Assembly (NCBI RefSeq): GCF_029227855.1
Contig: NZ_CP074356.1
Source of the DNA: Escherichia coli
Lineage (GTDB): Bacteria > Pseudomonadota > Gammaproteobacteria > Enterobacterales > Enterobacteriaceae
Reading direction: 5' to 3' (one strand)
DNA: 64,000 nucleotides
Made by a program: the position numbers and the translations under genes. Every line of letters begins with the position of its first letter. Position 1 is the stretch's first letter. The notes under the pieces were generated by a model that searched no databases, was not told where the DNA came from, and worked only from the letters and a program-made list of their open reading frames with translations. Below are positions 1 to 64,000 of this stretch, one piece after another.

Positions 1-254
1 GTAGATTTAACGAGTGTTCTGCGGCTGATGCCCACCATTTGTTCATTTTTGGACATAACTCACTCCCTGTTCTTTATCGTTATATAAAAGTTTATATATT
101 GAATATTTAGCGCGCTAACAATAGAGGGAGTCTACCTATTTTGGGTTAAGAATTATTAATCCATATCAATAGAAGGGTATGAGTAATAAGGTGGGATTAT
201 GTTGTATGTTCAAATCGCCGGATGTGTCGTATCCGGCGTGCAGTCGATAATGTG

Positions 255-563
255 TTACTGCGGTTCGGCAGGCGCGCCATCCTGGGTAGACTGCGCGGGA
301 GCAGAGACGTTACCGCTGGTGGTGCGGGTGTAGAGAATTTTATGCGTATCATTAGCGCAATGCCCGACGACCTGGGAATCAGGCTGATCAACCTGGTCAT
401 TGGGTACAATACTTAACGTGAAGCTGCTTTCGGGAACGCCATTATTGATAATGCGCTGTGATATATCGCTCTGTATGCGCTCACAGGATCCCGGCGCGGC
501 GAGTACCGCGGGTGAGGCGAGGGCGAGCAGAAGCGCGGCACAGCAGGTTGAGAGTTTCATCAT
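255..563 (-). CDS. ynfD: DUF1161 family secreted protein YnfD
   Basis: Minus-strand ORF; product begins MMKLSTCCAALLLALASPAVLA (signal peptide), about 101 aa from the ATG at 561-563 with SD taaggag upstream; matches remembered YnfD. Confidence 0.85.
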   Translation of the reverse strand: MMKLSTCCAALLLALASPAVLAAPGSCERIQSDISQRIINNGVPESSFTLSIVPNDQVDQPDSQVVGHCANDTHKILYTRTTSGNVSAPAQSTQDGAPAEPQ

Positions 564-667
564 AAGCTCCTTACGCGAAGATAACTTCTTTAAGCATAGC
601 ATTTAACGTGTAAAGTACTGTATTTGCTACTATGATTGAGAATCATCTCTACTCTCTGGTGACTGTT

Positions 668-1378
668 GTGAAATACAAATTACTGCCATGCTTACTCGCG
701 ATATTCCTCACAGGATGTGACCGAACAGAGGTAACACTTTCATTTACCCCTGAGATGGCCAGTTTCTCTAATGAATTCGATTTTGATCCGCTGCGTGGTC
801 CGGTAAAAGATTTCACTCAGACATTAATGGATGAGCAAGGTGAAGTGACGAAACGTGTTTCGGGGACTTTGTCGGAAGAAGGCTGTTTTGATTCACTCGA
901 ATTACTGGATCTGGAAAATAATACCGTGGTTGCCCTGGTACTGGACGCCAATTATTACCGTGATGCCCAGACACTGGAGAAAAGAGTTCGTTTGCAGGGA
1001 AAATGCCAGCTAGCAGAATTACCTTCTGCCGGGGTGAGTTGGGAAACCGATGATAATGGCTTTGTGATTAAAGCCAGCAGCAAACAGATGCAGATGGAAT
1101 ATCGCTATGATGATCAGGGGTATCCGCTGGGTAAAACCACGAAAAGTAACGACAAAACATTATCTGTTAGCGCCACGCCATCAACGGACCCGATCAAAAA
1201 ATTAGATTACACAGCGGTTACTTTACTGAATAATCAAAGAGTTGGTAATGTAAAACAGAGCTGTGAATATGACAGTCACGCCAATCCGGTGGACTGTCAG
1301 CTAATCATTGTTGATGAAGGAGTAAAACCCGCCATCGAACGGGTTTACACCATCAAAAATACTATCGATTATTATTAA
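668..1378 (+). CDS. ynfC: lipoprotein YnfC (UPF0257)
   Basis: ORF 632-1378; lipobox LAIFLTGCD; probable GTG start at 668 giving MKYKLLPCLL; start uncertain. Confidence 0.8.
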   Translation: MKYKLLPCLLAIFLTGCDRTEVTLSFTPEMASFSNEFDFDPLRGPVKDFTQTLMDEQGEVTKRVSGTLSEEGCFDSLELLDLENNTVVALVLDANYYRDAQTLEKRVRLQGKCQLAELPSAGVSWETDDNGFVIKASSKQMQMEYRYDDQGYPLGKTTKSNDKTLSVSATPSTDPIKKLDYTAVTLLNNQRVGNVKQSCEYDSHANPVDCQLIIVDEGVKPAIERVYTIKNTIDYY

Positions 1379-1380
1379 TG

Positions 1381-1941
1381 CTATTGTGCGGTCGGCTTCA
1401 GGAGAGTCTGACCCGGTGTTTTGTGCTCTGCCAGATACTGATGCTGGAATATGCACATGCGAATGGCATTCCGATATTGACCATTAATAAAGAACTCATG
1501 CATCAATTCACCTTCAACCGTAAAGCCAAGCTTGCGGTAAATGTGAATCGCTTTTTCATTCTCTTTATCGACGATCAGATACAGCTTATAGAGATTGAGA
1601 ACGGTGAAGCCATAGTCCATTGCTAATTTTGCGGCACGCGTTGCCAGACCTTTCCCCTGATATTCCGGGGAGATAATTATCTGAAATTCTGCGCGGCGAT
1701 GAACATGGTTAATTTCCACCAGCTCCACCAGACCGGCTTTTTCGCCGTCACATTCCACCACAAAGCGCCGTTCGCTCTGATCGTGAATATGCTTATCGTA
1801 CAGATCAGAGAGTTCAACAAAGGCTTCGTAGGGTTCCTCAAACCAGTAACGCATCACACTGGCGTTATTGTCGAGTTGATGTACATAGCGTAAATCTTCA
1901 CGCTCCAGCGGGCGTAGCTTAACACTGTGGGCGCTTGGCAT
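1381..1941 (-). CDS. speG: spermidine N1-acetyltransferase
   Basis: 186-aa [44 protein letters not shown]..., GNAT fold, matches remembered SpeG. Confidence 0.95.
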
Positions 1942-1975
1942 AACGTGTCCTTACATTCCTTAAATCAATAACAGG

Positions 1976-2317
1976 TTAGGGGGTAATAACGCGGCCAGTT
2001 CGACGATCCAGGCAGCGCAAAGTATTTGGCTCCCAGTAGGCATTGATGTTGGCGCTTTGCTCACATTTATCGCGGTTATCAAAAGCGGCGTCGGCTTTAT
2101 CCCACTCTTTTTCAGTGCGTTTATTCACTTTCTGGCGCAGATTGCGCGTGTCATTCCATTGCTCTTTTTCCATCGCGGCGTGCTGGCGGCTTTGTGCACT
2201 GTCGCCAGACTCAATCACCAGTTTGTTAGTTTCGGCATGAATAGTTGTGCTCAATGCCAGTGCGCAAGGCAGCAGAAAAGCGAGCAGGCCAATTCGTTTG
2301 CTGAGAGTAATTTTCAT
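1976..2317 (-). CDS. ynfB: UPF0482 protein YnfB
   Basis: 113-aa ORF with signal peptide [28 protein letters not shown]; conserved position between speG and ynfA. Confidence 0.85.
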
Positions 2318-2451
2318 AATTCATTCCCTGTATGAATGATTAAAGGTGATTCTACACCATCCACTGCGAACGCAAAACGTACCAGGAGGATGTTTATATT
2401 GATGATATTATGTCGCCCTATAACTATACATGATGTCAATAAGTGACAAAG

Positions 2452-2778
2452 ATGATTAAAACAACGTTACTATTTTTTGCTACTGCGCTGTGTGAAATTA
2501 TTGGATGCTTTCTGCCCTGGTTGTGGTTAAAACGAAACGCCAGTATCTGGCTGTTGCTTCCGGCGGGGATTTCTCTGGCACTGTTTGTCTGGTTGTTAAC
2601 GTTGCATCCTGCGGCGAGTGGGCGTGTTTACGCGGCTTATGGTGGCGTTTATGTCTGCACGGCGTTGATTTGGCTGCGCGTTGTGGATGGCGTGAAACTG
2701 AGTCTTTATGACTGGACGGGGGCGTTGATTGCGCTTTGCGGCATGTTGATCATTGTTGCGGGCTGGGGGCGCGCGTAA
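2452..2778 (+). CDS. ynfA: UPF0060 inner membrane protein YnfA
   Basis: 108-aa hydrophobic ORF from ATG 2452 ([26 protein letters not shown]...), four predicted TM segments. Confidence 0.9.
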
Positions 2779-2982
2779 GGACATAAATCCATTTTATCAA
2801 TAAGATACGAGGAAGTGTCAGCTGACAAAAGGTATTCTATTTCATCTTTTGTCAACCATTCACGACGCAAATATACGCCTTTTTTTGTGATCACTCCGGT
2901 TTTTTTGATCTTCATACTTGTATGGTAGTAGCTCAGTTGCGTAGATTTCATGCATCACGACAAGCGATGCAAGGAATCGAAC

Positions 2983-4197
2983 ATGAAGATCGTAAAGGCT
3001 GAAGTTTTTGTTACCTGTCCGGGGCGTAATTTCGTCACATTAAAAATCACTACTGAGGACGGTATTACGGGCCTTGGGGATGCCACCCTCAATGGACGTG
3101 AGCTTTCCGTGGCCTCTTATTTGCAGGATCACCTTTGTCCGCAGCTTATTGGTCGCGATGCGCACCGTATCGAAGATATCTGGCAGTTTTTCTATAAAGG
3201 TGCTTACTGGCGTCGCGGCCCGGTGACGATGTCGGCCATTTCAGCGGTTGATATGGCGCTGTGGGATATTAAAGCCAAAGCTGCCAACATGCCGCTTTAC
3301 CAGTTACTCGGCGGCGCGTCTCGTGAAGGGGTGATGGTTTATTGCCATACCACCGGTCACAGTATTGATGAAGCTCTGGATGATTATGCCCGTCATCAGG
3401 AGCTGGGATTCAAAGCCATCCGCGTGCAGTGCGGAATCCCTGGTATGAAAACCACATACGGCATGTCGAAAGGTAAAGGTCTGGCTTATGAACCCGCAAC
3501 CAAAGGACAGTGGCCGGAAGAGCAGCTGTGGTCGACGGAGAAATACCTCGATTTCATGCCGAAATTGTTTGACGCGGTACGTAACAAGTTTGGTTTTAAT
3601 GAACATTTGCTGCATGACATGCACCATCGCTTAACGCCTATTGAAGCGGCGCGCTTTGGTAAAAGCATTGAAGATTATCGCATGTTCTGGATGGAAGACC
3701 CGACGCCTGCGGAAAACCAGGAATGCTTCCGTCTCATTCGCCAACATACCGTCACACCCATCGCGGTGGGTGAAGTCTTCAACAGCATCTGGGACTGCAA
3801 GCAACTGATTGAAGAGCAACTTATCGATTATATCCGCACTACGCTGACCCACGCGGGTGGCATTACCGGTATGCGCCGGATTGCCGATTTTGCTTCGCTG
3901 TATCAGGTACGTACTGGCTCACACGGTCCTTCCGATTTGTCACCAGTCTGCATGGCTGCGGCGCTGCACTTTGATCTGTGGGTCCCCAATTTCGGTGTCC
4001 AGGAATACATGGGTTATTCCGAACAAATGCTCGAAGTCTTCCCGCACAACTGGACTTTCGATAACGGCTATATGCATCCGGGAGACAAACCGGGTCTTGG
4101 CATCGAATTCGATGAAAAGCTGGCGGCGAAATATCCCTATGAATCTGCTTATCTACCAGTCGCACGTCTGGAAGATGGCACGCTGTGGAACTGGTAA
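2983..4197 (+). CDS. rspA: starvation-sensing protein RspA (enolase superfamily, mannonate dehydratase-like)
   Basis: 404-aa ORF from ATG 2983 ([40 protein letters not shown]...), enolase-superfamily motifs. Confidence 0.95.
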
Positions 4198-4208
4198 GGA
4201 GTAAGATA

Positions 4209-5228
4209 ATGAAAAGCATTTTAATTGAAAAACCGAATCAACTGGCAATTATCGAACGCGAAATACCTACCCCGTCAGCGGGTGAAGTACGAGTAAAAGT
4301 GAAACTTGCCGGAATTTGTGGTTCAGATAGCCATATTTATCGTGGGCATAATCCTTTTGCGAAATATCCGCGCGTCATTGGACATGAATTTTTTGGCGTC
4401 ATTGATGCAGTGGGTGAAGGCGTGGAAAGCGCCAGAGTCGGTGAACGCGTTGCTGTCGATCCGGTGGTCAGCTGTGGGCATTGCTATCCGTGCTCTATAG
4501 GTAAGCCGAACGTTTGTACAACACTGGCTGTATTAGGTGTGCACGCTGACGGTGGTTTCAGTGAATATGCCGTGGTTCCGGCAAAAAATGCGTGGAAAAT
4601 TCCTGAAGCAGTGGCCGATCAATATGCGGTGATGATCGAACCTTTTACCATTGCGGCGAACGTAACCGGTCATGGTCAACCGACTGAAAATGATACCGTT
4701 CTGGTTTACGGTGCCGGTCCAATCGGCCTGACGATCGTTCAGGTATTAAAAGGCGTCTATAACGTTAAAAATGTGATTGTTGCCGATCGCATTGATGAAC
4801 GACTGGAAAAAGCGAAAGAGAGCGGGGCTGACTGGGCGATTAATAACAGCCAGACACCGCTTGGCGAGATTTTCGCTGAAAAAGGCATAAAGCCGACATT
4901 AATTATCGATGCGGCTTGTCATCCTTCTATCCTGAAAGAGGCCGTAATTCTGGCTTCTCCAGCGGCACGTATTGTATTGATGGGCTTCTCCAGTGAACCG
5001 TCTGAAGTGATTCAGCAAGGAATTACCGGAAAAGAACTCTCTATTTTCTCTTCACGCTTAAATGCAAATAAATTCCCGGTCGTTATCGACTGGTTAAGTA
5101 AAGGGTTAATTAAACCAGAAAAATTAATTACCCATACGTTTGATTTCCAGCATGTTGCTGATGCCATTAGTTTATTTGAACAGGATCAAAAACATTGCTG
5201 CAAAGTCTTACTCACTTTTTCTGAATAA
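4209..5228 (+). CDS. rspB: zinc-dependent dehydrogenase RspB
   Basis: 339-aa ORF from ATG 4209 (MKSILIEKPNQLAIIERE...), GHEFFG zinc-ADH motif and GAGPIG Rossmann motif. Confidence 0.95.
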   Translation: MKSILIEKPNQLAIIEREIPTPSAGEVRVKVKLAGICGSDSHIYRGHNPFAKYPRVIGHEFFGVIDAVGEGVESARVGERVAVDPVVSCGHCYPCSIGKPNVCTTLAVLGVHADGGFSEYAVVPAKNAWKIPEAVADQYAVMIEPFTIAANVTGHGQPTENDTVLVYGAGPIGLTIVQVLKGVYNVKNVIVADRIDERLEKAKESGADWAINNSQTPLGEIFAEKGIKPTLIIDAACHPSILKEAVILASPAARIVLMGFSSEPSEVIQQGITGKELSIFSSRLNANKFPVVIDWLSKGLIKPEKLITHTFDFQHVADAISLFEQDQKHCCKVLLTFSE

Positions 5229-5285
5229 TACCAATAACGGCGAATAAGTAGTACGCATCTTACCTCTTTTTTAGAGATAACCATT

Positions 5286-5378
5286 ATGACAATAGAAAAA
5301 CACGAAAGAAGCACTAAGGATTTGGTGAAAGCAGCAGTATCGGGATGGCTGGGCACTGCGCTTGAATTTATGGATTTC
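5286..5378 (+). pseudogene. ydfJ: 5' fragment (31 codons) of MFS transporter gene ydfJ, separated from the rest of the gene by the prophage
   Basis: ATG 5286 encodes MTIEKHERSTKDLVKAAVSGWLGTALEFMDF, then diverges into phage sequence; the reading frame resumes exactly at 52148 (MDFQLYSLGAALVF...). Confidence 0.75.
5364..5378 (+). repeat. prophage attachment-site core, left copy (GAATTTATGGATTTC)
   Basis: Imperfect direct repeat with 52143-52156 (GAATTATGGATTTC) at the two junctions between ydfJ sequence and phage sequence. Confidence 0.6.
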
Positions 5379-5415
5379 AAGAGTCATACGTGTCAACTAT
5401 TTGATAAATATTAAA

Positions 5416-6696
5416 TTAATTTTTCATTGCTTCGTTATGGGGCATGGTTGGGGCAAACTCGCTTAACTGTGTATTTAACAAAGCTACCTGTGCATTATTG
5501 TTTTCAGACATCCATTTTCCGTATACCTGAAATACCATTTGCGCATCTGCATGGCCCATCTGGTTTGCTATAAATGCCGGGTTAGCACCAGCTGTCAGCG
5601 ACCAGCAGGCATAAGTATGTCTCGACTGATATGATTTTCGATGGCGGAGTCCGGCACGTTTTATCGCTGCGTCCCACATCTGCCTTATTGAGTCAACGGT
5701 AAAATGGTCACCATAATTTTTTACTCTCGCTGACACTTCAGGTTGAAAAACAAAGGTGCATTTTTGTTTTTCTGTTCTGCCATACTCTCTGAGGTGAACA
5801 TCAATGATATGCTCTTTGCTCAGTCTCGTTAATGTCATCTGACTCCGGAGAGCGTCGATTGCTGGCTTAATAAGATGAATGACCCGATTGGTTCCCGCCT
5901 GTGTTTTTGGTACCGTGAAACGGTCTTTTGCTAAATTTCTCCTGATCATCATTGTTCCATTTTTCAGATCTATGTCCTCCCATCCAAGTGCACACAGCTC
6001 ACCAGGGCGAACGCCAGTATAAACAGAAACACACCATAAATTTTTTGCTTGCTGATTTCTGCACGCATCGATAAGACGGATAAATTCCTCCCGCGAAAGA
6101 GGATCCGGAATGGTTCTTGATTCCTTTAATGGCGAGATCCCCTTAAACGGATTATCTGGCAGGTAACCGTTATCAACACCAAACTGGAACACGGCGTTAA
6201 GATTTGTCATGTAATTATTTACAGTTACAGCCGATCTCCCTGGTTGTGTAACAATATAGTTACTTTTGGGGATCTGGTATCCAGTCAGTAGCTCTTTACG
6301 AACCTCCAGTAATTTTTCTTTATTAATCGATGAGGCAAGATTTTTTTCACCGATTATGCTCAGGATATTTTTGATGACGGCACGGTATGTGTTGAGTGAT
6401 GTTTTGGCGACTTCAGTTTCTTTCAGTGCCAGAAATTTTTCAGCCAGTTCTTTTATGGTTAAATCTTGTCGGGCCTCACCAAATTTTTCCAGATTGCGTG
6501 AGGAGGGAAACTGTTTTGCATAGTCGAAAACACCAGTTTTTATTGCGTAACAAACAGAGGCGCGTAGTTCACCTGCAACGCGCCTGTTTTTTGCTGTGTC
6601 AGGAACCCCCAGATTTTCCCTGACTCTTACGCCTTTATAAACAAACCAGATACGTAATTTCCCTCCATGGTTTTCCACGCCTGTCGGATATTTCAT
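5416..6696 (-). CDS. int: phage integrase (tyrosine recombinase)
   Basis: ORF 5416-6711; start at ATG 6696 with SD gagagg (MKYPTGVENHGGKLRIWF...); C-terminal catalytic region with RHTYA and terminal Tyr-containing motif. Confidence 0.9.
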   Translation of the reverse strand: MKYPTGVENHGGKLRIWFVYKGVRVRENLGVPDTAKNRRVAGELRASVCYAIKTGVFDYAKQFPSSRNLEKFGEARQDLTIKELAEKFLALKETEVAKTSLNTYRAVIKNILSIIGEKNLASSINKEKLLEVRKELLTGYQIPKSNYIVTQPGRSAVTVNNYMTNLNAVFQFGVDNGYLPDNPFKGISPLKESRTIPDPLSREEFIRLIDACRNQQAKNLWCVSVYTGVRPGELCALGWEDIDLKNGTMMIRRNLAKDRFTVPKTQAGTNRVIHLIKPAIDALRSQMTLTRLSKEHIIDVHLREYGRTEKQKCTFVFQPEVSARVKNYGDHFTVDSIRQMWDAAIKRAGLRHRKSYQSRHTYACWSLTAGANPAFIANQMGHADAQMVFQVYGKWMSENNNAQVALLNTQLSEFAPTMPHNEAMKN

Positions 6697-6730
6697 TTCA
6701 ACCTCTCTCATTAGTTAGTGTGGCTTTTAG

Positions 6731-6982
6731 TCAAGTAAGATGACGTCTTGGTCTCGCTGATGCCTGGCGCTCAATCCAGCGATCAATTTCTTCCAGGTTG
6801 TAAAAGCATGGACTGTTATCCCATGGCATACCGTCATGAGCGACATGCTTATATTCCCTTCCTTCCATAAACGATTTTTCCCGGGCCTTTTTTAACGTAC
6901 CTTTTTTTATTCCTTTCAGCGCAATTAACTGCTCTTCGGATACCCATTTGCCGGGAGAGACAATCATGATTACTTCGCTCAT
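6731..6982 (-). CDS. putative excisionase
   Basis: 83-aa ORF immediately upstream of int on the same strand; family assignment not verified. Confidence 0.55.
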   Translation of the reverse strand: MSEVIMIVSPGKWVSEEQLIALKGIKKGTLKKAREKSFMEGREYKHVAHDGMPWDNSPCFYNLEEIDRWIERQASARPRRHLT

Positions 6983-7054
6983 CGATTTCTTTATCTCTTA
7001 CATCAGACGAGCGCCGGTTGCAGAATACCAGTCACAACCGGCGACAGTTGAACA

Positions 7055-9526
7055 TTAAGAATCAGCCTGACTCGGGATCAGTTTTTGCCAGATAACTGAA
7101 ACGTATTTTGCCTGGTAACGGGCGTCATCAAGTGCATTATGCCGCTCACCTTCGAATGGAATAGCCGTTCTGGCATCGAAGTCTATGGCTTTCCCCAGCT
7201 CAACGATTGTGCGTACATCGCGATCGTTGTAGTAACGCCACGGGCAGGGGATCCCCTGCCGTTCGTATGAACGGCGCAAAATCGTGTTGTCGAAGTTGGC
7301 TCCATTTCCCCAGACCTGAACAAAAAATTCACCGGAGTTTTCGTCGATAAATTCCCGCAATTGTAACAGTGCATCATCTAACGGGATTTCATCGGTCATA
7401 ATGGCAGACTGCGCTTCACGTGATTGCTTCAGCCACCATTTAATGACGTCACGATCAATGACTCCGCCAGCAGTATTCAGATCTATGGTCTTGCTAAATT
7501 CCGGTCCCATATCTCCGGTTTGTGGATCGAAAAATATTGCGCCTATTGAGATAATCGGGGCATCAGGATTTTTTCCCATGGTTTCAAGGTCGATCATTAG
7601 ATGGTCACACGTCCTGCTGGTGGATGTGATAACGTGATGACCGTTCACCGTAATTAAGGGATCTGCCGTCTCGCCAGTTTCACTATCGCTGGCGTGGTCC
7701 TGAGCGCTGCCAGCATTCTCCTTGTGTGGATGTTCAGCGCCTTCCATTTTCTCCGAATCGTCTTCCTGAACTTCAACCTGGTTCTTGTCATCGAATGTTT
7801 CCTGGTATGTTGCGTCGCCCATCACCGCACCACATTCAGGGCAGTTGCCGCCGCCGGTCTGACCGTAGGCGGTGCAGATTTTTTCCGCTTCCTGTTGCGC
7901 TACTGGCTCAGGTTGTTTCGTTTCTGGCTCGTTTTGTAACGCATTTGGGCTGTTTTGTTCCGCTTTCTGGTCGTTCTGTTCCGTTTCTTGCTGGTTCTGG
8001 TTCACTGAATCGCGGGTTTCAATCCCCTTCACCCATTTCGGATCATTCGGATCGCTAATCCCTGCAACAAATTCACCACGTGATACAGCAAGCAACTGAT
8101 TGGCGTCAGGCTGGCTGATATTGGCTGCCTGCATAATTTTGTTTACTTCGTCAGCGGTAATTTTTACCGGCTCTGGTTGTGCGGTCGTGTCAGATGCACC
8201 AGTATTTTGTTGTGAACCTGAGTATGTACCGTTTTTGCGGGCGAAATATTCTTCTTTCGTGATTTCAGTAGCCCCGGCAGCCAGCGCCTTATCCAGACCA
8301 GAAAGTTTGTTTGCGCGACCGTATTTTTCGCCATCCTTGTCGGTAAAGAGGAAGTAGAACGGCCCCTCACGCTCTACAGATGGTTCGACTTCCACTTTGC
8401 ATTCAGTTTTTTCGTTGCCCGGAATTGCCGTTTCCACTGCATCAGTTTCTGGTACTGGCGACGAGAGAGTATCAGTTGCGCTCTGATTTGTTCCTTCATC
8501 TTCAAACACGCCCTTTGTAGTCAGGTATTTAGTAATGTATTTGTTCAGTGCCACAGGGTCTTTGTGAATGTCGATCGGACGTTCACGGACAAGGCCAAAA
8601 ATAGTCTGGCGGTCGTAGCGAAGGGCATCAGGCTGTTTGCGCATTGATGCCGAGATACGCTTCCAGTCTTCGCGGTCGTTGTCGATAACTTCATTTTTTG
8701 CCCAGCGATGGATGCTGCCGTCAATGTTTCCGGCATCCACATCACCAGGCCAGAGAGCGTAGGCCAGTTCGTCATCCAGTGTTTTCCATGTCTGCTTGTA
8801 TTCGCGATGAGTGGCAGCAATGACCGGGTTGATTTTTCCTGTTGAATTTTCAGTGTGCTGTTGATTGGCTCTGGCGCGGGCGAGATCAACAACAGACGTG
8901 TATTTTCCGGTTTCCTTGCGTTCATTTTCGCGACGTTTTTTCCAGATGCGCATCTCTGCCTGAATTTCGGGCCATTTAGCTCCAGGATTACATTTATGTT
9001 TAACCCACCCGATGGCATGCAGCTTAAGCTCCGGATACATGGCGTTAACTTCTGGCATTTTCATCAACGCTTCAACGATATGTCCGTCGAATGTTGCCAT
9101 GTCTTCCTGCAACAATTCCTGCGCGCTAATCACCATATCAACGGTGATGTTTTCACATGTGTCGAACTTAACCATGACAGCGTTCTGTACTTCAGGGGCC
9201 AGCTTGTCAAAAGTGACGTTCATCGGATCTGATTCAGTCTCAACCGGGACAAAGGAAGCAGACTCCTCATCCCAGCGGTTTTCCTGCATATATTCAGCAT
9301 CCCAGGAATCGAGGGCAGGGCGGGGTATACCGGGTTTATCCTCGCAAACAAGAAATTTATAAGCGCAGTCCTGAGCAACCGGATAATGTTCCAGGAATTG
9401 CCAGTGAAATTTTGCGCGGGCGCGACGTTCATCACCGGCTTCAATGGCAGTGGCTACAGCGATTGCACCTTCTTCCTTTATTGCCTGTTCGTCCGGAATG
9501 GCGGCGCAAATAAAGACTTTACTCAT
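7055..9526 (-). CDS. phage exonuclease, 823 aa, C-terminal DnaQ-like 3'-5' exonuclease domain
   Basis: C-terminal motifs DLETMG, NGANFD, HNALDDARYQAKY (DEDDh pattern); acidic low-complexity linker in the middle; position corresponds to the exo/recE slot of the early-left operon. Confidence 0.7.
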   Translation of the reverse strand: MSKVFICAAIPDEQAIKEEGAIAVATAIEAGDERRARAKFHWQFLEHYPVAQDCAYKFLVCEDKPGIPRPALDSWDAEYMQENRWDEESASFVPVETESDPMNVTFDKLAPEVQNAVMVKFDTCENITVDMVISAQELLQEDMATFDGHIVEALMKMPEVNAMYPELKLHAIGWVKHKCNPGAKWPEIQAEMRIWKKRRENERKETGKYTSVVDLARARANQQHTENSTGKINPVIAATHREYKQTWKTLDDELAYALWPGDVDAGNIDGSIHRWAKNEVIDNDREDWKRISASMRKQPDALRYDRQTIFGLVRERPIDIHKDPVALNKYITKYLTTKGVFEDEGTNQSATDTLSSPVPETDAVETAIPGNEKTECKVEVEPSVEREGPFYFLFTDKDGEKYGRANKLSGLDKALAAGATEITKEEYFARKNGTYSGSQQNTGASDTTAQPEPVKITADEVNKIMQAANISQPDANQLLAVSRGEFVAGISDPNDPKWVKGIETRDSVNQNQQETEQNDQKAEQNSPNALQNEPETKQPEPVAQQEAEKICTAYGQTGGGNCPECGAVMGDATYQETFDDKNQVEVQEDDSEKMEGAEHPHKENAGSAQDHASDSETGETADPLITVNGHHVITSTSRTCDHLMIDLETMGKNPDAPIISIGAIFFDPQTGDMGPEFSKTIDLNTAGGVIDRDVIKWWLKQSREAQSAIMTDEIPLDDALLQLREFIDENSGEFFVQVWGNGANFDNTILRRSYERQGIPCPWRYYNDRDVRTIVELGKAIDFDARTAIPFEGERHNALDDARYQAKYVSVIWQKLIPSQADS

Positions 9527-9619
9527 TTTGTTTTAACCTCATGACAGATTTAAGGGTGAACAAATCCCTGCCATTGCTGGCATATAAGAATGAAATCGGA
9601 TGTTTATTACGGAACTGTT

Positions 9620-9820
9620 TTAAAGACCTGCCGGGATTTCGTTATTATCCTGGTGAATAACTTTATCGACAGGGTAACAGTTACCGGGAATTTTCTGTTC
9701 GGTTGCTGCAGTCACACACTCCTGCATTGTCCTGTGAACACTGACTGCAATATCAACTGGTTCTCCGGAAACAAGAAAAACTGTCAGAACAAGTGCAAAT
9801 GCTGTATTCATTGCCAGCAT
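9620..9820 (-). CDS. hypothetical small secreted phage protein
   Basis: ORF with hydrophobic N-terminus MLAMNTAFALVLTVFLVSG; weak RBS; start uncertain. Confidence 0.3.
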   Translation of the reverse strand: MLAMNTAFALVLTVFLVSGEPVDIAVSVHRTMQECVTAATEQKIPGNCYPVDKVIHQDNNEIPAGL

Positions 9821-9996
9821 CCTTTTTGTATCGGACGTAAACGGGCCAGCATTGAAAGAATGCATACTTTATTTAATAGCTCCCGTTCTTGTTTTCTCTT
9901 GTTAATGGCATCTTCAGTAAATACTGGGTTACTGATAGTGACACCAATTTCAAAACAACCTTCAGACGTATTAACGTTTGGTAATAACGTTTTCAT
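9808..9996 (-). CDS. hypothetical early-left phage protein
   Basis: ATG at 9996 (MKTLLPNVNTSEGCFEIG...) preceded by SD gagga with about 7-nt spacer. Confidence 0.4.
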   Translation of the reverse strand: MKTLLPNVNTSEGCFEIGVTISNPVFTEDAINKRKQERELLNKVCILSMLARLRPIQKGCWQ

Positions 9997-10482
9997 TATC
10001 GCGTCCTCAACAATGAATTTTGTGATGCAGTGCCTGGTGCCTCCAGGTGACGTTAACCAGTTAACAATTAACGTCGGATACAGAGAATCCACCCATAACA
10101 CTGTTTTTGGTTTTAACTGTTCCGCGTGCGCTCAGCCGCATTCACCGCATCACAAAATTCACTTTAAAAACGGCGGCAGAGCAGTCACGGAGTAAAACTG
10201 ATACCGCTAAACGTCACCAGAAAATTGATAACAGAGGGCGTTGCAGCGGGGTTGTCACTTAAGCGTATGGTCAACCTGACAACCCGGTGTCCTCAACGGG
10301 GAAGGAATAACCCCGCCATACTTACCGCCGCGCCATTTCGCGGGTTGCCACAACCGGAAGCGCACGGTCGAATTAAATTTAACGACACCGTACAGTGAGA
10401 CGAACTTCGCCGTGCGCTTTCGTGTTGTGTGCCTGCTTTTAACCACGTCAGGCGAGGTGGTATCCTTAAAATCACCACAGTT

Positions 10483-11058
10483 TTAAGGATTCATTAAGCA
10501 ATGTCGCAACCACCAATAAATCCGCTTAAGAACATGAAAATTGATTACTGGTATAAAGCGCTTACAGTTGTTGGCGCTGCGTTGTTTGTCTTTAATGGAA
10601 CGTCTTTTTTTGACAGATATCCCGTTGTTCCATTGGGTTTTTTGTCCTCCGGCATCTTTTTTATTGGTTTGGGGGAGTGGATTAATCACCCTCTCAAAGT
10701 GAGATTTATTGGTCCTGGAGTTTGGACTCGTGGATATAATCGTTCTTCGTGCGCACTCGGTATCATCTTCGACATACTTGGTTGTTTCCTGATTGTTACA
10801 GGAGTCGTCAAGTTCTTCTGATGTAAAACCGCAAATGGGGCACGTAACGGGAATTTTGAAAAGCGTTTCTCCGGGTTCCAGAACAAAATTTTCTGCGGTC
10901 TGATTTTGCTTCTCATATTTGTGCTCCGCGTCATTGTGAGAGCACATTCTTATTCTGAGTGCCTGTTTAAACTCACTGAAGCTGAGAGCTTCTTCGCCTT
11001 CGGCAAGACCTTCGAAGTATTCTTCGTAAGCCTTTTCCATGATTGTGTCGAAATCCAT
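10483..11058 (-). CDS. hypothetical phage protein with zinc-ribbon-like N-terminal half
   Basis: Start ATG 11058 with SD aggtga; N-terminal half MDFDTIMEKAYEEYFEGL... with C-x-H...CPICG motif; C-terminal half fully overlaps a plus-strand ORF in antisense codon register, so one of the two is probably an artefact. Confidence 0.35.
   Translation of the reverse strand: MDFDTIMEKAYEEYFEGLAEGEEALSFSEFKQALRIRMCSHNDAEHKYEKQNQTAENFVLEPGETLFKIPVTCPICGFTSEELDDSCNNQETTKYVEDDTECARRTIISTSPNSRTNKSHFERVINPLPQTNKKDAGGQKTQWNNGISVKKRRSIKDKQRSANNCKRFIPVINFHVLKRIYWWLRHCLMNP
10501..10821 (+). CDS. hypothetical 3-TM membrane protein (possible superinfection-exclusion-like)
   Basis: 106-aa ORF with three clear hydrophobic segments separated by short polar loops; overlaps the minus-strand ORF 10483-11058 in antisense; cannot decide which is real without codon statistics. 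Confidence 0.35.
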   Translation: MSQPPINPLKNMKIDYWYKALTVVGAALFVFNGTSFFDRYPVVPLGFLSSGIFFIGLGEWINHPLKVRFIGPGVWTRGYNRSSCALGIIFDILGCFLIVTGVVKFF

Positions 11059-11059
11059 A

Positions 11060-11215
11060 TCACTCACCTGAGTTTCTTTCCAGCCAGCGACGGGCACCAT
11101 TTTCGGTTTTAAACGTTTTGCTTTTGGTATATGTCATCGCGGTGAACGTACCGTCCTGGTTGGGGAACACGCCACATACCAGAGATTCGCTGTTGCCAAG
11201 ATCGATAGTATCCAT
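11060..11215 (-). CDS. hypothetical small phage protein
   Basis: ORF 11060-11269; likely start MDTIDLGNSE at 11215; stop adjacent to start of downstream gene. Confidence 0.35.
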   Translation of the reverse strand: MDTIDLGNSESLVCGVFPNQDGTFTAMTYTKSKTFKTENGARRWLERNSGE

Positions 11216-11329
11216 GCTGACCTCATTTCCCCTTAACGCCGGGGTCGCGGAACTGTTTGCTGAGAACACCGTGCGGTGTCTTGATGGAAAGTAATTTAGA
11301 ATAACCTAACACGAGAGGCAAGTGTTTTT

Positions 11330-11347
11330 TGTTAGATTGATCTAACA
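11330..11347. promoter_or_regulatory. operator-like palindrome TGTTAGA-N4-TCTAACA (copy 1)
   Basis: Perfect 7-4-7 inverted repeat tgttagattgatctaaca downstream of repressor gene; same half-sites as 11841-11858. Confidence 0.55.
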
Positions 11348-11383
11348 AAAAGAGTGGGCGCAACTAATCACTTGAAAAGAATG

Positions 11384-11791
11384 TTATTTTATTGATTTAT
11401 TTTTACGCGCTTTAAGCATTTCTTCGAAGAGTTTGTTGAAGTTTTCTACTCTTGCGCGCATTTCAGACAGCAAGGCTTCCTGCTCGGAAGATGGAAGAGC
11501 ATCGAATAATTCGATCAATTCTTTGTGGTTGGGAGTTAGCTCTGTTTCCACATGAAGTTCTTGTGCAGGCACTGGTGCCTTGTCTTCGTCACCAAACATT
11601 AGCCATGTAGGTGAGCACTTCAGAGCATCCGCTAAAGCAAACAATCGTTTTCCGACTGGCTGGGTTTCGTCTCTTTCCCATTGTGAAATTGTGACGTGAG
11701 CAACTCCAGCGAGGCGCGCAGCTTCTCGTTGTGTTAAGCGTAATTCTTTTCGTCGCGCCAGAACTCGCTGGCCTAGGGTTCTTGTATCCAT
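11384..11791 (-). CDS. DicA-like HTH (XRE family) prophage repressor
   Basis: 135-aa ORF; HTH LTQREAARLAGVAHVTISQWERDETQP; no peptidase S24 domain; divergent from a Cro/DicC-like gene. Confidence 0.85.
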   Translation of the reverse strand: MDTRTLGQRVLARRKELRLTQREAARLAGVAHVTISQWERDETQPVGKRLFALADALKCSPTWLMFGDEDKAPVPAQELHVETELTPNHKELIELFDALPSSEQEALLSEMRARVENFNKLFEEMLKARKNKSIK

Positions 11792-11840
11792 AGTTAGGTA
11801 ATTCTAATTTTTCTTGACTTAGGTATCCCGCGCACAATAA

Positions 11841-11858
11841 TGTTAGAAAAGTCTAACA
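11841..11858. promoter_or_regulatory. operator-like palindrome TGTTAGA-N4-TCTAACA (copy 2) overlapping divergent promoter region
   Basis: Perfect inverted repeat tgttagaaaagtctaaca between repressor and Cro-like gene; TTGACT hexamer at about 11813. Confidence 0.6.
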
Positions 11859-11871
11859 AGAGGGGGCTTTG

Positions 11872-12099
11872 ATGCTTAAAGTTGACGCAATTACTTTTTT
11901 TGGCAGCAAAACAAAGCTTGCCAATGCCGCAGGAGTGAGACTGGCAAGTGTTGCTGCTTGGGGGATACTGGTTCCTGAAGGTCGCGCGATGCGTCTACAG
12001 GAGGCATCTGGCGGGGAGCTTCAGTATGATCCCAAAGTTTATGACGAATATCGTAAGACGAAGCGGGCGGGGCGGTTGAACAATGAAAATCACTCCTGA
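11872..12099 (+). CDS. DicC/Cro-like small regulator
   Basis: 75-aa ORF MLKVDAITFFGSKTKLANAAGVRLASVAAWG..., SD aggggg, divergent from repressor. Confidence 0.8.
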   Translation: MLKVDAITFFGSKTKLANAAGVRLASVAAWGILVPEGRAMRLQEASGGELQYDPKVYDEYRKTKRAGRLNNENHS

Positions 12100-12604
12100 A
12101 CAGGCTCGTGAGGCTCTGGATGCCTGGATATGTCGACCAGGAATGACACAGGAGCAGGCGACGATATTAATCACTGAAGCATTCTGGGCTTTGAAAGAGC
12201 GCCCGAACATCGATGTTCAGCGTGTCACATATGAAGGTGGCGCGGTTGATCAGCGAGCGCTTAGCGTTAATCGAGTGAAGATATTCGAACGCTGGAAGGC
12301 TATCGACACCAGGGATAAGCGTGAAAAGTTCACAGCGCTAGTGCCTGCAATTATGGAGGCTATCCGGATTAGTGATTTCAGGTTGTATCGTGAGATCAGT
12401 GATGGAAAAAGTATTACGTACATGATCGCCGGGTTAAATAAAGAATATGGCGATGTGGTGGAATCCGGACTGCTTTTTGCAGATCCTGCCGTTGTAGATC
12501 GTGAAACTGACGAACTTATAGAAAAAGCAATTGCTTTCAAGCTTGCGTATCGACAGCAATACCAACAAAAAGCTGGATGGAATTATGAGTCTTCTTTTTG
12601 CTGA
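12083..12604 (+). CDS. hypothetical early regulatory protein (CII/YdaT-like position)
   Basis: 173-aa ORF overlapping the Cro-like gene stop; family not verified. Confidence 0.55.
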   Translation: MKITPEQAREALDAWICRPGMTQEQATILITEAFWALKERPNIDVQRVTYEGGAVDQRALSVNRVKIFERWKAIDTRDKREKFTALVPAIMEAIRISDFRLYREISDGKSITYMIAGLNKEYGDVVESGLLFADPAVVDRETDELIEKAIAFKLAYRQQYQQKAGWNYESSFC

Positions 12605-13550
12605 ACGCCCACTGGTTATAAACACGCAGCTGGCAATGAAAATCGGCTTAAACGAAGCCATTGTTTTGCAACAACTGCACTACTGGTTGAGAGATACCAA
12701 CTCCGGTATGGAATGTGATGGTGTTCGCTGGATTTATAACACAACGGAACAATGGCTGGAACAGTTCCCATTCTGGTCAGAGTCAACGTTAAAGCGCGCG
12801 TTTGCAAGTCTGAAAACGCTGGGGCTTTTGCGTTGTGAAAAGCTCAATAAATCAAAGCGCGATATGACCAATTTCTACACGATCAACTATGGGAGCGAGC
12901 TTTTAGATGGTGGCAAATTGAACGAATCCATCGGTTCAAAATGCGCCGCTCCATCAGGTCAAAATGACACGATGGAAGAGGTCAAAATGAAACGCTCCAT
13001 TGGTTCAAAACGATCCAATGTCATCGGGTCAAAATGGCCTGATGATCTTACAGAGAATACAACAGAGATTACTACAGAGAATAAAAACACTTTTCGTCCG
13101 GAAGCTTCGCAACCGGACCCGCAGACGACTGAACAGGATTTTTTAACCCGGAACTCCGACGCGGTTGTGTTTAGTGCGAAAAAACGCCAGTGGGGTAGCA
13201 GGGAGGATTTGGCGTGTGCGCAGTGGATCTGGGGGCGGATCGTGGGTCTCTACGAACAGGCAGCCAGTGATGATGGCGAGATCATGCGACCAAAAGAGCC
13301 TAACTGGACTGCCTGGGCCAATGACGTGCGCACAATGCGGATGCTGGATGGCAGAAGCCACAGACAAATTTGCGAAATGTTTGGTCGGGTTCAGCGAGAT
13401 CCATTCTGGGTAAAAAACATCATGAGCCCGTCAAAGCTCCGCGAAAAATGGGACGAACTGGTCATCCGCCTGGGACGTTCACCTGTACAGCGTTGTGTTA
13501 ATCATATTTCTGAACCGGATACAGAAATTCCGCCTGGTTTCAGAGGATAA
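12585..13550 (+). CDS. phage replication initiation / replisome organizer protein (O-like, with DnaT-like C-terminal region)
   Basis: N-terminal winged-helix-like region (NEAIVLQQLHYWL); internal iterons; C-terminal region resembles primosomal DnaT-type domain by pattern only. Confidence 0.65.
   Translation: MSLLFAERPLVINTQLAMKIGLNEAIVLQQLHYWLRDTNSGMECDGVRWIYNTTEQWLEQFPFWSESTLKRAFASLKTLGLLRCEKLNKSKRDMTNFYTINYGSELLDGGKLNESIGSKCAAPSGQNDTMEEVKMKRSIGSKRSNVIGSKWPDDLTENTTEITTENKNTFRPEASQPDPQTTEQDFLTRNSDAVVFSAKKRQWGSREDLACAQWIWGRIVGLYEQAASDDGEIMRPKEPNWTAWANDVRTMRMLDGRSHRQICEMFGRVQRDPFWVKNIMSPSKLREKWDELVIRLGRSPVQRCVNHISEPDTEIPPGFRG
12930..13040 (+). repeat. putative phage replication origin: five iterons (consensus GGT(T)CAAAATG) at about 23-bp spacing
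   Basis: Direct repeats at about 12933, 12957, 12979, 13002 and 13026 inside the replication gene, followed by an A+T-rich stretch with ACAGAGA repeats (13040-13100). Confidence 0.7.
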
Positions 13551-13590
13551 GTGTTGATTTCAGGTCATGAGGTAATTTTAAGGGGGACTT

Positions 13591-14022
13591 GTGGCAAAAG
13601 TTTTTACACAAGAAGAGCGGGAAAAAATTAAAGGGCAGGTGGTGGAACTCGTGCGCCAGAGCGGTCGTGAGACGTTACGGCAACTGGAAGCTAAAACAGG
13701 TGCGACTAGATATCTGATGAGCGTTCTTGCCAGAGAGCTGGTAGCCAGTGGCGATGTATACAACTCCGGCTACGGGTTATTCCCGTCTGAACAGGCGCGT
13801 AAGGACTGGCAACACGCCCGCAAAAAACTCTCGAGGGCAAAGGTGAAGAAACCTGCTGTGGTTGATCCGGACCTTATCTGGTCATTACCTGACGGAGAAA
13901 TACGCCGCTACGACAGTCGCCTAAACATAATCTGTCGCGAGTGCCGGAAGACTGAAGTTATGCAGCGTATACTCGCATTCTATCAGGGAAATGTTCGATA
14001 TCTATTGAAGCGACGAGATTAA
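13591..14022 (+). CDS. hypothetical phage protein
   Basis: 143-aa ORF with GTG start at 13591 and SD aaggggg; function unknown. Confidence 0.55.
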   Translation: MAKVFTQEEREKIKGQVVELVRQSGRETLRQLEAKTGATRYLMSVLARELVASGDVYNSGYGLFPSEQARKDWQHARKKLSRAKVKKPAVVDPDLIWSLPDGEIRRYDSRLNIICRECRKTEVMQRILAFYQGNVRYLLKRRD

Positions 14023-14345
14023 AGAGCATTAGTTCAGATGTGAATTGACATTTTCGTGGCACAAGATTAGCGCTAGCGTGGTCGTTTGGTTTGTGCCAAG
14101 AGCGGATAATGCTGACATTCCTATGCACTAATTAACGCAGAGCAAGCCAGTTAGTTGGTTATGGAAGTAAGTTGTAGCCAGCAACTATCACCATCGGAGA
14201 TATTTAGGGGGATGCACTCTAAGTTGTAGTTACTTTATAATGTCACTTTCAAAGCGGAAGCTTGTACAAAAGATGGATAAGCTTTTGTATAGTATGGGAT
14301 TCAAGAATCACTAAAAGATGACAACAGTACTTACAGGATGTGGCT

Positions 14346-14585
14346 ATGATCCGAATTATGATTAGAATATTTTCTTTGACATTCGTTGCTTGCGCTGGCT
14401 TTGCTGCATATCACTTCAATAGTGTGCCATTGATGTTCACTTCTGGTAGCTTTCTTGTAACATTTTTAGGTACATTTATTGTTAATAAAAAAAGTTCAGG
14501 GCATACAATAATTCAAAAAAGCGGTAGCCATTCAAAAAATAATCATACGGTCGTTTTTGGAAATAATGAAAACAAGCGAGGCTGA
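14346..14585 (+). CDS. small two-TM membrane protein, first gene of AT-rich operon
   Basis: ATG 14346 with SD agga; MIRIMIRIFSLTFVACAGFAAYHF... two hydrophobic helices and a basic tail; stop overlaps start region of next gene. Confidence 0.5.
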   Translation: MIRIMIRIFSLTFVACAGFAAYHFNSVPLMFTSGSFLVTFLGTFIVNKKSSGHTIIQKSGSHSKNNHTVVFGNNENKRG

Positions 14586-14587
14586 TC

Positions 14588-15184
14588 ATGGTTGGTGTTA
14601 CTCAAAGGTCAGGGAATTACTCACGTAATGTGCAGGTGGTTGTCGATTCTAACTCTGTTGATATTATAAAGTCTCCATCGATTTTTATGGATCTTGTTGG
14701 TATTTTAGTTGATTCGAATGTTATTGATCCTCGTACAAACAATGACTACGAGCCATATGATATTGAGAATAAAATAGACTTCAATGATGTTATAAAACAT
14801 AGAGAACGTATTGAAGGGTTCTATCTATATTCTTCGATGATAGATAAAGCGTATGAAACATTAAATGAAAGTATGCCTACTGCTAAGGAAACGGCACTGA
14901 AAAGCATCAATTCACGATATCTTGATTGTCAAGGAGATTTATTGCTTAAACATAGAGAAGCGTATAAGAGCTGCAAGGATGCTCAGGAACGGAATAATTT
15001 AAAGATTCAATTGGTAAGAGAGTTTGCAGATTGGATAATAGACAGTGTAATAGAGCACATCATTAAGAAATGCTTAAATTCTCTTATGGCAATGAATTAC
15101 ACAAGCGAAGAAATCGAATGCCATGCTTCTTTTATCGTTTATCATGCATTCGTAGAGTGTAAGATTCTGGAAAAACCAATATGA
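14588..15184 (+). CDS. hypothetical protein, 198 aa (candidate effector/partner of SMC-like ATPase)
   Basis: ATG 14588 with SD gagg; AT-rich codon usage; stop overlaps next start (ATGA). Confidence 0.6.
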   Translation: MVGVTQRSGNYSRNVQVVVDSNSVDIIKSPSIFMDLVGILVDSNVIDPRTNNDYEPYDIENKIDFNDVIKHRERIEGFYLYSSMIDKAYETLNESMPTAKETALKSINSRYLDCQGDLLLKHREAYKSCKDAQERNNLKIQLVREFADWIIDSVIEHIIKKCLNSLMAMNYTSEEIECHASFIVYHAFVECKILEKPI

Positions 15185-15417
15185 TTATCTCTGATGTAAC
15201 AAAACCAAGCCAAACCTTGTATTACCTGGGAGCTCGGTTATTAGAATGCATGAGTTCAAATGCTTATTCGTATGTTGATATTATAGACTTGTATAATGAA
15301 TTCAAATCTAAAAATAACAACTCTTCATTCACGCAATATATTTACACTTTAAATTGGCTATATTTATTAGGCCTGGTTGATGCTAACGAAAATGGAGATT
15401 TGATATTATGTTTTTGA
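15181..15417 (+). CDS. hypothetical small protein, 78 aa (candidate middle component)
   Basis: Translationally coupled to both neighbours: 4-nt overlap upstream, 10-nt overlap downstream. Confidence 0.5.
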   Translation: MIISDVTKPSQTLYYLGARLLECMSSNAYSYVDIIDLYNEFKSKNNNSSFTQYIYTLNWLYLLGLVDANENGDLILCF

Positions 15418-17132
15418 AACGGCTAATAGTCAGTTCTTTCAGGCTTGGAGTGATTCGTGATATCGAATTTCACATTGGCGTTAATTTGATTATTGACCGA
15501 AACACCTCCAGCAAAGAGCAAACTGGAAATGGTGTGGGAAAAACTACTGTATTAAGAGCTTTAGATTTTTGTTTTGGAGCAGAACAACTGAATTTTTATA
15601 CCGATCCTGAATTCAAGAAAGAAAATTCGGTTATAAAAAATTATTTGATAGAGAACGAGATTGAGTTTTGTTTAATTCTCACAAAAGATTTGAATAATAA
15701 AACTGCACCAGTAATAAAAATTAAGCGTAAAATTACATCTGAGACTAATAAAACGAAGGTTATAGCCTCAATAAATGAAGAGTCCTATACGAAGGCTAAA
15801 GATTTCAACGAGGCTTTAAAAAGAACATTATATCTTGATTCCGCGATAAAACCGACCATACGAGAGATTATGGGACGTGTTATTCGAAATACGCATGACA
15901 AGATGTCGAACGCATTAAAAACGATAAAAATGGGTTCTAATACACAATATGAAACGTTAAATCTGTTTATGTTTGGGTTCGGTAACTCACAGATTCTGGA
16001 TGAAAAACAGTCAGTGACTAAAGCCTATAAACTGGCGAAATCCGATTATGAAGTAATTACTCGCCATCGCTCAAAGAATGCTTTGGAACAAGCTATTGCA
16101 ATTATAAATAGAGATATTATAGCACAAGAAGAGTTAATTTCTAATTTTCAAGTGGCAGACTCTTATAATGATATGCTTGCTGAGTTAAATGAGTTAAAAA
16201 TTAAAATTAGTGAAGTTTCTATCACACTATCATCTTTGGAGTTTAAGCAAAAATTAAACGATAAGGCTATACTAGATCTGGAAAAAAGTCATGAAAATAT
16301 AAATACACTAGATCTACAGAAGTTGTACTTAGAAGCAACTGATCGGTTAGGTAACTTAAACAAAGAGTTTACTGAGCTACTTTCGTTTCATAATAAAATG
16401 CTTGTAAAAAAAGCTGAGTTTATTAGAAAACAAATGCAGCCAGTGCTGCAAGAAATTTCCAAATATAAAGATGAACTAAATAATTTATTGACTCAAGAAT
16501 CAGAGCTTTTAAAGAGTTTGTCTTCGCATGGGACATTGGCAGACCTGCAAATAATGCAAAAAAAATTAAATTCATTATTTGAAGAAAAAGGTGGGCTTGA
16601 AGCTGGACTACTTCAAATCCAAGAGATGGAGAACAACTTTAATATACTGAAAGCAAAGTTTAATGATGTGTCAGATAGATTAAAATCTAAACTTGACGAT
16701 TTTAACAAACGTCTTGCGCTATTCAATTCCTATTTTTCTTTATATACTAAAAAATTATATCAGGATGAATATATTCTTTCCTATAAAGATTCCTCCGGTT
16801 CTTTCGTTTTTACCATTGAACCTTTAGGAACTTTGCTCACATCAGGTAATCAGGGAGAAGGAAAAAAGAAAGCCCAGGTTGCCTCTTTAGATTTTGCCTA
16901 TTTATCTGTCCAGGAGTCTTTAGAAGCCAGAACACCACGTTTTATAGCTCATGATGGAATTGAGGCAATTCATGTAAATCAAATAAATAAGTTATTCGAG
17001 ATAGCTTCGGGGATTAATGGTCAATATATATTGGCTATTCTTAAAGACAAGTTGGAGAATATTGATCAAGACTTCATCAATAATAGTGTTGTGCTTGAGC
17101 TTGGGGAGGACGATAAGTTTTTTAGGCTTTAA
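15408..17132 (+). CDS. SMC-like ABC-type ATPase with long coiled-coil insert, 574 aa
   Basis: N-terminal RecF/SMC-like head with Walker A TGNGVGKTT (about 15522-15548); roughly 230-aa K/E/L-rich coiled-coil region; C-terminal signature-like SGNQGEG and Walker-B-like RFIAHDG followed by IEAIH. Confidence 0.7.
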   Translation: MFLKRLIVSSFRLGVIRDIEFHIGVNLIIDRNTSSKEQTGNGVGKTTVLRALDFCFGAEQLNFYTDPEFKKENSVIKNYLIENEIEFCLILTKDLNNKTAPVIKIKRKITSETNKTKVIASINEESYTKAKDFNEALKRTLYLDSAIKPTIREIMGRVIRNTHDKMSNALKTIKMGSNTQYETLNLFMFGFGNSQILDEKQSVTKAYKLAKSDYEVITRHRSKNALEQAIAIINRDIIAQEELISNFQVADSYNDMLAELNELKIKISEVSITLSSLEFKQKLNDKAILDLEKSHENINTLDLQKLYLEATDRLGNLNKEFTELLSFHNKMLVKKAEFIRKQMQPVLQEISKYKDELNNLLTQESELLKSLSSHGTLADLQIMQKKLNSLFEEKGGLEAGLLQIQEMENNFNILKAKFNDVSDRLKSKLDDFNKRLALFNSYFSLYTKKLYQDEYILSYKDSSGSFVFTIEPLGTLLTSGNQGEGKKKAQVASLDFAYLSVQESLEARTPRFIAHDGIEAIHVNQINKLFEIASGINGQYILAILKDKLENIDQDFINNSVVLELGEDDKFFRL

Positions 17133-17577
17133 GATTTGTAATTTGATAGATATGTAGATATCATTTTTCTCGCTCAAAACTGACAGTCAGATTTGAGCGA
17201 ATTGCTTATGTAAGTATTTCGCAGAATCATGCCATTTATATTTATTAGAACATACGTACTTTAAATGTGGGAGGCTGTCATGTTGGTTCTTAAATGTTCG
17301 CTGACTATTGCGGTGGTGCGGGTAATTTATTGTTCTGTTATTCTTATGGATCGCCTTTCTGACTGATTTCATATTGGCGAGATAACGGGAGTTAAGTAGA
17401 ATGCCTGCGGGTGCTTGAGGCTATCTGCCTCGGGCATGAACACCAACGGCAGATAGAGAAAAGCCCCAGTTAACATTACGCGTCCTGCAAGACGCTTAAC
17501 ATTAATCTGAGGCCAATTTCATGCTAGACACATGTAGGTTAGCCTCTTACGTGCCGAAAGGCAAGGAGAAGCAGGCT

Positions 17578-17733
17578 ATGAAGCAGCAAAAGGCGATGTT
17601 AATCGCCCTGATCGTCATCTGTTTAACCGTCATAGTGACGGCACTGGTAACGAGGAAAGACCTCTGCGAGGTACGAATCCGAACCGGCCAGACGGAGGTC
17701 GCTGTCTTCACAGCTTACGAACCTGAGGAGTAA
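17578..17733 (+). CDS. hokD: Hok-family type I toxin HokD
   Basis: 51-aa product MKQQKAMLIALIVICLTVIVTALVTRKDLCEVRIRTGQTEVAVFTAYEPEE matches remembered HokD/RelF. Confidence 0.85.
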   Translation: MKQQKAMLIALIVICLTVIVTALVTRKDLCEVRIRTGQTEVAVFTAYEPEE

Positions 17734-17949
17734 GAGACCCGGCGAGGGAGAAATCCCTCGCCACCTCTGATGTGACAGGCATCCTCAACGCACCCGCACT
17801 TAACCCGCTTCGGCGTGTTTTTGTTTTTATTTTCAACGCGTTTGAAGTTCTGGACGGTGCCGGAATAGAATCAAAAATACTTAAGTAGCGCGCAGGGATA
17901 AGAGGGATGTTCCCTTAAAGGGGAGAGCTAATTATCCGGAAGGATTCTG

Positions 17950-18201
17950 ATGATGAACATCGAAGAACTGCGTAAAATTTTTTGTGAAGATGGCCTCTAT
18001 GCTGTGTGCGTTGAAAATGGAAATCTTGTTAGTCATTACCGCATTATGTGTTTGCGAAAGAATGGGGCTGCGTTAATTAATTTTGTGGATGGTCGAGTGA
18101 CAGACGGATTTATCTTGCGCGAAGGTGAGTTTGTCACTTCATTACAGGCACTGAAAGAGATCGGAATAAAAGCAGGCTTTTCAGCTTTTGCAGAAGAATA
18201 A
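17950..18201 (+). CDS. rem: prophage protein Rem
   Basis: 83-aa product MMNIEELRKIFCEDGLYAVCVENGNL... matches remembered Qin Rem. Confidence 0.85.
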   Translation: MMNIEELRKIFCEDGLYAVCVENGNLVSHYRIMCLRKNGAALINFVDGRVTDGFILREGEFVTSLQALKEIGIKAGFSAFAEE

Positions 18202-18267
18202 ACTCATCTACAATCTTGCGCGGGGCTGAACTCCCGCTGAGTAACACCGTGCCACCGGAGAAAACCG

Positions 18268-18546
18268 ATGGCACGCAACGTAAAATATTACAATTCTGAT
18301 AATTCGCCCGTTCTTGCCTGCACGCACGAGCGGTATTCTCACGCATTCAAGTCTGAATGGTTCCAGCACCCTCCATGCACTGAAGAGCAGGCTGAATGGA
18401 TAATTCAGTGTTACCGCAGGCGCGGATACGAGGTTAAGAAAGCCCTTAGTCTCGACTACCGTCACTGGATAATCTCAGTCAGATTGCCTTACTCCGAACG
18501 CCCACCGCGTCCGTCCCGTACATTCCAGCAACGCATCTGGAGGTAA
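18268..18546 (+). CDS. hypothetical nin-region protein
   Basis: 92-aa ORF with SD ggag; stop immediately before ydfU-like start. Confidence 0.5.
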   Translation: MARNVKYYNSDNSPVLACTHERYSHAFKSEWFQHPPCTEEQAEWIIQCYRRRGYEVKKALSLDYRHWIISVRLPYSERPPRPSRTFQQRIWR

Positions 18547-18547
18547 C

Positions 18548-19597
18548 GTGCGGGTATTACTTCGACCTGTTCTGGTACCGGAACTCGGGCTGGTGGTCGT
18601 TAAGCCGGGCCGTGAATCCATGCCGGTATTCCACAATACCCGGGTACTGGTGGAGCCGGAACCGAAAAGCATGCGTAATCTGCCGTCCGGGGTCGTTCCT
18701 GCCGTTCGCCAGCCGCTGGTGGAAGACAAAACATTGCTGCCGTTTTTCAGTAACGCACGGGTGATTCGTGCTGCTGGTGGTGCTGGTGCATTGTCTGACT
18801 GGCTGTTGCGCCATATTAAATCCTGCCAGTGGCCACACGGCGATTATCATCACAGCGAAACCGTCATTCACCGTTATGGTACCGGCGCAATGGTGTTGTG
18901 CTGGCACTGCGACAACCAGCTGCGTGACCAGACATCCGAATCACTCGAGCAAGTTGCTCATCAAAACCTGTCAGCATGGATGATTGACGTCATCGGTCAC
19001 GCAATAAGCGGTACGCAGGAGCGTGAATTATCTCTGGCTGAATTATCCTGGTGGGCGGTCCGCAATCAGGTGGCGGACGCGCTACCGGAAGCGGTATTAC
19101 GTCGTTCGCTGGGGTTGCGTGCGGAAAAAATCCGCTCAATGTACCGCGAAAGCGACATCGTACCGGGAGAGCAGACCGCCACCAGCATATTGAAACAGCG
19201 CACAAAAAATCTTGCACCGTTGCCTCACGCCCACCAGCAACAAAACCCATCACAGGAAAAGACGGTGGTAAGCATCACCGTTGATCCAGAGTCTCCGGAA
19301 TCTTTCATGAAGCTGCCTAAACGTCACCGTTGGGTTAAGGAGAAATACACACGCTGGGTTAAGACACAGCCGTGTGCTTGCTGCGGGATGCCAGCCGACG
19401 ATCCGCATCATCTGATTGGTCACGGGCAGGGCGGAATGGGAACCAAAGCACATGATCTCTTTGTGTTGCCTTTGTGCAGAAAGCATCACGACGAGTTGCA
19501 TACGGATACCGTGGCATTTGAAGAGAAGTATGGCTCCCAACTGGAGCTGATTTTTCGATTTATCGATCGCGCGCTGGCAATTGGTGTGCTGGCCTAA
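18548..19597 (+). CDS. ydfU: YdfU-like DUF968 protein with C-terminal HNH-like Cys/His motifs
   Basis: 349-aa ORF with GTG start and SD ggagg; C-terminal [18 protein letters not shown]...CRKHHDELH; same length and position as remembered Qin YdfU. Confidence 0.8.
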
Positions 19598-19614
19598 TTT
19601 TGTGGAGTAAGTTG

Positions 19615-19992
19615 ATGCGTGATATTCAGATGGTTCTTGAGCGTTGGGGGGCATGGGCGGCTAATAATCATGAAGATGTGACCTGGTCGTCCATTGCCGC
19701 TGGTTTTAAGGGATTAATTCCTTCAAAAGTAAGATCTCGTCCGCAATGCTGTGACGATGACGCGATGATCATTTGTGAATGTATGGCTCGCCTGAGAAAA
19801 AACAACAGCGATTTACATGGTTTATTGGTGGACTATTATGTCGGCGGCATGACTTTTATGGCGCTTGCACGTAAGCATGGGCGATCTGATTGTTGGGTTG
19901 GCAGGATGCTCCAGAAAGCTGAGGGCGTAGTGGAGGGCATGCTGATGGTATTGGATCTCCGATTGGAGATGGATGCTGATTGTTCGAAATAA
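19615..19992 (+). CDS. late-gene antitermination protein Q
   Basis: 125-aa [27 protein letters not shown]... typical of small Q antiterminators; followed by terminator. Confidence 0.85.
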
Positions 19993-20090
19993 TTAAAGGA
20001 AAAGTTGCTGTCTGATTGTCATTAGTCTAACATTTTAAATGTTGGAATCGCAACGTAGTTATTATCATATAACAGCTTGTTTCCTGATTT

Positions 20091-20119
20091 AGCCAGCCTC
20101 CCCAAAGGCTGGTTTTTTT
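20091..20119 (+). terminator. rho-independent terminator downstream of Q (tR'-like)
   Basis: Stem ccagcc / ggctgg with loop, followed by TTTTTTT. Confidence 0.55.
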
Positions 20120-20147
20120 CTAATAAGTATCATTTCGGGTAGGGATT

Positions 20148-20672
20148 TTATTGTTTAACCCATAATAATTCATTGACATTGAATCCCAACTTTTGAGCGG
20201 TTCGCACATAGTCTGCTTTTACTTTATCTGGAATAGTTGGGGTCCTTGCCAGAATCCATAGGTATTCTCTGTTCGAACCACTAACAAGAGCATACTTATA
20301 CTCATCATCCAGTTTGATTACATTATAGCCACCATAGAAGGGGCCAAAAAACGAAACCTTCAACGCTGCAGTTTTAGTATCTCCAGTAAAGTATGCTTTA
20401 CCTTCGCTCTCGCTCCATTTATTTTTCGTTGGATCGTATCCACGGTTAAGTACACGAATCCCTCCGTCGTTCCGTTTTCCATAAGTAGCGCTGACCTGTT
20501 CCAGACCACGTTCGAACCGGTTCTCGAGGCGAGCTATTTCATACCATTTTCCGAGGTAGCGGTTGGCGTCAAAATTTGTAATCGGCTGCACACCTTTAGG
20601 TGGTGTCGGGGCCTTACATGCTATAAGAGTGAAAGAGAGTGCAATGCCAGTCAACACAGGCCATAACTTCAT
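20148..20672 (-). CDS. bacterial lipocalin Blc-like outer-membrane lipoprotein
   Basis: ATG 20672 with SD agga; lipobox LIACK; lipocalin motifs NFDANRYLGKWYEIAR and FFGPFYGGYNVI. Confidence 0.85.
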   Translation of the reverse strand: MKLWPVLTGIALSFTLIACKAPTPPKGVQPITNFDANRYLGKWYEIARLENRFERGLEQVSATYGKRNDGGIRVLNRGYDPTKNKWSESEGKAYFTGDTKTAALKVSFFGPFYGGYNVIKLDDEYKYALVSGSNREYLWILARTPTIPDKVKADYVRTAQKLGFNVNELLWVKQ

Positions 20673-20864
20673 AATCAATCCTGTACTTTTGATAGTTGAG
20701 AGTAAGTATGAAAGATAGATGATTACGACCGATCACTTAAAGAACTTTCATACTATATTAGGAATAGTCCATAACAGAAAAATTGTCAGTGATGACGTCA
20801 GAAAGGCAATTTATTCCGTGCACTACACAGTTTATGTGTTAATGAATTAGTCAAGGGGGAGGAT

Positions 20865-21824
20865 ATGATAAAAAAACCTGTGATTGGAATCAGCGGTTGT
20901 TTGGCCGGTTCTGCTGTTCGTTTTGATGGTGGTCACAAAAGAGCTGACTTTTTAATGGACAAATTAGTGGAATGGGTAACATTCAGACCAGTATGTCCGG
21001 AAATGGCTATAGGGCTGCCAGTTCCGCGTCCTGCTCTACGTCTTGTGCGCTCGAAGCAAGGAAATATACGGATGTGTTTCAGCCACGACCAGAATGAGGA
21101 TGTGACAGAGAGAATGACAGAGTTTAGTCGTTCTTATATGCACAAATTAAAGGATGTATCGGGGTTTGTGGTTTGTGCTAAATCTCCCAGCTGTGGCATG
21201 GAGCGCGTGCGTGTCTATGATGAAAATGGTAATCGAGGTCGTAAAGATGGAGTGGGACTATTTACGAGCACTTTGATGGAAAAGTTTTCCTGGCTACCGG
21301 TTGAAGAGGATGGGCGATTACATGATCCAGTGCTTCGTGAGAATTTTGTTGAAAGAGTTTTTGCTTTGCATGAGCTCAATCACCTTTACAAGGAGAAATT
21401 ATCAAGAAGAGAGTTATTAGCTTTTCATAGTCGTTATAAGCTTCAGTTGTTGGCGCATAGTCAGGCAGGCTATAAAGATATGGGACCATTTGTGGCTGCA
21501 ATACACGAGTGGGCGGACCTTGAATCATACTTTGAGGTGTATCGTGATAAGCTGATGGCGATTCTCAGAAAACCTGCATCACGTAAAAATCACACGAATG
21601 TGCTGATGCATATACAGGGGTATTTTAGTAATTACTTAAGTACACGCCAGCGTAAAGAGTTGACCGAGGTTATACTTAACTATCGCTTTGGCACATTGCC
21701 TCTTCTTGCGCCGTTGACTCTGCTGAAGCATTATCTGGGTGAGTATCCTAATGATTACTTGCTTACACAGAATTACTTCGATCCCTATCCGGAAGAACTG
21801 GCTCTAAGACTGATGGTGAATTAA
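20865..21824 (+). CDS. DUF523 (TudS-like) plus DUF1722 (YbgA-like) fusion protein
   Basis: 319-aa ORF with SD agggggagg; N-terminal Cys-containing GISGCLAG...CPEM...SPSCG; C-terminal half YbgA-like. Confidence 0.75.
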   Translation: MIKKPVIGISGCLAGSAVRFDGGHKRADFLMDKLVEWVTFRPVCPEMAIGLPVPRPALRLVRSKQGNIRMCFSHDQNEDVTERMTEFSRSYMHKLKDVSGFVVCAKSPSCGMERVRVYDENGNRGRKDGVGLFTSTLMEKFSWLPVEEDGRLHDPVLRENFVERVFALHELNHLYKEKLSRRELLAFHSRYKLQLLAHSQAGYKDMGPFVAAIHEWADLESYFEVYRDKLMAILRKPASRKNHTNVLMHIQGYFSNYLSTRQRKELTEVILNYRFGTLPLLAPLTLLKHYLGEYPNDYLLTQNYFDPYPEELALRLMVN

Positions 21825-22230
21825 CTGTATGCGATATCATCTGAAAGTGATGAGTTCCTGTATGCAGGATATTTACAATCGTAAAAACTACACTATGATA
21901 CCCATAGTGTCAGTTTGTATAAAAATCCTGTTCACGCTGAAGAAAACATTGAGATGCAATTTAATGTTGGTAAACATACCAGCCCCAAAAGATTTTATTC
22001 AATCTGTTTTTATATGAAGATATTTCAAGTGAATATTAAGAGTATATAATATTATTATTGCACGCAGCTATTATAATATAACAGATTAGTTTAATGATTT
22101 GTTTTTTGTGAGTTAAACACATGGTTTTATAGTTGTGATGCAATGAGATTTTCCTTATTGTTGAACTGGCGAATATTGATTTTCCACCTATACTTACCTG
22201 GTGTAACCCCAGTGATATCAGGTGGATAAT

Positions 22231-22944
22231 ATGCCATACATATGTTCTGTCATTTTGGTGTTGAACTCGTTTGGTGTCCGAATTGGTAAAGAAGATATTT
22301 TGTTTAAAAAAGGAAGTGCTGTCCTCATCGAATACAATTTAAAAGATCTTTTTTCGTCAAATACAGATCATCTAATGATCGTAGATGTTGAGGAGAAAAC
22401 AGTTAATGATTTCTTTAAAAACTACACACTCTCACCTTTTTCTGTAAGAAGGTTTTATCCGGCATACTTGATAGTAGAATGTGAAGGTTTTTCTTTGTTA
22501 AAGAACTTGGTTGCATGCTTGAATTGTGATAGCAAAACCGTGGATGTGGTTAGAAATCAAATATCACTTGCATGTCTTGCTGTCTTATCTTCAGAGAAAA
22601 TAGTGCAAAGTTTTTTGTTCGGAAGTCTTAATAGCTTAGGTTGTAAAGTTAAGGCTATTATTCACTCGGATATCTCAGCGTCATGGAGACTTTGTGATAT
22701 ATCTTCAAGATTATATATGAGCGAGAGTTTGTTAAAAAGAAAATTAAAAGACGAAGGGGTATCGTTTAGTAGATTAATTCTTGAAGAACGAATGATGATG
22801 GCGCAAAGATTATTAATTTACAGTAACCATACTGTCGGCAAGGTGGCGGGAATATGCGGGTATGACAATGCATCATATTTTGTAAGTGTTTTTAGAAGAT
22901 ATTTTGGTGTGCCTCCGCACCAATATTTATCAAGATTTTCTTAG
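22231..22944 (+). CDS. AraC-family transcriptional regulator (AppY-like)
   Basis: C-terminal AraC HTH (GKVAGICGYDNASYFVSVFRRYFGVPPHQY); N-terminal half resembles remembered AppY; AT-rich. Confidence 0.8.
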   Translation: MPYICSVILVLNSFGVRIGKEDILFKKGSAVLIEYNLKDLFSSNTDHLMIVDVEEKTVNDFFKNYTLSPFSVRRFYPAYLIVECEGFSLLKNLVACLNCDSKTVDVVRNQISLACLAVLSSEKIVQSFLFGSLNSLGCKVKAIIHSDISASWRLCDISSRLYMSESLLKRKLKDEGVSFSRLILEERMMMAQRLLIYSNHTVGKVAGICGYDNASYFVSVFRRYFGVPPHQYLSRFS

Positions 22945-23135
22945 AAGATATGATGTGATGGCATTTTATAAAGTTGTTTTTTTGAAGTGTAAGATTATAC
23001 GATATTTTTAGCTACGCCAGAATAATTGCTGGCGTTTTTCTTTTTGAATAGATGTTCGGGCCTTACGCTAATGTAATTTTTTTCCTTCTTCGAACCAAAC
23101 CGTGTACACCATCCGTTATCTGCGGAGGTGAGGCT

Positions 23136-23351
23136 ATGAAATCCATGGATAAGTTAACAACGGGCATCGCCTACGGCACCTCTGCAGGCAGTGCTGGCTA
23201 CTGGTTTTTACAGTTGCTCGATAAAGTCACGCCCTCACAGTGGGCGGCAATAGGTGTATTGGGTAGTCTGGTATTTGGCATGCTGACGTATCTGACTAAC
23301 CTTTATTTCAAGATTAAAGAAGACAGGCGTAAGGCTGAGAGAGGAGAGTAA
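23136..23351 (+). CDS. class II holin
   Basis: 71-aa product [73 protein letters not shown] ggaggtgagg. Confidence 0.85.
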
Positions 23352-23355
23352 TCCA

Positions 23356-23700
23356 ATGACTCAAGTATACGAACTGGTTGTGAAAGGAGTCCGTAATTTT
23401 GAGAATAAAGTTGCGGTAACTTTAGCCTTACAGGACAAAGAACGCTTTGACGGTGAGATTTTTGACCTTGATATCACTATGGATCGTGTTGAAGGTGCTG
23501 CACTGGAGTTTTATGAGGCAGCAGCCAGAAGGAGAATCAGACAGGTGTTCTTGGATGTTGCTGCCGGGTTATGTGAAGGGGATGAGCAGTCGCCGGAAAA
23601 GCGCCCCATAATTTTAGAGGCGCAGAATGTGTGGATAACCTACAAAGGAAAGCTACCAGGAAGAATTACTGGTTATCTGAAGACTCCGCCGGAATGTTAA
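23356..23700 (+). CDS. YdfR-like lysis-cassette protein (DUF1327)
   Basis: 114-aa ORF MTQVYELVVKGVRNFENKVAVTLALQDKERFDGEIFDLD... resembles remembered YdfR. Confidence 0.7.
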   Translation: MTQVYELVVKGVRNFENKVAVTLALQDKERFDGEIFDLDITMDRVEGAALEFYEAAARRRIRQVFLDVAAGLCEGDEQSPEKRPIILEAQNVWITYKGKLPGRITGYLKTPPEC

Positions 23701-23938
23701 TTTTAACAGCATATTTCTCTTCCAGTAATGCCACCAGCCACTTGAAGGAATTTTGTTGTTCCTGGGACCATTTGGGGCTGTGTGATTCAAGCTGGAGCGA
23801 TGCCAGTGTTGGTTGCATTTGTTCCCTGGGAATTGACAATGCCAGATATGAAAATGCGACAGTAAGGGCATTAACATCATCCCGAAGCCTGGAAATGCAG
23901 TCGAGCAACTCCTGAAGAGAAATGGTGTTATTGTCCAT
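23666..23938 (-). CDS. hypothetical protein encoded antisense within lysis cassette
   Basis: 90-aa minus-strand ORF with good RBS (gagga, 6-nt spacer); acidic, protein-like composition. Confidence 0.45.
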   Translation of the reverse strand: MDNNTISLQELLDCISRLRDDVNALTVAFSYLALSIPREQMQPTLASLQLESHSPKWSQEQQNSFKWLVALLEEKYAVKINIPAESSDNQ

Positions 23939-24043
23939 AAATAATCCTCTTGATTGTATTTACCTGTTCTCCGCCTGATTCAACAGGTTGGGACAGATAA
24001 ACATATCCTGGGTTCAGAAATCGATAAATCCTGATAAATATCC

Positions 24044-24577
24044 ATGAACGTAAAAGTCAAATACGGCCTGTCGGCTGCCGTTCTGGCGCTGATTGGTGCT
24101 GGTGCATCTGCTCCCCAGATACTTGACCAGTTTCTGGACGAAAAAGAAGGTAACCACACAATGGCATACCGTGATGGTTCCGGCATATGGACCATCTGTC
24201 GGGGTGCCACAGTGGTGGATGGAAAACCCGTTTTTCCCAATATGAAACTGTCGAAGGAAAAATGCGACCAGGTTAACGCTATTGAGCGTGATAAGGCTCT
24301 GGCATGGGTGGAGCGCAATATTAAAGTACCACTGACCGAACCACAAAAAGCGGGTATCGCGTCATTTTGTCCCTATAACATTGGCCCCGGTAAGTGTTTT
24401 CCGTCGACGTTTTATAAACGGCTGAATGCTGGTGATCGTAAAGGTGCATGCGAGGCGATTCGCTGGTGGATTAAGGACAGGGGGCGTGATTGCCGCATTC
24501 GTTCAAATAACTGTTACGGTCAGGTTATTCGTCGTGATCAGGAGAGCGCGTTAGTGTGCTGGGGGATCGACAGATAA
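24044..24577 (+). CDS. phage lysozyme (endolysin) with signal-anchor-like N-terminus
   Basis: 177-aa ORF; hydrophobic N-terminal segment (LSAAVLALIGAGASA) consistent with a signal-anchor-release endolysin; lysozyme family assigned by position after the holin and resemblance to remembered prophage lysozymes. Confidence 0.85.
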   Translation: MNVKVKYGLSAAVLALIGAGASAPQILDQFLDEKEGNHTMAYRDGSGIWTICRGATVVDGKPVFPNMKLSKEKCDQVNAIERDKALAWVERNIKVPLTEPQKAGIASFCPYNIGPGKCFPSTFYKRLNAGDRKGACEAIRWWIKDRGRDCRIRSNNCYGQVIRRDQESALVCWGIDR

Positions 24578-24875
24578 GCAGAATATTTCTCTGAAAAATG
24601 ACGTTGGCCAACGCGAGTGGATAACACGATATTCGTCATAAATGAATTGAAGTAGTGAATAAGAGCAGAACCCCCGATTGCGCGAACAGTCGGGTTTTTT
24701 GTGTTTCCTGACTCCGGAAAAGCCAAAGGAGAAAGTGTGTTTGATTTTAGCAAACTGATTCGGGAGATTCGAACTATGGTTGAAAAATTATCCACCTGGA
24801 AATTCATTCTTTTCTGGCTGGTGTTTGCGATTATGGCCTCCGGTTATTTCATTGCTCAGATACGCTGGTGGTGAA

Positions 24876-25340
24876 ATGAAACCGGTTCTGTATGCGGTGA
24901 TTGTTATTCTACTGGTGGTCAGTGGTGCGCTGTTGCTGGCAATAGCCCATTACCGCGATAATGCCATCATCTACAAAGAGCAGAGAGATGATGCGAAGAC
25001 AAAACTCAGCCAGGCGAACGCAGCCATTACTGACATGCAGCAGCGCCAGCGTGATGTTACTGCACTCGATGCAAAATACCTGAAGGAATTAGCTGATGCG
25101 AAAGCTGAAAATGATGCTCTTCGTGATGATATTGCCGCTGGTCGTCGTCGGTTGCACATCAGAGCAGTCTGTCAGAGCGTGCGTGAAGCCACCGCCGCCT
25201 CCGGCGTGGGTAATGCAGCCGCCCCCCGACTGGCAGACACCGCTGAACGGGATTATTTCACCCTCAGAGAGCGACTGATAATAATGCAAAAACAACTTGA
25301 AGGGGCACAGCTATACATTCGAGAGCAATGCCTCAGATAA
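24876..25340 (+). CDS. i-spanin Rz
   Basis: ATG 24876; N-terminal TM ([22 protein letters not shown]) then coiled-coil region. Confidence 0.8.
25096..25278 (+). CDS. o-spanin Rz1 lipoprotein, nested in Rz in the +1 frame
   Basis: 60-aa product [23 protein letters not shown]... with lipobox and proline-rich stretch [15 protein letters not shown]. Confidence 0.75.
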
Positions 25341-25657
25341 AAACCGGCCAAGGATAATCCGCTGAAGATTCGCCGGGGCTAGAGAGAGCCAAAGCTTTAA
25401 TTGACACCATTACTCATAGCAAGGCAATGCATCGTTTTTATGAGGTCAATAGATGCCTGATTTATTTCTGTGCTCCGTATCGTCGCTGTATTCCTTCGTT
25501 AACCATGAGTGTAGTCCGACGGGGAGCACGAGTGTATGGGAATAATAAAAAAAGATACACACCTGGGTTTACCGCTTTTATGCTTCGCGGGTTTGCTCTT
25601 CATGCAGCTAGTCCGGTACAGAGGTGTATGAAACCGGACTGCTGATTTAATTAATTC

Positions 25658-26062
25658 CTATATTAATGGTCTGTTATTTTCAACATCTTCCATGTACAAA
25701 AGATCGTGATCAAACGAATAGTAAAACCTTATGTTTTTATCTATATCTGTAATCCAGCGATAAACACCTGCTTTTGCTAAAGTGAGACGATATTGATGAA
25801 ATGTAGATTTACCTGATATAAGATTTCTGGCTGCTTCTTTAATTAATTCTGGTTTCTTTGATGTGCTAACTTTCACAAGTCCTCTACTGCCTCGAACTAA
25901 TAAAATATTATCATCATGAGTAATTAGTCTTATATTATCAGTAGCCAGATAATAAATATAATGCGCAATATTATGGCGTTTTAATTCGGAGTAAAACCAT
26001 GGGAAGTATAAATTACTTCTAACGTGTTCGAATATCTCTTGAAAAATATCTGCCTGCTCCAT
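25658..26062 (-). CDS. hypothetical AT-rich moron protein
   Basis: 134-aa minus-strand ORF (MEQADIFQEIFEHVRSNLYFPWFYSELKRHNIAHYIYYL...) between spanins and terminase; start uncertain. Confidence 0.45.
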   Translation of the reverse strand: MEQADIFQEIFEHVRSNLYFPWFYSELKRHNIAHYIYYLATDNIRLITHDDNILLVRGSRGLVKVSTSKKPELIKEAARNLISGKSTFHQYRLTLAKAGVYRWITDIDKNIRFYYSFDHDLLYMEDVENNRPLI

Positions 26063-26402
26063 CAGGAAATATCCTCTTGTCACTGCTACTTCTTACCATG
26101 AGCTTAGATAGTTTGCATGATTTGTTCTCTCACATCAATCTGATCCGACCTCATTGAGGTGGGCGTTGTGAATACCTGATAAGAAATGTGGGTCCTCCCA
26201 ATGGGGGAGGCTGGCACGGGGCGGGAGCGTCGCGGAAAAAGGCTAGTTTTTGCATTTCCATGGCGGCGGCAGCATGTTTGGTAATTTATTGATAATTAAA
26301 AGTTATTTCCCTTTTCACCTGTACAATATTTTTTTCTTCCTGTCATTAGACCAGTTTGCAATTAATTGAAATATATAAATAAACCTGATTTTCACCTGCC
26401 AG

Positions 26403-26942
26403 ATGGAGTTGCTTATGTCAAATGTGAGCGGGATCGGTGATGCTTATTACTGGAGTGTTTTTAAAATCGCCGAGGCCTTTGGGCTTCACCGGGACACAGT
26501 AAAAAAACGGCTCCTCGCGGCCAACACTCCTGTGGCTGCGACTGTCAGGGGGAACCCCGTTTACGCCCTGCAGCATGTCGGGCCCGCCCTGTTTAGTGTG
26601 AAGCATGAGGCAGCAGACTCTGTTCATGATCCATCCCGTATGGAGCCGAAAGAGAGAAAGGACTGGTACCAGTCTGAAAATGAAAGGATCAAGCTGGAAA
26701 AGGAGCAGCGAAAACTCATCCCAGTTGATGAAGTAGTCATCGTCTATTCGTCCATGAGAAAGGCTGTCGTCCAGGTTCTGGAGACAATTCCGGATGTTCT
26801 TGAACGCGATTGCGCTCTGACTCCTCAGGCCGTCGGCGTTGTACAGCAGGCCATTGATGACCTGCGATACACTCTTCAGGAAAAATCCTACGAGGCTTGT
26901 GCTGCTGAATTAATTCCTGATGAGGAAGGAGAGAGTCTCTAG
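26403..26942 (+). CDS. terminase small subunit
   Basis: 179-aa ORF immediately upstream of terminase large subunit; family assigned by position and size. Confidence 0.65.
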   Translation: MELLMSNVSGIGDAYYWSVFKIAEAFGLHRDTVKKRLLAANTPVAATVRGNPVYALQHVGPALFSVKHEAADSVHDPSRMEPKERKDWYQSENERIKLEKEQRKLIPVDEVVIVYSSMRKAVVQVLETIPDVLERDCALTPQAVGVVQQAIDDLRYTLQEKSYEACAAELIPDEEGESL

Positions 26943-26950
26943 GAGGAATA

Positions 26951-29050
26951 ATGGGTTTTTCATCAGCCCGAAATTTGGGAAGGGACATATCGGCAGGATT
27001 TTCCCCACCACGTCGCATGCCGATTTCGGAGGCTGTTAAAAAATTCATGCGTGTTCCCAAGGGGGCTGGTAACTCGGTGCCATGGGATCCTGAACTGACA
27101 CCCTACATCATTGAGCCCATGAACTGCCTGGCATCGCGTGAATACGATGCGGTGATTTTTGTTGGTCCTGCGCGAACAGGGAAGACCATTGGTCTGATCG
27201 ATGGATGGATTGTCTATACCATCGTTTGCGATCCTTCGGACATGCTCGTTGTGCAGATGACCGAAGATAAGGCCCGCGAGCATTCTAAAAAGCGCCTCGA
27301 CAGAACGTTCAGAAGCAGTGCGGCGGTAAAGAAAAGAATGAGTCCACGTCGTAACGACAATAATGTCCATGATAAGAAGTTCAGGGATGGCTCGTTCCTT
27401 AAAATTGGTTGGCCCTCGGTCAACATTATGTCGTCGTCGGATTACCGGTTTGTCGCCTTAACCGATTACGACCGTTTTCCGGAGAATATCGACAGCGAGG
27501 GTGATGGTTTCTCCCTGGCCTCAAAACGTACCACCACATTTATGTCCGCCGGGATGACTCTGGTGGAGAGCTCGCCGGGACGTGACATCTGCGACAGCAA
27601 ATGGCGACGTAAGTCGCCTCATGAAGCGCCACCGACGACTGGTATTCTTTCCCTTTACAATCGTGGTGACCGCCGCCGCTGGTACTGGCCATGTCCGCAC
27701 TGCGGTGAATATTTTCAGCCAGCTATGGATGCCATGACCGGCTACCGTAATGAACCGGATCCCTTTAAAGCCAGTGAGGCGGCGTATCTACTTTGCCCGC
27801 ACTGCAGCGGCATTATCACTGCGGAGAAAAAGCGTGAGCTCAATAGTGCAGGAGTCTGGTTGCGTGAAGGTCAGGTCATTGATCGTAACGGCAACGTTTC
27901 CGGTGAACCGCGCCGCTCCCGTATCGCCAGTTTCTGGATGGAAGGGCCAGCTGCTGCGTATCAGACCTGGGCGCAACTGGTTTACAAATTACTGACTGCA
28001 GAACAGGAGTATGAAGCGACAGGAAGCGAAGAAACACTCAGGGCGGTTATCAACACCGACTGGGGATTGCCTTATCTTCCTCGTGCCAGCATGGAGCAAC
28101 GAAAAAGTGAACTGCTTGAGCAGCGGGCAGAGCCAGTTCCTTCCTGCAGTGTGCCGGATGGCGTTAATTTCCTTGTGGCGACAGTGGATGTGCAGGCGGG
28201 ACGTCATCGCCGTTTTGTGGTTCAGGTAACTGGCTATGGCAGTCGTGGCGAACGCTGGATTATTGATCGTTACAATATCACGCAGTCATTGCGCAGTGAC
28301 TGCGACGGGGAGAGCCAGCGAATTGATCCGGCCAGCTATCCGGAAGACTGGGATGTCCTGCTGACGGATGTTTTTCATAAAAGCTGGCCGCTGGCCTCCG
28401 ATCCTTCTCAACAAATGCGACTGATGGCAATGGCGGTGGACTCCGGCGGTGAAGACGGGGTCACTGATAATGCCTATAAATTCTGGCGTCGTTGCCGTCG
28501 TGATGGCCTTGGTAAACGTATTTACCTGTTTAAGGGCGACAGCATCCGGCGCGCAAAACTGATCACCCGTACATTCCCTGATAACACCGGACGAACGGGC
28601 CGACGGGCGCAGGCCGCAGGTGATGTGCCGCTCTGGCTTCTTCAGACGGATGCACTGAAAGACCGGGTGAATAACGCGTTATGGCGTGACTCGCCAGGTC
28701 CCGGCTATGTGCATTTCCCTGACTGGCTGGGGAGCTGGTTTTACGACGAACTGACGTATGAAGAGCGGAGCAGTGACGGGAAATGGAGTAAGCCGGGTCG
28801 CGGTGCCAACGAAGCTTTTGACCTGATGGTGTATGCCGAGGCTCTGGTCATTCTGCATGGATACGAAAAGATCCGCTGGCCGGATGCACCGGAGTGGGCG
28901 AGCCGGGAAACCTGGCTGGAGTGTGTCCCGGACAGTACCGAACCGTCACCCTCACCGGAACCGGTATCCACGCCTGTTAAAAAACAAAAACGGAAGAAAA
29001 CAGTAACTGACGATGTTAACCCCTGGCTGACTTCCGGAGGATGGTTATGA
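26951..29050 (+). CDS. terminase large subunit (GpA family)
   Basis: 699-aa ORF with SD aggagg; Walker A-like GPARTGKT; characteristic size. Confidence 0.9.
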   Translation: MGFSSARNLGRDISAGFSPPRRMPISEAVKKFMRVPKGAGNSVPWDPELTPYIIEPMNCLASREYDAVIFVGPARTGKTIGLIDGWIVYTIVCDPSDMLVVQMTEDKAREHSKKRLDRTFRSSAAVKKRMSPRRNDNNVHDKKFRDGSFLKIGWPSVNIMSSSDYRFVALTDYDRFPENIDSEGDGFSLASKRTTTFMSAGMTLVESSPGRDICDSKWRRKSPHEAPPTTGILSLYNRGDRRRWYWPCPHCGEYFQPAMDAMTGYRNEPDPFKASEAAYLLCPHCSGIITAEKKRELNSAGVWLREGQVIDRNGNVSGEPRRSRIASFWMEGPAAAYQTWAQLVYKLLTAEQEYEATGSEETLRAVINTDWGLPYLPRASMEQRKSELLEQRAEPVPSCSVPDGVNFLVATVDVQAGRHRRFVVQVTGYGSRGERWIIDRYNITQSLRSDCDGESQRIDPASYPEDWDVLLTDVFHKSWPLASDPSQQMRLMAMAVDSGGEDGVTDNAYKFWRRCRRDGLGKRIYLFKGDSIRRAKLITRTFPDNTGRTGRRAQAAGDVPLWLLQTDALKDRVNNALWRDSPGPGYVHFPDWLGSWFYDELTYEERSSDGKWSKPGRGANEAFDLMVYAEALVILHGYEKIRWPDAPEWASRETWLECVPDSTEPSPSPEPVSTPVKKQKRKKTVTDDVNPWLTSGGWL

Positions 29051-29259
29051 ACCAGAATGATATCGAAGCCATGATTCAGCGTTATACGGAAGCTGAAATG
29101 GCGGTGCTGGACGGAAAATCCGTCACCTTTAATGGTCAGCAGATGACCATGGAAAACTTATCTGAGATCCGGCAGGGACGGCAGGAGTGGGAGCGCCGCC
29201 TTGCGGCTCTGATTACACGACGACGGGGGCATCCCGGGTACCGGCTGGCGAGGTTCTGA
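29047..29259 (+). CDS. head-tail joining protein (gpW-like)
   Basis: About 70-aa ORF overlapping terminase stop and portal start, ends RRRGHPGYRLARF. Confidence 0.7.
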   Translation: MNQNDIEAMIQRYTEAEMAVLDGKSVTFNGQQMTMENLSEIRQGRQEWERRLAALITRRRGHPGYRLARF

Positions 29260-30767
29260 TGGCAATTCTTGATGATGTGATTGGCGTTTTTTCACCAGGA
29301 TGGAAAGCGGCAAGGCTGCGTTCCCGGGCGGTGATCCAGGCTTATGAGGCCGTAAAAACGACGCGGACACACAAAGCCCGGCGGGAAAACCGAACTGCCG
29401 ACCAGTTAAGCCTCTACGGGGCCGTGTCGTTACGTGAGCAGGCCCGTTACCTTGATAACAACCACGATCTGGTCATTGGTGTATTTGACAAGCTGGAAGA
29501 ACGGGTGGTGGGGAAAAACGGGATTATTGTCGAGCCACATCCGGTATTACGCAATGGGGCCATTGCCCGTGATCTGGCAGCGGAGATACGCACCCGATGG
29601 AGTGAATGGTCTGTCAGTCCGGAAGTTACCGGGCAGTTTACCCGTCCGATGCTGGAACGTCTGATGCTGCGTACCTGGCTGCGCGATGGTGAGGTGTTTG
29701 CCCAGATGGTTTCCGGGCGCATAAACAGCCTGACGCCTTCTGCCGGTGTTCATTTCTGGCTGGAGGCACTCGAGCCAGACTTTATTCCCATGACCAGTGA
29801 TGAGAGCAACAGGCTGAATCAGGGCGTGTTTGTTGATGACTGGGGGCGTCCCGAAAAATATCTGGTGTATAAAAGTCGTCCTGTATCCGGACGGCAGATG
29901 GAAACCAAAGAAGTGGATGCAGAGCGAATGCTGCATCTTAAATTTGTTCGCCGTCTGCACCAGATGCGCGGGACGTCTTTATTGTCCGGTGTGCTGATCC
30001 GCCTCAGTGCCCTGAAAGAATATGAAGATTCTGAGCTGACTGCAGCAAGGATCGCTGCTGCTCTGGGGATGTACATCCGCAAAGGCGACGGACAGAGCTA
30101 TGAAACGGATGGTAATGACAGCAAGGAGAATGAACGCGAGCTTACCATTCAGCCAGGCATTATTTACGACGATCTGAAACCCGGCGAAGAAATCGGAATG
30201 GTGAAGTCGGATCGCCCCAATCCTAACCTTGAAACTTTTCGTAATGGTCAGTTGCGTGCCGTGGCGGCGGGCAGTCGTCTGAGTTTTTCCAGTACAGCGC
30301 GCAACTATAACGGCACTTACAGCGCCCAGCGTCAGGAGCTGGTTGAATCCACTGATGGCTACCTGATCCTGCAGGACTGGTTTATTGGTGCCGTCACCCG
30401 CCCGATGTATCGTGCCTGGCTGAAACAGGCTGTGGCATCCGGTGTTATCAGGCTACCCCGCGATCTTGACCGTTCTTCACTGTATACCGCGGTGTATTCC
30501 GGACCGGTGATGCCGTGGATTGACCCTGTTAAGGAGGCTGAGGCCTGGAAAATTCAGATTCGTGGTGGAGCGGCGACAGAATCAGACTGGGTACGTGCAG
30601 GTGGTCGTAATCCGGATGATGTCAAACGTCGGCGCAAGGCAGAAATTGATGAAAACCGCAAGCTGGATCTGGTATTTGATACCGATCCGGCCAGTGATAA
30701 AGGAGGCAGCAGTGCCGCAACGAAACGACAGGAGCCGCAGCACACCGACGACCAGTCCGAAGAATAA
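29259..30767 (+). CDS. portal protein
   Basis: 502-aa ORF from ATG 29259 in the position and size of a lambda-type portal. Confidence 0.85.
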   Translation: MAILDDVIGVFSPGWKAARLRSRAVIQAYEAVKTTRTHKARRENRTADQLSLYGAVSLREQARYLDNNHDLVIGVFDKLEERVVGKNGIIVEPHPVLRNGAIARDLAAEIRTRWSEWSVSPEVTGQFTRPMLERLMLRTWLRDGEVFAQMVSGRINSLTPSAGVHFWLEALEPDFIPMTSDESNRLNQGVFVDDWGRPEKYLVYKSRPVSGRQMETKEVDAERMLHLKFVRRLHQMRGTSLLSGVLIRLSALKEYEDSELTAARIAAALGMYIRKGDGQSYETDGNDSKENERELTIQPGIIYDDLKPGEEIGMVKSDRPNPNLETFRNGQLRAVAAGSRLSFSSTARNYNGTYSAQRQELVESTDGYLILQDWFIGAVTRPMYRAWLKQAVASGVIRLPRDLDRSSLYTAVYSGPVMPWIDPVKEAEAWKIQIRGGAATESDWVRAGGRNPDDVKRRRKAEIDENRKLDLVFDTDPASDKGGSSAATKRQEPQHTDDQSEE

Positions 30768-30780
30768 TTCCTGGTTCAGG

Positions 30781-32739
30781 ATGCAGGCTGGTCACCAGAG
30801 TGACGCGGATATTTATATTTATGACGAGATTGGTTTCTGGGGTGTTACAGCGAAGCAGTTTATCAGTGATCTGAATGCACTGGGCGATATCACCCACATT
30901 AATCTCCATATCAATTCACCGGGTGGCGATGTCTTTGAAGGCATCGCCATTTTTAATGCGCTGAAAACACATGGTGCGTCCATTACCGTTTATGTCGACG
31001 GTGTGGCGGCGTCAATGGCGTCGGTCATTGCGATGGTGGGAAACCCGGTCATTATGCCGGAAAACACCTTCATGATGATTCATAAACCATTTGGCTTTAC
31101 GGGCGGTGATGCGGAGGACATGCGCACCTATGCCGACCTGCTCGATAAGGTTGAGGCGGTTCTGTTACCCGCTTATGCACAGAAAACCGGGAAAACCACC
31201 GATGAAATTGCTGCCATGCTGGCGGATGAGACCTGGATGTCCGGTGCCGAATGTCTGGCACATGGATTTGCTGATCAGGTGACGCCAGCCGTTAAGGCAA
31301 TGGCATGTATTCAGTCAAAACGTACAGAGGAATTTAAAAAGATGCCGGAATCCATTCGAAACATGATTACTCCGCCACGCAACAGTGCTCCACGCGTACA
31401 GGATGATGAACCTGCAGCCTCCCGGACGCCAGTGCAGGCAGCAGCACCCGTGGTGGATGAAAACAGTATCCGTGCGCAGGTACTGGCAGAGCAAAAAGCG
31501 CGTGTAAACGGTATTAATGATCTGTTTGCCATGTTTGGCGGGCGTTATCAGACGCTGCAGGCTCAGTGTCTTGCCGATCCTGAGTGTTCGCTGGAGCAGG
31601 CCCGCGAAAAGCTGTTGAACGAGATGGGGCGCGAGTCCACGCCATCCAATAAAAATACACCGGCTCATATTTATGCTGGTAACGGTAATTTTGTGGGGGA
31701 CGGGATCCGCCAGGCGCTGATGGCGCGTGCCGGATTTGAAAAAACCGAACGTGATAATGTCTACAACGGGATGACCCTGCGTGAATATGCCCGTATGTCA
31801 CTGACTGAACGGGGTATTGGGGTTTCCGGTTATAACCCGATGCAGATGGTCGGTGCGGCGTTCACCCACAGTACGTCTGACTTCGGTAATATTCTGCTGG
31901 ATGTTGCGAACAAAGCCATTCTGCAGGGCTGGGAAGATGCTCCTGAAACCTATGAACAATGGACGCGGAAAGGTCAGTTGTCTGATTTTAAAATTGCCCA
32001 TCGTGTGGGTATGGGGGGCTTCAGTGCTCTGCGTCAGGTGCGTGAAGGGGCGGAATATAAATACGTCACCACCGGAGATAAACAGGCCACTATTGCACTG
32101 GCGACCTATGGCGAGCTGTTCAGTATCACCCGTCAGGCCATTATCAATGATGATCTGAATATGCTGACCGATGTCCCGATGAAACTGGGCCGTGCGGCGA
32201 AATCCACTATTGCCGATCTGGTTTATGCCATTCTGACGTCTAACCCGAAAATCTCCACAGATAATGTAAGTCTGTTCGATAAAGCGAAACATGCAAACGT
32301 ACTGGAGAGCGCTGCAATGGACGTGGCATCGCTGGATAAAGCCCGCCAGTTGATGCGCGTTCAGAAAGAGGGGGAGCGTCATCTGAATATTCGTCCTGCG
32401 TTCGTACTGGTACCGACGGCGATGGAGTCTGTTGCTAACCAGGTCATTCGCTCCTCAAGTGTCAAGGGGGCTGACATTAACGCCGGTATTATTAACCCGG
32501 TGAAAGATTTTGCGACCGTTATTGCAGAGCCTCGTCTTGATGATAACAGCCAGACCACCTTCTACCTGGCTGCGTCAAAAGGCTCCGATACGATTGAAGT
32601 GGCTTATCTCAACGGTGTGGATACGCCATATATTGATCAGATGGAGGGCTTCAGTGTGGATGGCGTGACAACGAAAGTGCGTATTGACGCCGGTGTCGCG
32701 CCAGTTGATCACCGCGGTCTGGTGAAATGTACGGCGTAA
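30781..32739 (+). CDS. ClpP-like prohead protease fused to major capsid protein
   Basis: N-terminal ClpP-like region (INSPGGDVFEGIAIFNALK, MASVIAMVGN), C-terminal capsid-like region; single ORF of about 652 aa. Confidence 0.8.
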   Translation: MQAGHQSDADIYIYDEIGFWGVTAKQFISDLNALGDITHINLHINSPGGDVFEGIAIFNALKTHGASITVYVDGVAASMASVIAMVGNPVIMPENTFMMIHKPFGFTGGDAEDMRTYADLLDKVEAVLLPAYAQKTGKTTDEIAAMLADETWMSGAECLAHGFADQVTPAVKAMACIQSKRTEEFKKMPESIRNMITPPRNSAPRVQDDEPAASRTPVQAAAPVVDENSIRAQVLAEQKARVNGINDLFAMFGGRYQTLQAQCLADPECSLEQAREKLLNEMGRESTPSNKNTPAHIYAGNGNFVGDGIRQALMARAGFEKTERDNVYNGMTLREYARMSLTERGIGVSGYNPMQMVGAAFTHSTSDFGNILLDVANKAILQGWEDAPETYEQWTRKGQLSDFKIAHRVGMGGFSALRQVREGAEYKYVTTGDKQATIALATYGELFSITRQAIINDDLNMLTDVPMKLGRAAKSTIADLVYAILTSNPKISTDNVSLFDKAKHANVLESAAMDVASLDKARQLMRVQKEGERHLNIRPAFVLVPTAMESVANQVIRSSSVKGADINAGIINPVKDFATVIAEPRLDDNSQTTFYLAASKGSDTIEVAYLNGVDTPYIDQMEGFSVDGVTTKVRIDAGVAPVDHRGLVKCTA

Positions 32740-32825
32740 ACGTCGCAGACAACAACTCTGATGGCCCGTAAGGGCTTTTTTTGTACCTGAAATCAGCCCC
32801 TGAACGGGGCTGTGCGGAGACAGTT

Positions 32826-33149
32826 ATGGCAAAGAATTTTGTAGAAGAAGGAAAAACGGTGGCGATTGTTGCCAGTGCAGCCATCAGCAGCGGAGAGCTG
32901 GTGCAGGTGGGTGATGTTTTTGCGGTGGCGCTGACCGATATTCCACAGGGTGAAACAGGCGACGGCATGACCGAAGGTGTGTTTATGCTGCCTAAGCTGA
33001 AAACGGATGACATGAAAACGGGTAAGAAGGTTTATCTGAAGTCCGGAAAAGTTCAGCTGACTAACAGCGGCTCTGATCCGCTGGTCGGGGTTGTCTGGGC
33101 AGATGCCGGAACCAGTGCAGAAGAAGTGCCGGTAAAACTCAATGTCTGA
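32826..33149 (+). CDS. head-associated protein (decoration/DUF2190-like)
   Basis: 107-aa ORF from ATG 32826 after capsid gene; family not verified. Confidence 0.55.
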   Translation: MAKNFVEEGKTVAIVASAAISSGELVQVGDVFAVALTDIPQGETGDGMTEGVFMLPKLKTDDMKTGKKVYLKSGKVQLTNSGSDPLVGVVWADAGTSAEEVPVKLNV

Positions 33150-33417
33150 TCCCTTTTCCCGGCTGGCAGCGCGTATGGATGCGATCACGGTCAGAAAGAT
33201 GGGAAAGACAGCCTCGATTAATGATGTCGATATGACTGTGATCCCGGGAGAAACACTGGCAGAGCTGAATGCTCTGTCCGGACCTGCGGTCTCTCTGGTG
33301 GTGTTTTCTTCGGGATACCGCCCACGGCGCGGGGATCGCGTTGTTTATGACGGACAACAATGGACGGTCACACGGCATGAACGCTTTAACGGTAAGCCAA
33401 TGATCTTTATTGAGTAA
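33142..33417 (+). CDS. head-tail connector protein (FII-like position)
   Basis: 91-aa ORF overlapping upstream stop, directly preceding gpZ-like gene. Confidence 0.55.
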   Translation: MSDPFSRLAARMDAITVRKMGKTASINDVDMTVIPGETLAELNALSGPAVSLVVFSSGYRPRRGDRVVYDGQQWTVTRHERFNGKPMIFIE

Positions 33418-33428
33418 AGAGGTGTGGG

Positions 33429-34019
33429 ATGAAGGGGCTTGAGAATGCCATCCGCAATCTGAACAGCCTTGATACCCGTATGGTGCCACAGGCCAGCGCA
33501 TGGGCGATAAACCGTGTGGCACAGAAAGCGGTCTCGGTTGCCACCCGGCAGGTTGCCGGGAATACCGTTGCGGGAGATAACCAGGTGAAAGGGATCCCCC
33601 TGAAACTGGTACGTCAGCGTGTCCGGGTGTTTAAAGCCAGTCCGTCAGGAAAAATGACGGCCAGGATCCGCGTTAACCGGGGCAATCTGCCCGCCATCAA
33701 ACTGAACACAACACGGCGGCGTGCTGGTGAAGGACTGAGAGTGGGAAAATACTTTTTCCGGGGGGCATTTGTTCAGCAACTGGCGAATGGCCGCTGGCAT
33801 GTTCTGAGGCGTCTTCCTGAAGCGCGTTTTGCAACAGGGCATGACCATCAGGGCAGGCCAAGAAAAAATCGTCTTCCTGTGGAGGTAGTGAAAATCCCGC
33901 TGTCCGGACCGCTGACACAGGCATTTGAAGATGCCCGCGACCACATCATTGCTGCGGAAATGCCGAAACAGCTGGGGTATGCACTGAAACAACAACTGAG
34001 GTTATGGCTGACCCGATGA
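33429..34019 (+). CDS. tail completion protein (lambda gpZ-like)
   Basis: 196-aa ORF; GAFVQQLANGRWHVLRRL and C-terminal KQLGYALKQQLRLWLTR resemble remembered lambda Z. Confidence 0.8.
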   Translation: MKGLENAIRNLNSLDTRMVPQASAWAINRVAQKAVSVATRQVAGNTVAGDNQVKGIPLKLVRQRVRVFKASPSGKMTARIRVNRGNLPAIKLNTTRRRAGEGLRVGKYFFRGAFVQQLANGRWHVLRRLPEARFATGHDHQGRPRKNRLPVEVVKIPLSGPLTQAFEDARDHIIAAEMPKQLGYALKQQLRLWLTR

Positions 34020-34417
34020 ACCGACATACACAAATCCGCCAGGTCGTACTGGCACGCCTTCGGGAACAGTGTGGAGACAGCGCCACGTTTTTTGACGGGC
34101 TTCCGGCATTTATTGATGCGCAGGAACTGCCTGCCGTGGCGGTGTGGCTGAGTGATGCTCAGTACACCGGAAAAATGACGGATGAAGATGACTGGCAGGC
34201 TGTTCTGCATATTGCCGTCTTCATCCGGGCACAGGCACCGGATTCAGAGCTGGATATGTGGATGGAGAGCACCATTTTCCCGGCCCTGAATGATGTACCG
34301 GCACTTTCCGGACTCATCGACACCCTGAACCCACTCGGTTTTAACTATCAACGTGATAATGAGATGGCCACCTGGGCGATGGCGGAAATCACGTACCAGA
34401 TCACGTACACGAATTAA
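34004..34417 (+). CDS. tail terminator protein (lambda gpU-like)
   Basis: FFDGLPAFIDAQELPAVAVWLSDAQYTG...PDSELDMWMES...ITYQITY closely parallels remembered lambda U. Confidence 0.85.
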   Translation: MADPMNRHTQIRQVVLARLREQCGDSATFFDGLPAFIDAQELPAVAVWLSDAQYTGKMTDEDDWQAVLHIAVFIRAQAPDSELDMWMESTIFPALNDVPALSGLIDTLNPLGFNYQRDNEMATWAMAEITYQITYTN

Positions 34418-34427
34418 GGAGGTGGTA

Positions 34428-35171
34428 ATGACCACACCAAATCCACTGGCAAAGACGAAAGGTGCGGGGACGACGTTCTGGATGTATACCGGCAACGGCG
34501 ATGCGTTTGCGAACCCTTTGTCGGACACTGACTGGCTGCGTCTTGCGATGGTGAAGGATCTGCAACCTGGCGAAATGACCGCTGATGCAGAAGATGACAC
34601 TTATCTCGATGATGAAGATGCAGACTGGAAAACGACAACCCAGGGGCAGAAATCCGTTGGTGATACTTCGGCGACGCTGGCCTGGCGTCCGGGTGACAGC
34701 GGGCAGAAAAAACTGGTTCAGTTGTTCGACTCCGGTGAAGTCTGCGCGTTTCGTATCAAATATCCCAACGGCACTGTTGATGTTTTCCGTGGCTGGCTGA
34801 GCTCACTGGGTAAAACCATTGCCTCAAAAGACGTGATGACCCGCACTGTGAAAATCAGCGGTGTGGGGCGTCCGTATCTGGCAGAGGAAGGCACTGAAAC
34901 CGTGAGCGTTACCGGGCTGACAGTATCACCGGCGTCTGCCAGTGTAAAAGTGGGAGCAACCACCACGCTGACCTTTACAGTAAAACCTGACGGAGCCAGT
35001 GACAAAGCGATCAGTGTGCATTCGTCAGATCCACAGACTGCCACGGTTACCCTGAACGGACTTGTGGCCACGGTAAAAGGCGTGAAGCAGGGCAGTGTCA
35101 GCATTGTGGGCATGACCGCTGACGGGAATTTTGTGGCTGTGGCTGCGGTGACTGTCAGCGCCGCAGGTTAA
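34428..35171 (+). CDS. major tail protein (lambda gpV-like) with C-terminal Ig-like domain
   Basis: ATG 34428 with SD aaggaggtgg; C-terminal Big_2-like region (VTGLTVSPASASVKVGATTTLTFTVKPDGA). Confidence 0.9.
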   Translation: MTTPNPLAKTKGAGTTFWMYTGNGDAFANPLSDTDWLRLAMVKDLQPGEMTADAEDDTYLDDEDADWKTTTQGQKSVGDTSATLAWRPGDSGQKKLVQLFDSGEVCAFRIKYPNGTVDVFRGWLSSLGKTIASKDVMTRTVKISGVGRPYLAEEGTETVSVTGLTVSPASASVKVGATTTLTFTVKPDGASDKAISVHSSDPQTATVTLNGLVATVKGVKQGSVSIVGMTADGNFVAVAAVTVSAAG

Positions 35172-35228
35172 CAGGACGATACTCATCATTTGCCCCGGTT
35201 ATCCGGGGCTTTTTTGCAGGTGGAGAAC

Positions 35229-35618
35229 ATGATGTTTCTGAAACAGGGCACGTTTAATTATGAAAAACAGTCCGTGGTGCTCAGTGAGCTGTCCGGGCTG
35301 CAGAGAATTGAATATCTGGCGTTTGTTCAGCAGCGAACGGCAAAGTTTGATGCCGGTGAGGGAGAACTGCCGGAGGCTGAACGACAGATTGCTTTTCTGC
35401 GGATGGGGATGGATATCAATGCCTGGCTGGTTTCCCGCTCACTGTGGAATGCGGATCAGTCTAAGGATGTAGAGACGCTTTGCGCATCCGTTATTACAAC
35501 ATGGTCGTATGATGCCCTGGGTGCGGGGGCGGAGATGGTTCTGTCGCTGAGCGGTATGGGGGCCATTGATAATGCCGGGGATGATGAGCATGAGGCGCTG
35601 ACGCCGGAAAAGTCCTGA
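35229..35618 (+). CDS. tail assembly chaperone G
   Basis: ORF between major tail and tape measure genes; followed by overlapping -1 frame ORF. Confidence 0.8.
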   Translation: MMFLKQGTFNYEKQSVVLSELSGLQRIEYLAFVQQRTAKFDAGEGELPEAERQIAFLRMGMDINAWLVSRSLWNADQSKDVETLCASVITTWSYDALGAGAEMVLSLSGMGAIDNAGDDEHEALTPEKS

Positions 35619-35626
35619 CGCGGGAA

Positions 35627-35956
35627 ATGCAGTTTGTCATGCGGCTTGCCCGGGAGTTCCGACGGGCAGACTGGCGGCGGATGCTGTCGGAAATGTCGGC
35701 CACTGAGCTTGGTGAGTGGGGCGATTATTTCCGGATGCAGAGCTTCAGTGATGTGTGGATGGATGCGCAGTTTGCCTCGCTGAAGGCATTGATCGTGAGA
35801 ATGGTGTCCGGCAGCAGTGATGCTGCGGTGGCTGATTTCAGCCTTTTACCGGAAGAGAACGGGATACCGGAGCGAACGGACGAAGAACTGATGCATCTTG
35901 GGGAAGGTATTTCCGGAGGTGTGCGTTATGGACCAGATAGCCAACCTGGTCATTGA
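35627..35956 (+). CDS. tail assembly protein T segment (probably expressed as a G-T fusion by -1 frameshift)
   Basis: Open frame in -1 relative to G, overlapping the G stop; A-rich slippery-like ggaaaag at 35606-35612. Confidence 0.6.
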   Translation: MQFVMRLAREFRRADWRRMLSEMSATELGEWGDYFRMQSFSDVWMDAQFASLKALIVRMVSGSSDAAVADFSLLPEENGIPERTDEELMHLGEGISGGVRYGPDSQPGH

Positions 35957-38900
35957 TTTGGGGATTGATGCGGCAGAGTTTAAAAATGAAATCCCCCGTA
36001 TCAAAAACCTTCTGAATGGTGCAGCCAGCGATGCAGAACGGTCTTCTGCCCGTATGCAGCGTTTTATGGAGCGTCAGACTCAGGCCGCCCGGCAGACAAC
36101 GCAGGCGGCGTCTTCGGCTGCAACAGCCGCATCCGTCCATGCGCAGACAGTGGAGAAGAACGCACAGGCTCATGAACGCATGGCCCGCGAGGTGGAGAAA
36201 ACCCGCCAGCGCATGGAGGCGCTGAGCCAGAAAATGCGCGAGGAACAGGCGCAGGCCATGGCTCTGGCGGAGGCTCAGGATAAAGCGGCTGCTGCGTTTT
36301 ATCGTCAGATTGACAGTGTGAAACAGGCCAGTGCGGGGCTGCAGGAATTACAGCGTATTCAGCAGCAGATCCGACAGGCCAGAAACAGTGGCGGGATTGG
36401 TCAGCAGGATTATCTGGCGCTGATTTCTGAGGTTACGGCGAAAACCCGTGTTCTTACACAGGCTGAGGAAGAGGCTACCCGACAGAAAGTGGCGTTTATC
36501 CGTCAGCTTAAAGAGCAGGCAACCCGCCAGAATCTTTCTTCTTCTGAGTTGCTTCGTGCTAAGGCTGCCCAGCTGGGGGTAAGCAGTGCTGCAGAAGTGT
36601 ATATCCGCAAAATGGAGCAGGCAGGAAAAGCCACGCATTCGCTGGGTCTGAAAAGTGCAGCGGCCCGTCAGGAGATAGGCGTTCTGATAGGTGAACTGGC
36701 CCGCGGAAATTTAGGTGCGCTGAGGGGATCCGGAATAACGCTGGCTAACCGTGCCGGGTGGATAGACACATTGATGTCACCGAAAGGCATGATGCTTGGC
36801 GGGGTTATTGGCGGTATTGCCGCGGCTGTCTATGGTCTGGGTAAAGCCTGGTATGACGGTCAGAAGGAGGGGGAAGAATTTAACCGCCAGCTGTCGCTGA
36901 CGGGGCATTATGCCGGAGTCACTGCCGGGCAGCTGTGGACGCTCAGTCGTGCTATTTCCGGGAATGGTATCACGCAACATGCTGCAGCCGGTGCGCTGGC
37001 TCAGGTGGTGGGTAGTGGTGCATTTCGTGGAAACGATATCGGTATGGTGGCGAGAGCTGCCGCACAGATGGAGCGATCGGTTGGCCAGTCGATCAGCGAT
37101 ACCATAAATCAGTTTAAGCGGCTGAAGGATGATCCTGTAAATGCCGCGAAGGCTCTGGACAATGAGCTGCATTTTCTTACTGCCACTCAGCTTGAGCAGA
37201 TACGTGTCCTTGGGGATCAGGGACGGTCCAGTGATGCTGCACGGATAGCCATGTCTGCACTGGCAGAGGAAACCGGTCGGCGTACTGCGGATATTGATAA
37301 TAACCTCAATGCGCTTGGTAGTACGCTGAAGTATCTGTCTGATTTGTGGAGTCGTTTCTGGGATGCGGCCATGAATATTGGTCGTGAAGACTCGCTGGAT
37401 GAACAAATTGCCGCTTTACAGGAGAAAGTGTCGCGGGCGAAAAGACTCCCCTGGACGGCATCATCTTCTCAGGTTGAATACGATCAGCAGCGTCTTAACG
37501 ATCTTCAGGAGAAAAAACGCCAGAAGGATTTGCAGGATGCAAAAGAGCAGGCAGAGCGGAATTATCAGGAGCAACAGAAACGCCGTAATGCTGAAAATGC
37601 TGCACTGAACCGGATGAATGAAACTGAAGCAGCACGGCATCAGCGTGAAATTGCGCGTATTAATGCCATGCAGTACGCCGATCAGGCTGTCAGGGATGCG
37701 GCGATACAACGTGAAAATGAACGTTACGAGAAAGCCCTGGCATCCGGTAAGAAAAAAACACGCGAAACCCGTAATGATGAGGCCACCCGGTTATTGCTGC
37801 AGTACAGTCAGCAACAGGCACAGGTGGAAGGGCAGATTGCTGCTGCAAGACAGTCAGCAGGCATTGCCACTGACAGGATGACAGAAGCGCATAAACAGCT
37901 TCTGGCTCTGCAGCAGCGCATCAGCGACCTGGACGGGAAAAAACTGACGGCAGATGAAAAGAGTGTGCTTGCCCGTAAAGATGAACTGATTCAGGCATTG
38001 ACGCTGCTGGATGTAAAACAGCAGGAGCTTCAGAAACAGACGGCACTCAACGAGCTGAAGAAAAAAACAATTCAGCTGACCAGTCAACTGGCTGAAGAAG
38101 AGCGCGCTCAGCGTCAGCAACATGACCTGGATATCGCCACGGTGGGTATGGGTGATCAGCAGCGGCAGCGATATCAGGTACAACTGAGTCTTCGCCAGAA
38201 ATACCAGCAACAGCTGGAGCAGTTGAGGCGGGATAGTGAGCGGAAAGGGACATATAACACGGATGACTACAGAAAGGCCGAGCAGGCGCTGACGGAGAGC
38301 CTGAACCGACAACTGAGTGAGAATCGCCGTTACTGGCAACAGCTTGAAATTGCTCAGGGTGACTGGAAAAACGGAGTCCTGCGTGCACTCCAGAATGTCA
38401 CTGAGAATGCGGATAACACAGCCGGGACAGTGGAACAGTTGTTCACGTCTGCGTTCAGTAGCATGAGTGACTGGCTGGCGACATTCTGTACTACAGGCAA
38501 ACTCAATTTCAAATCCTTCACCTCTTCTGTGCTGTCAGATATGTCCAGAATCATGGCTCAGATAGCTTTAATGAAAGCGGTAAAAGGCATTGCTTCCGCG
38601 CTGCCTTTTGATTTTGTAGCTAATGCTGATGGCGGTGTTTATCAGTCGGCTGATTTGAGTCGCTACAGTGGCACGGTGGTTAACCGTCCGACGTTTTTTG
38701 CTTTTGCAAAAGGCGCGGGTGTGATGGGGGAAGCTGGGCCTGAAGCCATTCTGCCACTGCGTCGTGGTGCTGACGGTAAGCTGGGGGTTGTGGCGGATAT
38801 TGGTGGTTCAGGTATGGCGATGTTTGCCCCGCAGTACAACATCGAGATCAATAACGATGGCACGAACGGGCAGATAGGTCCGGCTGCCCTGAAGGTGGTT

Positions 38901-38984
38901 TATGACCTTGGGAAAAAAGCGGCAGCGGACTTTATGCAACAGCAGGCCCGTGATGGTGGTCGGTTAAGTGGAGCATATCGGTAA
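35928..38984 (+). CDS. tail tape measure protein (gpH-like)
   Basis: 1018-aa ORF, long helical/coiled region rich in Q/A/R/E, SD ggaggtg. Confidence 0.9.
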   Translation: MDQIANLVIDLGIDAAEFKNEIPRIKNLLNGAASDAERSSARMQRFMERQTQAARQTTQAASSAATAASVHAQTVEKNAQAHERMAREVEKTRQRMEALSQKMREEQAQAMALAEAQDKAAAAFYRQIDSVKQASAGLQELQRIQQQIRQARNSGGIGQQDYLALISEVTAKTRVLTQAEEEATRQKVAFIRQLKEQATRQNLSSSELLRAKAAQLGVSSAAEVYIRKMEQAGKATHSLGLKSAAARQEIGVLIGELARGNLGALRGSGITLANRAGWIDTLMSPKGMMLGGVIGGIAAAVYGLGKAWYDGQKEGEEFNRQLSLTGHYAGVTAGQLWTLSRAISGNGITQHAAAGALAQVVGSGAFRGNDIGMVARAAAQMERSVGQSISDTINQFKRLKDDPVNAAKALDNELHFLTATQLEQIRVLGDQGRSSDAARIAMSALAEETGRRTADIDNNLNALGSTLKYLSDLWSRFWDAAMNIGREDSLDEQIAALQEKVSRAKRLPWTASSSQVEYDQQRLNDLQEKKRQKDLQDAKEQAERNYQEQQKRRNAENAALNRMNETEAARHQREIARINAMQYADQAVRDAAIQRENERYEKALASGKKKTRETRNDEATRLLLQYSQQQAQVEGQIAAARQSAGIATDRMTEAHKQLLALQQRISDLDGKKLTADEKSVLARKDELIQALTLLDVKQQELQKQTALNELKKKTIQLTSQLAEEERAQRQQHDLDIATVGMGDQQRQRYQVQLSLRQKYQQQLEQLRRDSERKGTYNTDDYRKAEQALTESLNRQLSENRRYWQQLEIAQGDWKNGVLRALQNVTENADNTAGTVEQLFTSAFSSMSDWLATFCTTGKLNFKSFTSSVLSDMSRIMAQIALMKAVKGIASALPFDFVANADGGVYQSADLSRYSGTVVNRPTFFAFAKGAGVMGEAGPEAILPLRRGADGKLGVVADIGGSGMAMFAPQYNIEINNDGTNGQIGPAALKVVYDLGKKAAADFMQQQARDGGRLSGAYR

Positions 38985-39313
38985 TGGAGACGTTTCACTG
39001 GAAAGTGCGCCCGGATATGAATGTGGTATCAGAGCCGAAAGTGGTGACAGTGAAGCTGGGCGATGGTTATGAACAGCGTCGTGCGGCGGGACTGAATAAC
39101 CAGTTGTCGACTTACAGCGTGACGATACGTGTTCGTAAATGTGAACACCCATCTTTAAAAGCCTTTCTGGAACGGCACGGTGGCGTCCGCGCATTTCAGT
39201 GGACGCCACCTTATGACTGGAAGCCGATCAGGGTGGTTTGTCGTAAATGGTCGGCAAGCGTGGGGGCGCTGTGGGTAACCATAACGGCAGATTTTGAACA
39301 GGTCGTGGCATAG
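38984..39313 (+). CDS. minor tail protein M
   Basis: 109-aa ORF overlapping tape-measure stop; lambda M position. Confidence 0.85.
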   Translation: METFHWKVRPDMNVVSEPKVVTVKLGDGYEQRRAAGLNNQLSTYSVTIRVRKCEHPSLKAFLERHGGVRAFQWTPPYDWKPIRVVCRKWSASVGALWVTITADFEQVVA

Positions 39314-39322
39314 GAGGCCCTG

Positions 39323-40021
39323 ATGCAGGATATTCCACAGGAAACACATCATGAGACGACACGCCTTACTCAGTCAGCCCAGGTGGTGCTCTGGGAAATC
39401 GATCTGACAGAGGTCGGTGGTGAACGTTATTTTTTCTGTAATGAGCAGAACGAAAAAGGTGAGCCGGTCACCTGGCAGGGGCGGCAGTATCAGGTATACC
39501 CTATTCAGGGGACGGGATTTGAACTGAACGGTAAGGGTAGTGCTGCCCGTCCGACACTGACGGTCTCTAACCTGCACGGCATGGTCACCGGGATGGTGGA
39601 AGACCTGCAGAGTCTGGTCGGCGGAACGGTGGTCAGGCGTAAGGTTTACGCCCGTTTTCTGGATGCGGTGAACTTCGTCAACGGAAACAGCGACGCCGAT
39701 CCGGAGCAGGAGGTGATCAGCCGCTGGCGCATCGAGCAGTGCAGCGAACTGAGTGCGGTCAGTGCCTCCTTTGTGCTCTCCACACCGACGGAAACGGATG
39801 GTGCTGTTTTTCCGGGGCGCATCATGCTGGCCAACACCTGCACCTGGACCTATCGCGGTGATGAGTGCGGTTATCATGGTCCGGCTGTCGCGGATGAATA
39901 TGACCAGCCGACGTCCGATATCACGAAGGATAAATGCAGCAAATGCCTGAGCGGCTGTAAGTTTCGCAATAACGTCGGCAACTTTGGCGGCTTCCTTTCC
40001 ATTAACAAACTTTCGCAGTAA
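39323..40021 (+). CDS. minor tail protein L
   Basis: 232-aa ORF with C-terminal Cys cluster (CTWTYRGDECGY...CSKCLSGC); lambda L position. Confidence 0.85.
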   Translation: MQDIPQETHHETTRLTQSAQVVLWEIDLTEVGGERYFFCNEQNEKGEPVTWQGRQYQVYPIQGTGFELNGKGSAARPTLTVSNLHGMVTGMVEDLQSLVGGTVVRRKVYARFLDAVNFVNGNSDADPEQEVISRWRIEQCSELSAVSASFVLSTPTETDGAVFPGRIMLANTCTWTYRGDECGYHGPAVADEYDQPTSDITKDKCSKCLSGCKFRNNVGNFGGFLSINKLSQ

Positions 40022-40025
40022 TCCC

Positions 40026-40769
40026 ATGACACAGACAGAATCAGCGATTCTGGCGCACGCCCGGCGATGTGCGCCAGCGGAGTCGTGCGGCTTCGTGGTG
40101 AGAACGCCGGAGGGGGAAAGATATTTTCCCTGCGTGAATATCTCCGGTGAGCCGGAGGATTATTTCCGGATGTCGCCGGAGGACTGGCTGCAGGCAGAGA
40201 TGCAGGGTGAGATTGTGGCGCTGGTCCACAGTCATCCCGGTGGTCTGCCCTGGCTGAGTGAGGCTGACCGGTGGCTGCAGGTGCAGAGTGATTTGCCGTG
40301 GTGGCTGGTCTGCCGGGGGGCGATTCACAAGTTCCGCTGTGTGCCGCATCTCACCGGGCGGCGCTTTGAGCACGGGGTGACGGACTGTTACACGCTGTTC
40401 CGGGACGCTTACCATCTGGCGGGGATTGAGATGCCGGATTTTACGCGGGAGGATGACTGGTGGCGTCACGGTCAGAATCTCTATCTGGATAATCTGGAGG
40501 CCACAGGGCTGTATCAGGTGCCGTTGTCAGCGGCGCAGCCGGGCGATGTGCTGCTGTGCTGTTTTGGTTCATCGGTGCCGAATCACGCCGCAATTTACTG
40601 CGGCGACGGCGAGCTGCTGCACCATATTCCTGAACAACTGAGCAAACGAGAGAGGTATACCGACAAATGGCAGCGACGCACACACTCCCTCTGGCGTCAC
40701 CGGGCATGGCGCGCATCTGCCTTTACGGGGATTTACAACGATTTGGTCGCCGCATCGACCTTCGTGTGA
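40026..40769 (+). CDS. tail assembly protein K (JAB/MPN plus NlpC/P60-like)
   Basis: HSHPGG motif (JAB/MPN-like) and downstream Cys/His region; lambda K position. Confidence 0.85.
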   Translation: MTQTESAILAHARRCAPAESCGFVVRTPEGERYFPCVNISGEPEDYFRMSPEDWLQAEMQGEIVALVHSHPGGLPWLSEADRWLQVQSDLPWWLVCRGAIHKFRCVPHLTGRRFEHGVTDCYTLFRDAYHLAGIEMPDFTREDDWWRHGQNLYLDNLEATGLYQVPLSAAQPGDVLLCCFGSSVPNHAAIYCGDGELLHHIPEQLSKRERYTDKWQRRTHSLWRHRAWRASAFTGIYNDLVAASTFV

Positions 40770-41308
40770 AAACGGGGGCTGAAGCCATCCGGGCGCTGGC
40801 CACACAGCTCCCGGCGTTTCGTCAGAAACTGAGCGACGGCTGGTATCAGGTACGGATTGCCGGGCGTGATACAGGTGAAACGGAATTATCAGCCCGTCTT
40901 AATGAACCGCTGGCAAATGGTGCTGTGATCCATATCGTGCCGCGTCTGGCAGGAGCCAAAAGTGGCGGTGTGTTTCAGGCTGTGCTGGGGGCGGCTGTTA
41001 TGGCGGTTGCTATATGGATGCCGGGGGTAGGAATTATGGCGAGTAATCTGCTGTTTTCTCTCGGTGCCAGTATGACGCTTGGCGGTGTTGCACAGATGCT
41101 GGCCCCTAAACCCAAAACCCCCCGCACACAGACAACGGATAACGGCAAACAGAACACCTATTTTTCTTCACTGGATAATATGGTTGCCCAGGGCAATGTT
41201 CTGCCCGTTCTGTACGGTGAAATGCGCGTGGGATCACGTGTGGTATCTCAGGAGATCAGCACAGCAGATGAAGGTGATGGTGGTCAGGTTGTGGTGATTG
41301 GTCGCTGA
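40667..41308 (+). CDS. tail assembly protein I
   Basis: 213-aa ORF overlapping K 3' end; ubiquitin-like N-terminus and hydrophobic C-terminal segment. Confidence 0.8.
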   Translation: MAATHTLPLASPGMARICLYGDLQRFGRRIDLRVKTGAEAIRALATQLPAFRQKLSDGWYQVRIAGRDTGETELSARLNEPLANGAVIHIVPRLAGAKSGGVFQAVLGAAVMAVAIWMPGVGIMASNLLFSLGASMTLGGVAQMLAPKPKTPRTQTTDNGKQNTYFSSLDNMVAQGNVLPVLYGEMRVGSRVVSQEISTADEGDGGQVVVIGR

Positions 41309-41368
41309 TGAAAAACGTTTTATGTGAAACCGCCTCCGGGCGGTTTTATCGTTTATGGAGCATGACGA

Positions 41369-44300
41369 ATGGGTAAAGGCAGCAGTAAGGGGCATACCCC
41401 GCGCGAAGCGAAGGACAACCTGAAGTCCACGCAGCTGCTGAGTGTGATCGATGCCATCAGCGAAGGGCCGGTTGAAGGTCCGGTGGATGGATTAAAAAGC
41501 GTGCTGCTGAACAGTACGCCGGTGCTGGACAGTGAGGGGAATACCAATATATCCGGCGTCACGGTGGTGTTCCGGGCCGGTGAGCAGGAGCAGACTCCGC
41601 CGGAGGGATTTGAATCCTCCGGTTCCGAGACGGTGCTGGGTACGGAAGTGAAATATGACACGCCGATCACCCGCACCATCACGTCGGCAAACATCGACCG
41701 TCTGCGCTTTACCTTCGGTGTGCAGGCACTGGTGGAAACCACCTCAAAGGGGGACAGGAATCCATCGGAAGTCCGCCTGCTGGTTCAGATACAACGTAAC
41801 GGTGGCTGGGTGACGGAAAAAGACATCACCATTAAGGGTAAAACCACCTCGCAGTATCTGGCCTCAGTGGTGGTGGATAACCTGCCGCCGCGCCCGTTTA
41901 ATATCCGGATGCGCAGGATGACGCCGGACAGCACCACAGACCAGCTGCAGAACAAAACGCTCTGGTCGTCATACACCGAAATCATCGATGTGAAACAGTG
42001 CTACCCGAACACGGCACTGGTCGGCGTGCAGGTGGACTCGGAGCAGTTCGGCAGCCAGCAGGTGAGCCGTAATTATCATCTGCGAGGGCGTATTCTGCAG
42101 GTGCCGTCGAACTATAACCCGCAGACGCGGCAATACAGCGGTATCTGGGACGGGACGTTTAAACCGGCATACAGCAACAACATGGCCTGGTGTCTGTGGG
42201 ATATGCTGACCCATCCGCGCTACGGCATGGGGAAGCGTCTCGGTGCGGCGGATGTGGACAAATGGGCGCTGTATGTCATCGGCCAGAATTGCGACCAGTC
42301 GGTGCCGGATGGCTTTGGTGGCACGGAGCCGCGCATCACCTGTAATGCCTGGCTGACCACGCAGCGCAAGGCGTGGGATGTGCTCAGTGATTTCTGCTCG
42401 GCGATGCGCTGTATGCCGGTATGGAACGGGCAGACGCTGACGTTCGTGCAGGACCGGCCATCGGATAAGGTGTGGACCTATAACCGCAGTAATGTGGTGA
42501 TGCCGGATGATGGCGCGCCGTTCCGCTACAGCTTCAGCGCCCTGAAGGACCGTCATAATGCCGTTGAGGTGAACTGGATTGACCCGAATAACGGCTGGGA
42601 GACGGCGACAGAGCTTGTGGAGGACACGCAGGCCATTGCCCGTTACGGTCGTAACGTCACGAAGATGGATGCCTTTGGCTGTACCAGCCGGGGGCAGGCA
42701 CACCGCGCCGGGCTGTGGCTGATTAAAACAGAACTGCTGGAAACGCAGACCGTGGATTTCAGCGTCGGCGCAGAAGGGCTTCGCCATGTACCGGGCGATG
42801 TTATTGAAATCTGTGATGATGACTATGCCGGTATCAGCACCGGTGGTCGTGTGCTGGCGGTGAACAGCCAGACCCGGACGCTGACGCTCGACCGTGAAAT
42901 CACGCTGCCATCCTCCGGTACCACGCTGATAAGCCTGGTTGACGGAAGTGGCAATCCGGTCAGCGTGGAGGTTCAGTCCGTCACCGACGGCGTGAAGGTA
43001 AAAGTGAGCCGTGTTCCTGACGGTGTTGCTGAATACAGCGTATGGGGGCTGAAGCTGCCGACGCTGCGCCAGCGACTGTTCCGCTGCGTGAGTATCCGTG
43101 AGAACGACGACGGCACGTATGCCATCACCGCCGTGCAGCATGTGCCGGAAAAAGAGGCCATCGTGGATAACGGGGCGCACTTTGACGGCGAACAGAGTGG
43201 CACGGTGAATGGTGTCACGCCGCCAGCGGTGCAGCACCTGACCGCAGAAGTCACTGCAGACAGCGGGGAATATCAGGTGCTGGCGCGCTGGGATACGCCG
43301 AAGGTGGTGAAGGGTGTGAGCTTTATGCTTCGCCTGACCGTGGCAGCGGATGACGGCAGTGAGCGGCTGGTCAGCACGGCCCGGACGACGGAAACCACAT
43401 ACCGCTTCAGGCAGCTGGCGCTGGGAAGCTACAGGCTGACAGTCCGGGCGGCAAATGCCTGGGGGCAGCAGGGCGATCCTGCATCGGTATCGTTCCGGAT
43501 TGCCGCACCGGCAGCGCCGTCGCGGATTGAGCTGACGCCGGGCTATTTTCAGATAACCGCCACGCCCCATCTTGCCGTTTATGATCCGACGGTACAGTTT
43601 GAGTTCTGGTTCTCGGAAAAGCGGATTGCGGATATCAGGCAGGTTGAAACTACAGCCCGCTATCTTGGCACGGCGCTGTACTGGATAGCTGCCAGTATCA
43701 ATATCAAACCGGGCCATGATTATTATTTTTACATCCGCAGTGTGAACACCGTTGGCAAATCGGCATTTGTGGAGGCTGTTGGCCAGCCGAGTGATGATGC
43801 ATCCGGCTATCTGGATTTTTTCAAAGGCGAGATAGGGAAAAGCCATCTGGCTCAGGAGCTGTGGACGCAGATTGATAACGGTCAGCTTGCGCCTGACCTG
43901 GCTGAAATCAGGACGTCCATTACGGATGTCAGCAATGAAATCACGCAGACCGTCAATAAGAAACTGGAAGACCAGAGTGCGGCAATCCAGCAGATACAGA
44001 AGGTTCAGGTTGATACAAATAATAACCTGAACAGCATGTGGGCTGTGAAGCTGCAGCAGATGCAGGACGGACGCCTTTATATCGCGGGTATTGGTGCCGG
44101 TATTGAGAATACCCCTGACGGTATGCAGAGTCAGGTGCTGCTGGCGGCGGACAGGATTGCGATGATTAATCCTGCGAATGGCAACACAAAACCGATGTTT
44201 GTTGGTCAGGGCGATCAGATATTCATGAACGAAGTGTTCCTGAAATATCTGACGGCTCCCACCATTACCAGCGGCGGTAATCCTCCGGCATTTTCCCTGA

Positions 44301-44848
44301 CACCGGACGGGCGGCTGACGGCGAAAAATGCCGATATTAGCGGTAACGTGAATGCGAACTCCGGGACGCTCAACAACGTCACGATTAACGAGAACTGCCG
44401 GGTTCTGGGAAAACTGTCCGCGAACCAGATTGAAGGCGATCTCGTTAAAACAGTGGGCAAAGCTTTCCCCCGGGACTCCCGTGCACCGGAACGGTGGCCA
44501 TCAGGGACCATTACCGTCAGGGTTTATGACGATCAGCCGTTTGACCGGCAGATTGTTATTCCGGCGGTGGCATTCAGCGGCGCTAAACATGAGAGAGAGC
44601 ATACTGATATTTACTCCTCATGCCGTCTGATAGTGCGGAAAAACGGTGCTGAAATTTATAACCGTACCGCGCTGGATAATACGCTGATTTACAGTGGCGT
44701 TATTGATATGCCTGCCGGTCACGGTCACATGACGCTGGAGTTTTCGGTGTCAGCATGGCTGGTAAATGACTGGTATCCCACAGCAAGTATCAGCGATCTG
44801 CTGGTTGTGGTGATGAAGAAAGCCACCGCAGGCATCAGTATCAGCTGA
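41369..44848 (+). CDS. host specificity protein J (central tail fibre)
   Basis: 1159-aa ORF in lambda J position. Confidence 0.9.
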
Positions 44849-44867
44849 ATTTTATAACCCATATACG

Positions 44868-44891
44868 GGCGCCAGAAATGGCGCCTTTTTT
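44868..44891 (+). terminator. rho-independent terminator after J
   Basis: Hairpin ggcgccagaaatggcgcc followed by TTTTTT. Confidence 0.6.
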
Positions 44892-44915
44892 ATTGCAGAA
44901 AAGCGAGAGGTAATT

Positions 44916-45515
44916 ATGCGTAAAGTTTGTGCCGCCATTTTTTCCGCAGCCATTTGTCTGGCCGTATCCGGTGCGCCTGCATGGGCATCTGAACATCAGT
45001 CCACGCTGAGCGCGGGGTATCTTCATGCCTCGACGAACGTTCCCGGCAGCGATGATCTGAACGGGATTAACGTGAAATACCGTTATGAGTTTACGGACAC
45101 ACTGGGGATGGTGACGTCATTCAGCTATGCAGGAGACAAGAATCGCCAGCTTACCCGTTACAGCGATACCCGCTGGCATGAAGATTCCGTGCGTAACCGC
45201 TGGTTCAGCGTGATGGTGGGGCCGTCTGTGCGCGTGAATGAATGGTTCAGCGCGTATGCGATGGCGGGTATGGCTTACAGCCGTGTTTCGACTTTCTCCG
45301 GAGATTATATCCGCGTAACTGACAACAAGGGGAAAACGCACGATGTGCTGACCGGAAGTGATGACGGTCGCCACAGCGACACGTCTCTGGCATGGGGGGC
45401 TGGCGTGCAGTTTAACCCGACCGAATCCGTGGCCATTGATATTGCTTATGAAGGTTCCGGCAGTGGCGACTGGCGCACTGACGGTTTCATCGTTGGTGTC
45501 GGTTATAAATTCTGA
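44916..45515 (+). CDS. lom: Lom/Ail family outer-membrane beta-barrel protein
   Basis: 199-aa ORF with signal peptide, ends GVGYKF (aromatic C-terminal residue typical of OM barrels), SD gagagg. Confidence 0.9.
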
Positions 45516-45541
45516 TTAGCCAGGTAACACAGTGTTATGAC

Positions 45542-45568
45542 AGCCCGCCGGTTCAGGCGGGCTTTTTT
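45542..45568 (+). terminator. rho-independent terminator after lom
   Basis: Hairpin agcccgcc...ggcgggct followed by TTTTTT. Confidence 0.6.
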
Positions 45569-46250
45569 GTGCACAGAAAACCCCCAGCTAGGCTGGGGGT
45601 TCCGGAAAGCTTTCAGCTTTGAGCCAGTTATTAAAACCCCTTTTGATTTGTTAAAACACTTTGCGGTCTGGCAACTGCAAGTGTCAAACAAGAAATCAAA
45701 AGGGGGTCCCAATGGGGAACGAAAAGAGCTTAGCGCACACCCGATGGAACTGTAAATATCACATAGTTTTTGCGCCAAAATACCGAAGACAGGTGTTCTA
45801 CAGAGAGAAGCGTAGAGCAATAGGCAGTATTTTGAGAAAGCTGTGTGAGTGGAAAAGCGTACGGATTCTGGAAGCTGAATGCTGTGCAGATCATATCCAT
45901 ATGCTTGTGGAGATCCCGCCCAAAATGAGCGTATCCGGGTTTATGGGATATCTGAAAGGGAAAAGCAGTCTGATGCTTTACGAGCAGTTTGGTGATTTGA
46001 AATTCAAATACAGGAACAGGGAGTTCTGGTGCAGAGGGTACTACGTCGATACAGTGGGTAAGAACACGGCGAAGATACAGGATTACATAAAGCACCAGCT
46101 TGAAGAGGATAAAATGGGAGAGCAGTTATCGATTCCCTATCCGGGCAGCCCGTTTACGGGCCGTAAGTAACGAAGTTGGATGCAAATGTCAGATCGTGTG
46201 CGCCTGTTAGGGCGCGGCTGGTAAGAGAGCCTTATAGGCGCATTTGAAAA
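45569..46250 (+). mobile_element. IS200-type insertion sequence (IS200/IS605 family)
   Basis: Y1 (HUH) transposase gene flanked by short noncoding ends; perfect palindrome cccccagctaggctggggg at 45581-45599 near the left end; boundaries approximate. Confidence 0.7.
45712..46170 (+). CDS. tnpA: IS200-type transposase TnpA
   Basis: 152-aa product MGNEKSLAHTRWNCKYHIVFAPKYRRQVFY... with HUH-like HMLVEIPP and catalytic Tyr region. Confidence 0.85.
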   Translation: MGNEKSLAHTRWNCKYHIVFAPKYRRQVFYREKRRAIGSILRKLCEWKSVRILEAECCADHIHMLVEIPPKMSVSGFMGYLKGKSSLMLYEQFGDLKFKYRNREFWCRGYYVDTVGKNTAKIQDYIKHQLEEDKMGEQLSIPYPGSPFTGRK

Positions 46251-46290
46251 ACCTCCGGCTATGCCGGAGGATATTTATTGTGGAGTGGAT

Positions 46291-48696
46291 ATGGCAGCAG
46301 TAAAAATCTCAGGTGTGCTGAAAGATGGTGCGGGAAAACCAATACAGAACTGCACTATTCAACTGAAGGCAAAGCGTAACAGCACCACGGTACTGGTGAA
46401 CACGGTGGCTTCTGAAAATCCGGATGAAGCCGGACGTTACAGCATGGATGTTGAGTATGGCCAGTACAGCGTCACCCTGCTGGTTGAAGGTTTTCCGCCT
46501 TCACATGCCGGGACCATTACCGTCTATGAAGGCTCCAGACCAGGTACGCTGAATGATTTTCTCGGTGCCATGACGGAAGATGATGTCATGCCGGAGGCAT
46601 TGCGTCGTTTTGAGGCAATGGTGGAAGAAGTGGCACGCAACGCCGAAGCCGCCTCTCAGAGCGCAGCGGCGGCAAAGAAATCCGAAACTGCAGCGGCATC
46701 ATCAAAGAACGCGGCGAAAACCTCAGAAACGAATGCAGCTAATAGTGCACAGGCGGCAGCGACCTCAAAGACTGCATCGGCAAACTCCGCGACAGCAGCC
46801 AAAAAATCAGAAACCAACGCGAAAAATAGCGAGACAGCCGCAAAGACGAGCGAAACCAACGCAAAGTCCAGCCAGACGGCAGCGAAAACCAGCGAAACGA
46901 ATGCCAAAGCCAGTGAAACTGCGGCAAAAAACAGCCAGGTTGCAGCAGCCCAAAGCGAGAGCGCGGCAGCCGGTTCTGCGACTTCAGCAGCTGGATCAGC
47001 AACTGCTGCGGCTAACAGCCAGAAAGCTGCGAAGACGAGTGAAACTAACGCAAAGTCCAGCCAGACGGCAGCGAAGACCAGCGAAACGAATGCCAAAGCC
47101 AGTGAAACTGCGGCGAAAAGCAGTCAGGATGCAGCGGCCCAAAGCGAGAGTGCCGCAGCCAGTTCTGCAAGCGCGGCGGCTGCTTCTGCCACTGCATCAG
47201 CCAACAGTCAAAAAGCAGCAAAAACCAGTGAAACCAACGCAAAGGCGAGCGAGACTGCGGCGGCGAACTCGGCGCAAGCATCGGCAGCAAGCCAGACAGC
47301 AGCTAAAGCAAGTGAAGACGCAGCCAGAGAGTATGCAAGCCAGGCAGCGGAGCCGTATAAATATGTCTTACAGCCACTGCCTGATGTGTGGATACCGTTT
47401 AACGATTCACTGGATATGATTACGGGCTTTTCGCCATCATATAAAAAAATTGTTATTGGCGACGATGAAATAACAATGCCTGGCGACAAGATTGTAAAGT
47501 TTAAACGCGCATCGAAAGCAACTTACATTAATAAATCTGGTGTGCTGACAGAGGCTGCCATTGACGAGCCACGATTTGAACGTGATGGCCTGCTTATTGA
47601 GGGGCAAAGAACTAACCTGCTAATCAATTCAACAAATCCGACTAAATGGAACAAGTCGTCAAATATGATCTTAAGTGCATCAGGTGTAGATGATTTCGGA
47701 TTCCAGTACGCAAAATTTACATTAAAACCAGAAATGGTAGGGCAAATTTCAGCGATTAACATAGTAACCGTTTCCGGCAGTAAAGGTTTTGATGTAACAG
47801 GCGGAGAAAAGTATGTAACCATATCATGCAGGGTGCAAAGTGGCACTCCAAATTTAAGATGCCGATTACGATTTGAAAACTATGATGGTTCTACCTACAC
47901 ATTCTTAGGTGACGCTTACTTAAATACGACAGATTTATCTATTGATAAGACGGGTGGTGCCGCTAATCGCATTACTGCAAGGGCTGTTAAAGATGAAGCA
48001 AGCAAATGGATCTTTTTTGAGGCGACAATTAAGGCACTTGATACAGAAAATATGATAGGTGGAATGGTTCAGTATGCCCCGGCAAAAGGAGTGGGCACTG
48101 GCGCGGATGATTATATTTATATTGCGACCCCTCAAGTTGAAGGTGGGGCGTGCGCTTCATCGTTTATTATAACAGGCGCATCCCCTGTAACACGCGCCAG
48201 CGATATTGTAACGGTCCCCATTTCTCTAAATTGGTGCAATCCCGCTATTAGTTCATTAGCAGAAGTTAATACCAATTGGGATGAATCGCCAAACAAAGAA
48301 GGTAGCGCACGTATTCTTAATATTTCCACTACGGGAGATACAACTGAAATTGCAGATGAAAGTTATATGTATTTGGGGTATACATCTTTGGGAGCACGCG
48401 CAATCATTACAAATGGTAAAGGCACTAAAATAGAATATAAAAGCGTTATAGAACGACCAGAGAGAAAAAGCATTATCGGCTTTAGATTCACAGAAAGTCG
48501 AGAATTGTGTGTTGTGGTTAACGGTAATATTGGTGCTAAGGTGGTTTCTCCTTATAAAAAACACAAATATACAGGAGGCTTCATTAATATTGGTGGTCAA
48601 TCATCATCCGGCAACCGTCACCTATTTGGACACGTTCGAAATCTGCGTATTTGGCACAAGGCATTGACTGATGCTCAGATGGGGGAGTCAATCTAA
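46291..48696 (+). CDS. stf: side tail fibre protein (Stf-like) with repeat-rich shaft and distinct C-terminal receptor-binding region
   Basis: N-terminus MAAVKISGVLKDGAGKPIQNCTIQLKAKRNSTT... matches conserved Stf N-terminal domain; Ala/Lys/Thr/Ser/Glu-rich repeats; AT-richer C-terminal third. Confidence 0.85.
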   Translation: MAAVKISGVLKDGAGKPIQNCTIQLKAKRNSTTVLVNTVASENPDEAGRYSMDVEYGQYSVTLLVEGFPPSHAGTITVYEGSRPGTLNDFLGAMTEDDVMPEALRRFEAMVEEVARNAEAASQSAAAAKKSETAAASSKNAAKTSETNAANSAQAAATSKTASANSATAAKKSETNAKNSETAAKTSETNAKSSQTAAKTSETNAKASETAAKNSQVAAAQSESAAAGSATSAAGSATAAANSQKAAKTSETNAKSSQTAAKTSETNAKASETAAKSSQDAAAQSESAAASSASAAAASATASANSQKAAKTSETNAKASETAAANSAQASAASQTAAKASEDAAREYASQAAEPYKYVLQPLPDVWIPFNDSLDMITGFSPSYKKIVIGDDEITMPGDKIVKFKRASKATYINKSGVLTEAAIDEPRFERDGLLIEGQRTNLLINSTNPTKWNKSSNMILSASGVDDFGFQYAKFTLKPEMVGQISAINIVTVSGSKGFDVTGGEKYVTISCRVQSGTPNLRCRLRFENYDGSTYTFLGDAYLNTTDLSIDKTGGAANRITARAVKDEASKWIFFEATIKALDTENMIGGMVQYAPAKGVGTGADDYIYIATPQVEGGACASSFIITGASPVTRASDIVTVPISLNWCNPAISSLAEVNTNWDESPNKEGSARILNISTTGDTTEIADESYMYLGYTSLGARAIITNGKGTKIEYKSVIERPERKSIIGFRFTESRELCVVVNGNIGAKVVSPYKKHKYTGGFINIGGQSSSGNRHLFGHVRNLRIWHKALTDAQMGESI
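46650..47300 (+). repeat. tandem and near-identical direct repeats inside stf (about 110-bp copies at 46861-46975 and 47050-47164, 189-bp period)
   Basis: Repeated blocks gcaaagtccagccagacggcagcgaa(a/g)accagcgaaacgaatgccaaagccagtgaaactgcggc...; many spurious ORFs on both strands. Confidence 0.75.
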
Positions 48697-48977
48697 TGAA
48701 AGATTTAACACTCAAATTTGCCGACAGGGCCGATTTTTCGGCCTTTATGGGAAGTATTGGCTATTATAATGACGAGTCGATGCAGGATGATATTCTGATT
48801 GATGTGATAGGTAACGTGTACAAAGAAACCGGAGAGCTGACTGAAGATGGCGAACCGGTATGTGTTAAGGAAGATGGATATTTTGTAAACGTGCGCATCA
48901 TTAAGGATACGCAAATATCGTCATTATTCGATGAATACGCGGTTGCTGTTGAGCATCAACTTCGTGGCTGGATGTGA
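48696..48977 (+). CDS. hypothetical protein downstream of stf
   Basis: 93-aa acidic ORF, ATG overlaps stf stop. Confidence 0.5.
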   Translation: MKDLTLKFADRADFSAFMGSIGYYNDESMQDDILIDVIGNVYKETGELTEDGEPVCVKEDGYFVNVRIIKDTQISSLFDEYAVAVEHQLRGWM

Positions 48978-48986
48978 GGTAGAGAA

Positions 48987-49691
48987 ATGGCTACATCAAC
49001 AGTAATTCCGGGAGACATCACCACGCTGAAGGGAGATGTTAGTAAAGCAAAGGAAGATATTTCCTCTATTAACGGAAAAGTATCAACGCTTCAGACTGAT
49101 ATGGCCAGTGCAAAGCAGGATATCAGCACCAGATACACAAAAACTGAAGTTGATAATAAGCTGAAAAACAAAGTGGAAGTGAACGATCTGGAAAGTGGTC
49201 GTTATGGCGGAGATTTTTACCCGCTGACTGGCCGTGAAGCGTTTTATTTATGGGGATTGGGCACAACTACAGCGGCGGCAAATCTTTATCTTAATCCTGA
49301 CCCTGCAATTTCGTCTGTGCTGCGGTCAACATCGTCTATCCGCTATAAACATTCAGTAGAGACGATAGATTCAGAGCACGCCGATCTCATTTTCAGGATG
49401 CGCCCTGTGTGGTACAGGTCGCAATGCGAAAATGACAGGCGTGACTGGGGATTCTATGGATTGATTGCCGAGGAAGTTGGAGAAATTGCCCCTCAGTTTG
49501 TTCACTGGCGACCAGCCAACGAAGATGATGCACCGGAAACCATTTCCAGCAATGGCCTTGTTGCCGAAGGTGTAATGTACGAACGTCTGGTTGTTCCACT
49601 GATTCACCATATCCAGAAGCTGACTGAAAGAGTTGATGAACTTGAGTCAGAATTAAAGTTGTTATCCGTTTCCCGAAGCGATATCGGATAA
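48987..49691 (+). CDS. tail-fibre-associated protein with N-terminal coiled coil and C-terminal intramolecular-chaperone (peptidase S74-like) region
   Basis: C-terminal segment IRYKHSVETIDSEHADLIFRMRPVWYRSQCENDRRDWGFYGLIAEEVGEIAPQFV resembles the autoproteolytic chaperone domain of tailspike/fibre proteins (pattern recall only). Confidence 0.55.
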   Translation: MATSTVIPGDITTLKGDVSKAKEDISSINGKVSTLQTDMASAKQDISTRYTKTEVDNKLKNKVEVNDLESGRYGGDFYPLTGREAFYLWGLGTTTAAANLYLNPDPAISSVLRSTSSIRYKHSVETIDSEHADLIFRMRPVWYRSQCENDRRDWGFYGLIAEEVGEIAPQFVHWRPANEDDAPETISSNGLVAEGVMYERLVVPLIHHIQKLTERVDELESELKLLSVSRSDIG

Positions 49692-49701
49692 AGGAGGCGT
49701 A

Positions 49702-49995
49702 ATGGATATAACACCTTTCCTTCATGCACTTTGTGCTGTGGCTGCGCAGGTACTGGTTGGTCTTTTTACCGGAAACTGGGCTTACGGGGCGATAGCTGGT
49801 TGTACGTTCTTCATTGCGCGTGAACATACCCAGGCAGAATATCGCTGGATTGAAATGTTCGGGCATGGCAAGCGTATGAATATGCCGTGGTGGGGCGGTT
49901 TTGATCCGCGTGCGTGGGATGTGGCAAGCCTGATGGATTTTGCTGTGCCGGTGGTGGCGTGTCTGCTGGTCTGGCTGTTGGTTAATCGTGGGTGA
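49702..49995 (+). CDS. hypothetical membrane protein
   Basis: 97-aa ORF with strong SD aaggagg; hydrophobic segments at both ends. Confidence 0.5.
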   Translation: MDITPFLHALCAVAAQVLVGLFTGNWAYGAIAGCTFFIAREHTQAEYRWIEMFGHGKRMNMPWWGGFDPRAWDVASLMDFAVPVVACLLVWLLVNRG

Positions 49996-50005
49996 AAAAA
50001 GGTGA

Positions 50006-50125
50006 GCTGTATATGCAACGGAGGAAGAAACCTCGTTGCGGGAAGCCTTGAAGAAGTATCGGGTGTTGCTGAACCGTGTTGATACGTCAACTGCACAGGA
50101 TATTGAATGGCCAGCACTGCCGTAG
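50006..50125 (+). pseudogene. 3' remnant of a tail fibre assembly gene (tfa)
   Basis: Frame without start codon encoding ...[36 protein letters not shown], resembling the remembered conserved Tfa C-terminus. Confidence 0.55.
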
Positions 50126-50222
50126 GGTAAAACATATAAATTCTATAATTAGATGTATCTTTCCATTTACGGCAAGGAAGGGGGCTTGGAAGACGTAAGG
50201 CATCTCACACCGAGATTATTTT

Positions 50223-61439: not shown

Positions 61440-62627
61440 TCAACAAAGCGCGGGCTGCCCCCACGGTCTTGCACGAATTCCTTTTAACATCAGCACCCAC
61501 GCAGCAATAATCACCAACGTTAAGATGATAAACAGCGAGGAAGGCGGCAGGTTGGTTAGCACTACGCCACTCACTAATGGGTTAATCGCGGCACCAAGCC
61601 AGCCTAAAGACTGGGCGGAAAAATAGCTGGCTTTCATTCCTGGCGGCGCAATATGGTCAATCAACATATACTCGCCCGGCGCATAAATGATTTCACCGAC
61701 AGTAAATACCGCAGCTGACATACCCCACAATAGCAGGCTGTTGCCGGAAAAAATAAAACCAACCAGACCGATGACGAAACAGAGGGTGCCTGCTGTCATC
61801 AGCGCGCGGATGTTAGCCGGGTTAAGGCGGCGGCCCACGGAATATTGCAACGTAACTACCATGGCAGCATTCACCGGAAGAACAACCGCAACCACCTTTT
61901 CGGCAAAATCCCCATCAGCAATCACCATCACATATTGTGAAATGCATGAAGCAAATGCGCCGCTAACAAAGGAAGCCAGAAAACCAGAGCAGGTAAACCA
62001 CAACAGTGCTTTATCTTGTAATAAAACTTTCGGCGACCAGGCACTGCCTGTTTCCGTGGCGATGATTTTCTCGCTGCGCTTTACCCAAATTTGAATGAAA
62101 AGCATGGGAAACGCGGAACAGATAGCAGCCAGCCAAAAGGGCAGATTGATGCTCTGCATCACCAACAGCGTGCCGAGCGGCGGACCGATGGTCCAGCCAA
62201 TGTTGAGCATGGTGTAGTTGATTGAGAAGATTTTCGTTTTGCTGGTGGAGGAAAGATTGTCGGCAAACCAGGCTTTCAACACGGTAGCAAAAACGGAATA
62301 GGCGCAGTTAATAAGGGCAAAAAAGAGCACCACCAGCGTCACGTTATTCACTAAAGGAATGGCAATAAAACCGCTGGCGAAGGCGGTAATTGCCAGTAAC
62401 ATATAGCGTTTCTTGTCGAACTTATCCGCCAGGATACCAAAACCGAGACTAAAAACGACGCCAATAGTGAGCGCAATTGTCATCGCATAACCGATTAGAT
62501 CGACACTCAGGTTGTACTGGCGACTCAAGTAAATGGTCATAAACGGCAGCGTAGCGCCGCGTCCGATGGTTAATAACAACGACGAGGCAAGAAGGGCGCT
62601 GGTAGAGCGTCGGAGGGATAAGTTCAT
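61440..62627 (-). CDS. ydeE: MFS transporter YdeE
   Basis: 395-aa ORF, 12-TM MFS-like hydrophobicity pattern. Confidence 0.9.
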   Translation of the reverse strand: MNLSLRRSTSALLASSLLLTIGRGATLPFMTIYLSRQYNLSVDLIGYAMTIALTIGVVFSLGFGILADKFDKKRYMLLAITAFASGFIAIPLVNNVTLVVLFFALINCAYSVFATVLKAWFADNLSSTSKTKIFSINYTMLNIGWTIGPPLGTLLVMQSINLPFWLAAICSAFPMLFIQIWVKRSEKIIATETGSAWSPKVLLQDKALLWFTCSGFLASFVSGAFASCISQYVMVIADGDFAEKVVAVVLPVNAAMVVTLQYSVGRRLNPANIRALMTAGTLCFVIGLVGFIFSGNSLLLWGMSAAVFTVGEIIYAPGEYMLIDHIAPPGMKASYFSAQSLGWLGAAINPLVSGVVLTNLPPSSLFIILTLVIIAAWVLMLKGIRARPWGQPALC

Positions 62628-62821
62628 TTGTCTGTCCGGCAGTGCGTTTCGTTATGTTTTGTTTTAGAGATGTAAAGAAATAGCATGGCAAAAATCCGAA
62701 GTATAGCGACTTATTTGCGCATTAATGCCGTCGTAATCGGCGACTAACGAATCAACTGTTAAAGAAAAGTAAATTCAGCTAAGTTGATTGCTTACAAAAG
62801 ATGAAATTCAGAGGCGGTAGA

Positions 62822-63721
62822 ATGTCGCGAAAAGATGGGGTGTTGGCGCTACTGGTAGTGGTCGTATGGGGGCTGAATTTTGTGGTCATCAAAGTGGGGC
62901 TTCATAACATGCCACCGCTGATGCTGGCCGGTTTGCGCTTTATGCTGGTCGCTTTTCCGGCTATCTTTTTTGTCGCACGACCGAAAGTACCGCTGAATTT
63001 GCTGCTGGGGTATGGATTAACCATCAGTTTTGCGCAGTTTGCTTTTCTTTTTTGTGCCATTAACTTCGGTATGCCTGCTGGACTGGCTTCGCTGGTGTTA
63101 CAGGCACAGGCGTTTTTTACTATCGTACTTGGCGCATTTACTTTCGGTGAGCGGCTGCATGGCAAACAATTGGCGGGGATTGCCTTAGCGATTTTTGGCG
63201 TACTGGTGTTAATCGAAGATAGTCTGAACGGTCAGCATGTGGCGATGCTCGGCTTTATGTTGACCCTGGCGGCAGCATTTAGTTGGGCGTGTGGCAACAT
63301 CTTCAATAAAAAGATCATGTCGCACTCAACGCGCCCGGCGGTGATGTCGCTGGTAATCTGGAGCGCATTAATCCCAATCATTCCCTTCTTTGTTGCCTCG
63401 CTGATTCTCGATGGTTCCGCAACCATGATTCACAGTCTGGTCACTATCGATATGACCACCATCTTGTCTCTGATGTATCTGGCGTTTGTGGCGACAATTG
63501 TTGGTTATGGGATCTGGGGGACGTTACTGGGACGCTATGAAACCTGGCGGGTTGCACCGTTATCGTTACTGGTGCCCGTAGTAGGACTGGCAAGTGCGGC
63601 ACTATTGTTGGATGAACGCTTAACGGGTCTACAATTTTTCGGTGCGGTGCTCATTATGACCGGGCTGTATATCAATGTATTTGGCTTGCGGTGGCGTAAA
63701 GCGGTAAAGGTTAGAGGCTAA
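62822..63721 (+). CDS. eamA: O-acetylserine/cysteine exporter EamA (DMT superfamily)
   Basis: 299-aa ORF from ATG 62822 (MSRKDGVLALLVVVVWGLNFVVIKVG...), two EamA-type repeats. Confidence 0.9.
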   Translation: MSRKDGVLALLVVVVWGLNFVVIKVGLHNMPPLMLAGLRFMLVAFPAIFFVARPKVPLNLLLGYGLTISFAQFAFLFCAINFGMPAGLASLVLQAQAFFTIVLGAFTFGERLHGKQLAGIALAIFGVLVLIEDSLNGQHVAMLGFMLTLAAAFSWACGNIFNKKIMSHSTRPAVMSLVIWSALIPIIPFFVASLILDGSATMIHSLVTIDMTTILSLMYLAFVATIVGYGIWGTLLGRYETWRVAPLSLLVPVVGLASAALLLDERLTGLQFFGAVLIMTGLYINVFGLRWRKAVKVRG

Positions 63722-63724
63722 ACC

Positions 63725-63770
63725 ATACGCACAGAATGTGATGCCAGCACTCTGTGCGTATGCTTTTATC
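63725..63770. terminator. hairpin between convergent genes (probable bidirectional terminator)
   Basis: Perfect 12-bp inverted repeat catacgcacaga / tctgtgcgtatg with 14-nt loop, followed by cttttat. Confidence 0.5.
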
Positions 63771-64000
63771 GCGGGAAAAAGTACTTTACCTGGAACTCGA
63801 AAATATTGCTGTAAAGTAACGAATAATCCAGCGGAATAGAGTTACTGTCCACAGCCTGGGTCTGAATTTTAAGTATGGGATCCCGTGGGCTGATCCGTAA
63901 AATACTGGCGATTTCTGGGGTAGGAAAAGTAGGGGAGAAAGTTTCAAAGGTGCCAATGATTTTGATCCCGCATTCGTTCTCAATATACGAAAATTTGGAT
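63769..64000 (-). CDS. 3' end of an unidentified ORF running off the window edge
   Basis: Open minus-strand frame ending ...LLYSNIFEFQVKYFFPR with stop at 63769-63771; does not match the marB I expected here. Confidence 0.25.

What the first reader, a model, noticed from the sequence alone, without database searches (positions are those of the whole stretch)
35600..35630. Probable programmed -1 frameshift site joining tail chaperones G and T
The T frame is -1 relative to G and overlaps the G stop codon. An A-rich heptamer ggaaaag (35606-35612) lies just before the G stop, analogous to the lambda G/GT slippery site but not identical to the canonical X-XXY-YYZ pattern.
Basis: partly seen in the sequence, partly recalled or inferred. 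Interest (0 to 1): 0.3.

Follow-up and report, generated by a model that had tools for sequence, protein, structure and literature searches.

The report
Lambda-type G/GT tail chaperone frameshift site
This is the ordinary, well-known ribosomal -1 frameshift site that lambda-like phages use to make a small amount of a fused G-T tail-assembly chaperone; it uses the heptamer GGAAAAG, which the phage N15 record already annotates as slippery, instead of lambda's GGGAAAG.

Summary
G (35232-35618) is a lambda gpG equivalog. The T reading frame is the -1 frame, open from 35594 to 35956. G_GAA_AAG (35606-35612) is the only slip-prone motif in the 25-nt stretch where a shift must occur.

- The slip-site lysine aligns with lambda's.
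- The heptamer is unchanged in relatives down to about 34-41% protein identity, including its three wobble positions.
- Conservation of the -1-frame protein, with synonymous codon changes, starts at the heptamer, upstream of ATG 35627.
- That ATG is not conserved (CTG, CTT, CGG or AAG in relatives) and has no usable Shine-Dalgarno sequence.
- No start codon lies in the -1 frame upstream of it.

I found no convincing stimulatory element, either a downstream structure or an upstream SD.

The same heptamer is annotated as "slippery sequence for -1 translational frameshift" in the phage N15 record, and the Gifsy-1/2 records describe T as a frameshift product. The feature is therefore already known. 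What is lacking is annotation: PGAP and phage records for this allele (about a third of complete E. coli genomes) list T as a stand-alone 109-aa protein, and the 241-aa fusion is absent from public protein sets. Interest is low.

The parts
34428..35171 (+). Major tail protein gene (lambda V-like, with C-terminal Ig-like domain); upstream neighbour that defines the module
   Evidence: Pfam Phage_TTP_12 1.2e-66 and Big_2 4.8e-13; coordinates mapped from the mEp460 and PGAP annotations
35192..35215 (+). Terminator-like hairpin (GCCCCGG-TTAT-CCGGGGC followed by T6) between V and G; context only
   Evidence: annotated as a terminator in the mEp460, Ayreon and N15 records
35232..35618 (+). Gene G: tail assembly chaperone, 128 aa, 14.1 kDa (an alternative ATG lies at 35229)
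   Evidence: PF06894 1.8e-39; TIGR01674 equivalog 185 bits against a cut-off of 74; SD GGTGGAG 5 nt upstream; mass
35594..35618 (+). The only stretch where a G-to-T frame change can occur: from the last upstream -1-frame stop (TGA 35591-35593) to the G stop
   Evidence: stop-codon map; junction dissection
35606..35612 (+). Slippery heptamer G_GAA_AAG. P-site tRNA-Glu would move from GAA to GGA and A-site tRNA-Lys from AAG to AAA.
   Evidence: Invariant in 13 divergent representatives including the three wobble bases. 76/76 G/T-context hits in IMG/VR carry it. The identical heptamer is annotated as a slippery sequence in N15.
35616..35618 (+). G stop codon TGA, one codon after the heptamer
35612..35626 (+). 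-1-frame codons GTC CTG ACG CGG GAA (V L T R E), upstream of any start codon. They can be translated only after a frameshift, yet they are under protein-level constraint.
   Evidence: columns 148-152: Leu is invariant with CTG/CTA/CTC and Glu is invariant with GAA/GAG. No ATG, GTG or TTG lies in 35594-35626.
35627..35629 (+). ATG used by PGAP and phage records as the start of a stand-alone 109-aa T; most likely an internal Met codon of GT
   Evidence: It is replaced by CTG, CTT, CGG or AAG in relatives. Anti-SD pairing is -4.3 kcal/mol at 0-nt spacing, against -6.4 to -10.8 at 4-6 nt for G, Z-like, H and L (M: -5.6 at 9 nt).
35612..35956 (+). T part of the GT fusion (114 codons plus stop). The predicted GT is 241 aa, 27.0 kDa, with junction ...ALTPEK|VLTREMQFVMRLAREF...
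   Evidence: PF06223 5e-15; TIGR01715 equivalog 134 bits against a cut-off of 77 on fusion residues 132-238; fusion built; mass
35928..38984 (+). Tape measure gene H (downstream neighbour). It starts inside the end of T, in the G frame. Its SD GGAGGTG and ATG are encoded by the T motif GGVRYG.
   Evidence: TMP_2 5e-49 and Tape_meas_lam_C 2.5e-23; SD -10.8 kcal/mol at 6 nt; same arrangement in lambda

Best explanation
This is a programmed -1 ribosomal frameshift of the lambda G/GT type. Most ribosomes translating G (35232-35618) read GAA-AAG-TCC and stop at TGA 35616, giving the 14-kDa chaperone G. A small fraction slip back one base while tRNA-Glu (P site, GAA) and tRNA-Lys (A site, AAG) sit on G_GAA_AAG (35606-35612). 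tRNA-Lys re-pairs perfectly with AAA. tRNA-Glu re-pairs with GGA through two Watson-Crick pairs and a central G.U. Decoding then continues with GTC CTG ACG... and ends at 35954-35956. The product is a 241-aa, 27-kDa G-T fusion with junction ...TPEK-VLTREMQ...

Shown here: the geometry, the homology, and the conservation of the site and of the -1-frame coding upstream of ATG 35627.

Inferred: that slippage actually happens; its frequency, which by analogy with lambda's 30:1 G:GT ratio would be a few percent; and whether both tRNAs or only tRNA-Lys slip.

Inferred from homology to lambda (PMC5009743): G and the G part of GT coat the tape measure protein H; the T part recruits the major tail protein V; neither ends up in the virion. 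No extra stimulatory RNA element appears to be required.
For: - Module order is V-G-T-H, with Pfam and NCBIfam equivalog hits to lambda G and T that abut at the junction.
- The T frame is -1, and the shift is confined to 25 nt whose only Z_ZZN or heptamer motif is G_GAA_AAG.
- In an alignment of fused proteins, the slip Lys (K127) is an invariant column that coincides with lambda's G_GGA_AAG lysine.
- I compared 13 representatives carrying the site, with median 41% and minimum 34% protein identity. Only 18 of 226 codon columns keep an invariant third base, and three consecutive ones are exactly the heptamer's wobble positions.
- In the same set, only 7 of 42 invariant-residue columns keep a single codon, and GAA and AAG are two of them. 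The codon before the heptamer changes residue (Pro, Ala, Leu, Glu) but always ends in G.
- Of the IMG/VR hits to a pattern that leaves all three wobble positions free, 76/76 followed by a T domain read GGAAAAG. Of the hits elsewhere, 19 of 21 differ.
- -1-frame residues between the heptamer and ATG 35627 are conserved with synonymous variation (Leu CTG/CTA/CTC, Glu GAA/GAG). In the 0 frame this stretch lies after the stop.
- ATG 35627 is absent in Gifsy-1, Gifsy-2, Fels-1, N15, lambda and others. It lacks a spaced SD, and no other start codon exists in the open -1 stretch.
- Viable isolated phages (mEp460, Tritos, Ayreon, HannyBb and others) carry this region at 98-99.9% identity.
- The N15 record annotates the same heptamer as the -1 slippery sequence. 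The Gifsy-1/2 records call T a frameshift product.
- A_AAG is the most shift-prone tetramer in E. coli, and V_VV.A_AA.R heptamers are the best heptamers (PMC4066793). G_GA in the X_XX position is a recognised non-canonical class (PMC5009743).
Against: - No protein, ribosome-profiling or reporter data exist for this allele.
- The heptamer is not canonical. Sharma et al. (PMC4066793) found that A_AAG alone is near background without a strong stimulator.
- I found no stimulator. Downstream folding is no better than shuffles (z 0.45 and -0.09). The consensus structure across 13 relatives is -4 kcal/mol with no covariation. The upstream GAGG is unexceptional (25th percentile).
- The efficiency of G_GAA_AAG without stimulators has, to my knowledge, not been measured.
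- The representatives in the wobble test were chosen from loci that carry the heptamer. Other clades use other sites (G_GGA_AAG, G_GCA_AAA_TAG, G_GAA_AAA_TAG), so conservation holds within a large clade, not across the family.
- In this allele an ATG does lie 8 nt after the G stop, so some termination-reinitiation cannot be excluded.
Confidence: 0.88

Rival explanations
1. T is made as a separate 109-aa protein from ATG 35627, for example by termination-reinitiation after the G stop 8 nt upstream, and no functional frameshift occurs. This is how PGAP and most phage records annotate it.
For: An in-frame ATG exists 8 nt after the G stop. PGAP and the mEp460, Tritos and cdtI records annotate it so. 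The stand-alone T sequence is on at least 1000 contigs, while the fusion is in no protein set. The ATG is present in several E. coli-type clades (column 153).
Against: The ATG is replaced by CTG, CTT, CGG or AAG in Gifsy-1/2, Fels-1, N15, lambda, L074/L081 and L075. No other conserved Met follows. Anti-SD pairing is weak (-4.3 kcal/mol, close to the background mean of -3.6) and directly abuts the ATG. The five -1-frame codons upstream of the ATG are under protein-coding constraint. This reading does not explain the invariant heptamer wobble bases. In lambda the T domain works as part of GT (PMC5009743).
Confidence: 0.05
2. Both routes operate: GT is made by frameshifting, and some free T is made from ATG 35627 in this E. 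coli clade.
For: The ATG is close to the G stop, which favours coupling. The ATG is retained in the window, L026, L027, L039 and L071/L073 clades.
Against: Met and Leu interchange at this column looks like ordinary hydrophobic substitution. There is no usable SD. No role is known for free T in lambda (my own knowledge, not checked here).
Confidence: 0.05
3. The frame change is produced elsewhere or by another mechanism: RNA polymerase slippage on the A run, or ribosomal slippage at another position in 35594-35618.
For: The heptamer contains an A4 run. The junction has not been sequenced at the protein level.
Against: Four A's is far shorter than the runs known to give transcriptional slippage (my own knowledge). 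No other in-phase Z_ZZN motif exists in the 25-nt stretch. In relatives with different flanks only the heptamer is invariant.
Confidence: 0.02

Closest known systems
Phage lambda G/GT programmed -1 frameshift (Levin, Hendrix & Casjens 1993; Xu, Hendrix & Duda 2004, 2013, 2014, as cited in PMC5009743)
   Same: Same gene order V-G-T-H. G and T are NCBIfam equivalogs. T is in the -1 frame. The slip-site lysine is at the homologous alignment column. No downstream structure is detectable at this locus or conserved among 13 relatives including lambda. The T C-terminal GGVRYG motif overlaps the RBS and start of H.
   Different: The heptamer is G_GAA_AAG instead of G_GGA_AAG, so the P-site tRNA is Glu with imperfect re-pairing. 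The G stop lies 1 codon after the site instead of 5. The T part is shorter (114 against 144 codons). An ATG happens to follow the G stop. GT protein identity is about 35%.
Phage N15 genes 14/15 (NC_001901)
   Same: An identical heptamer GGAAAAG in the same phase at the homologous position, annotated in the record as 'slippery sequence for -1 translational frameshift'.
   Different: Flanking codons differ (GCG GAA AAG CCC TCG ... with the stop 5 codons later). N15 has no ATG at the position of 35627 (CTG). The proteins are diverged (N15 is among the 13 representatives with 34-41% identity).
Salmonella prophages Gifsy-1, Gifsy-2 and Fels-1 G/T
   Same: CCG GAA AAG NCC TGA is identical, with the G stop one codon after the heptamer. 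Nucleotide identity is 67-70%. The Gifsy records describe T as part of a frameshift hybrid.
   Different: Leu (CTG or CTT) replaces the Met of 35627, so no stand-alone T start is possible there.
Hexanucleotide and tetranucleotide A_AAG -1 sites (IS1222 G_CGA_AAG, Bacillus cdd A_CGA_AAG, IS3 C_CAA_AAG) and E. coli dnaX A_AAA_AAG
   Same: All rely on the shift-prone E. coli tRNA-Lys(UUU) moving from AAG to AAA, and P-site re-pairing is imperfect in the IS and cdd cases (PMC5009743, PMC4066793).
   Different: Those sites depend on strong stimulators (a pseudoknot or hairpin, and an upstream SD in dnaX). None is detectable here.

Membership tests
Lambda-type G/GT tail assembly chaperone with programmed -1 frameshift | Two overlapping ORFs located between the major tail protein gene and the tape measure gene | tested here: met
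   V 34428-35171, G 35232-35618, T frame 35594-35956, H 35928-38984
Lambda-type G/GT tail assembly chaperone with programmed -1 frameshift | Upstream ORF homologous to lambda gpG | tested here: met
   PF06894 1.8e-39; TIGR01674 equivalog 185 bits against a cut-off of 74
Lambda-type G/GT tail assembly chaperone with programmed -1 frameshift | Downstream ORF in the -1 frame homologous to lambda gpT | tested here: met
   Frame arithmetic; PF06223 5e-15; TIGR01715 equivalog 134 bits against a cut-off of 77
Lambda-type G/GT tail assembly chaperone with programmed -1 frameshift | Slip-prone sequence inside the overlap, near the end of G, at the position homologous to lambda's site | tested here: met
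   G_GAA_AAG 35606-35612; its Lys is an invariant column aligned with lambda's slip Lys
Lambda-type G/GT tail assembly chaperone with programmed -1 frameshift | Slip site under selection at the nucleotide level (synonymous positions conserved) | tested here: met
   Three consecutive invariant wobble bases where only 18/226 columns are invariant. 76/76 GGAAAAG in G/T context, while 19/21 hits elsewhere carry other variants. Caveat: sequences are related and were selected from the clade that has the site.
Lambda-type G/GT tail assembly chaperone with programmed -1 frameshift | T has no conserved independent start, and its coding constraint extends upstream to the slip site | tested here: met
   ATG 35627 is not conserved. 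SD pairing is weak and unspaced. Leu and Glu codons upstream of it vary synonymously in the -1 frame.
Lambda-type G/GT tail assembly chaperone with programmed -1 frameshift | Strictly canonical X_XXY_YYZ heptamer (typical of the family, not required for membership) | tested here: not met
   XXX is GGA. The same non-canonical heptamer is annotated as the slip site in N15, and G_GA is a recognised X_XX class (PMC5009743).
Lambda-type G/GT tail assembly chaperone with programmed -1 frameshift | A G-T fusion protein is produced at a few percent of G and is required for tail assembly | not testable with these tools
   Needs a reporter assay, lysate proteomics or phage genetics. The exact fusion is absent from public protein sets.
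Stimulator-dependent bacterial -1 PRF (dnaX / IS3-IS911 type) | Downstream hairpin or pseudoknot a few nt after the slip site | tested here: not met
   MFE z-scores are 0.45 (100 nt) and -0.09 (48 nt) against shuffles. The RNAalifold consensus is -4 kcal/mol with a covariation term of 0.06.
Stimulator-dependent bacterial -1 PRF (dnaX / IS3-IS911 type) | Shine-Dalgarno-like sequence 6-17 nt upstream of the slip site | tested here: inconclusive
   GAGG 35592-35595 lies 10 nt upstream at -5.6 kcal/mol, which is only the 25th percentile of windows in its own gene. It is strong in one relative (L039, AAGGAGGTG, -13 kcal/mol) and absent in N15 and lambda.

The most novel reading that the evidence does not exclude
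G_GAA_AAG may be a self-sufficient slip site that reaches lambda-like efficiency (a few percent) in E. coli without any stimulator. The P-site tRNA-Glu would re-pair on GGA through a central G.U. It would be the prevalent natural slip site of enterobacterial lambda-type tail chaperone genes, being present in about one third of complete E. coli genomes. Systematic screens tested only X_XXZ_ZZN and Z_ZZN motifs and so did not cover it. The heptamer choice across relatives (GGGAAAG, GGAAAAG, GCAAAA+stop) could then tune the G:GT ratio in different phages.
Probability: 0.5. Interest if true: 0.25.

Novelty: already known. Interest (0 to 1): 0.1.

Why it matters
Biologically this is a textbook case and changes nothing. 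Its practical value is for annotation. In this very common prophage tail module (1843 of 5426 complete E. coli genomes), PGAP and most phage records list 'tail assembly protein T' as a stand-alone 109-aa protein. The predicted 241-aa GT fusion is absent from a collection of 15 billion proteins. A joined CDS with ribosomal slippage at GGAAAAG would be the better annotation. A minor point for recoding specialists: the non-canonical G_GAA_AAG is more widespread in this family than lambda's canonical site, its stimulator-free efficiency is apparently unmeasured, and searches restricted to X_XXY_YYZ miss it.

Tried and rejected
- Downstream stimulatory structure: folding of 35613-35712 and 35613-35660 is no better than shuffles, and the consensus fold of 13 relatives has no support. 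Rejected.
- Upstream SD-like stimulator (GAGG 10 nt upstream, as in dnaX): its energy is at the 25th percentile of its own gene. It is strong only in L039 and absent in the N15 and lambda clade. Not supported.
- Heptamer rarity: GGAAAAG is actually over-represented in the window (20 against 10 expected), so rarity is not an argument. Only the geometry singles out 35606.
- Second site with a long -1 extension at 23595: the extension looks like the shadow of a reverse-strand ORF. Dropped.
- Other slip sites within 35594-35618: none are in phase.
- Solved structures by sequence for GT: none.
- Exact look-up of the predicted fusion, with either start: not in the collection.
- Literature: Xu et al. 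2004 (Mol Cell) and Licznar et al. 2003 (EMBO J) are not held. Full-text searches for GGAAAAG with frameshift, for Gifsy, for mEp460 and for N15 gave nothing specific. Bock et al. 2019 (PMC6787027) did not test a Glu P-site codon.

Full report
**Observation.** The sequence is as described.
- Positions 35606-35612 read GGAAAAG.
- The upstream ORF runs in frame 0 (position mod 3 = 0) and ends ...CTG ACG CCG GAA AAG TCC TGA, with the stop at 35616-35618.
- The downstream ORF is in frame 2, which is -1 relative to it.
- The last stop in that -1 frame upstream is TGA 35591-35593. The -1 frame is therefore open from 35594 to 35956 and overlaps the last 25 nt of the upstream gene.
- Any change of frame must occur within 35594-35618.
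- In that stretch the only in-phase motif that lets an A-site tRNA re-pair in the -1 frame is A_AAG, embedded in G_GAA_AAG.
- The heptamer is not rare in itself: the window has 20 copies against 10 expected.
- Only this copy combines a long open 0 frame upstream (145 codons), a 0-frame stop one codon later and a long -1 extension of 114 codons.

**What the genes are.** The region is a lambda-type tail module.
- It comprises the major tail protein (34428-35171), G (35232-35618), the T frame, and the tape measure gene H (35928-38984), followed by M, L, K-like ORFs and further large ORFs (not family-tested).
- G matches Pfam PF06894 at 1.8e-39 and T matches PF06223 at 5e-15.
- On the conceptual fusion, the NCBIfam equivalog models for lambda G (TIGR01674, residues 1-128) and lambda T (TIGR01715, residues 132-238) abut at the junction. 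Both score far above their cut-offs.
- The DNA is 98-99.9% identical to isolated lambdoid phages: mEp460, cdtI, Tritos, Ayreon, HannyBb and the PhiR phages.
- It is at least 95% identical to prophages in 1843 of 5426 complete E. coli genomes.
- None of the records I opened joins G and T. PGAP and most phage records start T at ATG 35627, and Ayreon starts it later.

**Comparative evidence.** I collected lambda, N15, Gifsy-1, Gifsy-2 and Fels-1 from annotated records, plus 80 IMG/VR loci found with an alignment of fused G-T proteins. These gave 31 distinct junction sequences.
- In every case the T-domain frame is -1 relative to G and opens only a short way upstream of the G stop. The two exceptions are near-identical loci, L081 and L083, with one shared junction sequence.
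- About 22 junctions carry G_GAA_AAG in the same phase. These include N15, the three Salmonella prophages (only 67-70% identical in DNA) and clades down to about 50% protein identity to the window.
- Lambda and one relative carry G_GGA_AAG.
- A separate clade carries G_GCA_AAA or G_GAA_AAA directly followed by TAG.
- In the alignment of fused proteins, the slip-site lysine is an invariant column that coincides with lambda's.

**Selection on the heptamer.** I used 13 representatives with the GGAAAAG site, at median 41% and minimum 34% pairwise identity.
- Only 18 of 226 ungapped codon columns have an invariant third base. Three consecutive ones are exactly the wobble positions of the heptamer.
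- Only 7 of 42 columns with an invariant degenerate residue use a single codon. GAA and AAG are two of those.
- The codon preceding the heptamer encodes Pro, Ala, Leu or Glu but always ends in G.
- As an independent check I scanned IMG/VR with a pattern that leaves all three wobble positions free. All 76 hits followed by a T domain read GGAAAAG. Of the hits in other contexts, 19 of 21 read something else.
- Caveat: these sequences are related, and the wobble test was done within the clade that has the site.

**Is T made on its own?** ATG 35627 lies 8 nt after the G stop, so termination-reinitiation is conceivable. Four results argue against it as the main route.
- The corresponding codon is CTG or CTT in Gifsy-1, Gifsy-2 and Fels-1, CTG in N15, lambda and L084-87, CGG in L075, and AAG in L074/L081. 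No other Met is conserved nearby.
- Its best anti-SD pairing is -4.3 kcal/mol, against a background mean of -3.6, and it abuts the ATG with no spacing. Starts such as G, Z-like, H and L have -6.4 to -10.8 kcal/mol at 4-6 nt.
- The five -1-frame codons between the heptamer and the ATG (V L T R E) are conserved as protein with synonymous variation: Leu as CTG/CTA/CTC and Glu as GAA/GAG. In the 0 frame this stretch lies after the stop.
- There is no ATG, GTG or TTG in the open -1 stretch upstream of 35627.

These codons can therefore be translated only by ribosomes arriving from G.

**Mechanism.** The best-supported reading is slippage with tRNA-Glu on GAA in the P site and tRNA-Lys on AAG in the A site.
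- After a one-base backward shift, tRNA-Lys pairs with AAA. This is cognate for the single E. coli tRNA-Lys(UUU).
- tRNA-Glu then faces GGA, which gives two Watson-Crick pairs and a central G.U.
- Decoding resumes at GTC. The predicted GT is 241 aa and 27.0 kDa, with junction ...ALTPEK-VLTREMQ.... G is 128 aa and 14.1 kDa.
- Sharma et al. (PMC4066793) found A_AAG to be the best tetramer and V_VV.A_AA.R the best heptamers in E. coli. They also found that tetramers need a strong stimulator.
- Atkins et al. (PMC5009743) list G_GA as a recognised imperfect X_XX.
- The invariant first G argues that P-site re-pairing contributes. This is inference.
- I found no stimulator. Downstream folding equals that of shuffles. 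The consensus fold of 13 relatives is -4 kcal/mol without covariation. The GAGG 10 nt upstream is unexceptional.
- The frequency is unknown. Lambda's G:GT ratio is about 30:1 (PMC5009743).
- Function is inferred from homology. G and the G part of GT bind the tape measure protein, T recruits the major tail protein, and neither is in the virion (PMC5009743).

**Comparison with what is known.** This is a member of the lambda G/GT family. All sequence-testable defining features are met, and production of the fusion itself could not be tested here.
- The non-canonical heptamer is not new. The N15 GenBank record annotates GGAAAAG (10027-10033) as 'slippery sequence for -1 translational frameshift'.
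- The Gifsy-1/2 records, whose sites are identical to the window's (CCG GAA AAG TCC TGA), describe T as a frameshift product.
- I could not read Xu, Hendrix & Duda 2004 to check whether this clade is listed there.

**Verdict.** The feature is already known and of low interest.
- The remaining points are an annotation gap and an unmeasured efficiency. The exact fusion is absent from a collection of 15 billion proteins, while the stand-alone T is on at least 1000 contigs. The stimulator-free efficiency of G_GAA_AAG has not been measured.
Use lysates rather than virions. Trypsin cleaves at the junction lysine, so EMQFVMR, or a non-tryptic junction peptide, is the diagnostic species.

Noticed in passing
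window 35192-35215: A strong terminator-like hairpin (7 G-C pairs followed by T6) lies between the major tail gene V and G. The mEp460, Ayreon and N15 records annotate it as a terminator. It could lower expression of G, T and H relative to V.
   Followed up: partly
window 35913-35956 (and lambda, L004 1528-1550): The conserved C-terminal T motif GGVRYG (GGA GGT GTG CGT TAT GGA) also encodes the Shine-Dalgarno sequence (GGAGGTG, -10.8 kcal/mol) and the ATG (35928) of tape measure gene H, which overlaps T by 29 nt. Lambda has the same arrangement, so part of the motif's conservation may reflect the H start signal.
   Followed up: partly
L064, L065, L068, L069, L070 (about 1590-1605); L066 (about 1625-1641); L075 1575-1596: A related clade has the slip site pushed against the stop codon: CTG GCA AAA TAG (G_GCA_AAA) or CTG GAA AAA TAG (G_GAA_AAA). 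L075 carries both G_GAA_AAG and GCA AAA TAG, 9 nt apart. These variants have poor P-site re-pairing and possibly use the adjacent stop as a pause.
   Followed up: no
L039-L046, about 1561-1577: One clade has a perfect 9-nt Shine-Dalgarno sequence (AAGGAGGTG, -13 kcal/mol) 8 nt upstream of the heptamer, reminiscent of the dnaX stimulator. The window has only GAGG (-5.6 kcal/mol), and N15 and lambda have none.
   Followed up: partly
window 23595-23601, inside ORF 23356-23700: This is the only other GGAAAAG in the window with a long -1-frame extension (104 codons). It lies between a 99-aa ORF (23052-23351) and a 177-aa ORF (24044-24577), neither of which I identified. The extension probably mirrors a reverse-strand ORF (23666-23938) rather than a frameshift product.
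   Followed up: partly
L053 1201-1428: A G homologue is cut short at codon 75 and continues into unrelated sequence. This is probably a recombination or deletion junction in a degraded prophage.
   Followed up: no
public annotation of window 35627-35956: The stand-alone 109-aa 'phage tail assembly protein T' is on at least 1000 contigs in public data. The predicted GT fusion, with either G start, is in none. Even the lambda RefSeq record lists G and T as separate CDS without a join.
   Followed up: yes

Follow-up and report, generated by a model that had tools for sequence, protein, structure and literature searches.

A transposase gene separates lom from the side tail fibre gene stf in an Escherichia coli prophage. 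The locus raises the question of whether this gene belongs to a mobile element with definable ends, what kind of target that element occupies, and whether it alters the expression of stf. The stretch of DNA that was analyzed, referred to here as the window, comprises 64,000 nucleotides of contig NZ_CP074356.1 (assembly GCF_029227855.1), and positions are window positions unless a locus of another genome is named. The prophage lies at the Qin/ydfJ site and has an HK97-like head module; apart from the late genes considered below, it also carries an integrase, lysis genes, a terminase and a full tail module. Two cargo-like genes, encoding a 2-thiouracil desulfurase/DUF1722 protein and an AraC-family regulator, are located at 20865-22944, between Q and the lysis genes. 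The features relevant to the locus are as follows.

19600 to 19992, + strand: intact gene of the same prophage for a Q-type late antiterminator (PF06530, E = 3.4e-50)
41369 to 44848: J
44867 to 44894, + strand: terminator-like hairpin (44867 to 44886; 8-pair stem, 6 GC pairs) plus T-run with the tail TTTTTATT, 3' of J and upstream of lom
44916 to 45515, + strand: lom, encoding an Ail/Lom outer-membrane beta-barrel protein of 199 amino acids (PF06316, E = 6.6e-120; same annotation in CFT073 and CFSAN061763)
45542 to 45569, + strand: intrinsic terminator of lom, AGCCCGCC-ggttca-GGCGGGCT plus TTTTTT (hairpin 45542 to 45563; GC-rich 8-pair stem, -18.2 kcal/mol, z = -3.3)
45568 to 46278, + strand: IS200C, 711 bp, limits ±1 nt (from the empty-site comparison, the lambda tR2 event and the identity with IS200C of CFT073)
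45579 to 45601, + strand: perfect left-end hairpin AACCCCCAGC-tag-GCTGGGGGTT (-18.7 kcal/mol; nt 12 to 34 of the element if nt 1 = 45568)
45579 to 45702, + strand: match to Rfam RF01405, STnc490, the IS200 tnpA 5' leader/art200 region (144.6 bits, gathering score 56, E = 5.4e-31, full length 1 to 124)
45637 to 45705, + strand: long stem-loop of the tnpA 5' untranslated region (element nt 70 to 138; -37.2 kcal/mol, z = -5.5, a stability reached by 0 of 200 shuffles)
45712 to 46170, + strand: tnpA, encoding a Y1/HUH transposase of 152 amino acids (PF01797, Y1_Tnp, "Transposase IS200 like", E = 3.8e-38 over residues 11 to 129)
46199 to 46242, + strand: internal imperfect hairpin 3' of tnpA (-24.5 kcal/mol, z = -3.0)
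46247 to 46279, + strand: true right end, hairpin CCTCCGGC-tat-GCCGGAGG plus ATATTTATT (hairpin 46247 to 46275, core 46252 to 46270; -17.2 kcal/mol, z = -4.2)
46282 to 46293, + strand: ribosome binding site GGAG (46282 to 46285) and start codon ATG (46291) of stf, unchanged relative to the empty allele, with the start as annotated in CFT073 and CFSAN061763
46291 to 48696, + strand: stf, intact side tail fibre gene, 801 amino acids (PF08400, E = 5.5e-67)

The terminators that flank lom on both sides (44867-44894 and 45542-45569) give it the arrangement classically seen in morons that are expressed independently within a late operon.

Identity and limits of the element

The segment at approximately 45568-46278 is a complete copy of IS200C (IS200/IS605 family, IS200 group), oriented in the same direction as lom, stf and the late operon. 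A preliminary description of this DNA had placed an IS200-type element with a Y1 transposase between lom and stf, immediately behind the lom terminator. The assignment is confirmed by the PF01797 and STnc490 matches and the end hairpins, and the position by the terminator at 45542-45569 together with the PF06316 and PF08400 matches on either side. A single open reading frame, tnpA, fills the 711-bp element, with no tnpB. Its product contains the HUH motif in the form HIH (residues 61-63) and the conserved tyrosine at residue 125, within RGYYV, and aligns to the solved Y1 transposases of IS608 (2A6M) and ISDra2 (2XM3) and also to 2EC2. In addition, a CFT073 locus labelled "IS200/IS605-like element IS200C family transposase" in RefSeq matches the element and 30-40 nt of its flanks with 100% identity. 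The copy in the window is probably still functional.

A search for terminal inverted repeats joining the two termini of the element found none. The left-end hairpin at 45579-45601 is presumably the structure bound by TnpA. At the opposite end, the hairpin at 46247-46275 is not present in the empty allele, and this end scores as terminator-like on both strands. The element had initially been described with flanking hairpins and with the boundaries 45569-46250. Its start was correct, falling within the range 45567-45569 obtained below, but its end was set approximately 28 bp short. Both flanking hairpins do exist, yet the right one extends beyond that end and was left out; the internal hairpin at 46199-46242 is probably what was taken for the right end.

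The leader of tnpA follows the published IS200 arrangement. In IS200, the left-end hairpin covers nt 12-34 and the leader stem-loop nt 69-138, and this stem-loop of the tnpA 5' untranslated region hides the Shine-Dalgarno sequence of tnpA (PMC4513863). With nt 1 set at 45568, the corresponding structures of the window fall at nt 12-34 and 70-138. The STnc490 model matches the + strand, which is the sense strand of tnpA, unlike the published art200/STnc490 RNA, which is antisense to the tnpA leader (PMC4513863). The region 45579-45702 is rich in palindromes, and the 5'tnpA RNA of the sense strand maps there too. Two other Rfam matches were rejected as chance hits: Trp_leader at 45488-45570, which reaches 27 bits (gathering score 41) and corresponds to the lom terminator, and ST7-AS1_2, which lies below threshold.

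The limits of the element were derived from two empty sites. The same prophage without the insertion, a comparison that the preliminary description had proposed, was found in CFSAN061763. To the left of the element, the two prophages share 99.96% identity over 19.4 kb, and to its right they share 99.1% over 17.7 kb; by comparison, the insert measures exactly 711 bp. The empty junction in CFSAN061763 is GGGCTTTTTTGTGGAGTGGATATG, whereas the window has GGGCTTTTTTG-TGCACAG...GGATATTTATTG-TGGAGTGGATATG. Taken alone, this pair leaves a 5-nt ambiguity (TTGTG) in the position of the insert. A second, independent event is provided by the phage genomes Lambda_ev058 and PhiR63_2, which carry the same element between ren and ninB. 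The reconstructed empty junction of this insertion is 100% identical to lambda J02459 40549-40668, where the hairpin plus T-run is the tR2 terminator. When the ends of the element are required to be common to both events, its start falls at 45567-45569 and its end at 46277-46279. The junction microhomologies, TTGTG in the window versus TTTATT at lambda tR2, differ in length and sequence, and both can be explained by the likeness of the T-rich right end to the T-rich target; 0-2 nt are left with common IS ends. Across the two events with empty sites, there is no target-site duplication of fixed length.

Both the window prophage and that of CFSAN061763 occupy the Qin/ydfJ site, and they match from 26187 on only, the early/Q/lysis region (1-26186) being a different mosaic module. 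The right junction also affects the annotation of stf. A mechanically generated list of open reading frames starts the gene at 46261, an in-frame ATG inside the loop of the right-end hairpin, which adds 10 residues (MPEDIYCGVD). This start is an artefact made by the insertion, and the real start is 46291, as in the empty allele and in RefSeq. For annotation, the locus can thus be described with IS limits to ±1 nt and with the stf start corrected to 46291.

The empty sites also bear on an alternative in which the transposase gene is part of the fixed phage backbone, as a moron or domesticated gene, and is not mobile. The gene does lie beside lom, a position typical of morons, and has hairpins on both sides. 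Moreover, the occupied left junction (lom-IS) recurs in 150 of 5,426 complete E. coli genomes, and the prophages carrying it are of at least two kinds (those of the window and of CFT073). However, the uninterrupted junction, found in many genomes with a chimeric lom-stf query, is present in 4,254 of the 5,426, the near-identical prophage of CFSAN061763 lacks precisely the 711 bp, the same 711 bp recur at many unrelated sites and in lambda tR2, and all IS200 end structures are present. The counter-case named in the preliminary description, a transposase gene of the phage backbone without IS ends, therefore does not apply at this locus. Since the precise empty sites have already refuted the backbone interpretation, it retains virtually no probability.

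IS200C-like sequence was detected in 3,097 of the 5,426 complete E. coli genomes, at a median of 2 and up to 35 places per matching genome. Some genomes, such as that of strain EFF60, have both an occupied and an uninterrupted lom-stf junction, in different prophages. The element shows 0 differences between the window and CFT073, but the divergence of lom reaches ~10% in 100-bp bins; multiple insertions into a hot spot and dissemination by recombination would fit this pattern equally. With its distribution over 150/5,426 genomes, the insertion offers a clean presence/absence marker. In Lambda_ev058 (locus positions 3480-4215) and PhiR63_2, IS200C lies inside the tR2 T-run, co-oriented with pR and upstream of Q, which indicates that the element can travel on lambdoid phages.

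Terminators as insertion targets

The lom terminator is unchanged in the empty allele, and IS200C sits in its T-run. To survey the flanks of related elements, the 26-nt segment of the left-end hairpin (A-run fixed) was searched for in species-representative genomes, and the sequence preceding each copy was inspected. A flank was considered terminator-like if it contained a perfect stem of at least 5 pairs, including at least 3 GC pairs, with a loop of 3-8 and 4 or more T among the 6 positions that follow. Among the unique IS200/IS1541 flanks, 86/117 were terminator-like, compared to 0.9% of 20,000 positions drawn at random from these loci. Imperfect hairpins are visible in most of the remaining 31 flanks, and a T-run adjoins the left end in 117/117. 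The scanned copies are mostly IS1541 of Yersinia pestis, with relatives in Vibrio, Brenneria, Pluralibacter, Edwardsiella and MAGs of several other phyla. Nearly all copies stand immediately 3' of a hairpin and its T-run. Two copies beyond the flank set lie head to tail with another copy, whose right end seems to have served as their target. Moreover, other E. coli IS200C copies have the TTTTTTG flank, and even part of the hairpin arm, in common with the window copy, and the right end of the element resembles the lom terminator it occupies. Based on the flank counts, the tandems, the terminator-like right end and the TTTTTTG flanks, landing in the lom terminator is the rule for IS200C and no peculiarity of this prophage.

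Odaert et al. are said to have proposed terminator-like stem-loops as hot spots of IS1541 in 1998 (J Bacteriol 180:178). Our literature search for an explicit statement of terminator targeting by IS200/IS1541 turned up just a 2025-26 preprint, in which terminator enrichment is also reported for the whole family, as family-level statistics.

The survey yielded some further observations on individual copies. The head-to-tail tandems are formed by IS1541 in Yersinia pestis NCTC5923, one left end directly following the right-end hairpin of another copy plus TATTTATTG. The identical 26-nt left-end segment occurs in MAGs assigned to Oxalobacter, Bacillota, Mailhella/Desulfovibrio, Peptococcaceae, Saccharibacteria and Elusimicrobiaceae. 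These copies are usually located 15-230 nt from a contig end, again after a hairpin plus T-run, and a true host and binning contamination are both conceivable. The 7 nt between junction and hairpin vary by lineage in the MAG copies (TCAAACG, TGAAACG, TTAAAAG, TATGAAG).

A mechanism for this target choice can be proposed from the family model, in which TnpA would act on single-stranded DNA, by peel-and-paste transposition, and would recognize and bind hairpins near both ends. At this locus, IS200C entered the T-run of the lom terminator in the orientation in which lom is transcribed, and a target of this kind, with its hairpin and T-run, would imitate the right end of the element itself. In an IS608-like scheme, a guide beside the hairpin would pair with the T-rich cleavage or target sequence. 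An A-rich segment stands immediately 5' of each IS hairpin (AGAAAA on the left, GAAAAA on the right), and at the left junction the target GGGCTTTTTTG and CAGAAAACCCC of the element make up a 16-nt palindrome of 88% complementarity. Both features fit such a guide scheme, and we infer that targeting operates through terminator mimicry.

A wider version of this model would have the IS200 group pick terminators as single-stranded mimics of its right end (hairpin plus TATTTATT), with the left A-run as an IS608-type guide. Prophage copies in terminators such as that of lom or tR2 would then be read through only by N- or Q-antiterminated polymerase, and induction would supply tnpA transcripts and single-stranded DNA together. 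As a whole, this extension is speculative and probably goes too far. If it is true, lambdoid phages would be both the trigger and the vehicle for an otherwise dormant element.

Expected consequences for stf transcription

The element ends about 12 nt upstream of the stf start codon. Behind it, a hairpin, a T-rich tail and GTGGAGTGGATATG (with GGAG) restore a context almost equivalent to the original, and the stf product differs by 1 amino acid between the window and the empty-site strain. The preliminary description had suggested that the insertion may affect stf transcription, given that the left-end hairpin of IS200 blocks read-through. The latter is documented: the hairpin is a bidirectional rho-independent terminator that shields the element from impinging transcription (PMC4513863). 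For the effect on stf itself, the context points the other way, as two terminators precede the insertion, the prophage encodes Q, the same element is found in tR2, and both the open reading frame and the Shine-Dalgarno sequence of stf are intact.

In its strong form, a polar insertion would mean that the left-end terminator and the terminator-like right end cut stf-tfa transcription substantially, yielding virions with fewer or no side tail fibres. Apart from the published activity of the left-end hairpin, this would agree with the right-end hairpin and T-rich tail, which are terminator-like on both strands, and with the discovery of IS200 as a polar insertion in hisD (PMC4513863). It would also agree with our search of a phage collection for the element at lom-stf, in which no record carries it. 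On the other hand, two intrinsic terminators (44867-44886 and 45542-45563) already lie between J and stf in the empty allele. Behind these, stf expression must depend on terminator-resistant late transcription, with or without the element. The left-end hairpin has no T-run on the + strand, and the terminator scan did not call it on that strand.

A natural parallel is found in the lambdoid phages. In Lambda_ev058 and PhiR63_2, the same element lies in the same orientation between the replication genes and ninB...Q, and transcription from pR must therefore cross it to reach the nin genes and Q. Both appear to be viable phages, considering that their sequences were submitted as phage genomes and that one record names a host. 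The tR2 copies are thus a natural hint that antiterminated transcription tolerates IS200C.

The state of the stf gene adds to this picture. It is intact in the window, and the stf open reading frame behind the same element in CFT073 is also uninterrupted, with 799 amino acids; in addition, the occupied junction is kept in the 150 genomes. Yet stf is dispensable in lambda. An intact reading frame in a recent insertion consequently says little about expression, and the phage would remain functional even if the insertion were polar.

With the insertion, lom and stf would be separated additionally by the terminator hairpin of the left end and by the terminator-like right end. The stf gene is presumably read by Q-modified, terminator-resistant RNA polymerase. 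Because of this polymerase and the two prior terminators, the extra polarity is expected to be small. A strong block of stf transcription by IS200C is unlikely, and so, on the evidence above, is a substantial loss of side tail fibres. A partial polar effect is possible in principle but probably minor.

The opposite effect was considered as well, namely, that the insertion activates or re-wires stf through an outward promoter at the right end, or that small RNAs of the element (art200, 5'tnpA) act on phage or host genes. The window copy has the full STnc490 region, and RNAs derived from the IS200 leader regulate host genes in Salmonella (PMC5435999, PMC12594629). However, no sigma-70-like promoter was found in 44800-46500, where such sequences are fewer than in shuffles, which makes activation of stf by the element unlikely. 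The tnpA promoter is intrinsically weak (PMC4513863), and the strain background probably contains many other IS200C copies, to which one more adds little RNA. An activating role is therefore very improbable.

Taken together, the locus is best explained by a complete IS200C in the lom terminator, a target of the usual kind, with a small effect on stf. We assign this reading as a whole a probability of about 0.88. The identity and limits of the element, its target and the intactness of its neighbours are demonstrated, and the last part, the small effect, is the one that we infer from context.

Relation to known IS200/IS605 elements

IS200C, its silencing structures and its preference for terminator sites are already known, and the copy in the window can be compared directly with several characterized relatives. 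The closest is IS200C of CFT073 (WP_000526135.1-type tnpA), which is 711 bp long with 0 differences, lies at the equivalent lom-stf junction, and has the same 152-amino-acid TnpA and end hairpins. The prophages themselves differ, that of CFT073 being located near ssrA and having a lambda-like head module. The possibility that they are one and the same prophage was rejected, as the flanks are just 96% identical by BLAST, although the element plus 30-40 nt is 100% identical.

RefSeq splits the stf gene of CFT073 (NC_004431.1, locus positions 20752-23151) into a "partial" pseudogene, two further coding sequences and a hypothetical protein on the opposite strand. Since the open reading frame from the same ATG runs through without interruption, the split is apparently an artefact of annotation in the region of Ala/Ser-rich repeats. 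In the window, the Ala/Ser/Thr-rich part of stf contains a direct repeat of ~249 bp with ~83% identity (46825-47073 versus 47014-47262, from BLAST self-matches), and long spurious open reading frames occur in several frames and on both strands of this repeat region (46825-47262).

With IS200 of Salmonella (PMC4513863), the window copy has in common the left-end terminator hairpin at nt 12-34, the art200/STnc490 region and the presence of tnpA alone; the lengths differ, at 707 bp for the Salmonella element versus 711 bp for IS200C. A related variant in a Salmonella houtenae record matches the window copy at 91.5%. IS1541 of Yersinia is identical to the window copy over the 26-nt left-end hairpin segment, has the same right end, and shows the same siting behind a hairpin plus T-run. 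The first bases after the junction are TGCCCAG in IS1541 and TGCACAG in the window, and the copy number of IS1541 in Y. pestis is much higher.

More distant relatives are IS608 of H. pylori and ISDra2 of D. radiodurans, which, like the window element, have a homologous Y1/HUH TnpA and subterminal hairpins but no terminal inverted repeats. ISDra2 also inserts in an oriented fashion 3' of a short target, as does the element in the window. In contrast to the IS200 group, which has tnpA only, IS608 and ISDra2 also carry tnpB. The targets differ as well: IS608 and ISDra2 use a plain tetra- or pentanucleotide (TTAC and TTGAT, respectively), whereas the IS200 group uses a hairpin plus a T-rich run, the arrangement that the lom terminator provides.

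Follow-up and report, generated by a model that had tools for sequence, protein, structure and literature searches.

The question raised by this locus is what a pair of near-identical direct repeats inside a phage tail fibre gene represents: coding DNA for a stalk that changes in length, a scar left by the exchange of distal modules, or an error of assembly. The window (the whole stretch of DNA analysed, 64,000 nt of Escherichia coli contig NZ_CP074356.1) carries the repeat within a lambdoid prophage that occupies the Qin site of E. coli. A sequence-only reading had interpreted the repeat as a source of recombinational length variation in a fibre shaft and of assembly errors. The repeat is real and was in the main correctly interpreted, and it is commonplace in such fibres and has been catalogued before. 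Very probably, it encodes the stalk of a lambda Stf-type fibre, with units gained and lost by out-of-register recombination.

Identity and Surroundings of the Fibre Gene

The gene and its parts are arranged as follows.

46291-48696, + strand: side tail fibre gene (lambda Stf type), 801 aa, ATG at 46291, beginning MAAVKISG...
46291-46575, + strand: N-terminal collar domain, aa 1 to about 95, matching PDB 9e7m/9mgh
46606-47361, + strand: heptad array (predicted proximal alpha-helical coiled-coil shaft), 36 uninterrupted heptads, aa 106-357, RFEAMVE ... QAAEPYK
47362-48696, + strand: distal fibre part, aa 358-801, not lambda-like

In a Pfam scan, the stf ORF matches PF08400 phage_tail_N (E=5.5e-67, 224 bits against a cut-off of 26.6), and the phrog_1419 'tail protein' profile covers aa 2-801 with its positions 1-793 of 793 (E=0, 1363 bits). 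The 94-aa 'Tail fiber protein' chain of PDB 9e7m/9mgh, which is the lambda Stf collar, aligns to aa 3-95 (E=8.6e-49). The gene order is J - lom - stf, with a J-like ORF at 41369-44848 and Ail/Lom at 44916-45515 (E=6.6e-120) followed by stf, and related phages keep this order. Collar, position and heptad shaft together assign the gene, on sequence grounds, to the lambda Stf-type side tail fibre family (PF08400), and the array occupies the place of the lambda Stf proximal coiled coil with the same heptad motif, which bears out the earlier placement of the repeat in a tail fibre shaft. The start at 46291 matches the start in phages 2G7b and IdasGreatGrand; the program-made ORF start at 46261 falls within an IS200-family element, which lies 17 nt upstream of the stf start codon in the window but not in relatives of the 2G7b/IdasGreatGrand type. 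The ORFs 3' of stf are a 93-aa ORF and an S74-domain ORF (phrog_1361, of unknown function, and an S74-domain protein).

In Ur-lambda, the side tail fibre is a homotrimer, the collar domain anchors the fibre at the tail tube/tip junction, and twelve collar domains around this junction give four fibres (PMC12617516). Residues 102-393 of Ur-lambda Stf form the proximal coiled coil of the trimeric fibre, a trimeric bundle by cryo-EM, in an assignment that past the first ~120 residues is mostly AlphaFold3 fitted into tomograms (PMC12617516). That this part of lambda-type side fibres is a coiled coil has already been published. The window fibre resembles lambda Stf in its gene position, in its homologous collar, in the heptad array directly after the collar, and in an Ala(2)/Ser(5) pattern with common motifs such as AAKTSETNA. 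It differs in that the lambda array has roughly 37-41 heptads vs 36 here, with a different higher-order repeat, and in that the distal halves are unrelated, the window fibre being without the hinge, the gp37-like distal fibre and the Tfa chaperone gene. Strict orthology to lambda Stf over the whole protein was considered and rejected, since homology to lambda stops at 46643, at the array start, the distal part carries a GTA_spike_fiber domain and no Tfa lies downstream. This NCBIfam domain spans aa 435-636, and the C-terminal end of the fibre shows a weak match to a concanavalin-A-like lectin (Laminin_G_3).

The closest relatives are lambdoid phage fibres of PHROG 1419, comprising two-unit forms (2G7b, Tritos, HannyBb, PhiR49_1 and PhiR63_1) and one one-unit form (IdasGreatGrand), with 92-98% DNA identity over the collar and the whole array. 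IdasGreatGrand has most of the window distal domain too, whereas 2G7b and others diverge past 47616. StfR of the cryptic E. coli K-12 prophage Rac, a 'prophage tail fiber N-terminal domain-containing protein', belongs to the same N-terminal domain family, its gene being about 84-86% identical in DNA across the first ~370 nt; similarity stops at the start of the heptad array, and array length and distal parts differ.

The Heptad Array as a Shaft

The degenerate Ala/Lys/Thr/Ser/Glu repeats that had been described around the two copies are real, and together they make up the array of heptads of the form A-A-K/A-x-S-E/A/Q-T. Heptad position 2 is Ala in 31 of the 36 heptads and position 5 is Ser in 32, so that conserved positions are spaced 3 and 4 apart, the spacing of a coiled coil, without helix breakers. 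The register runs unbroken for 252 aa, a stretch that is free of Pro and has Gly in two heptads only. The lambda orf-401 array has the same register and motif (Ala in 32/41, Ser in 26/41). The a/d positions are not the hydrophobic Leu/Ile/Val positions of a canonical coiled coil; the core consists of Ala and Ser, a small-residue core that is atypical for coiled coils and is found in lambda Stf as well. By homology to lambda, the array is inferred to form a trimeric alpha-helical coiled coil with Ala/Ser at the core. A monomer model from AlphaFold2 (AF2) shows helix at aa 96-232 and 238-352 (mean pLDDT 79.7, about 85-94 across most of the array) and bends back at the Gly-containing heptads, aa 233-237. 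This fold-back may be an artefact of the monomer or a real flexible point of the shaft, and it is uninformative on the trimer.

The alternative that these Ala/Ser/Thr-rich repeats form a disordered or beta-structured spacer is very unlikely. It draws on the Ala/Ser core, on the lack of a Pfam family over the region, and on a PDB sequence search with the repeat alone, in which most matches were spurious hits to RNA polymerase II CTD heptads, a sign of low complexity. The strict 3-4 spacing of small residues over a stretch free of Pro, the helix predicted by AF2 and the cryo-EM trimeric bundle in the homologous lambda region (PMC12617516) stand against it. The same PDB sequence search returned no solved structure of the repeat itself; its meaningful matches were short stretches of depolymerases from Klebsiella phages and, weakly (E=0.015), 8hqz_d, a chain of an L-shaped tail fibre. 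Among the Klebsiella phage capsule depolymerases (PDB 7lzj, 7vyv and 7vz3), aa 130-172 of 7lzj carry the same heptads (E about 4e-4), indicating that fibres and spikes from different phages have the motif in common; the shared stretch extends over only about 6 heptads, the remainder being an unrelated beta-helix enzyme. PF03406 Phage_fiber_2, 'phage tail fibre repeat', which we took to be a possible home for the repeats, was rejected as their family because a Pfam scan of aa 106-357 with E up to 10 gave only the tail end of PF08400.

Geometry of the 189-nt Repeat

Within the array, the higher-order repeat comprises the following elements.

46837-47025, + strand: 189-nt unit 1, 9 heptads AAKTSET NAKSSQT AAKTSET NAKASET AAKNSQV AAAQSES AAAGSAT SAAGSAT AAANSQK
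47026-47214, + strand: 189-nt unit 2, 9 heptads AAKTSET NAKSSQT AAKTSET NAKASET AAKSSQD AAAQSES AAASSAS AAAASAT ASANSQK
46861-46975, + strand: near-identical core, copy 1, 106/115 identical to copy 2
47050-47164, + strand: near-identical core, copy 2, 106/115 identical to copy 1
47215-47262, + strand: partial third copy, beginning only, AAKTSETNAKASETAA; the 189-nt periodicity fades here

The two cores sit within the tandem units, each of which has 9 heptads or 63 aa and would account for about 9.4 nm of a ~37 nm stalk. Near-identity of the cores and the 189-bp period were upheld; the statement that the copies differ at only a few positions was slightly generous, as there are 9 differences. 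For a background match rate of 0.5, the binomial probability of at least 106 matches in 115 is ~2e-22. In Tandem Repeats Finder, 46828-47262 is an array of period 189 with 2.3 copies, 83% matches, no indels and a score of 597, within which periods of 21 and 42 nt are nested, and a separate repeat search gave a 189-nt pair at 46786-46974 and 46975-47163 (83%). A member of repeat family D1 at 47203-47262 has 77% identity to the reference copy. In a self-comparison, which the earlier reading had proposed as one check, the best 115-nt window has 107 matches at lag 189 and at most 79 at other multiples of 21 up to 399, so that the repeat stands well above the 21-nt background; in-frame lags that are not a multiple of 21 give a mean identity of 33%.

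In heptad register, unit 1 and unit 2 are identical at 160 of 189 positions (85%), with 29 differing positions and, at the codon level, 18 synonymous and 7 non-synonymous differences. The 3' third of the units is far more diverged than the 5' two-thirds, which, at this level of identity, implies that the duplication is not recent. The longest exact run common to both units is 38 nt, suggesting that recombination between them is only infrequent. Programmed hypervariation by a diversity-generating retroelement or a similar system, with one copy as template repeat and the other as variable repeat, has hardly any probability. Tail fibre genes are frequent targets of such systems, which work with a pair of similar repeats about 100 nt long; here, however, the differences show no adenine specificity (unit 1 has A at 10 of the 29) and occur across all base pairs, and both copies lie in one ORF, in the structural shaft rather than in the receptor-binding tip. 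A Pfam scan of six ORFs from lom to the recombinase (44916-50813) found no reverse transcriptase.

Copy Number among Relatives

The comparison of repeat number across related prophages, suggested earlier as a check, gives one or two units in related phages. Phage IdasGreatGrand is without exactly one unit (189 nt, 63 aa), in six protein clusters the anchors lie 196 aa apart instead of 259 (one unit fewer), and at least two E. coli chromosomes, those of strains CB209 and MSB1_4I, have a span of 912 nt instead of 1101. Strain CB209 carries one- and two-unit alleles together in one chromosome. The one- and two-unit forms have identical flanks, and the hybrid junctions of the one-unit form vary (AAKSSQD.AAAESES, AAKNSQN.AAAESES and AAKNSQD.AAAQSES), which points to separate events. 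These alleles, exactly 189 nt shorter and unlike at their junctions, together with further variants of -1, -2 and -4 heptads, support the recombinational length variation that had been predicted from the repeats. The one-unit form may be the older state or may result from a deletion. Among length-variant clusters with the same C-terminal junction, 10 of 15 are off by whole heptads (-7, -14, -28 and -63 aa). The other five are out of heptad register, including P0044 (-4 aa, with 8 member sequences on 7 contigs), so there are exceptions to the register. Among more distant relatives, Lambda_2E9 and 4C10 are shorter by 315 nt (15 heptads) and mEp460 is longer by 399 nt (19 heptads). Across 42 clusters, both units show the same polymorphisms (unit positions 32 N/S, 35 V/D, 39 Q/E and 4 T/A), a pattern that exchange of sequence between the units would produce. 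The 25 best matches to a synthetic 1290-nt query included no three-unit allele, all being two-unit spans matched in two pieces; the ranking of these matches gives no strict exclusion of three-unit alleles.

The same comparison bears on the assembly. Among complete E. coli assemblies, 966 records contain at least 80% of the region; of the full-length matches listed from these, nearly all have the two-unit 1101-nt span, and seven independent phage genomes show the same two-unit layout. That the second copy is an artefact, whether a false duplication or a collapsed longer array, therefore has a negligible probability. Tandem repeats can mislead assemblers, and some database relatives are odd in length or carry an obvious frameshift patch (P0117). 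The agreement of the spans, the 29 differences between units and an intact reading frame argue against an artefact here, and an exact run of 38 nt is shorter than usual assembly k-mers and reads. The expectation that the repeats are a likely source of assembly errors was not borne out, and the repeat gives no cause to distrust the assembly at this place. Where contig ends truncate database homologues, the break falls at 470-630 aa, past the repeat. In strain GN02461, a span longer by 18 nt was considered as a repeat error and rejected: it is a clean in-frame 18-nt tandem duplication at the shaft end, in which EYASQA occurs twice.

Proposed Unit Exchange and Joining of Distal Modules

In the proposed mechanism, heptad-coding stretches would have recombined out of register through their homology, by unequal crossing-over or slippage, to produce the tandem units, and units would be added or dropped by the same route. 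As exchange in 21-nt-periodic DNA adds or removes whole heptads, the coiled-coil register would be kept. One unit would alter the stalk length by 63 residues, shifting the reach of the distal receptor-binding domain from the tail tip, and the same repetitive DNA may join the conserved N-terminal anchor to alternative distal modules. A literature search for heptad or unequal-crossing accounts of lambdoid fibres gave nothing specific to this repeat.

Similarity to other phages breaks at several points. It stops at 46820 and resumes at 47373 for 2E9/4C10, stops at 46917 and resumes at 47218 for PhiR49_2, and stops at 47255 for PhiR47_1; for 5 of 8 phages compared, the breaks lie inside the array or at its edges, implying that the array doubles as a swap zone for distal modules. 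Such breaks lend some credence to the rather doubtful reading that the array is mainly a homologous 'linker' for module swaps, with length change incidental and the duplication a neutral scar of one exchange. The diverged 3' third of the units would be expected if they came from two fibre alleles, the distal part is common to the lateral fibres of unrelated E. coli and Salmonella siphophages (gene positions 1077-1952, 83-87% identity), and the heavy predominance of the two-unit form speaks against frequent length switching. However, the precise one-unit alleles with unlike junctions and identical flanks indicate unit gain and loss independent of module swaps. A linker function is also compatible with out-of-register recombination and does not exclude it.

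It is improbable that the 9-heptad unit serves as a length 'dial', tuning the reach of the distal domain to the host surface layer (O-antigen or capsule). If it did, the shaft would be a contingency-type locus, with frequent unit switching in phage populations, and not a passive spacer. The coexistence of one- and two-unit alleles with identical flanks and the polymorphisms common to the units are consistent with such a dial, and the strong predominance of the two-unit form is contrary to it.

Hundreds of complete E. coli genomes and several phages carry the gene and its repeat with hardly any change, and the repeat has little import beyond correct annotation. As a natural register-preserving spot for length change and for the joining of distal modules, the array is relevant to the engineering of chimeric lambda Stf. 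According to a chimeric Stf paper in Nature (2024), the N-terminal part of Stf can be fused to foreign distal parts.

The tandem repeat in the fibre shaft

The shaft-coding part of the side tail fibre gene (stf) is a coding array with a 21-nt period (46606-47361), on which a higher-order tandem repeat of 189 nt is superimposed. The near-identical direct repeats proposed in a sequence-only reading are real, as 46861-46975 matches 47050-47164 at 106 of 115 bases (P of at least 106 matches ~2e-22 at a generous background match rate of 0.5), and self-comparison places the period of 189 clearly above the 21-nt-periodic background. As this background is itself periodic, lags were compared over 46606-47361: identity is 44-50% at multiples of 21 nt, 33% at other in-frame lags and 61% at lag 189; the best-scoring 115-nt segment reaches 107 matches at that lag and does not exceed 79 at any other multiple of 21. 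Tandem Repeats Finder delimits the array at 46828-47262 (period 189, 2.3 copies, 83% matches, no indels, score 597), with nested periods of 21 and 42 nt, and a second repeat search recovered the 189-nt pair together with repeat families at 21-nt-multiple spacings. In the register of the reading frame, the units are:

46837-47025 (+), unit 1, 189 nt
47026-47214 (+), unit 2, 189 nt

The two units are identical at 160 of 189 positions, the longest exact run common to both being 38 nt. Divergence is concentrated in the last third, the first two-thirds being nearly identical, and the codon differences comprise 18 synonymous and 7 non-synonymous changes. Two other ORFs run through the repeat:

46580-47419 (+), alternative-frame ORF, 279 aa
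46656-47096 (-), antisense ORF, 146 aa

Both look incidental to a low-complexity codon composition without stops; the lambda record has a comparable antisense ORF, orf206b, annotated within orf-401.

The fibre gene and its genomic setting

The repeats lie inside a 2.4-kb ORF on the plus strand, in the following setting:

41369-44848, lambda J-like central fibre gene, upstream of stf
44916-45515, Ail/Lom gene between the J-like gene and stf (Pfam, E=6.6e-120)
45542-45563, lom terminator hairpin
45572-46273, IS200/IS605-family element between the hairpin and the stf start
45661-46170 (+), tnpA ORF (Y1_Tnp, E=5.3e-38)
46291-48696 (+), stf, 801 aa
48987-49691 (+), 234-aa ORF downstream of stf with a Peptidase_S74 intramolecular-chaperone domain
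50223-50813 (-), PinQ-like serine recombinase (Resolvase and HTH_7), just beyond the fibre genes

The stf product has a Pfam phage_tail_N domain at residues 1-132 (E=5.5e-67), aligns over residues 3-95 with the 94-residue "Tail fiber protein" chain of PDB 9e7m/9mgh (E=8.6e-49), and is covered over its full length by PHROG 1419 ("tail protein"). Three features assign the protein to the lambda Stf/"prophage tail fiber N-terminal domain" family: the N-terminal domain, the position of the gene and the heptad shaft; both gene and array are homologous to lambda Stf. The protein is not a full-length lambda Stf orthologue, as its distal half is different and so are the genes downstream. Translation starts at ATG 46291 (MAAVKISG...), the same start as in related phages; the start at 46261 from mechanical ORF calling falls within the inserted IS element. 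This element ends 17 nt upstream of the ATG, where the lom-stf gap in related phages is only ~64 nt, and E. coli 24A16CRGN010 has the same insertion. The insertion could block late transcription into stf, and therefore the fibre copy in the window may not be expressed.

The window is collinear (98.9%) with an E. coli chromosome whose prophage adjoins pinQ, ydfK, ynfT and truncated ydfJ. By collinearity with the E. coli comparison locus L002, the neighbours of the recombinase out to ~54694 are ydfK, ynfT, truncated ydfJ and ydfI, which places the prophage at the Qin site. L002 has a residual fragment of a tail fibre assembly gene beside the recombinase. The match of the S74 ORF to PHROG 3299 is confined to the C-terminal end of that profile (positions 1147-1384 of 1385); the N-terminal part of this long fibre family is also similar to the stf heptads. 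In phage 2G7b the homologous ORF has 345 aa, and the ORF here could encode a short second fibre or else be a remnant.

Heptad structure of the shaft

The array encodes 36 heptads in unbroken register, from RFEAMVE (aa 106) to QAAEPYK (aa 357), and one 189-nt unit corresponds to 9 heptads, or 63 residues. Heptad position 2 is Ala in 31 of 36 and position 5 is Ser in 32 of 36; the first residue is Ala or Asn, the third Lys or Ala and the seventh mostly Thr. Judged from the sequence, the 3- and 4-residue spacing of the conserved residues is an a/d coiled-coil pattern with small residues in the core. A Pfam scan gave no family covering the array itself. In lambda, orf-401 encodes the N-terminal part of Stf, and its ~37-41 heptads keep this register and pattern, with motifs such as AAKTSETNA common to both arrays. 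The structural meaning of the array is already published for lambda: Ur-lambda Stf is a trimer by cryo-EM/cryo-ET, in which residues 1-91 form a collar domain, 92-101 a flexible linker, 102-393 a proximal coiled coil and 394-422 a hinge; the trimeric bundle adjoining the collar was resolved (PMC12617516). The array in the window would likewise form a trimeric coiled-coil stalk. With a helical rise of ~0.1485 nm per residue, the computed length is ~9.4 nm for one unit and ~37 nm for the whole array, and the reach of the distal domain would shift by ~9 nm per unit.

An AlphaFold2 monomer model of aa 94-380 (mean pLDDT 79.7; most 10-residue blocks 85-94) is helical over aa 96-232 and 238-352. The sole break, at aa 233-237 (pLDDT <50), where the monomer turns back, falls in the only Gly-containing heptads of the shaft, AAAGSAT SAAGSAT of unit 1 (46978-47019, aa 230-243), whose unit 2 counterpart is AAASSAS AAAASAT. 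The break may come from modelling a single chain, or the stalk may be flexible at this point.

Variation in unit number

The proposed recombinational length variation is supported by comparison across related phages and prophages, among which the unit count varies and natural alleles differ by exactly one unit or whole heptads. In phage IdasGreatGrand, flanks and distal domain are the same as in the window, but exactly 63 residues are missing (DNA span, 912 vs 1101 nt). The distance between the anchors LRRFE and LPDVW was measured in the 120 best protein-cluster representatives; 42 clusters share the window value of 259 aa, and six have 196 aa (-63). Variants of -7, -14 and -28 aa occur in one or two clusters each, and out-of-register variants (-4, -12, -30, -41 and -68 aa) are few and mostly singletons, that of -4 aa having 8 member sequences on 7 contigs. 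Among complete E. coli genomes, CB209 and MSB1_4I carry one-unit alleles and EFF60 a -4-heptad allele; the CB209 chromosome (NZ_CM144249.1) has a two-unit allele (1526210-1527310) and a one-unit allele (1328643-1329554) in different prophages. Among distant relatives, the arrays of Lambda_2E9 and 4C10 are 15 heptads shorter and that of mEp460 is 19 heptads longer.

Alleles with two units predominate strongly. Of the records from complete E. coli assemblies, 966 contain at least 80% of the 1101-nt region, and the span is exactly 1101 nt in all 60 best-ranked rows and in 8 of 9 full-length single-piece rows from a spread sample of these records. No three-unit allele was found among the 25 best matches to a synthetic 1290-nt query. 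The best match over the repeat region is 99.3%, and the sequence is nearly unchanged in many annotated genomes; the repeat, for which the main earlier interpretation holds, is an ordinary, already catalogued feature.

Units would be gained or lost via out-of-register homologous recombination, in which the heptad register would be kept automatically because the DNA period is 21 nt. Exact runs between the units are 26-38 nt, close to the minimum length generally given for efficient RecA-dependent recombination in E. coli. Gain and loss events should therefore be infrequent, in agreement with the strong dominance of one allele. Hybrid junctions differ among one-unit alleles, as would be expected of separate crossovers within the similar core; at its 3′ end the IdasGreatGrand unit resembles unit 2, its 5′ part being unassignable as the units are too alike there. 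Across the 42 two-unit clusters, both units carry the polymorphisms N/S 32, V/D 35, Q/E 39 and T/A 4 (unit positions), which would fit sequence exchange between units, recurrent mutation also being possible. This unit-level polymorphism is a minor descriptive addition.

The array as a junction zone

Mosaic breakpoints also lie in the array. The similarity of relatives to the window has varied endpoints, within the array or at its edge:

lambda: ends at 46643, no resumption
Lambda_2E9 and 4C10: ends at 46820, resumes at 47373
PhiR49_2: ends at 46917, resumes at 47218
PhiR47_1: ends at 47255, no resumption
2G7b: ends at 47616, past the array, no resumption

The distal half (aa 358-801) has a GTA_spike_fiber domain (NCBIfam) and weakly matches a lectin-like domain, and it recurs at 83-87% DNA identity in lateral fibre genes from unrelated siphophages of E. 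coli and Salmonella. Therefore, the array joins a conserved anchor to interchangeable distal modules, an arrangement matched by the known engineerability of Stf chimeras (PMC11338833).

Assembly of the repeat region

The suggestion that the repeats are a likely source of assembly errors was not supported, since the units differ at 29 of 189 positions with at most 38 exact bases in common, complete genomes and independent phage genomes show the same layout, and homologues cut at contig ends stop well past the repeat. Most of the database cluster representatives P0001-P0120 are "partial" proteins of 470-630 aa ending at contig edges; breaks in draft assemblies thus tend to fall in the distal half and not in the 189-nt repeat, a probable reason being that the distal half occurs in several prophages per genome (matching places per genome: median 2, up to 13). 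The span in GN02461 (comparison locus L008), longer by 18 nt, was considered as a repeat error and rejected, being a clean in-frame 18-nt tandem duplication (EYASQA twice) at L008 ~4440-4470 (window ~47340), by which the shaft gains 6 residues, not in heptad register, at its C-terminal end. NCBI's pipeline splits this gene into two pseudogene fragments despite an open frame in the region of the duplication.

Follow-up and report, generated by a model that had tools for sequence, protein, structure and literature searches.

The minus-strand open reading frame at the right end of the analysed DNA is very probably the final third of a genuine gene, encoding a 232-aa transcriptional regulator of the HutC subfamily and standing first of six in a bgc-type island between eamA and marB. 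We put the probability of this reading at roughly 95%. The analysed DNA, below called the window, is a stretch of 64,000 nucleotides from Escherichia coli. The features at its right end are listed here.

62822..63721, plus strand: eamA, O-acetylserine/cysteine exporter (ORF list and annotation of the identical DNA of strain 7/2).
63712..64000, no strand assigned: left end of the island (three-way alignment of the junctions, K-12 against both island ends).
63724..63762, no strand assigned: inverted repeat between the convergent stop codons, CATACGCACAGA ... TCTGTGCGTATG.
63766..64000, minus strand: 3' end of a bgcR-type GntR/HutC-family regulator gene, which runs past the window edge.

The TAA stop codon of the frame occupies positions 63766-63768 and its last 77 codons occupy positions 63769-63999. 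The minus-strand frame 63766-63999 translates to SKFSYIENECGIKIIGTFETFSPTFPTPEIASILRISPRDPILKIQTQAVDSNSIPLDYSLLYSNIFEFQVKYFFPR followed by the stop, with the C-terminus ...FEFQVKYFFPR, and is unbroken up to the window edge. The window covers 235 nt of the gene, about 465 of its 699 nt lying past position 64000; the N-terminal two thirds of the regulator and the adjoining operon are known from other genomes. The sequence-only reading had described a minus-strand frame with this C-terminus that did not resemble MarB, and had considered it the sole open frame on that strand. Both observations hold: the translation is as given, blastp finds no match between it and MarB, and both other minus-strand frames contain stops in a three-frame translation of the window end.

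WP_020233615.1, a 232-aa protein of strain 7/2, ends in exactly these 77 residues, and its complete sequence recurs unchanged on at least 1,000 contigs of public data. A BLAST comparison of the window end with E. coli genomes had been proposed as a check. Positions 63700-64000 (301 nt) have megablast matches in 2,550 of the 5,426 complete genomes, many of them 100% identical, and the annotation of the matched region is always 'GntR family transcriptional regulator' together with eamA.

The fragment alone matches the UTRA domain of Pfam (PF07702) with E=3.1e-10 and 40.4 bits, the cut-off being 23.8. The match spans profile positions 73-135 of 141, and the part in the window encodes only the C-terminal half of the domain. 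In the full-length protein WP_020233615.1 the UTRA domain is recognised with E=6e-30 and the N-terminal GntR winged-helix domain (PF00392) with E=8.4e-19; in the window strain the latter part lies beyond position 64000. The nearest solved structures are those of the HutC-family protein YvoA/NagR (3e-21), followed by YydK and DasR. None of the NCBIfam equivalog models reaches its cut-off with the regulator, which is thus not one of the named HutC-family regulators of E. coli K-12. The window fragment differs from the CFT073 allele in three nucleotides, all three synonymous. Between the full genes of strains 7/2 and CFT073 there are 11 synonymous and four non-synonymous codon differences, a substitution pattern that fits purifying selection on the regulator gene.

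The whole island occupies positions 14023-20300 of L001 in strain 7/2 and is 6,278 bp long. The gene order is the same in strains 7/2, CFT073 and CFSAN061763, whose DNA equals that of the window end or nearly so: ydeE on the minus strand, eamA on the plus strand, the GntR regulator on the minus strand, then genes for PTS components IIB, IIC and IIA, a porin and a glucosidase, all on the plus strand, and finally marB-marA-marR on the minus strand. The PTS components belong to the lactose/cellobiose family, the porin is of the LamB type (557 aa), and the last gene of the operon encodes a GH1 6-phospho-beta-glucosidase. The domains of all six proteins were confirmed by Pfam and NCBIfam, the glucosidase scoring 1036 bits where 624 is the cut-off. 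The divergent intergenic region between the regulator and the PTS genes has a length of 198 bp (L001 14766-14963). The G+C content is 42.5% in the island vs 46.5-48.8% in its flanks. In the junction alignment, the similarity to K-12 ends at about position 63712, within the last codons of eamA, and resumes just past the stop codon of marB.

This beta-glucoside PTS island with its regulator is very probably one already described. In its passage on bgc, PMC3585215 (citing Neelakanta, Sankar and Schnetz 2009) describes BgcR as a positive regulator of a five-gene bgc operon. Genes c1955-c1960 of CFT073 appear in the corresponding part of PMC2831201 as six genes, 'PTS system, cellobiose specific', that are variable among strains. 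Compared by description, the island matches the bgc/bgcR locus of extraintestinal E. coli in its layout, a GntR-type regulator divergent from IIB, IIC, IIA, porin and phospho-beta-glucosidase genes; CFT073 has the block and K-12 lacks it, and no difference between the two loci was detected at this level. CFT073 holds the exact six-gene block at its eamA-marB site, although its record gives new locus tags only. The 2009 report by the same three authors, in Appl Environ Microbiol, is said to give the order bgcE (IIB), bgcF (IIC), bgcI (IIA), bgcH (porin) and bgcA, with bgcR divergent. The same work reportedly found that bgc expression depends on CRP and that the locus occurs mainly in group B2.

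The name BgcR itself is absent among the exact-sequence clusters of the regulator, which bear generic names only, such as 'GntR family transcriptional regulator'. This would be expected if the island were an uncharacterised paralogous beta-glucoside PTS locus with a HutC-type regulator, distinct from the published bgc/bgcR. We consider that improbable, as the set of IIB, IIC, IIA, porin and phospho-beta-glucosidase with a divergent GntR-type regulator fits the secondary description of bgc in the passage of PMC3585215, and both the gene number and the description fit c1955-c1960 of CFT073, a strain that carries exactly this block. Identification of the island with bgc also agrees with its porin and its divergent regulator, which reportedly correspond to BgcH and bgcR.

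Assuming the island to be bgc, a mechanism may be outlined. The porin would let beta-glucosides (cellobiose, arbutin and salicin, the substrates named in the literature) cross the outer membrane, the IIB, IIC and IIA components would take them up and phosphorylate them, and the phospho-beta-glucosidase would cleave the product into glucose-6-phosphate and the aglycone or glucose. Porin, PTS and glucosidase together would then form a complete route from the cell exterior inward. The regulator would bind the 198-bp divergent promoter region with its helix-turn-helix domain, at one of the palindromes there, and activate the operon, as stated in the passage of PMC3585215. By analogy with NagR, DasR and TreR, the ligand of its UTRA domain is probably a sugar phosphate, in this case a phosphorylated beta-glucoside. 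Activation would reportedly occur together with CRP. The divergent region contains a putative CRP-like site, TGTGATCAGTGTACCA, that agrees with the consensus at 8 of 10 positions, and two short palindromes at L001 14877-14892 and 14939-14952, with the sequences TACTGTGATCAGTGTA and CTGTTATATACCAG; all three are pattern matches only. The CRP-like site and both palindromes are candidate operator sites.

The HutC-family members characterised so far are mostly repressors. YvoA/NagR of B. subtilis, YydK, and DasR of Streptomyces share the GntR winged helix and the UTRA domain with the regulator and align with it over nearly the full length (E from 3e-21 to 3e-15). Their targets are sugar and PTS genes, and their signals are sugar phosphates. 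However, the sequence relation is distant, and these proteins are repressors of amino-sugar genes, whereas BgcR is the reported activator of a beta-glucoside operon. The activator role of BgcR derives from one study.

According to the part of PMC4488073 that treats these systems, bgc is one of four cryptic beta-glucoside operons in E. coli, the others being chb, asc and bgl. The regulators and loci of these three all differ from those of the island. Like the island, chb (chbBCARFG) encodes lactose/cellobiose-family PTS components IIB, IIC and IIA, but at a different locus. The IIC and IIA proteins of the island show sub-threshold similarity to ChbC and ChbA in NCBIfam, the island proteins remaining below the chb equivalog cut-offs. 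As to the regulators, ChbR is of the AraC type, AscG is of the LacI type and BglG is an antiterminator.

The two states of the eamA-marB junction were counted in the complete E. coli genomes.

Left end of the island (window 63700-64000): 2,550 of 5,426 genomes, about 47%.
Island covered to at least 80%: 2,493 of 5,426 genomes.
Contiguous (empty) eamA-marB junction of the K-12 type: 2,484 of 5,426 genomes.

The island is thus a common presence/absence polymorphism, divided about half and half in the sequenced collection. Its spread over about 47% of the complete genomes is wider than the reported prevalence of bgc, said in 2009 to be mainly in group B2. CFT073 carries the island and an ST131 genome (H35) has the empty site; both strains are of phylogroup B2, so that both junction states occur within this group. 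The empty site of the ST131 genome is colinear with K-12 and has no scar, which suggests replacement of the allele by recombination rather than excision. Five matches to the island left end or to the whole island are on records classed as plasmids. One such record, NZ_CP141085.1 (385,579 bp), bears the whole island and may be a piece of chromosome or a large chromid.

Since only 235 nt of the gene fall inside the window, the regulator could be a disrupted remnant in the window strain, or the island could be rearranged past the window edge, for example by insertion of an IS element or loss of a part. Such copies do exist: IS600 or IS903B lies inside the island in a few genomes (hits H57 and H58), and among 2,563 matching genomes there are about 70 in which less than 80% of the island is covered. 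Moreover, no complete genome matches the window strain exactly. Nevertheless, about 97% of the island carriers have an essentially complete island, the visible part of the gene is identical to intact alleles, and all six genes are intact in the genome most closely related over the last 25 kb. A broken copy in this strain is accordingly a slim prospect, slightly slimmer than that of a paralogous locus, and we take the window edge to cut a normal regulator gene.

The openness of the frame is weak evidence by itself, as a run of 77 codons free of stops would arise by chance with a probability of about 0.017 at the local base composition; hence its coding status must be decided by homology. As a probability of this size matters over 64 kb of sequence, the frame could in principle be a chance one in non-coding DNA, and the sequence-only reading had named a noncoding frame as one of its options. 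This is refuted by the exact agreement of the fragment with the C-terminal residues of an annotated, conserved protein found on so many contigs, by the significant UTRA match obtained from the fragment alone, and by the fact that the differences from the CFT073 allele are synonymous only. A chance open frame was rejected on these grounds, and we regard it as extremely improbable.

The same reading had expected marB to converge on eamA here and had asked whether its version of the K-12 order was wrong. It was not: in K-12 MG1655 marB does converge on eamA, at a distance of 30 bp. MarB is a protein of 72 aa ending in ...YYNQHAM, and in K-12 its gene holds the position, converging on eamA, that the regulator gene holds in the window, but the two sequences have no similarity. 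A blastp comparison of MarB with the window fragment gave no match even at E<=100, and a search of the whole 64-kb window with marB and marRAB DNA (blastn) and with MarB (tblastn) gave chance matches only, with E>=2.5. That the window end is marB or the mar operon read in a wrong frame, as the K-12 order with marB directly after eamA might suggest, is thus the least credible of the alternatives, with next to no probability, rejected by blastp, blastn and tblastn alike and by the position of marB about 6.3 kb further on in island-bearing genomes. The remaining option, that the strain differs at this place, was the correct one, as the six-gene island of 6.28 kb separates eamA from marB. In the window strain marB should be found about 6.3 kb past the window end. 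The K-12 gene order is valid for K-12 and not for the window strain, and the failure to find marB at this place reflects ordinary variation of the accessory genome.

The C-terminus of EamA is ...KVRG in the window (63710-63721) vs ...KVGS in K-12. The last two residues differ because the similarity to K-12 ends inside the final codons of the gene. Between the convergent stop codons of eamA and the regulator gene, the inverted repeat at 63724-63762 forms a perfect stem of 12 bp, and CTTTTAT is next on the plus strand. The predicted RNA fold has an energy of -22.8 kcal/mol (z = -3.0 vs shuffles). A simple terminator scan of positions 63500-64000 called no terminator, as the loop and the T-run of this hairpin are outside the rules of the scan. 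Judged by the predicted fold, the hairpin probably terminates transcription of eamA, and it possibly acts in both directions.

In K-12, a single GC-rich hairpin, GCCCCGAgatgTCGGGGC, lies between the convergent eamA and marB genes. Island-bearing strains have, in its place, two unrelated hairpins at the island ends, one at 63724-63762 and the other at about 20272-20293 of L001. It is conceivable, but in our opinion quite unlikely, that the exchange of hairpins and the changed end of EamA alter read-through or termination at marRAB or eamA. If they did, roughly half of all E. coli strains could be altered in their mar-dependent antibiotic tolerance or in cysteine export.

The best match to window positions 39001-64000 among the complete RefSeq E. 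coli genomes is CFSAN061763, with 99.3% identity over 97% of the length; the last 998 nt of the window are identical to strain 7/2. As the best match reaches only these values, either this part of the window is a recombinational mosaic or the source strain is outside the complete RefSeq collection. Positions from about 39000 to 52000 contain the tail half of a lambdoid prophage, with genes for tail tip protein J, Lom and tail fibres, and pinQ, ydfK and ynfT. In the annotation of the closest genomes it adjoins a 5'-truncated ydfJ, which points to a Qin-type prophage site. Finally, the interval between dcp and ydeI in related genomes contains an 81-nt fragment of a 2-oxo-tetronate isomerase gene (L001 9443-9523, corresponding to about 59142-59222 of the window) and, unlike in K-12, no ydeJ.
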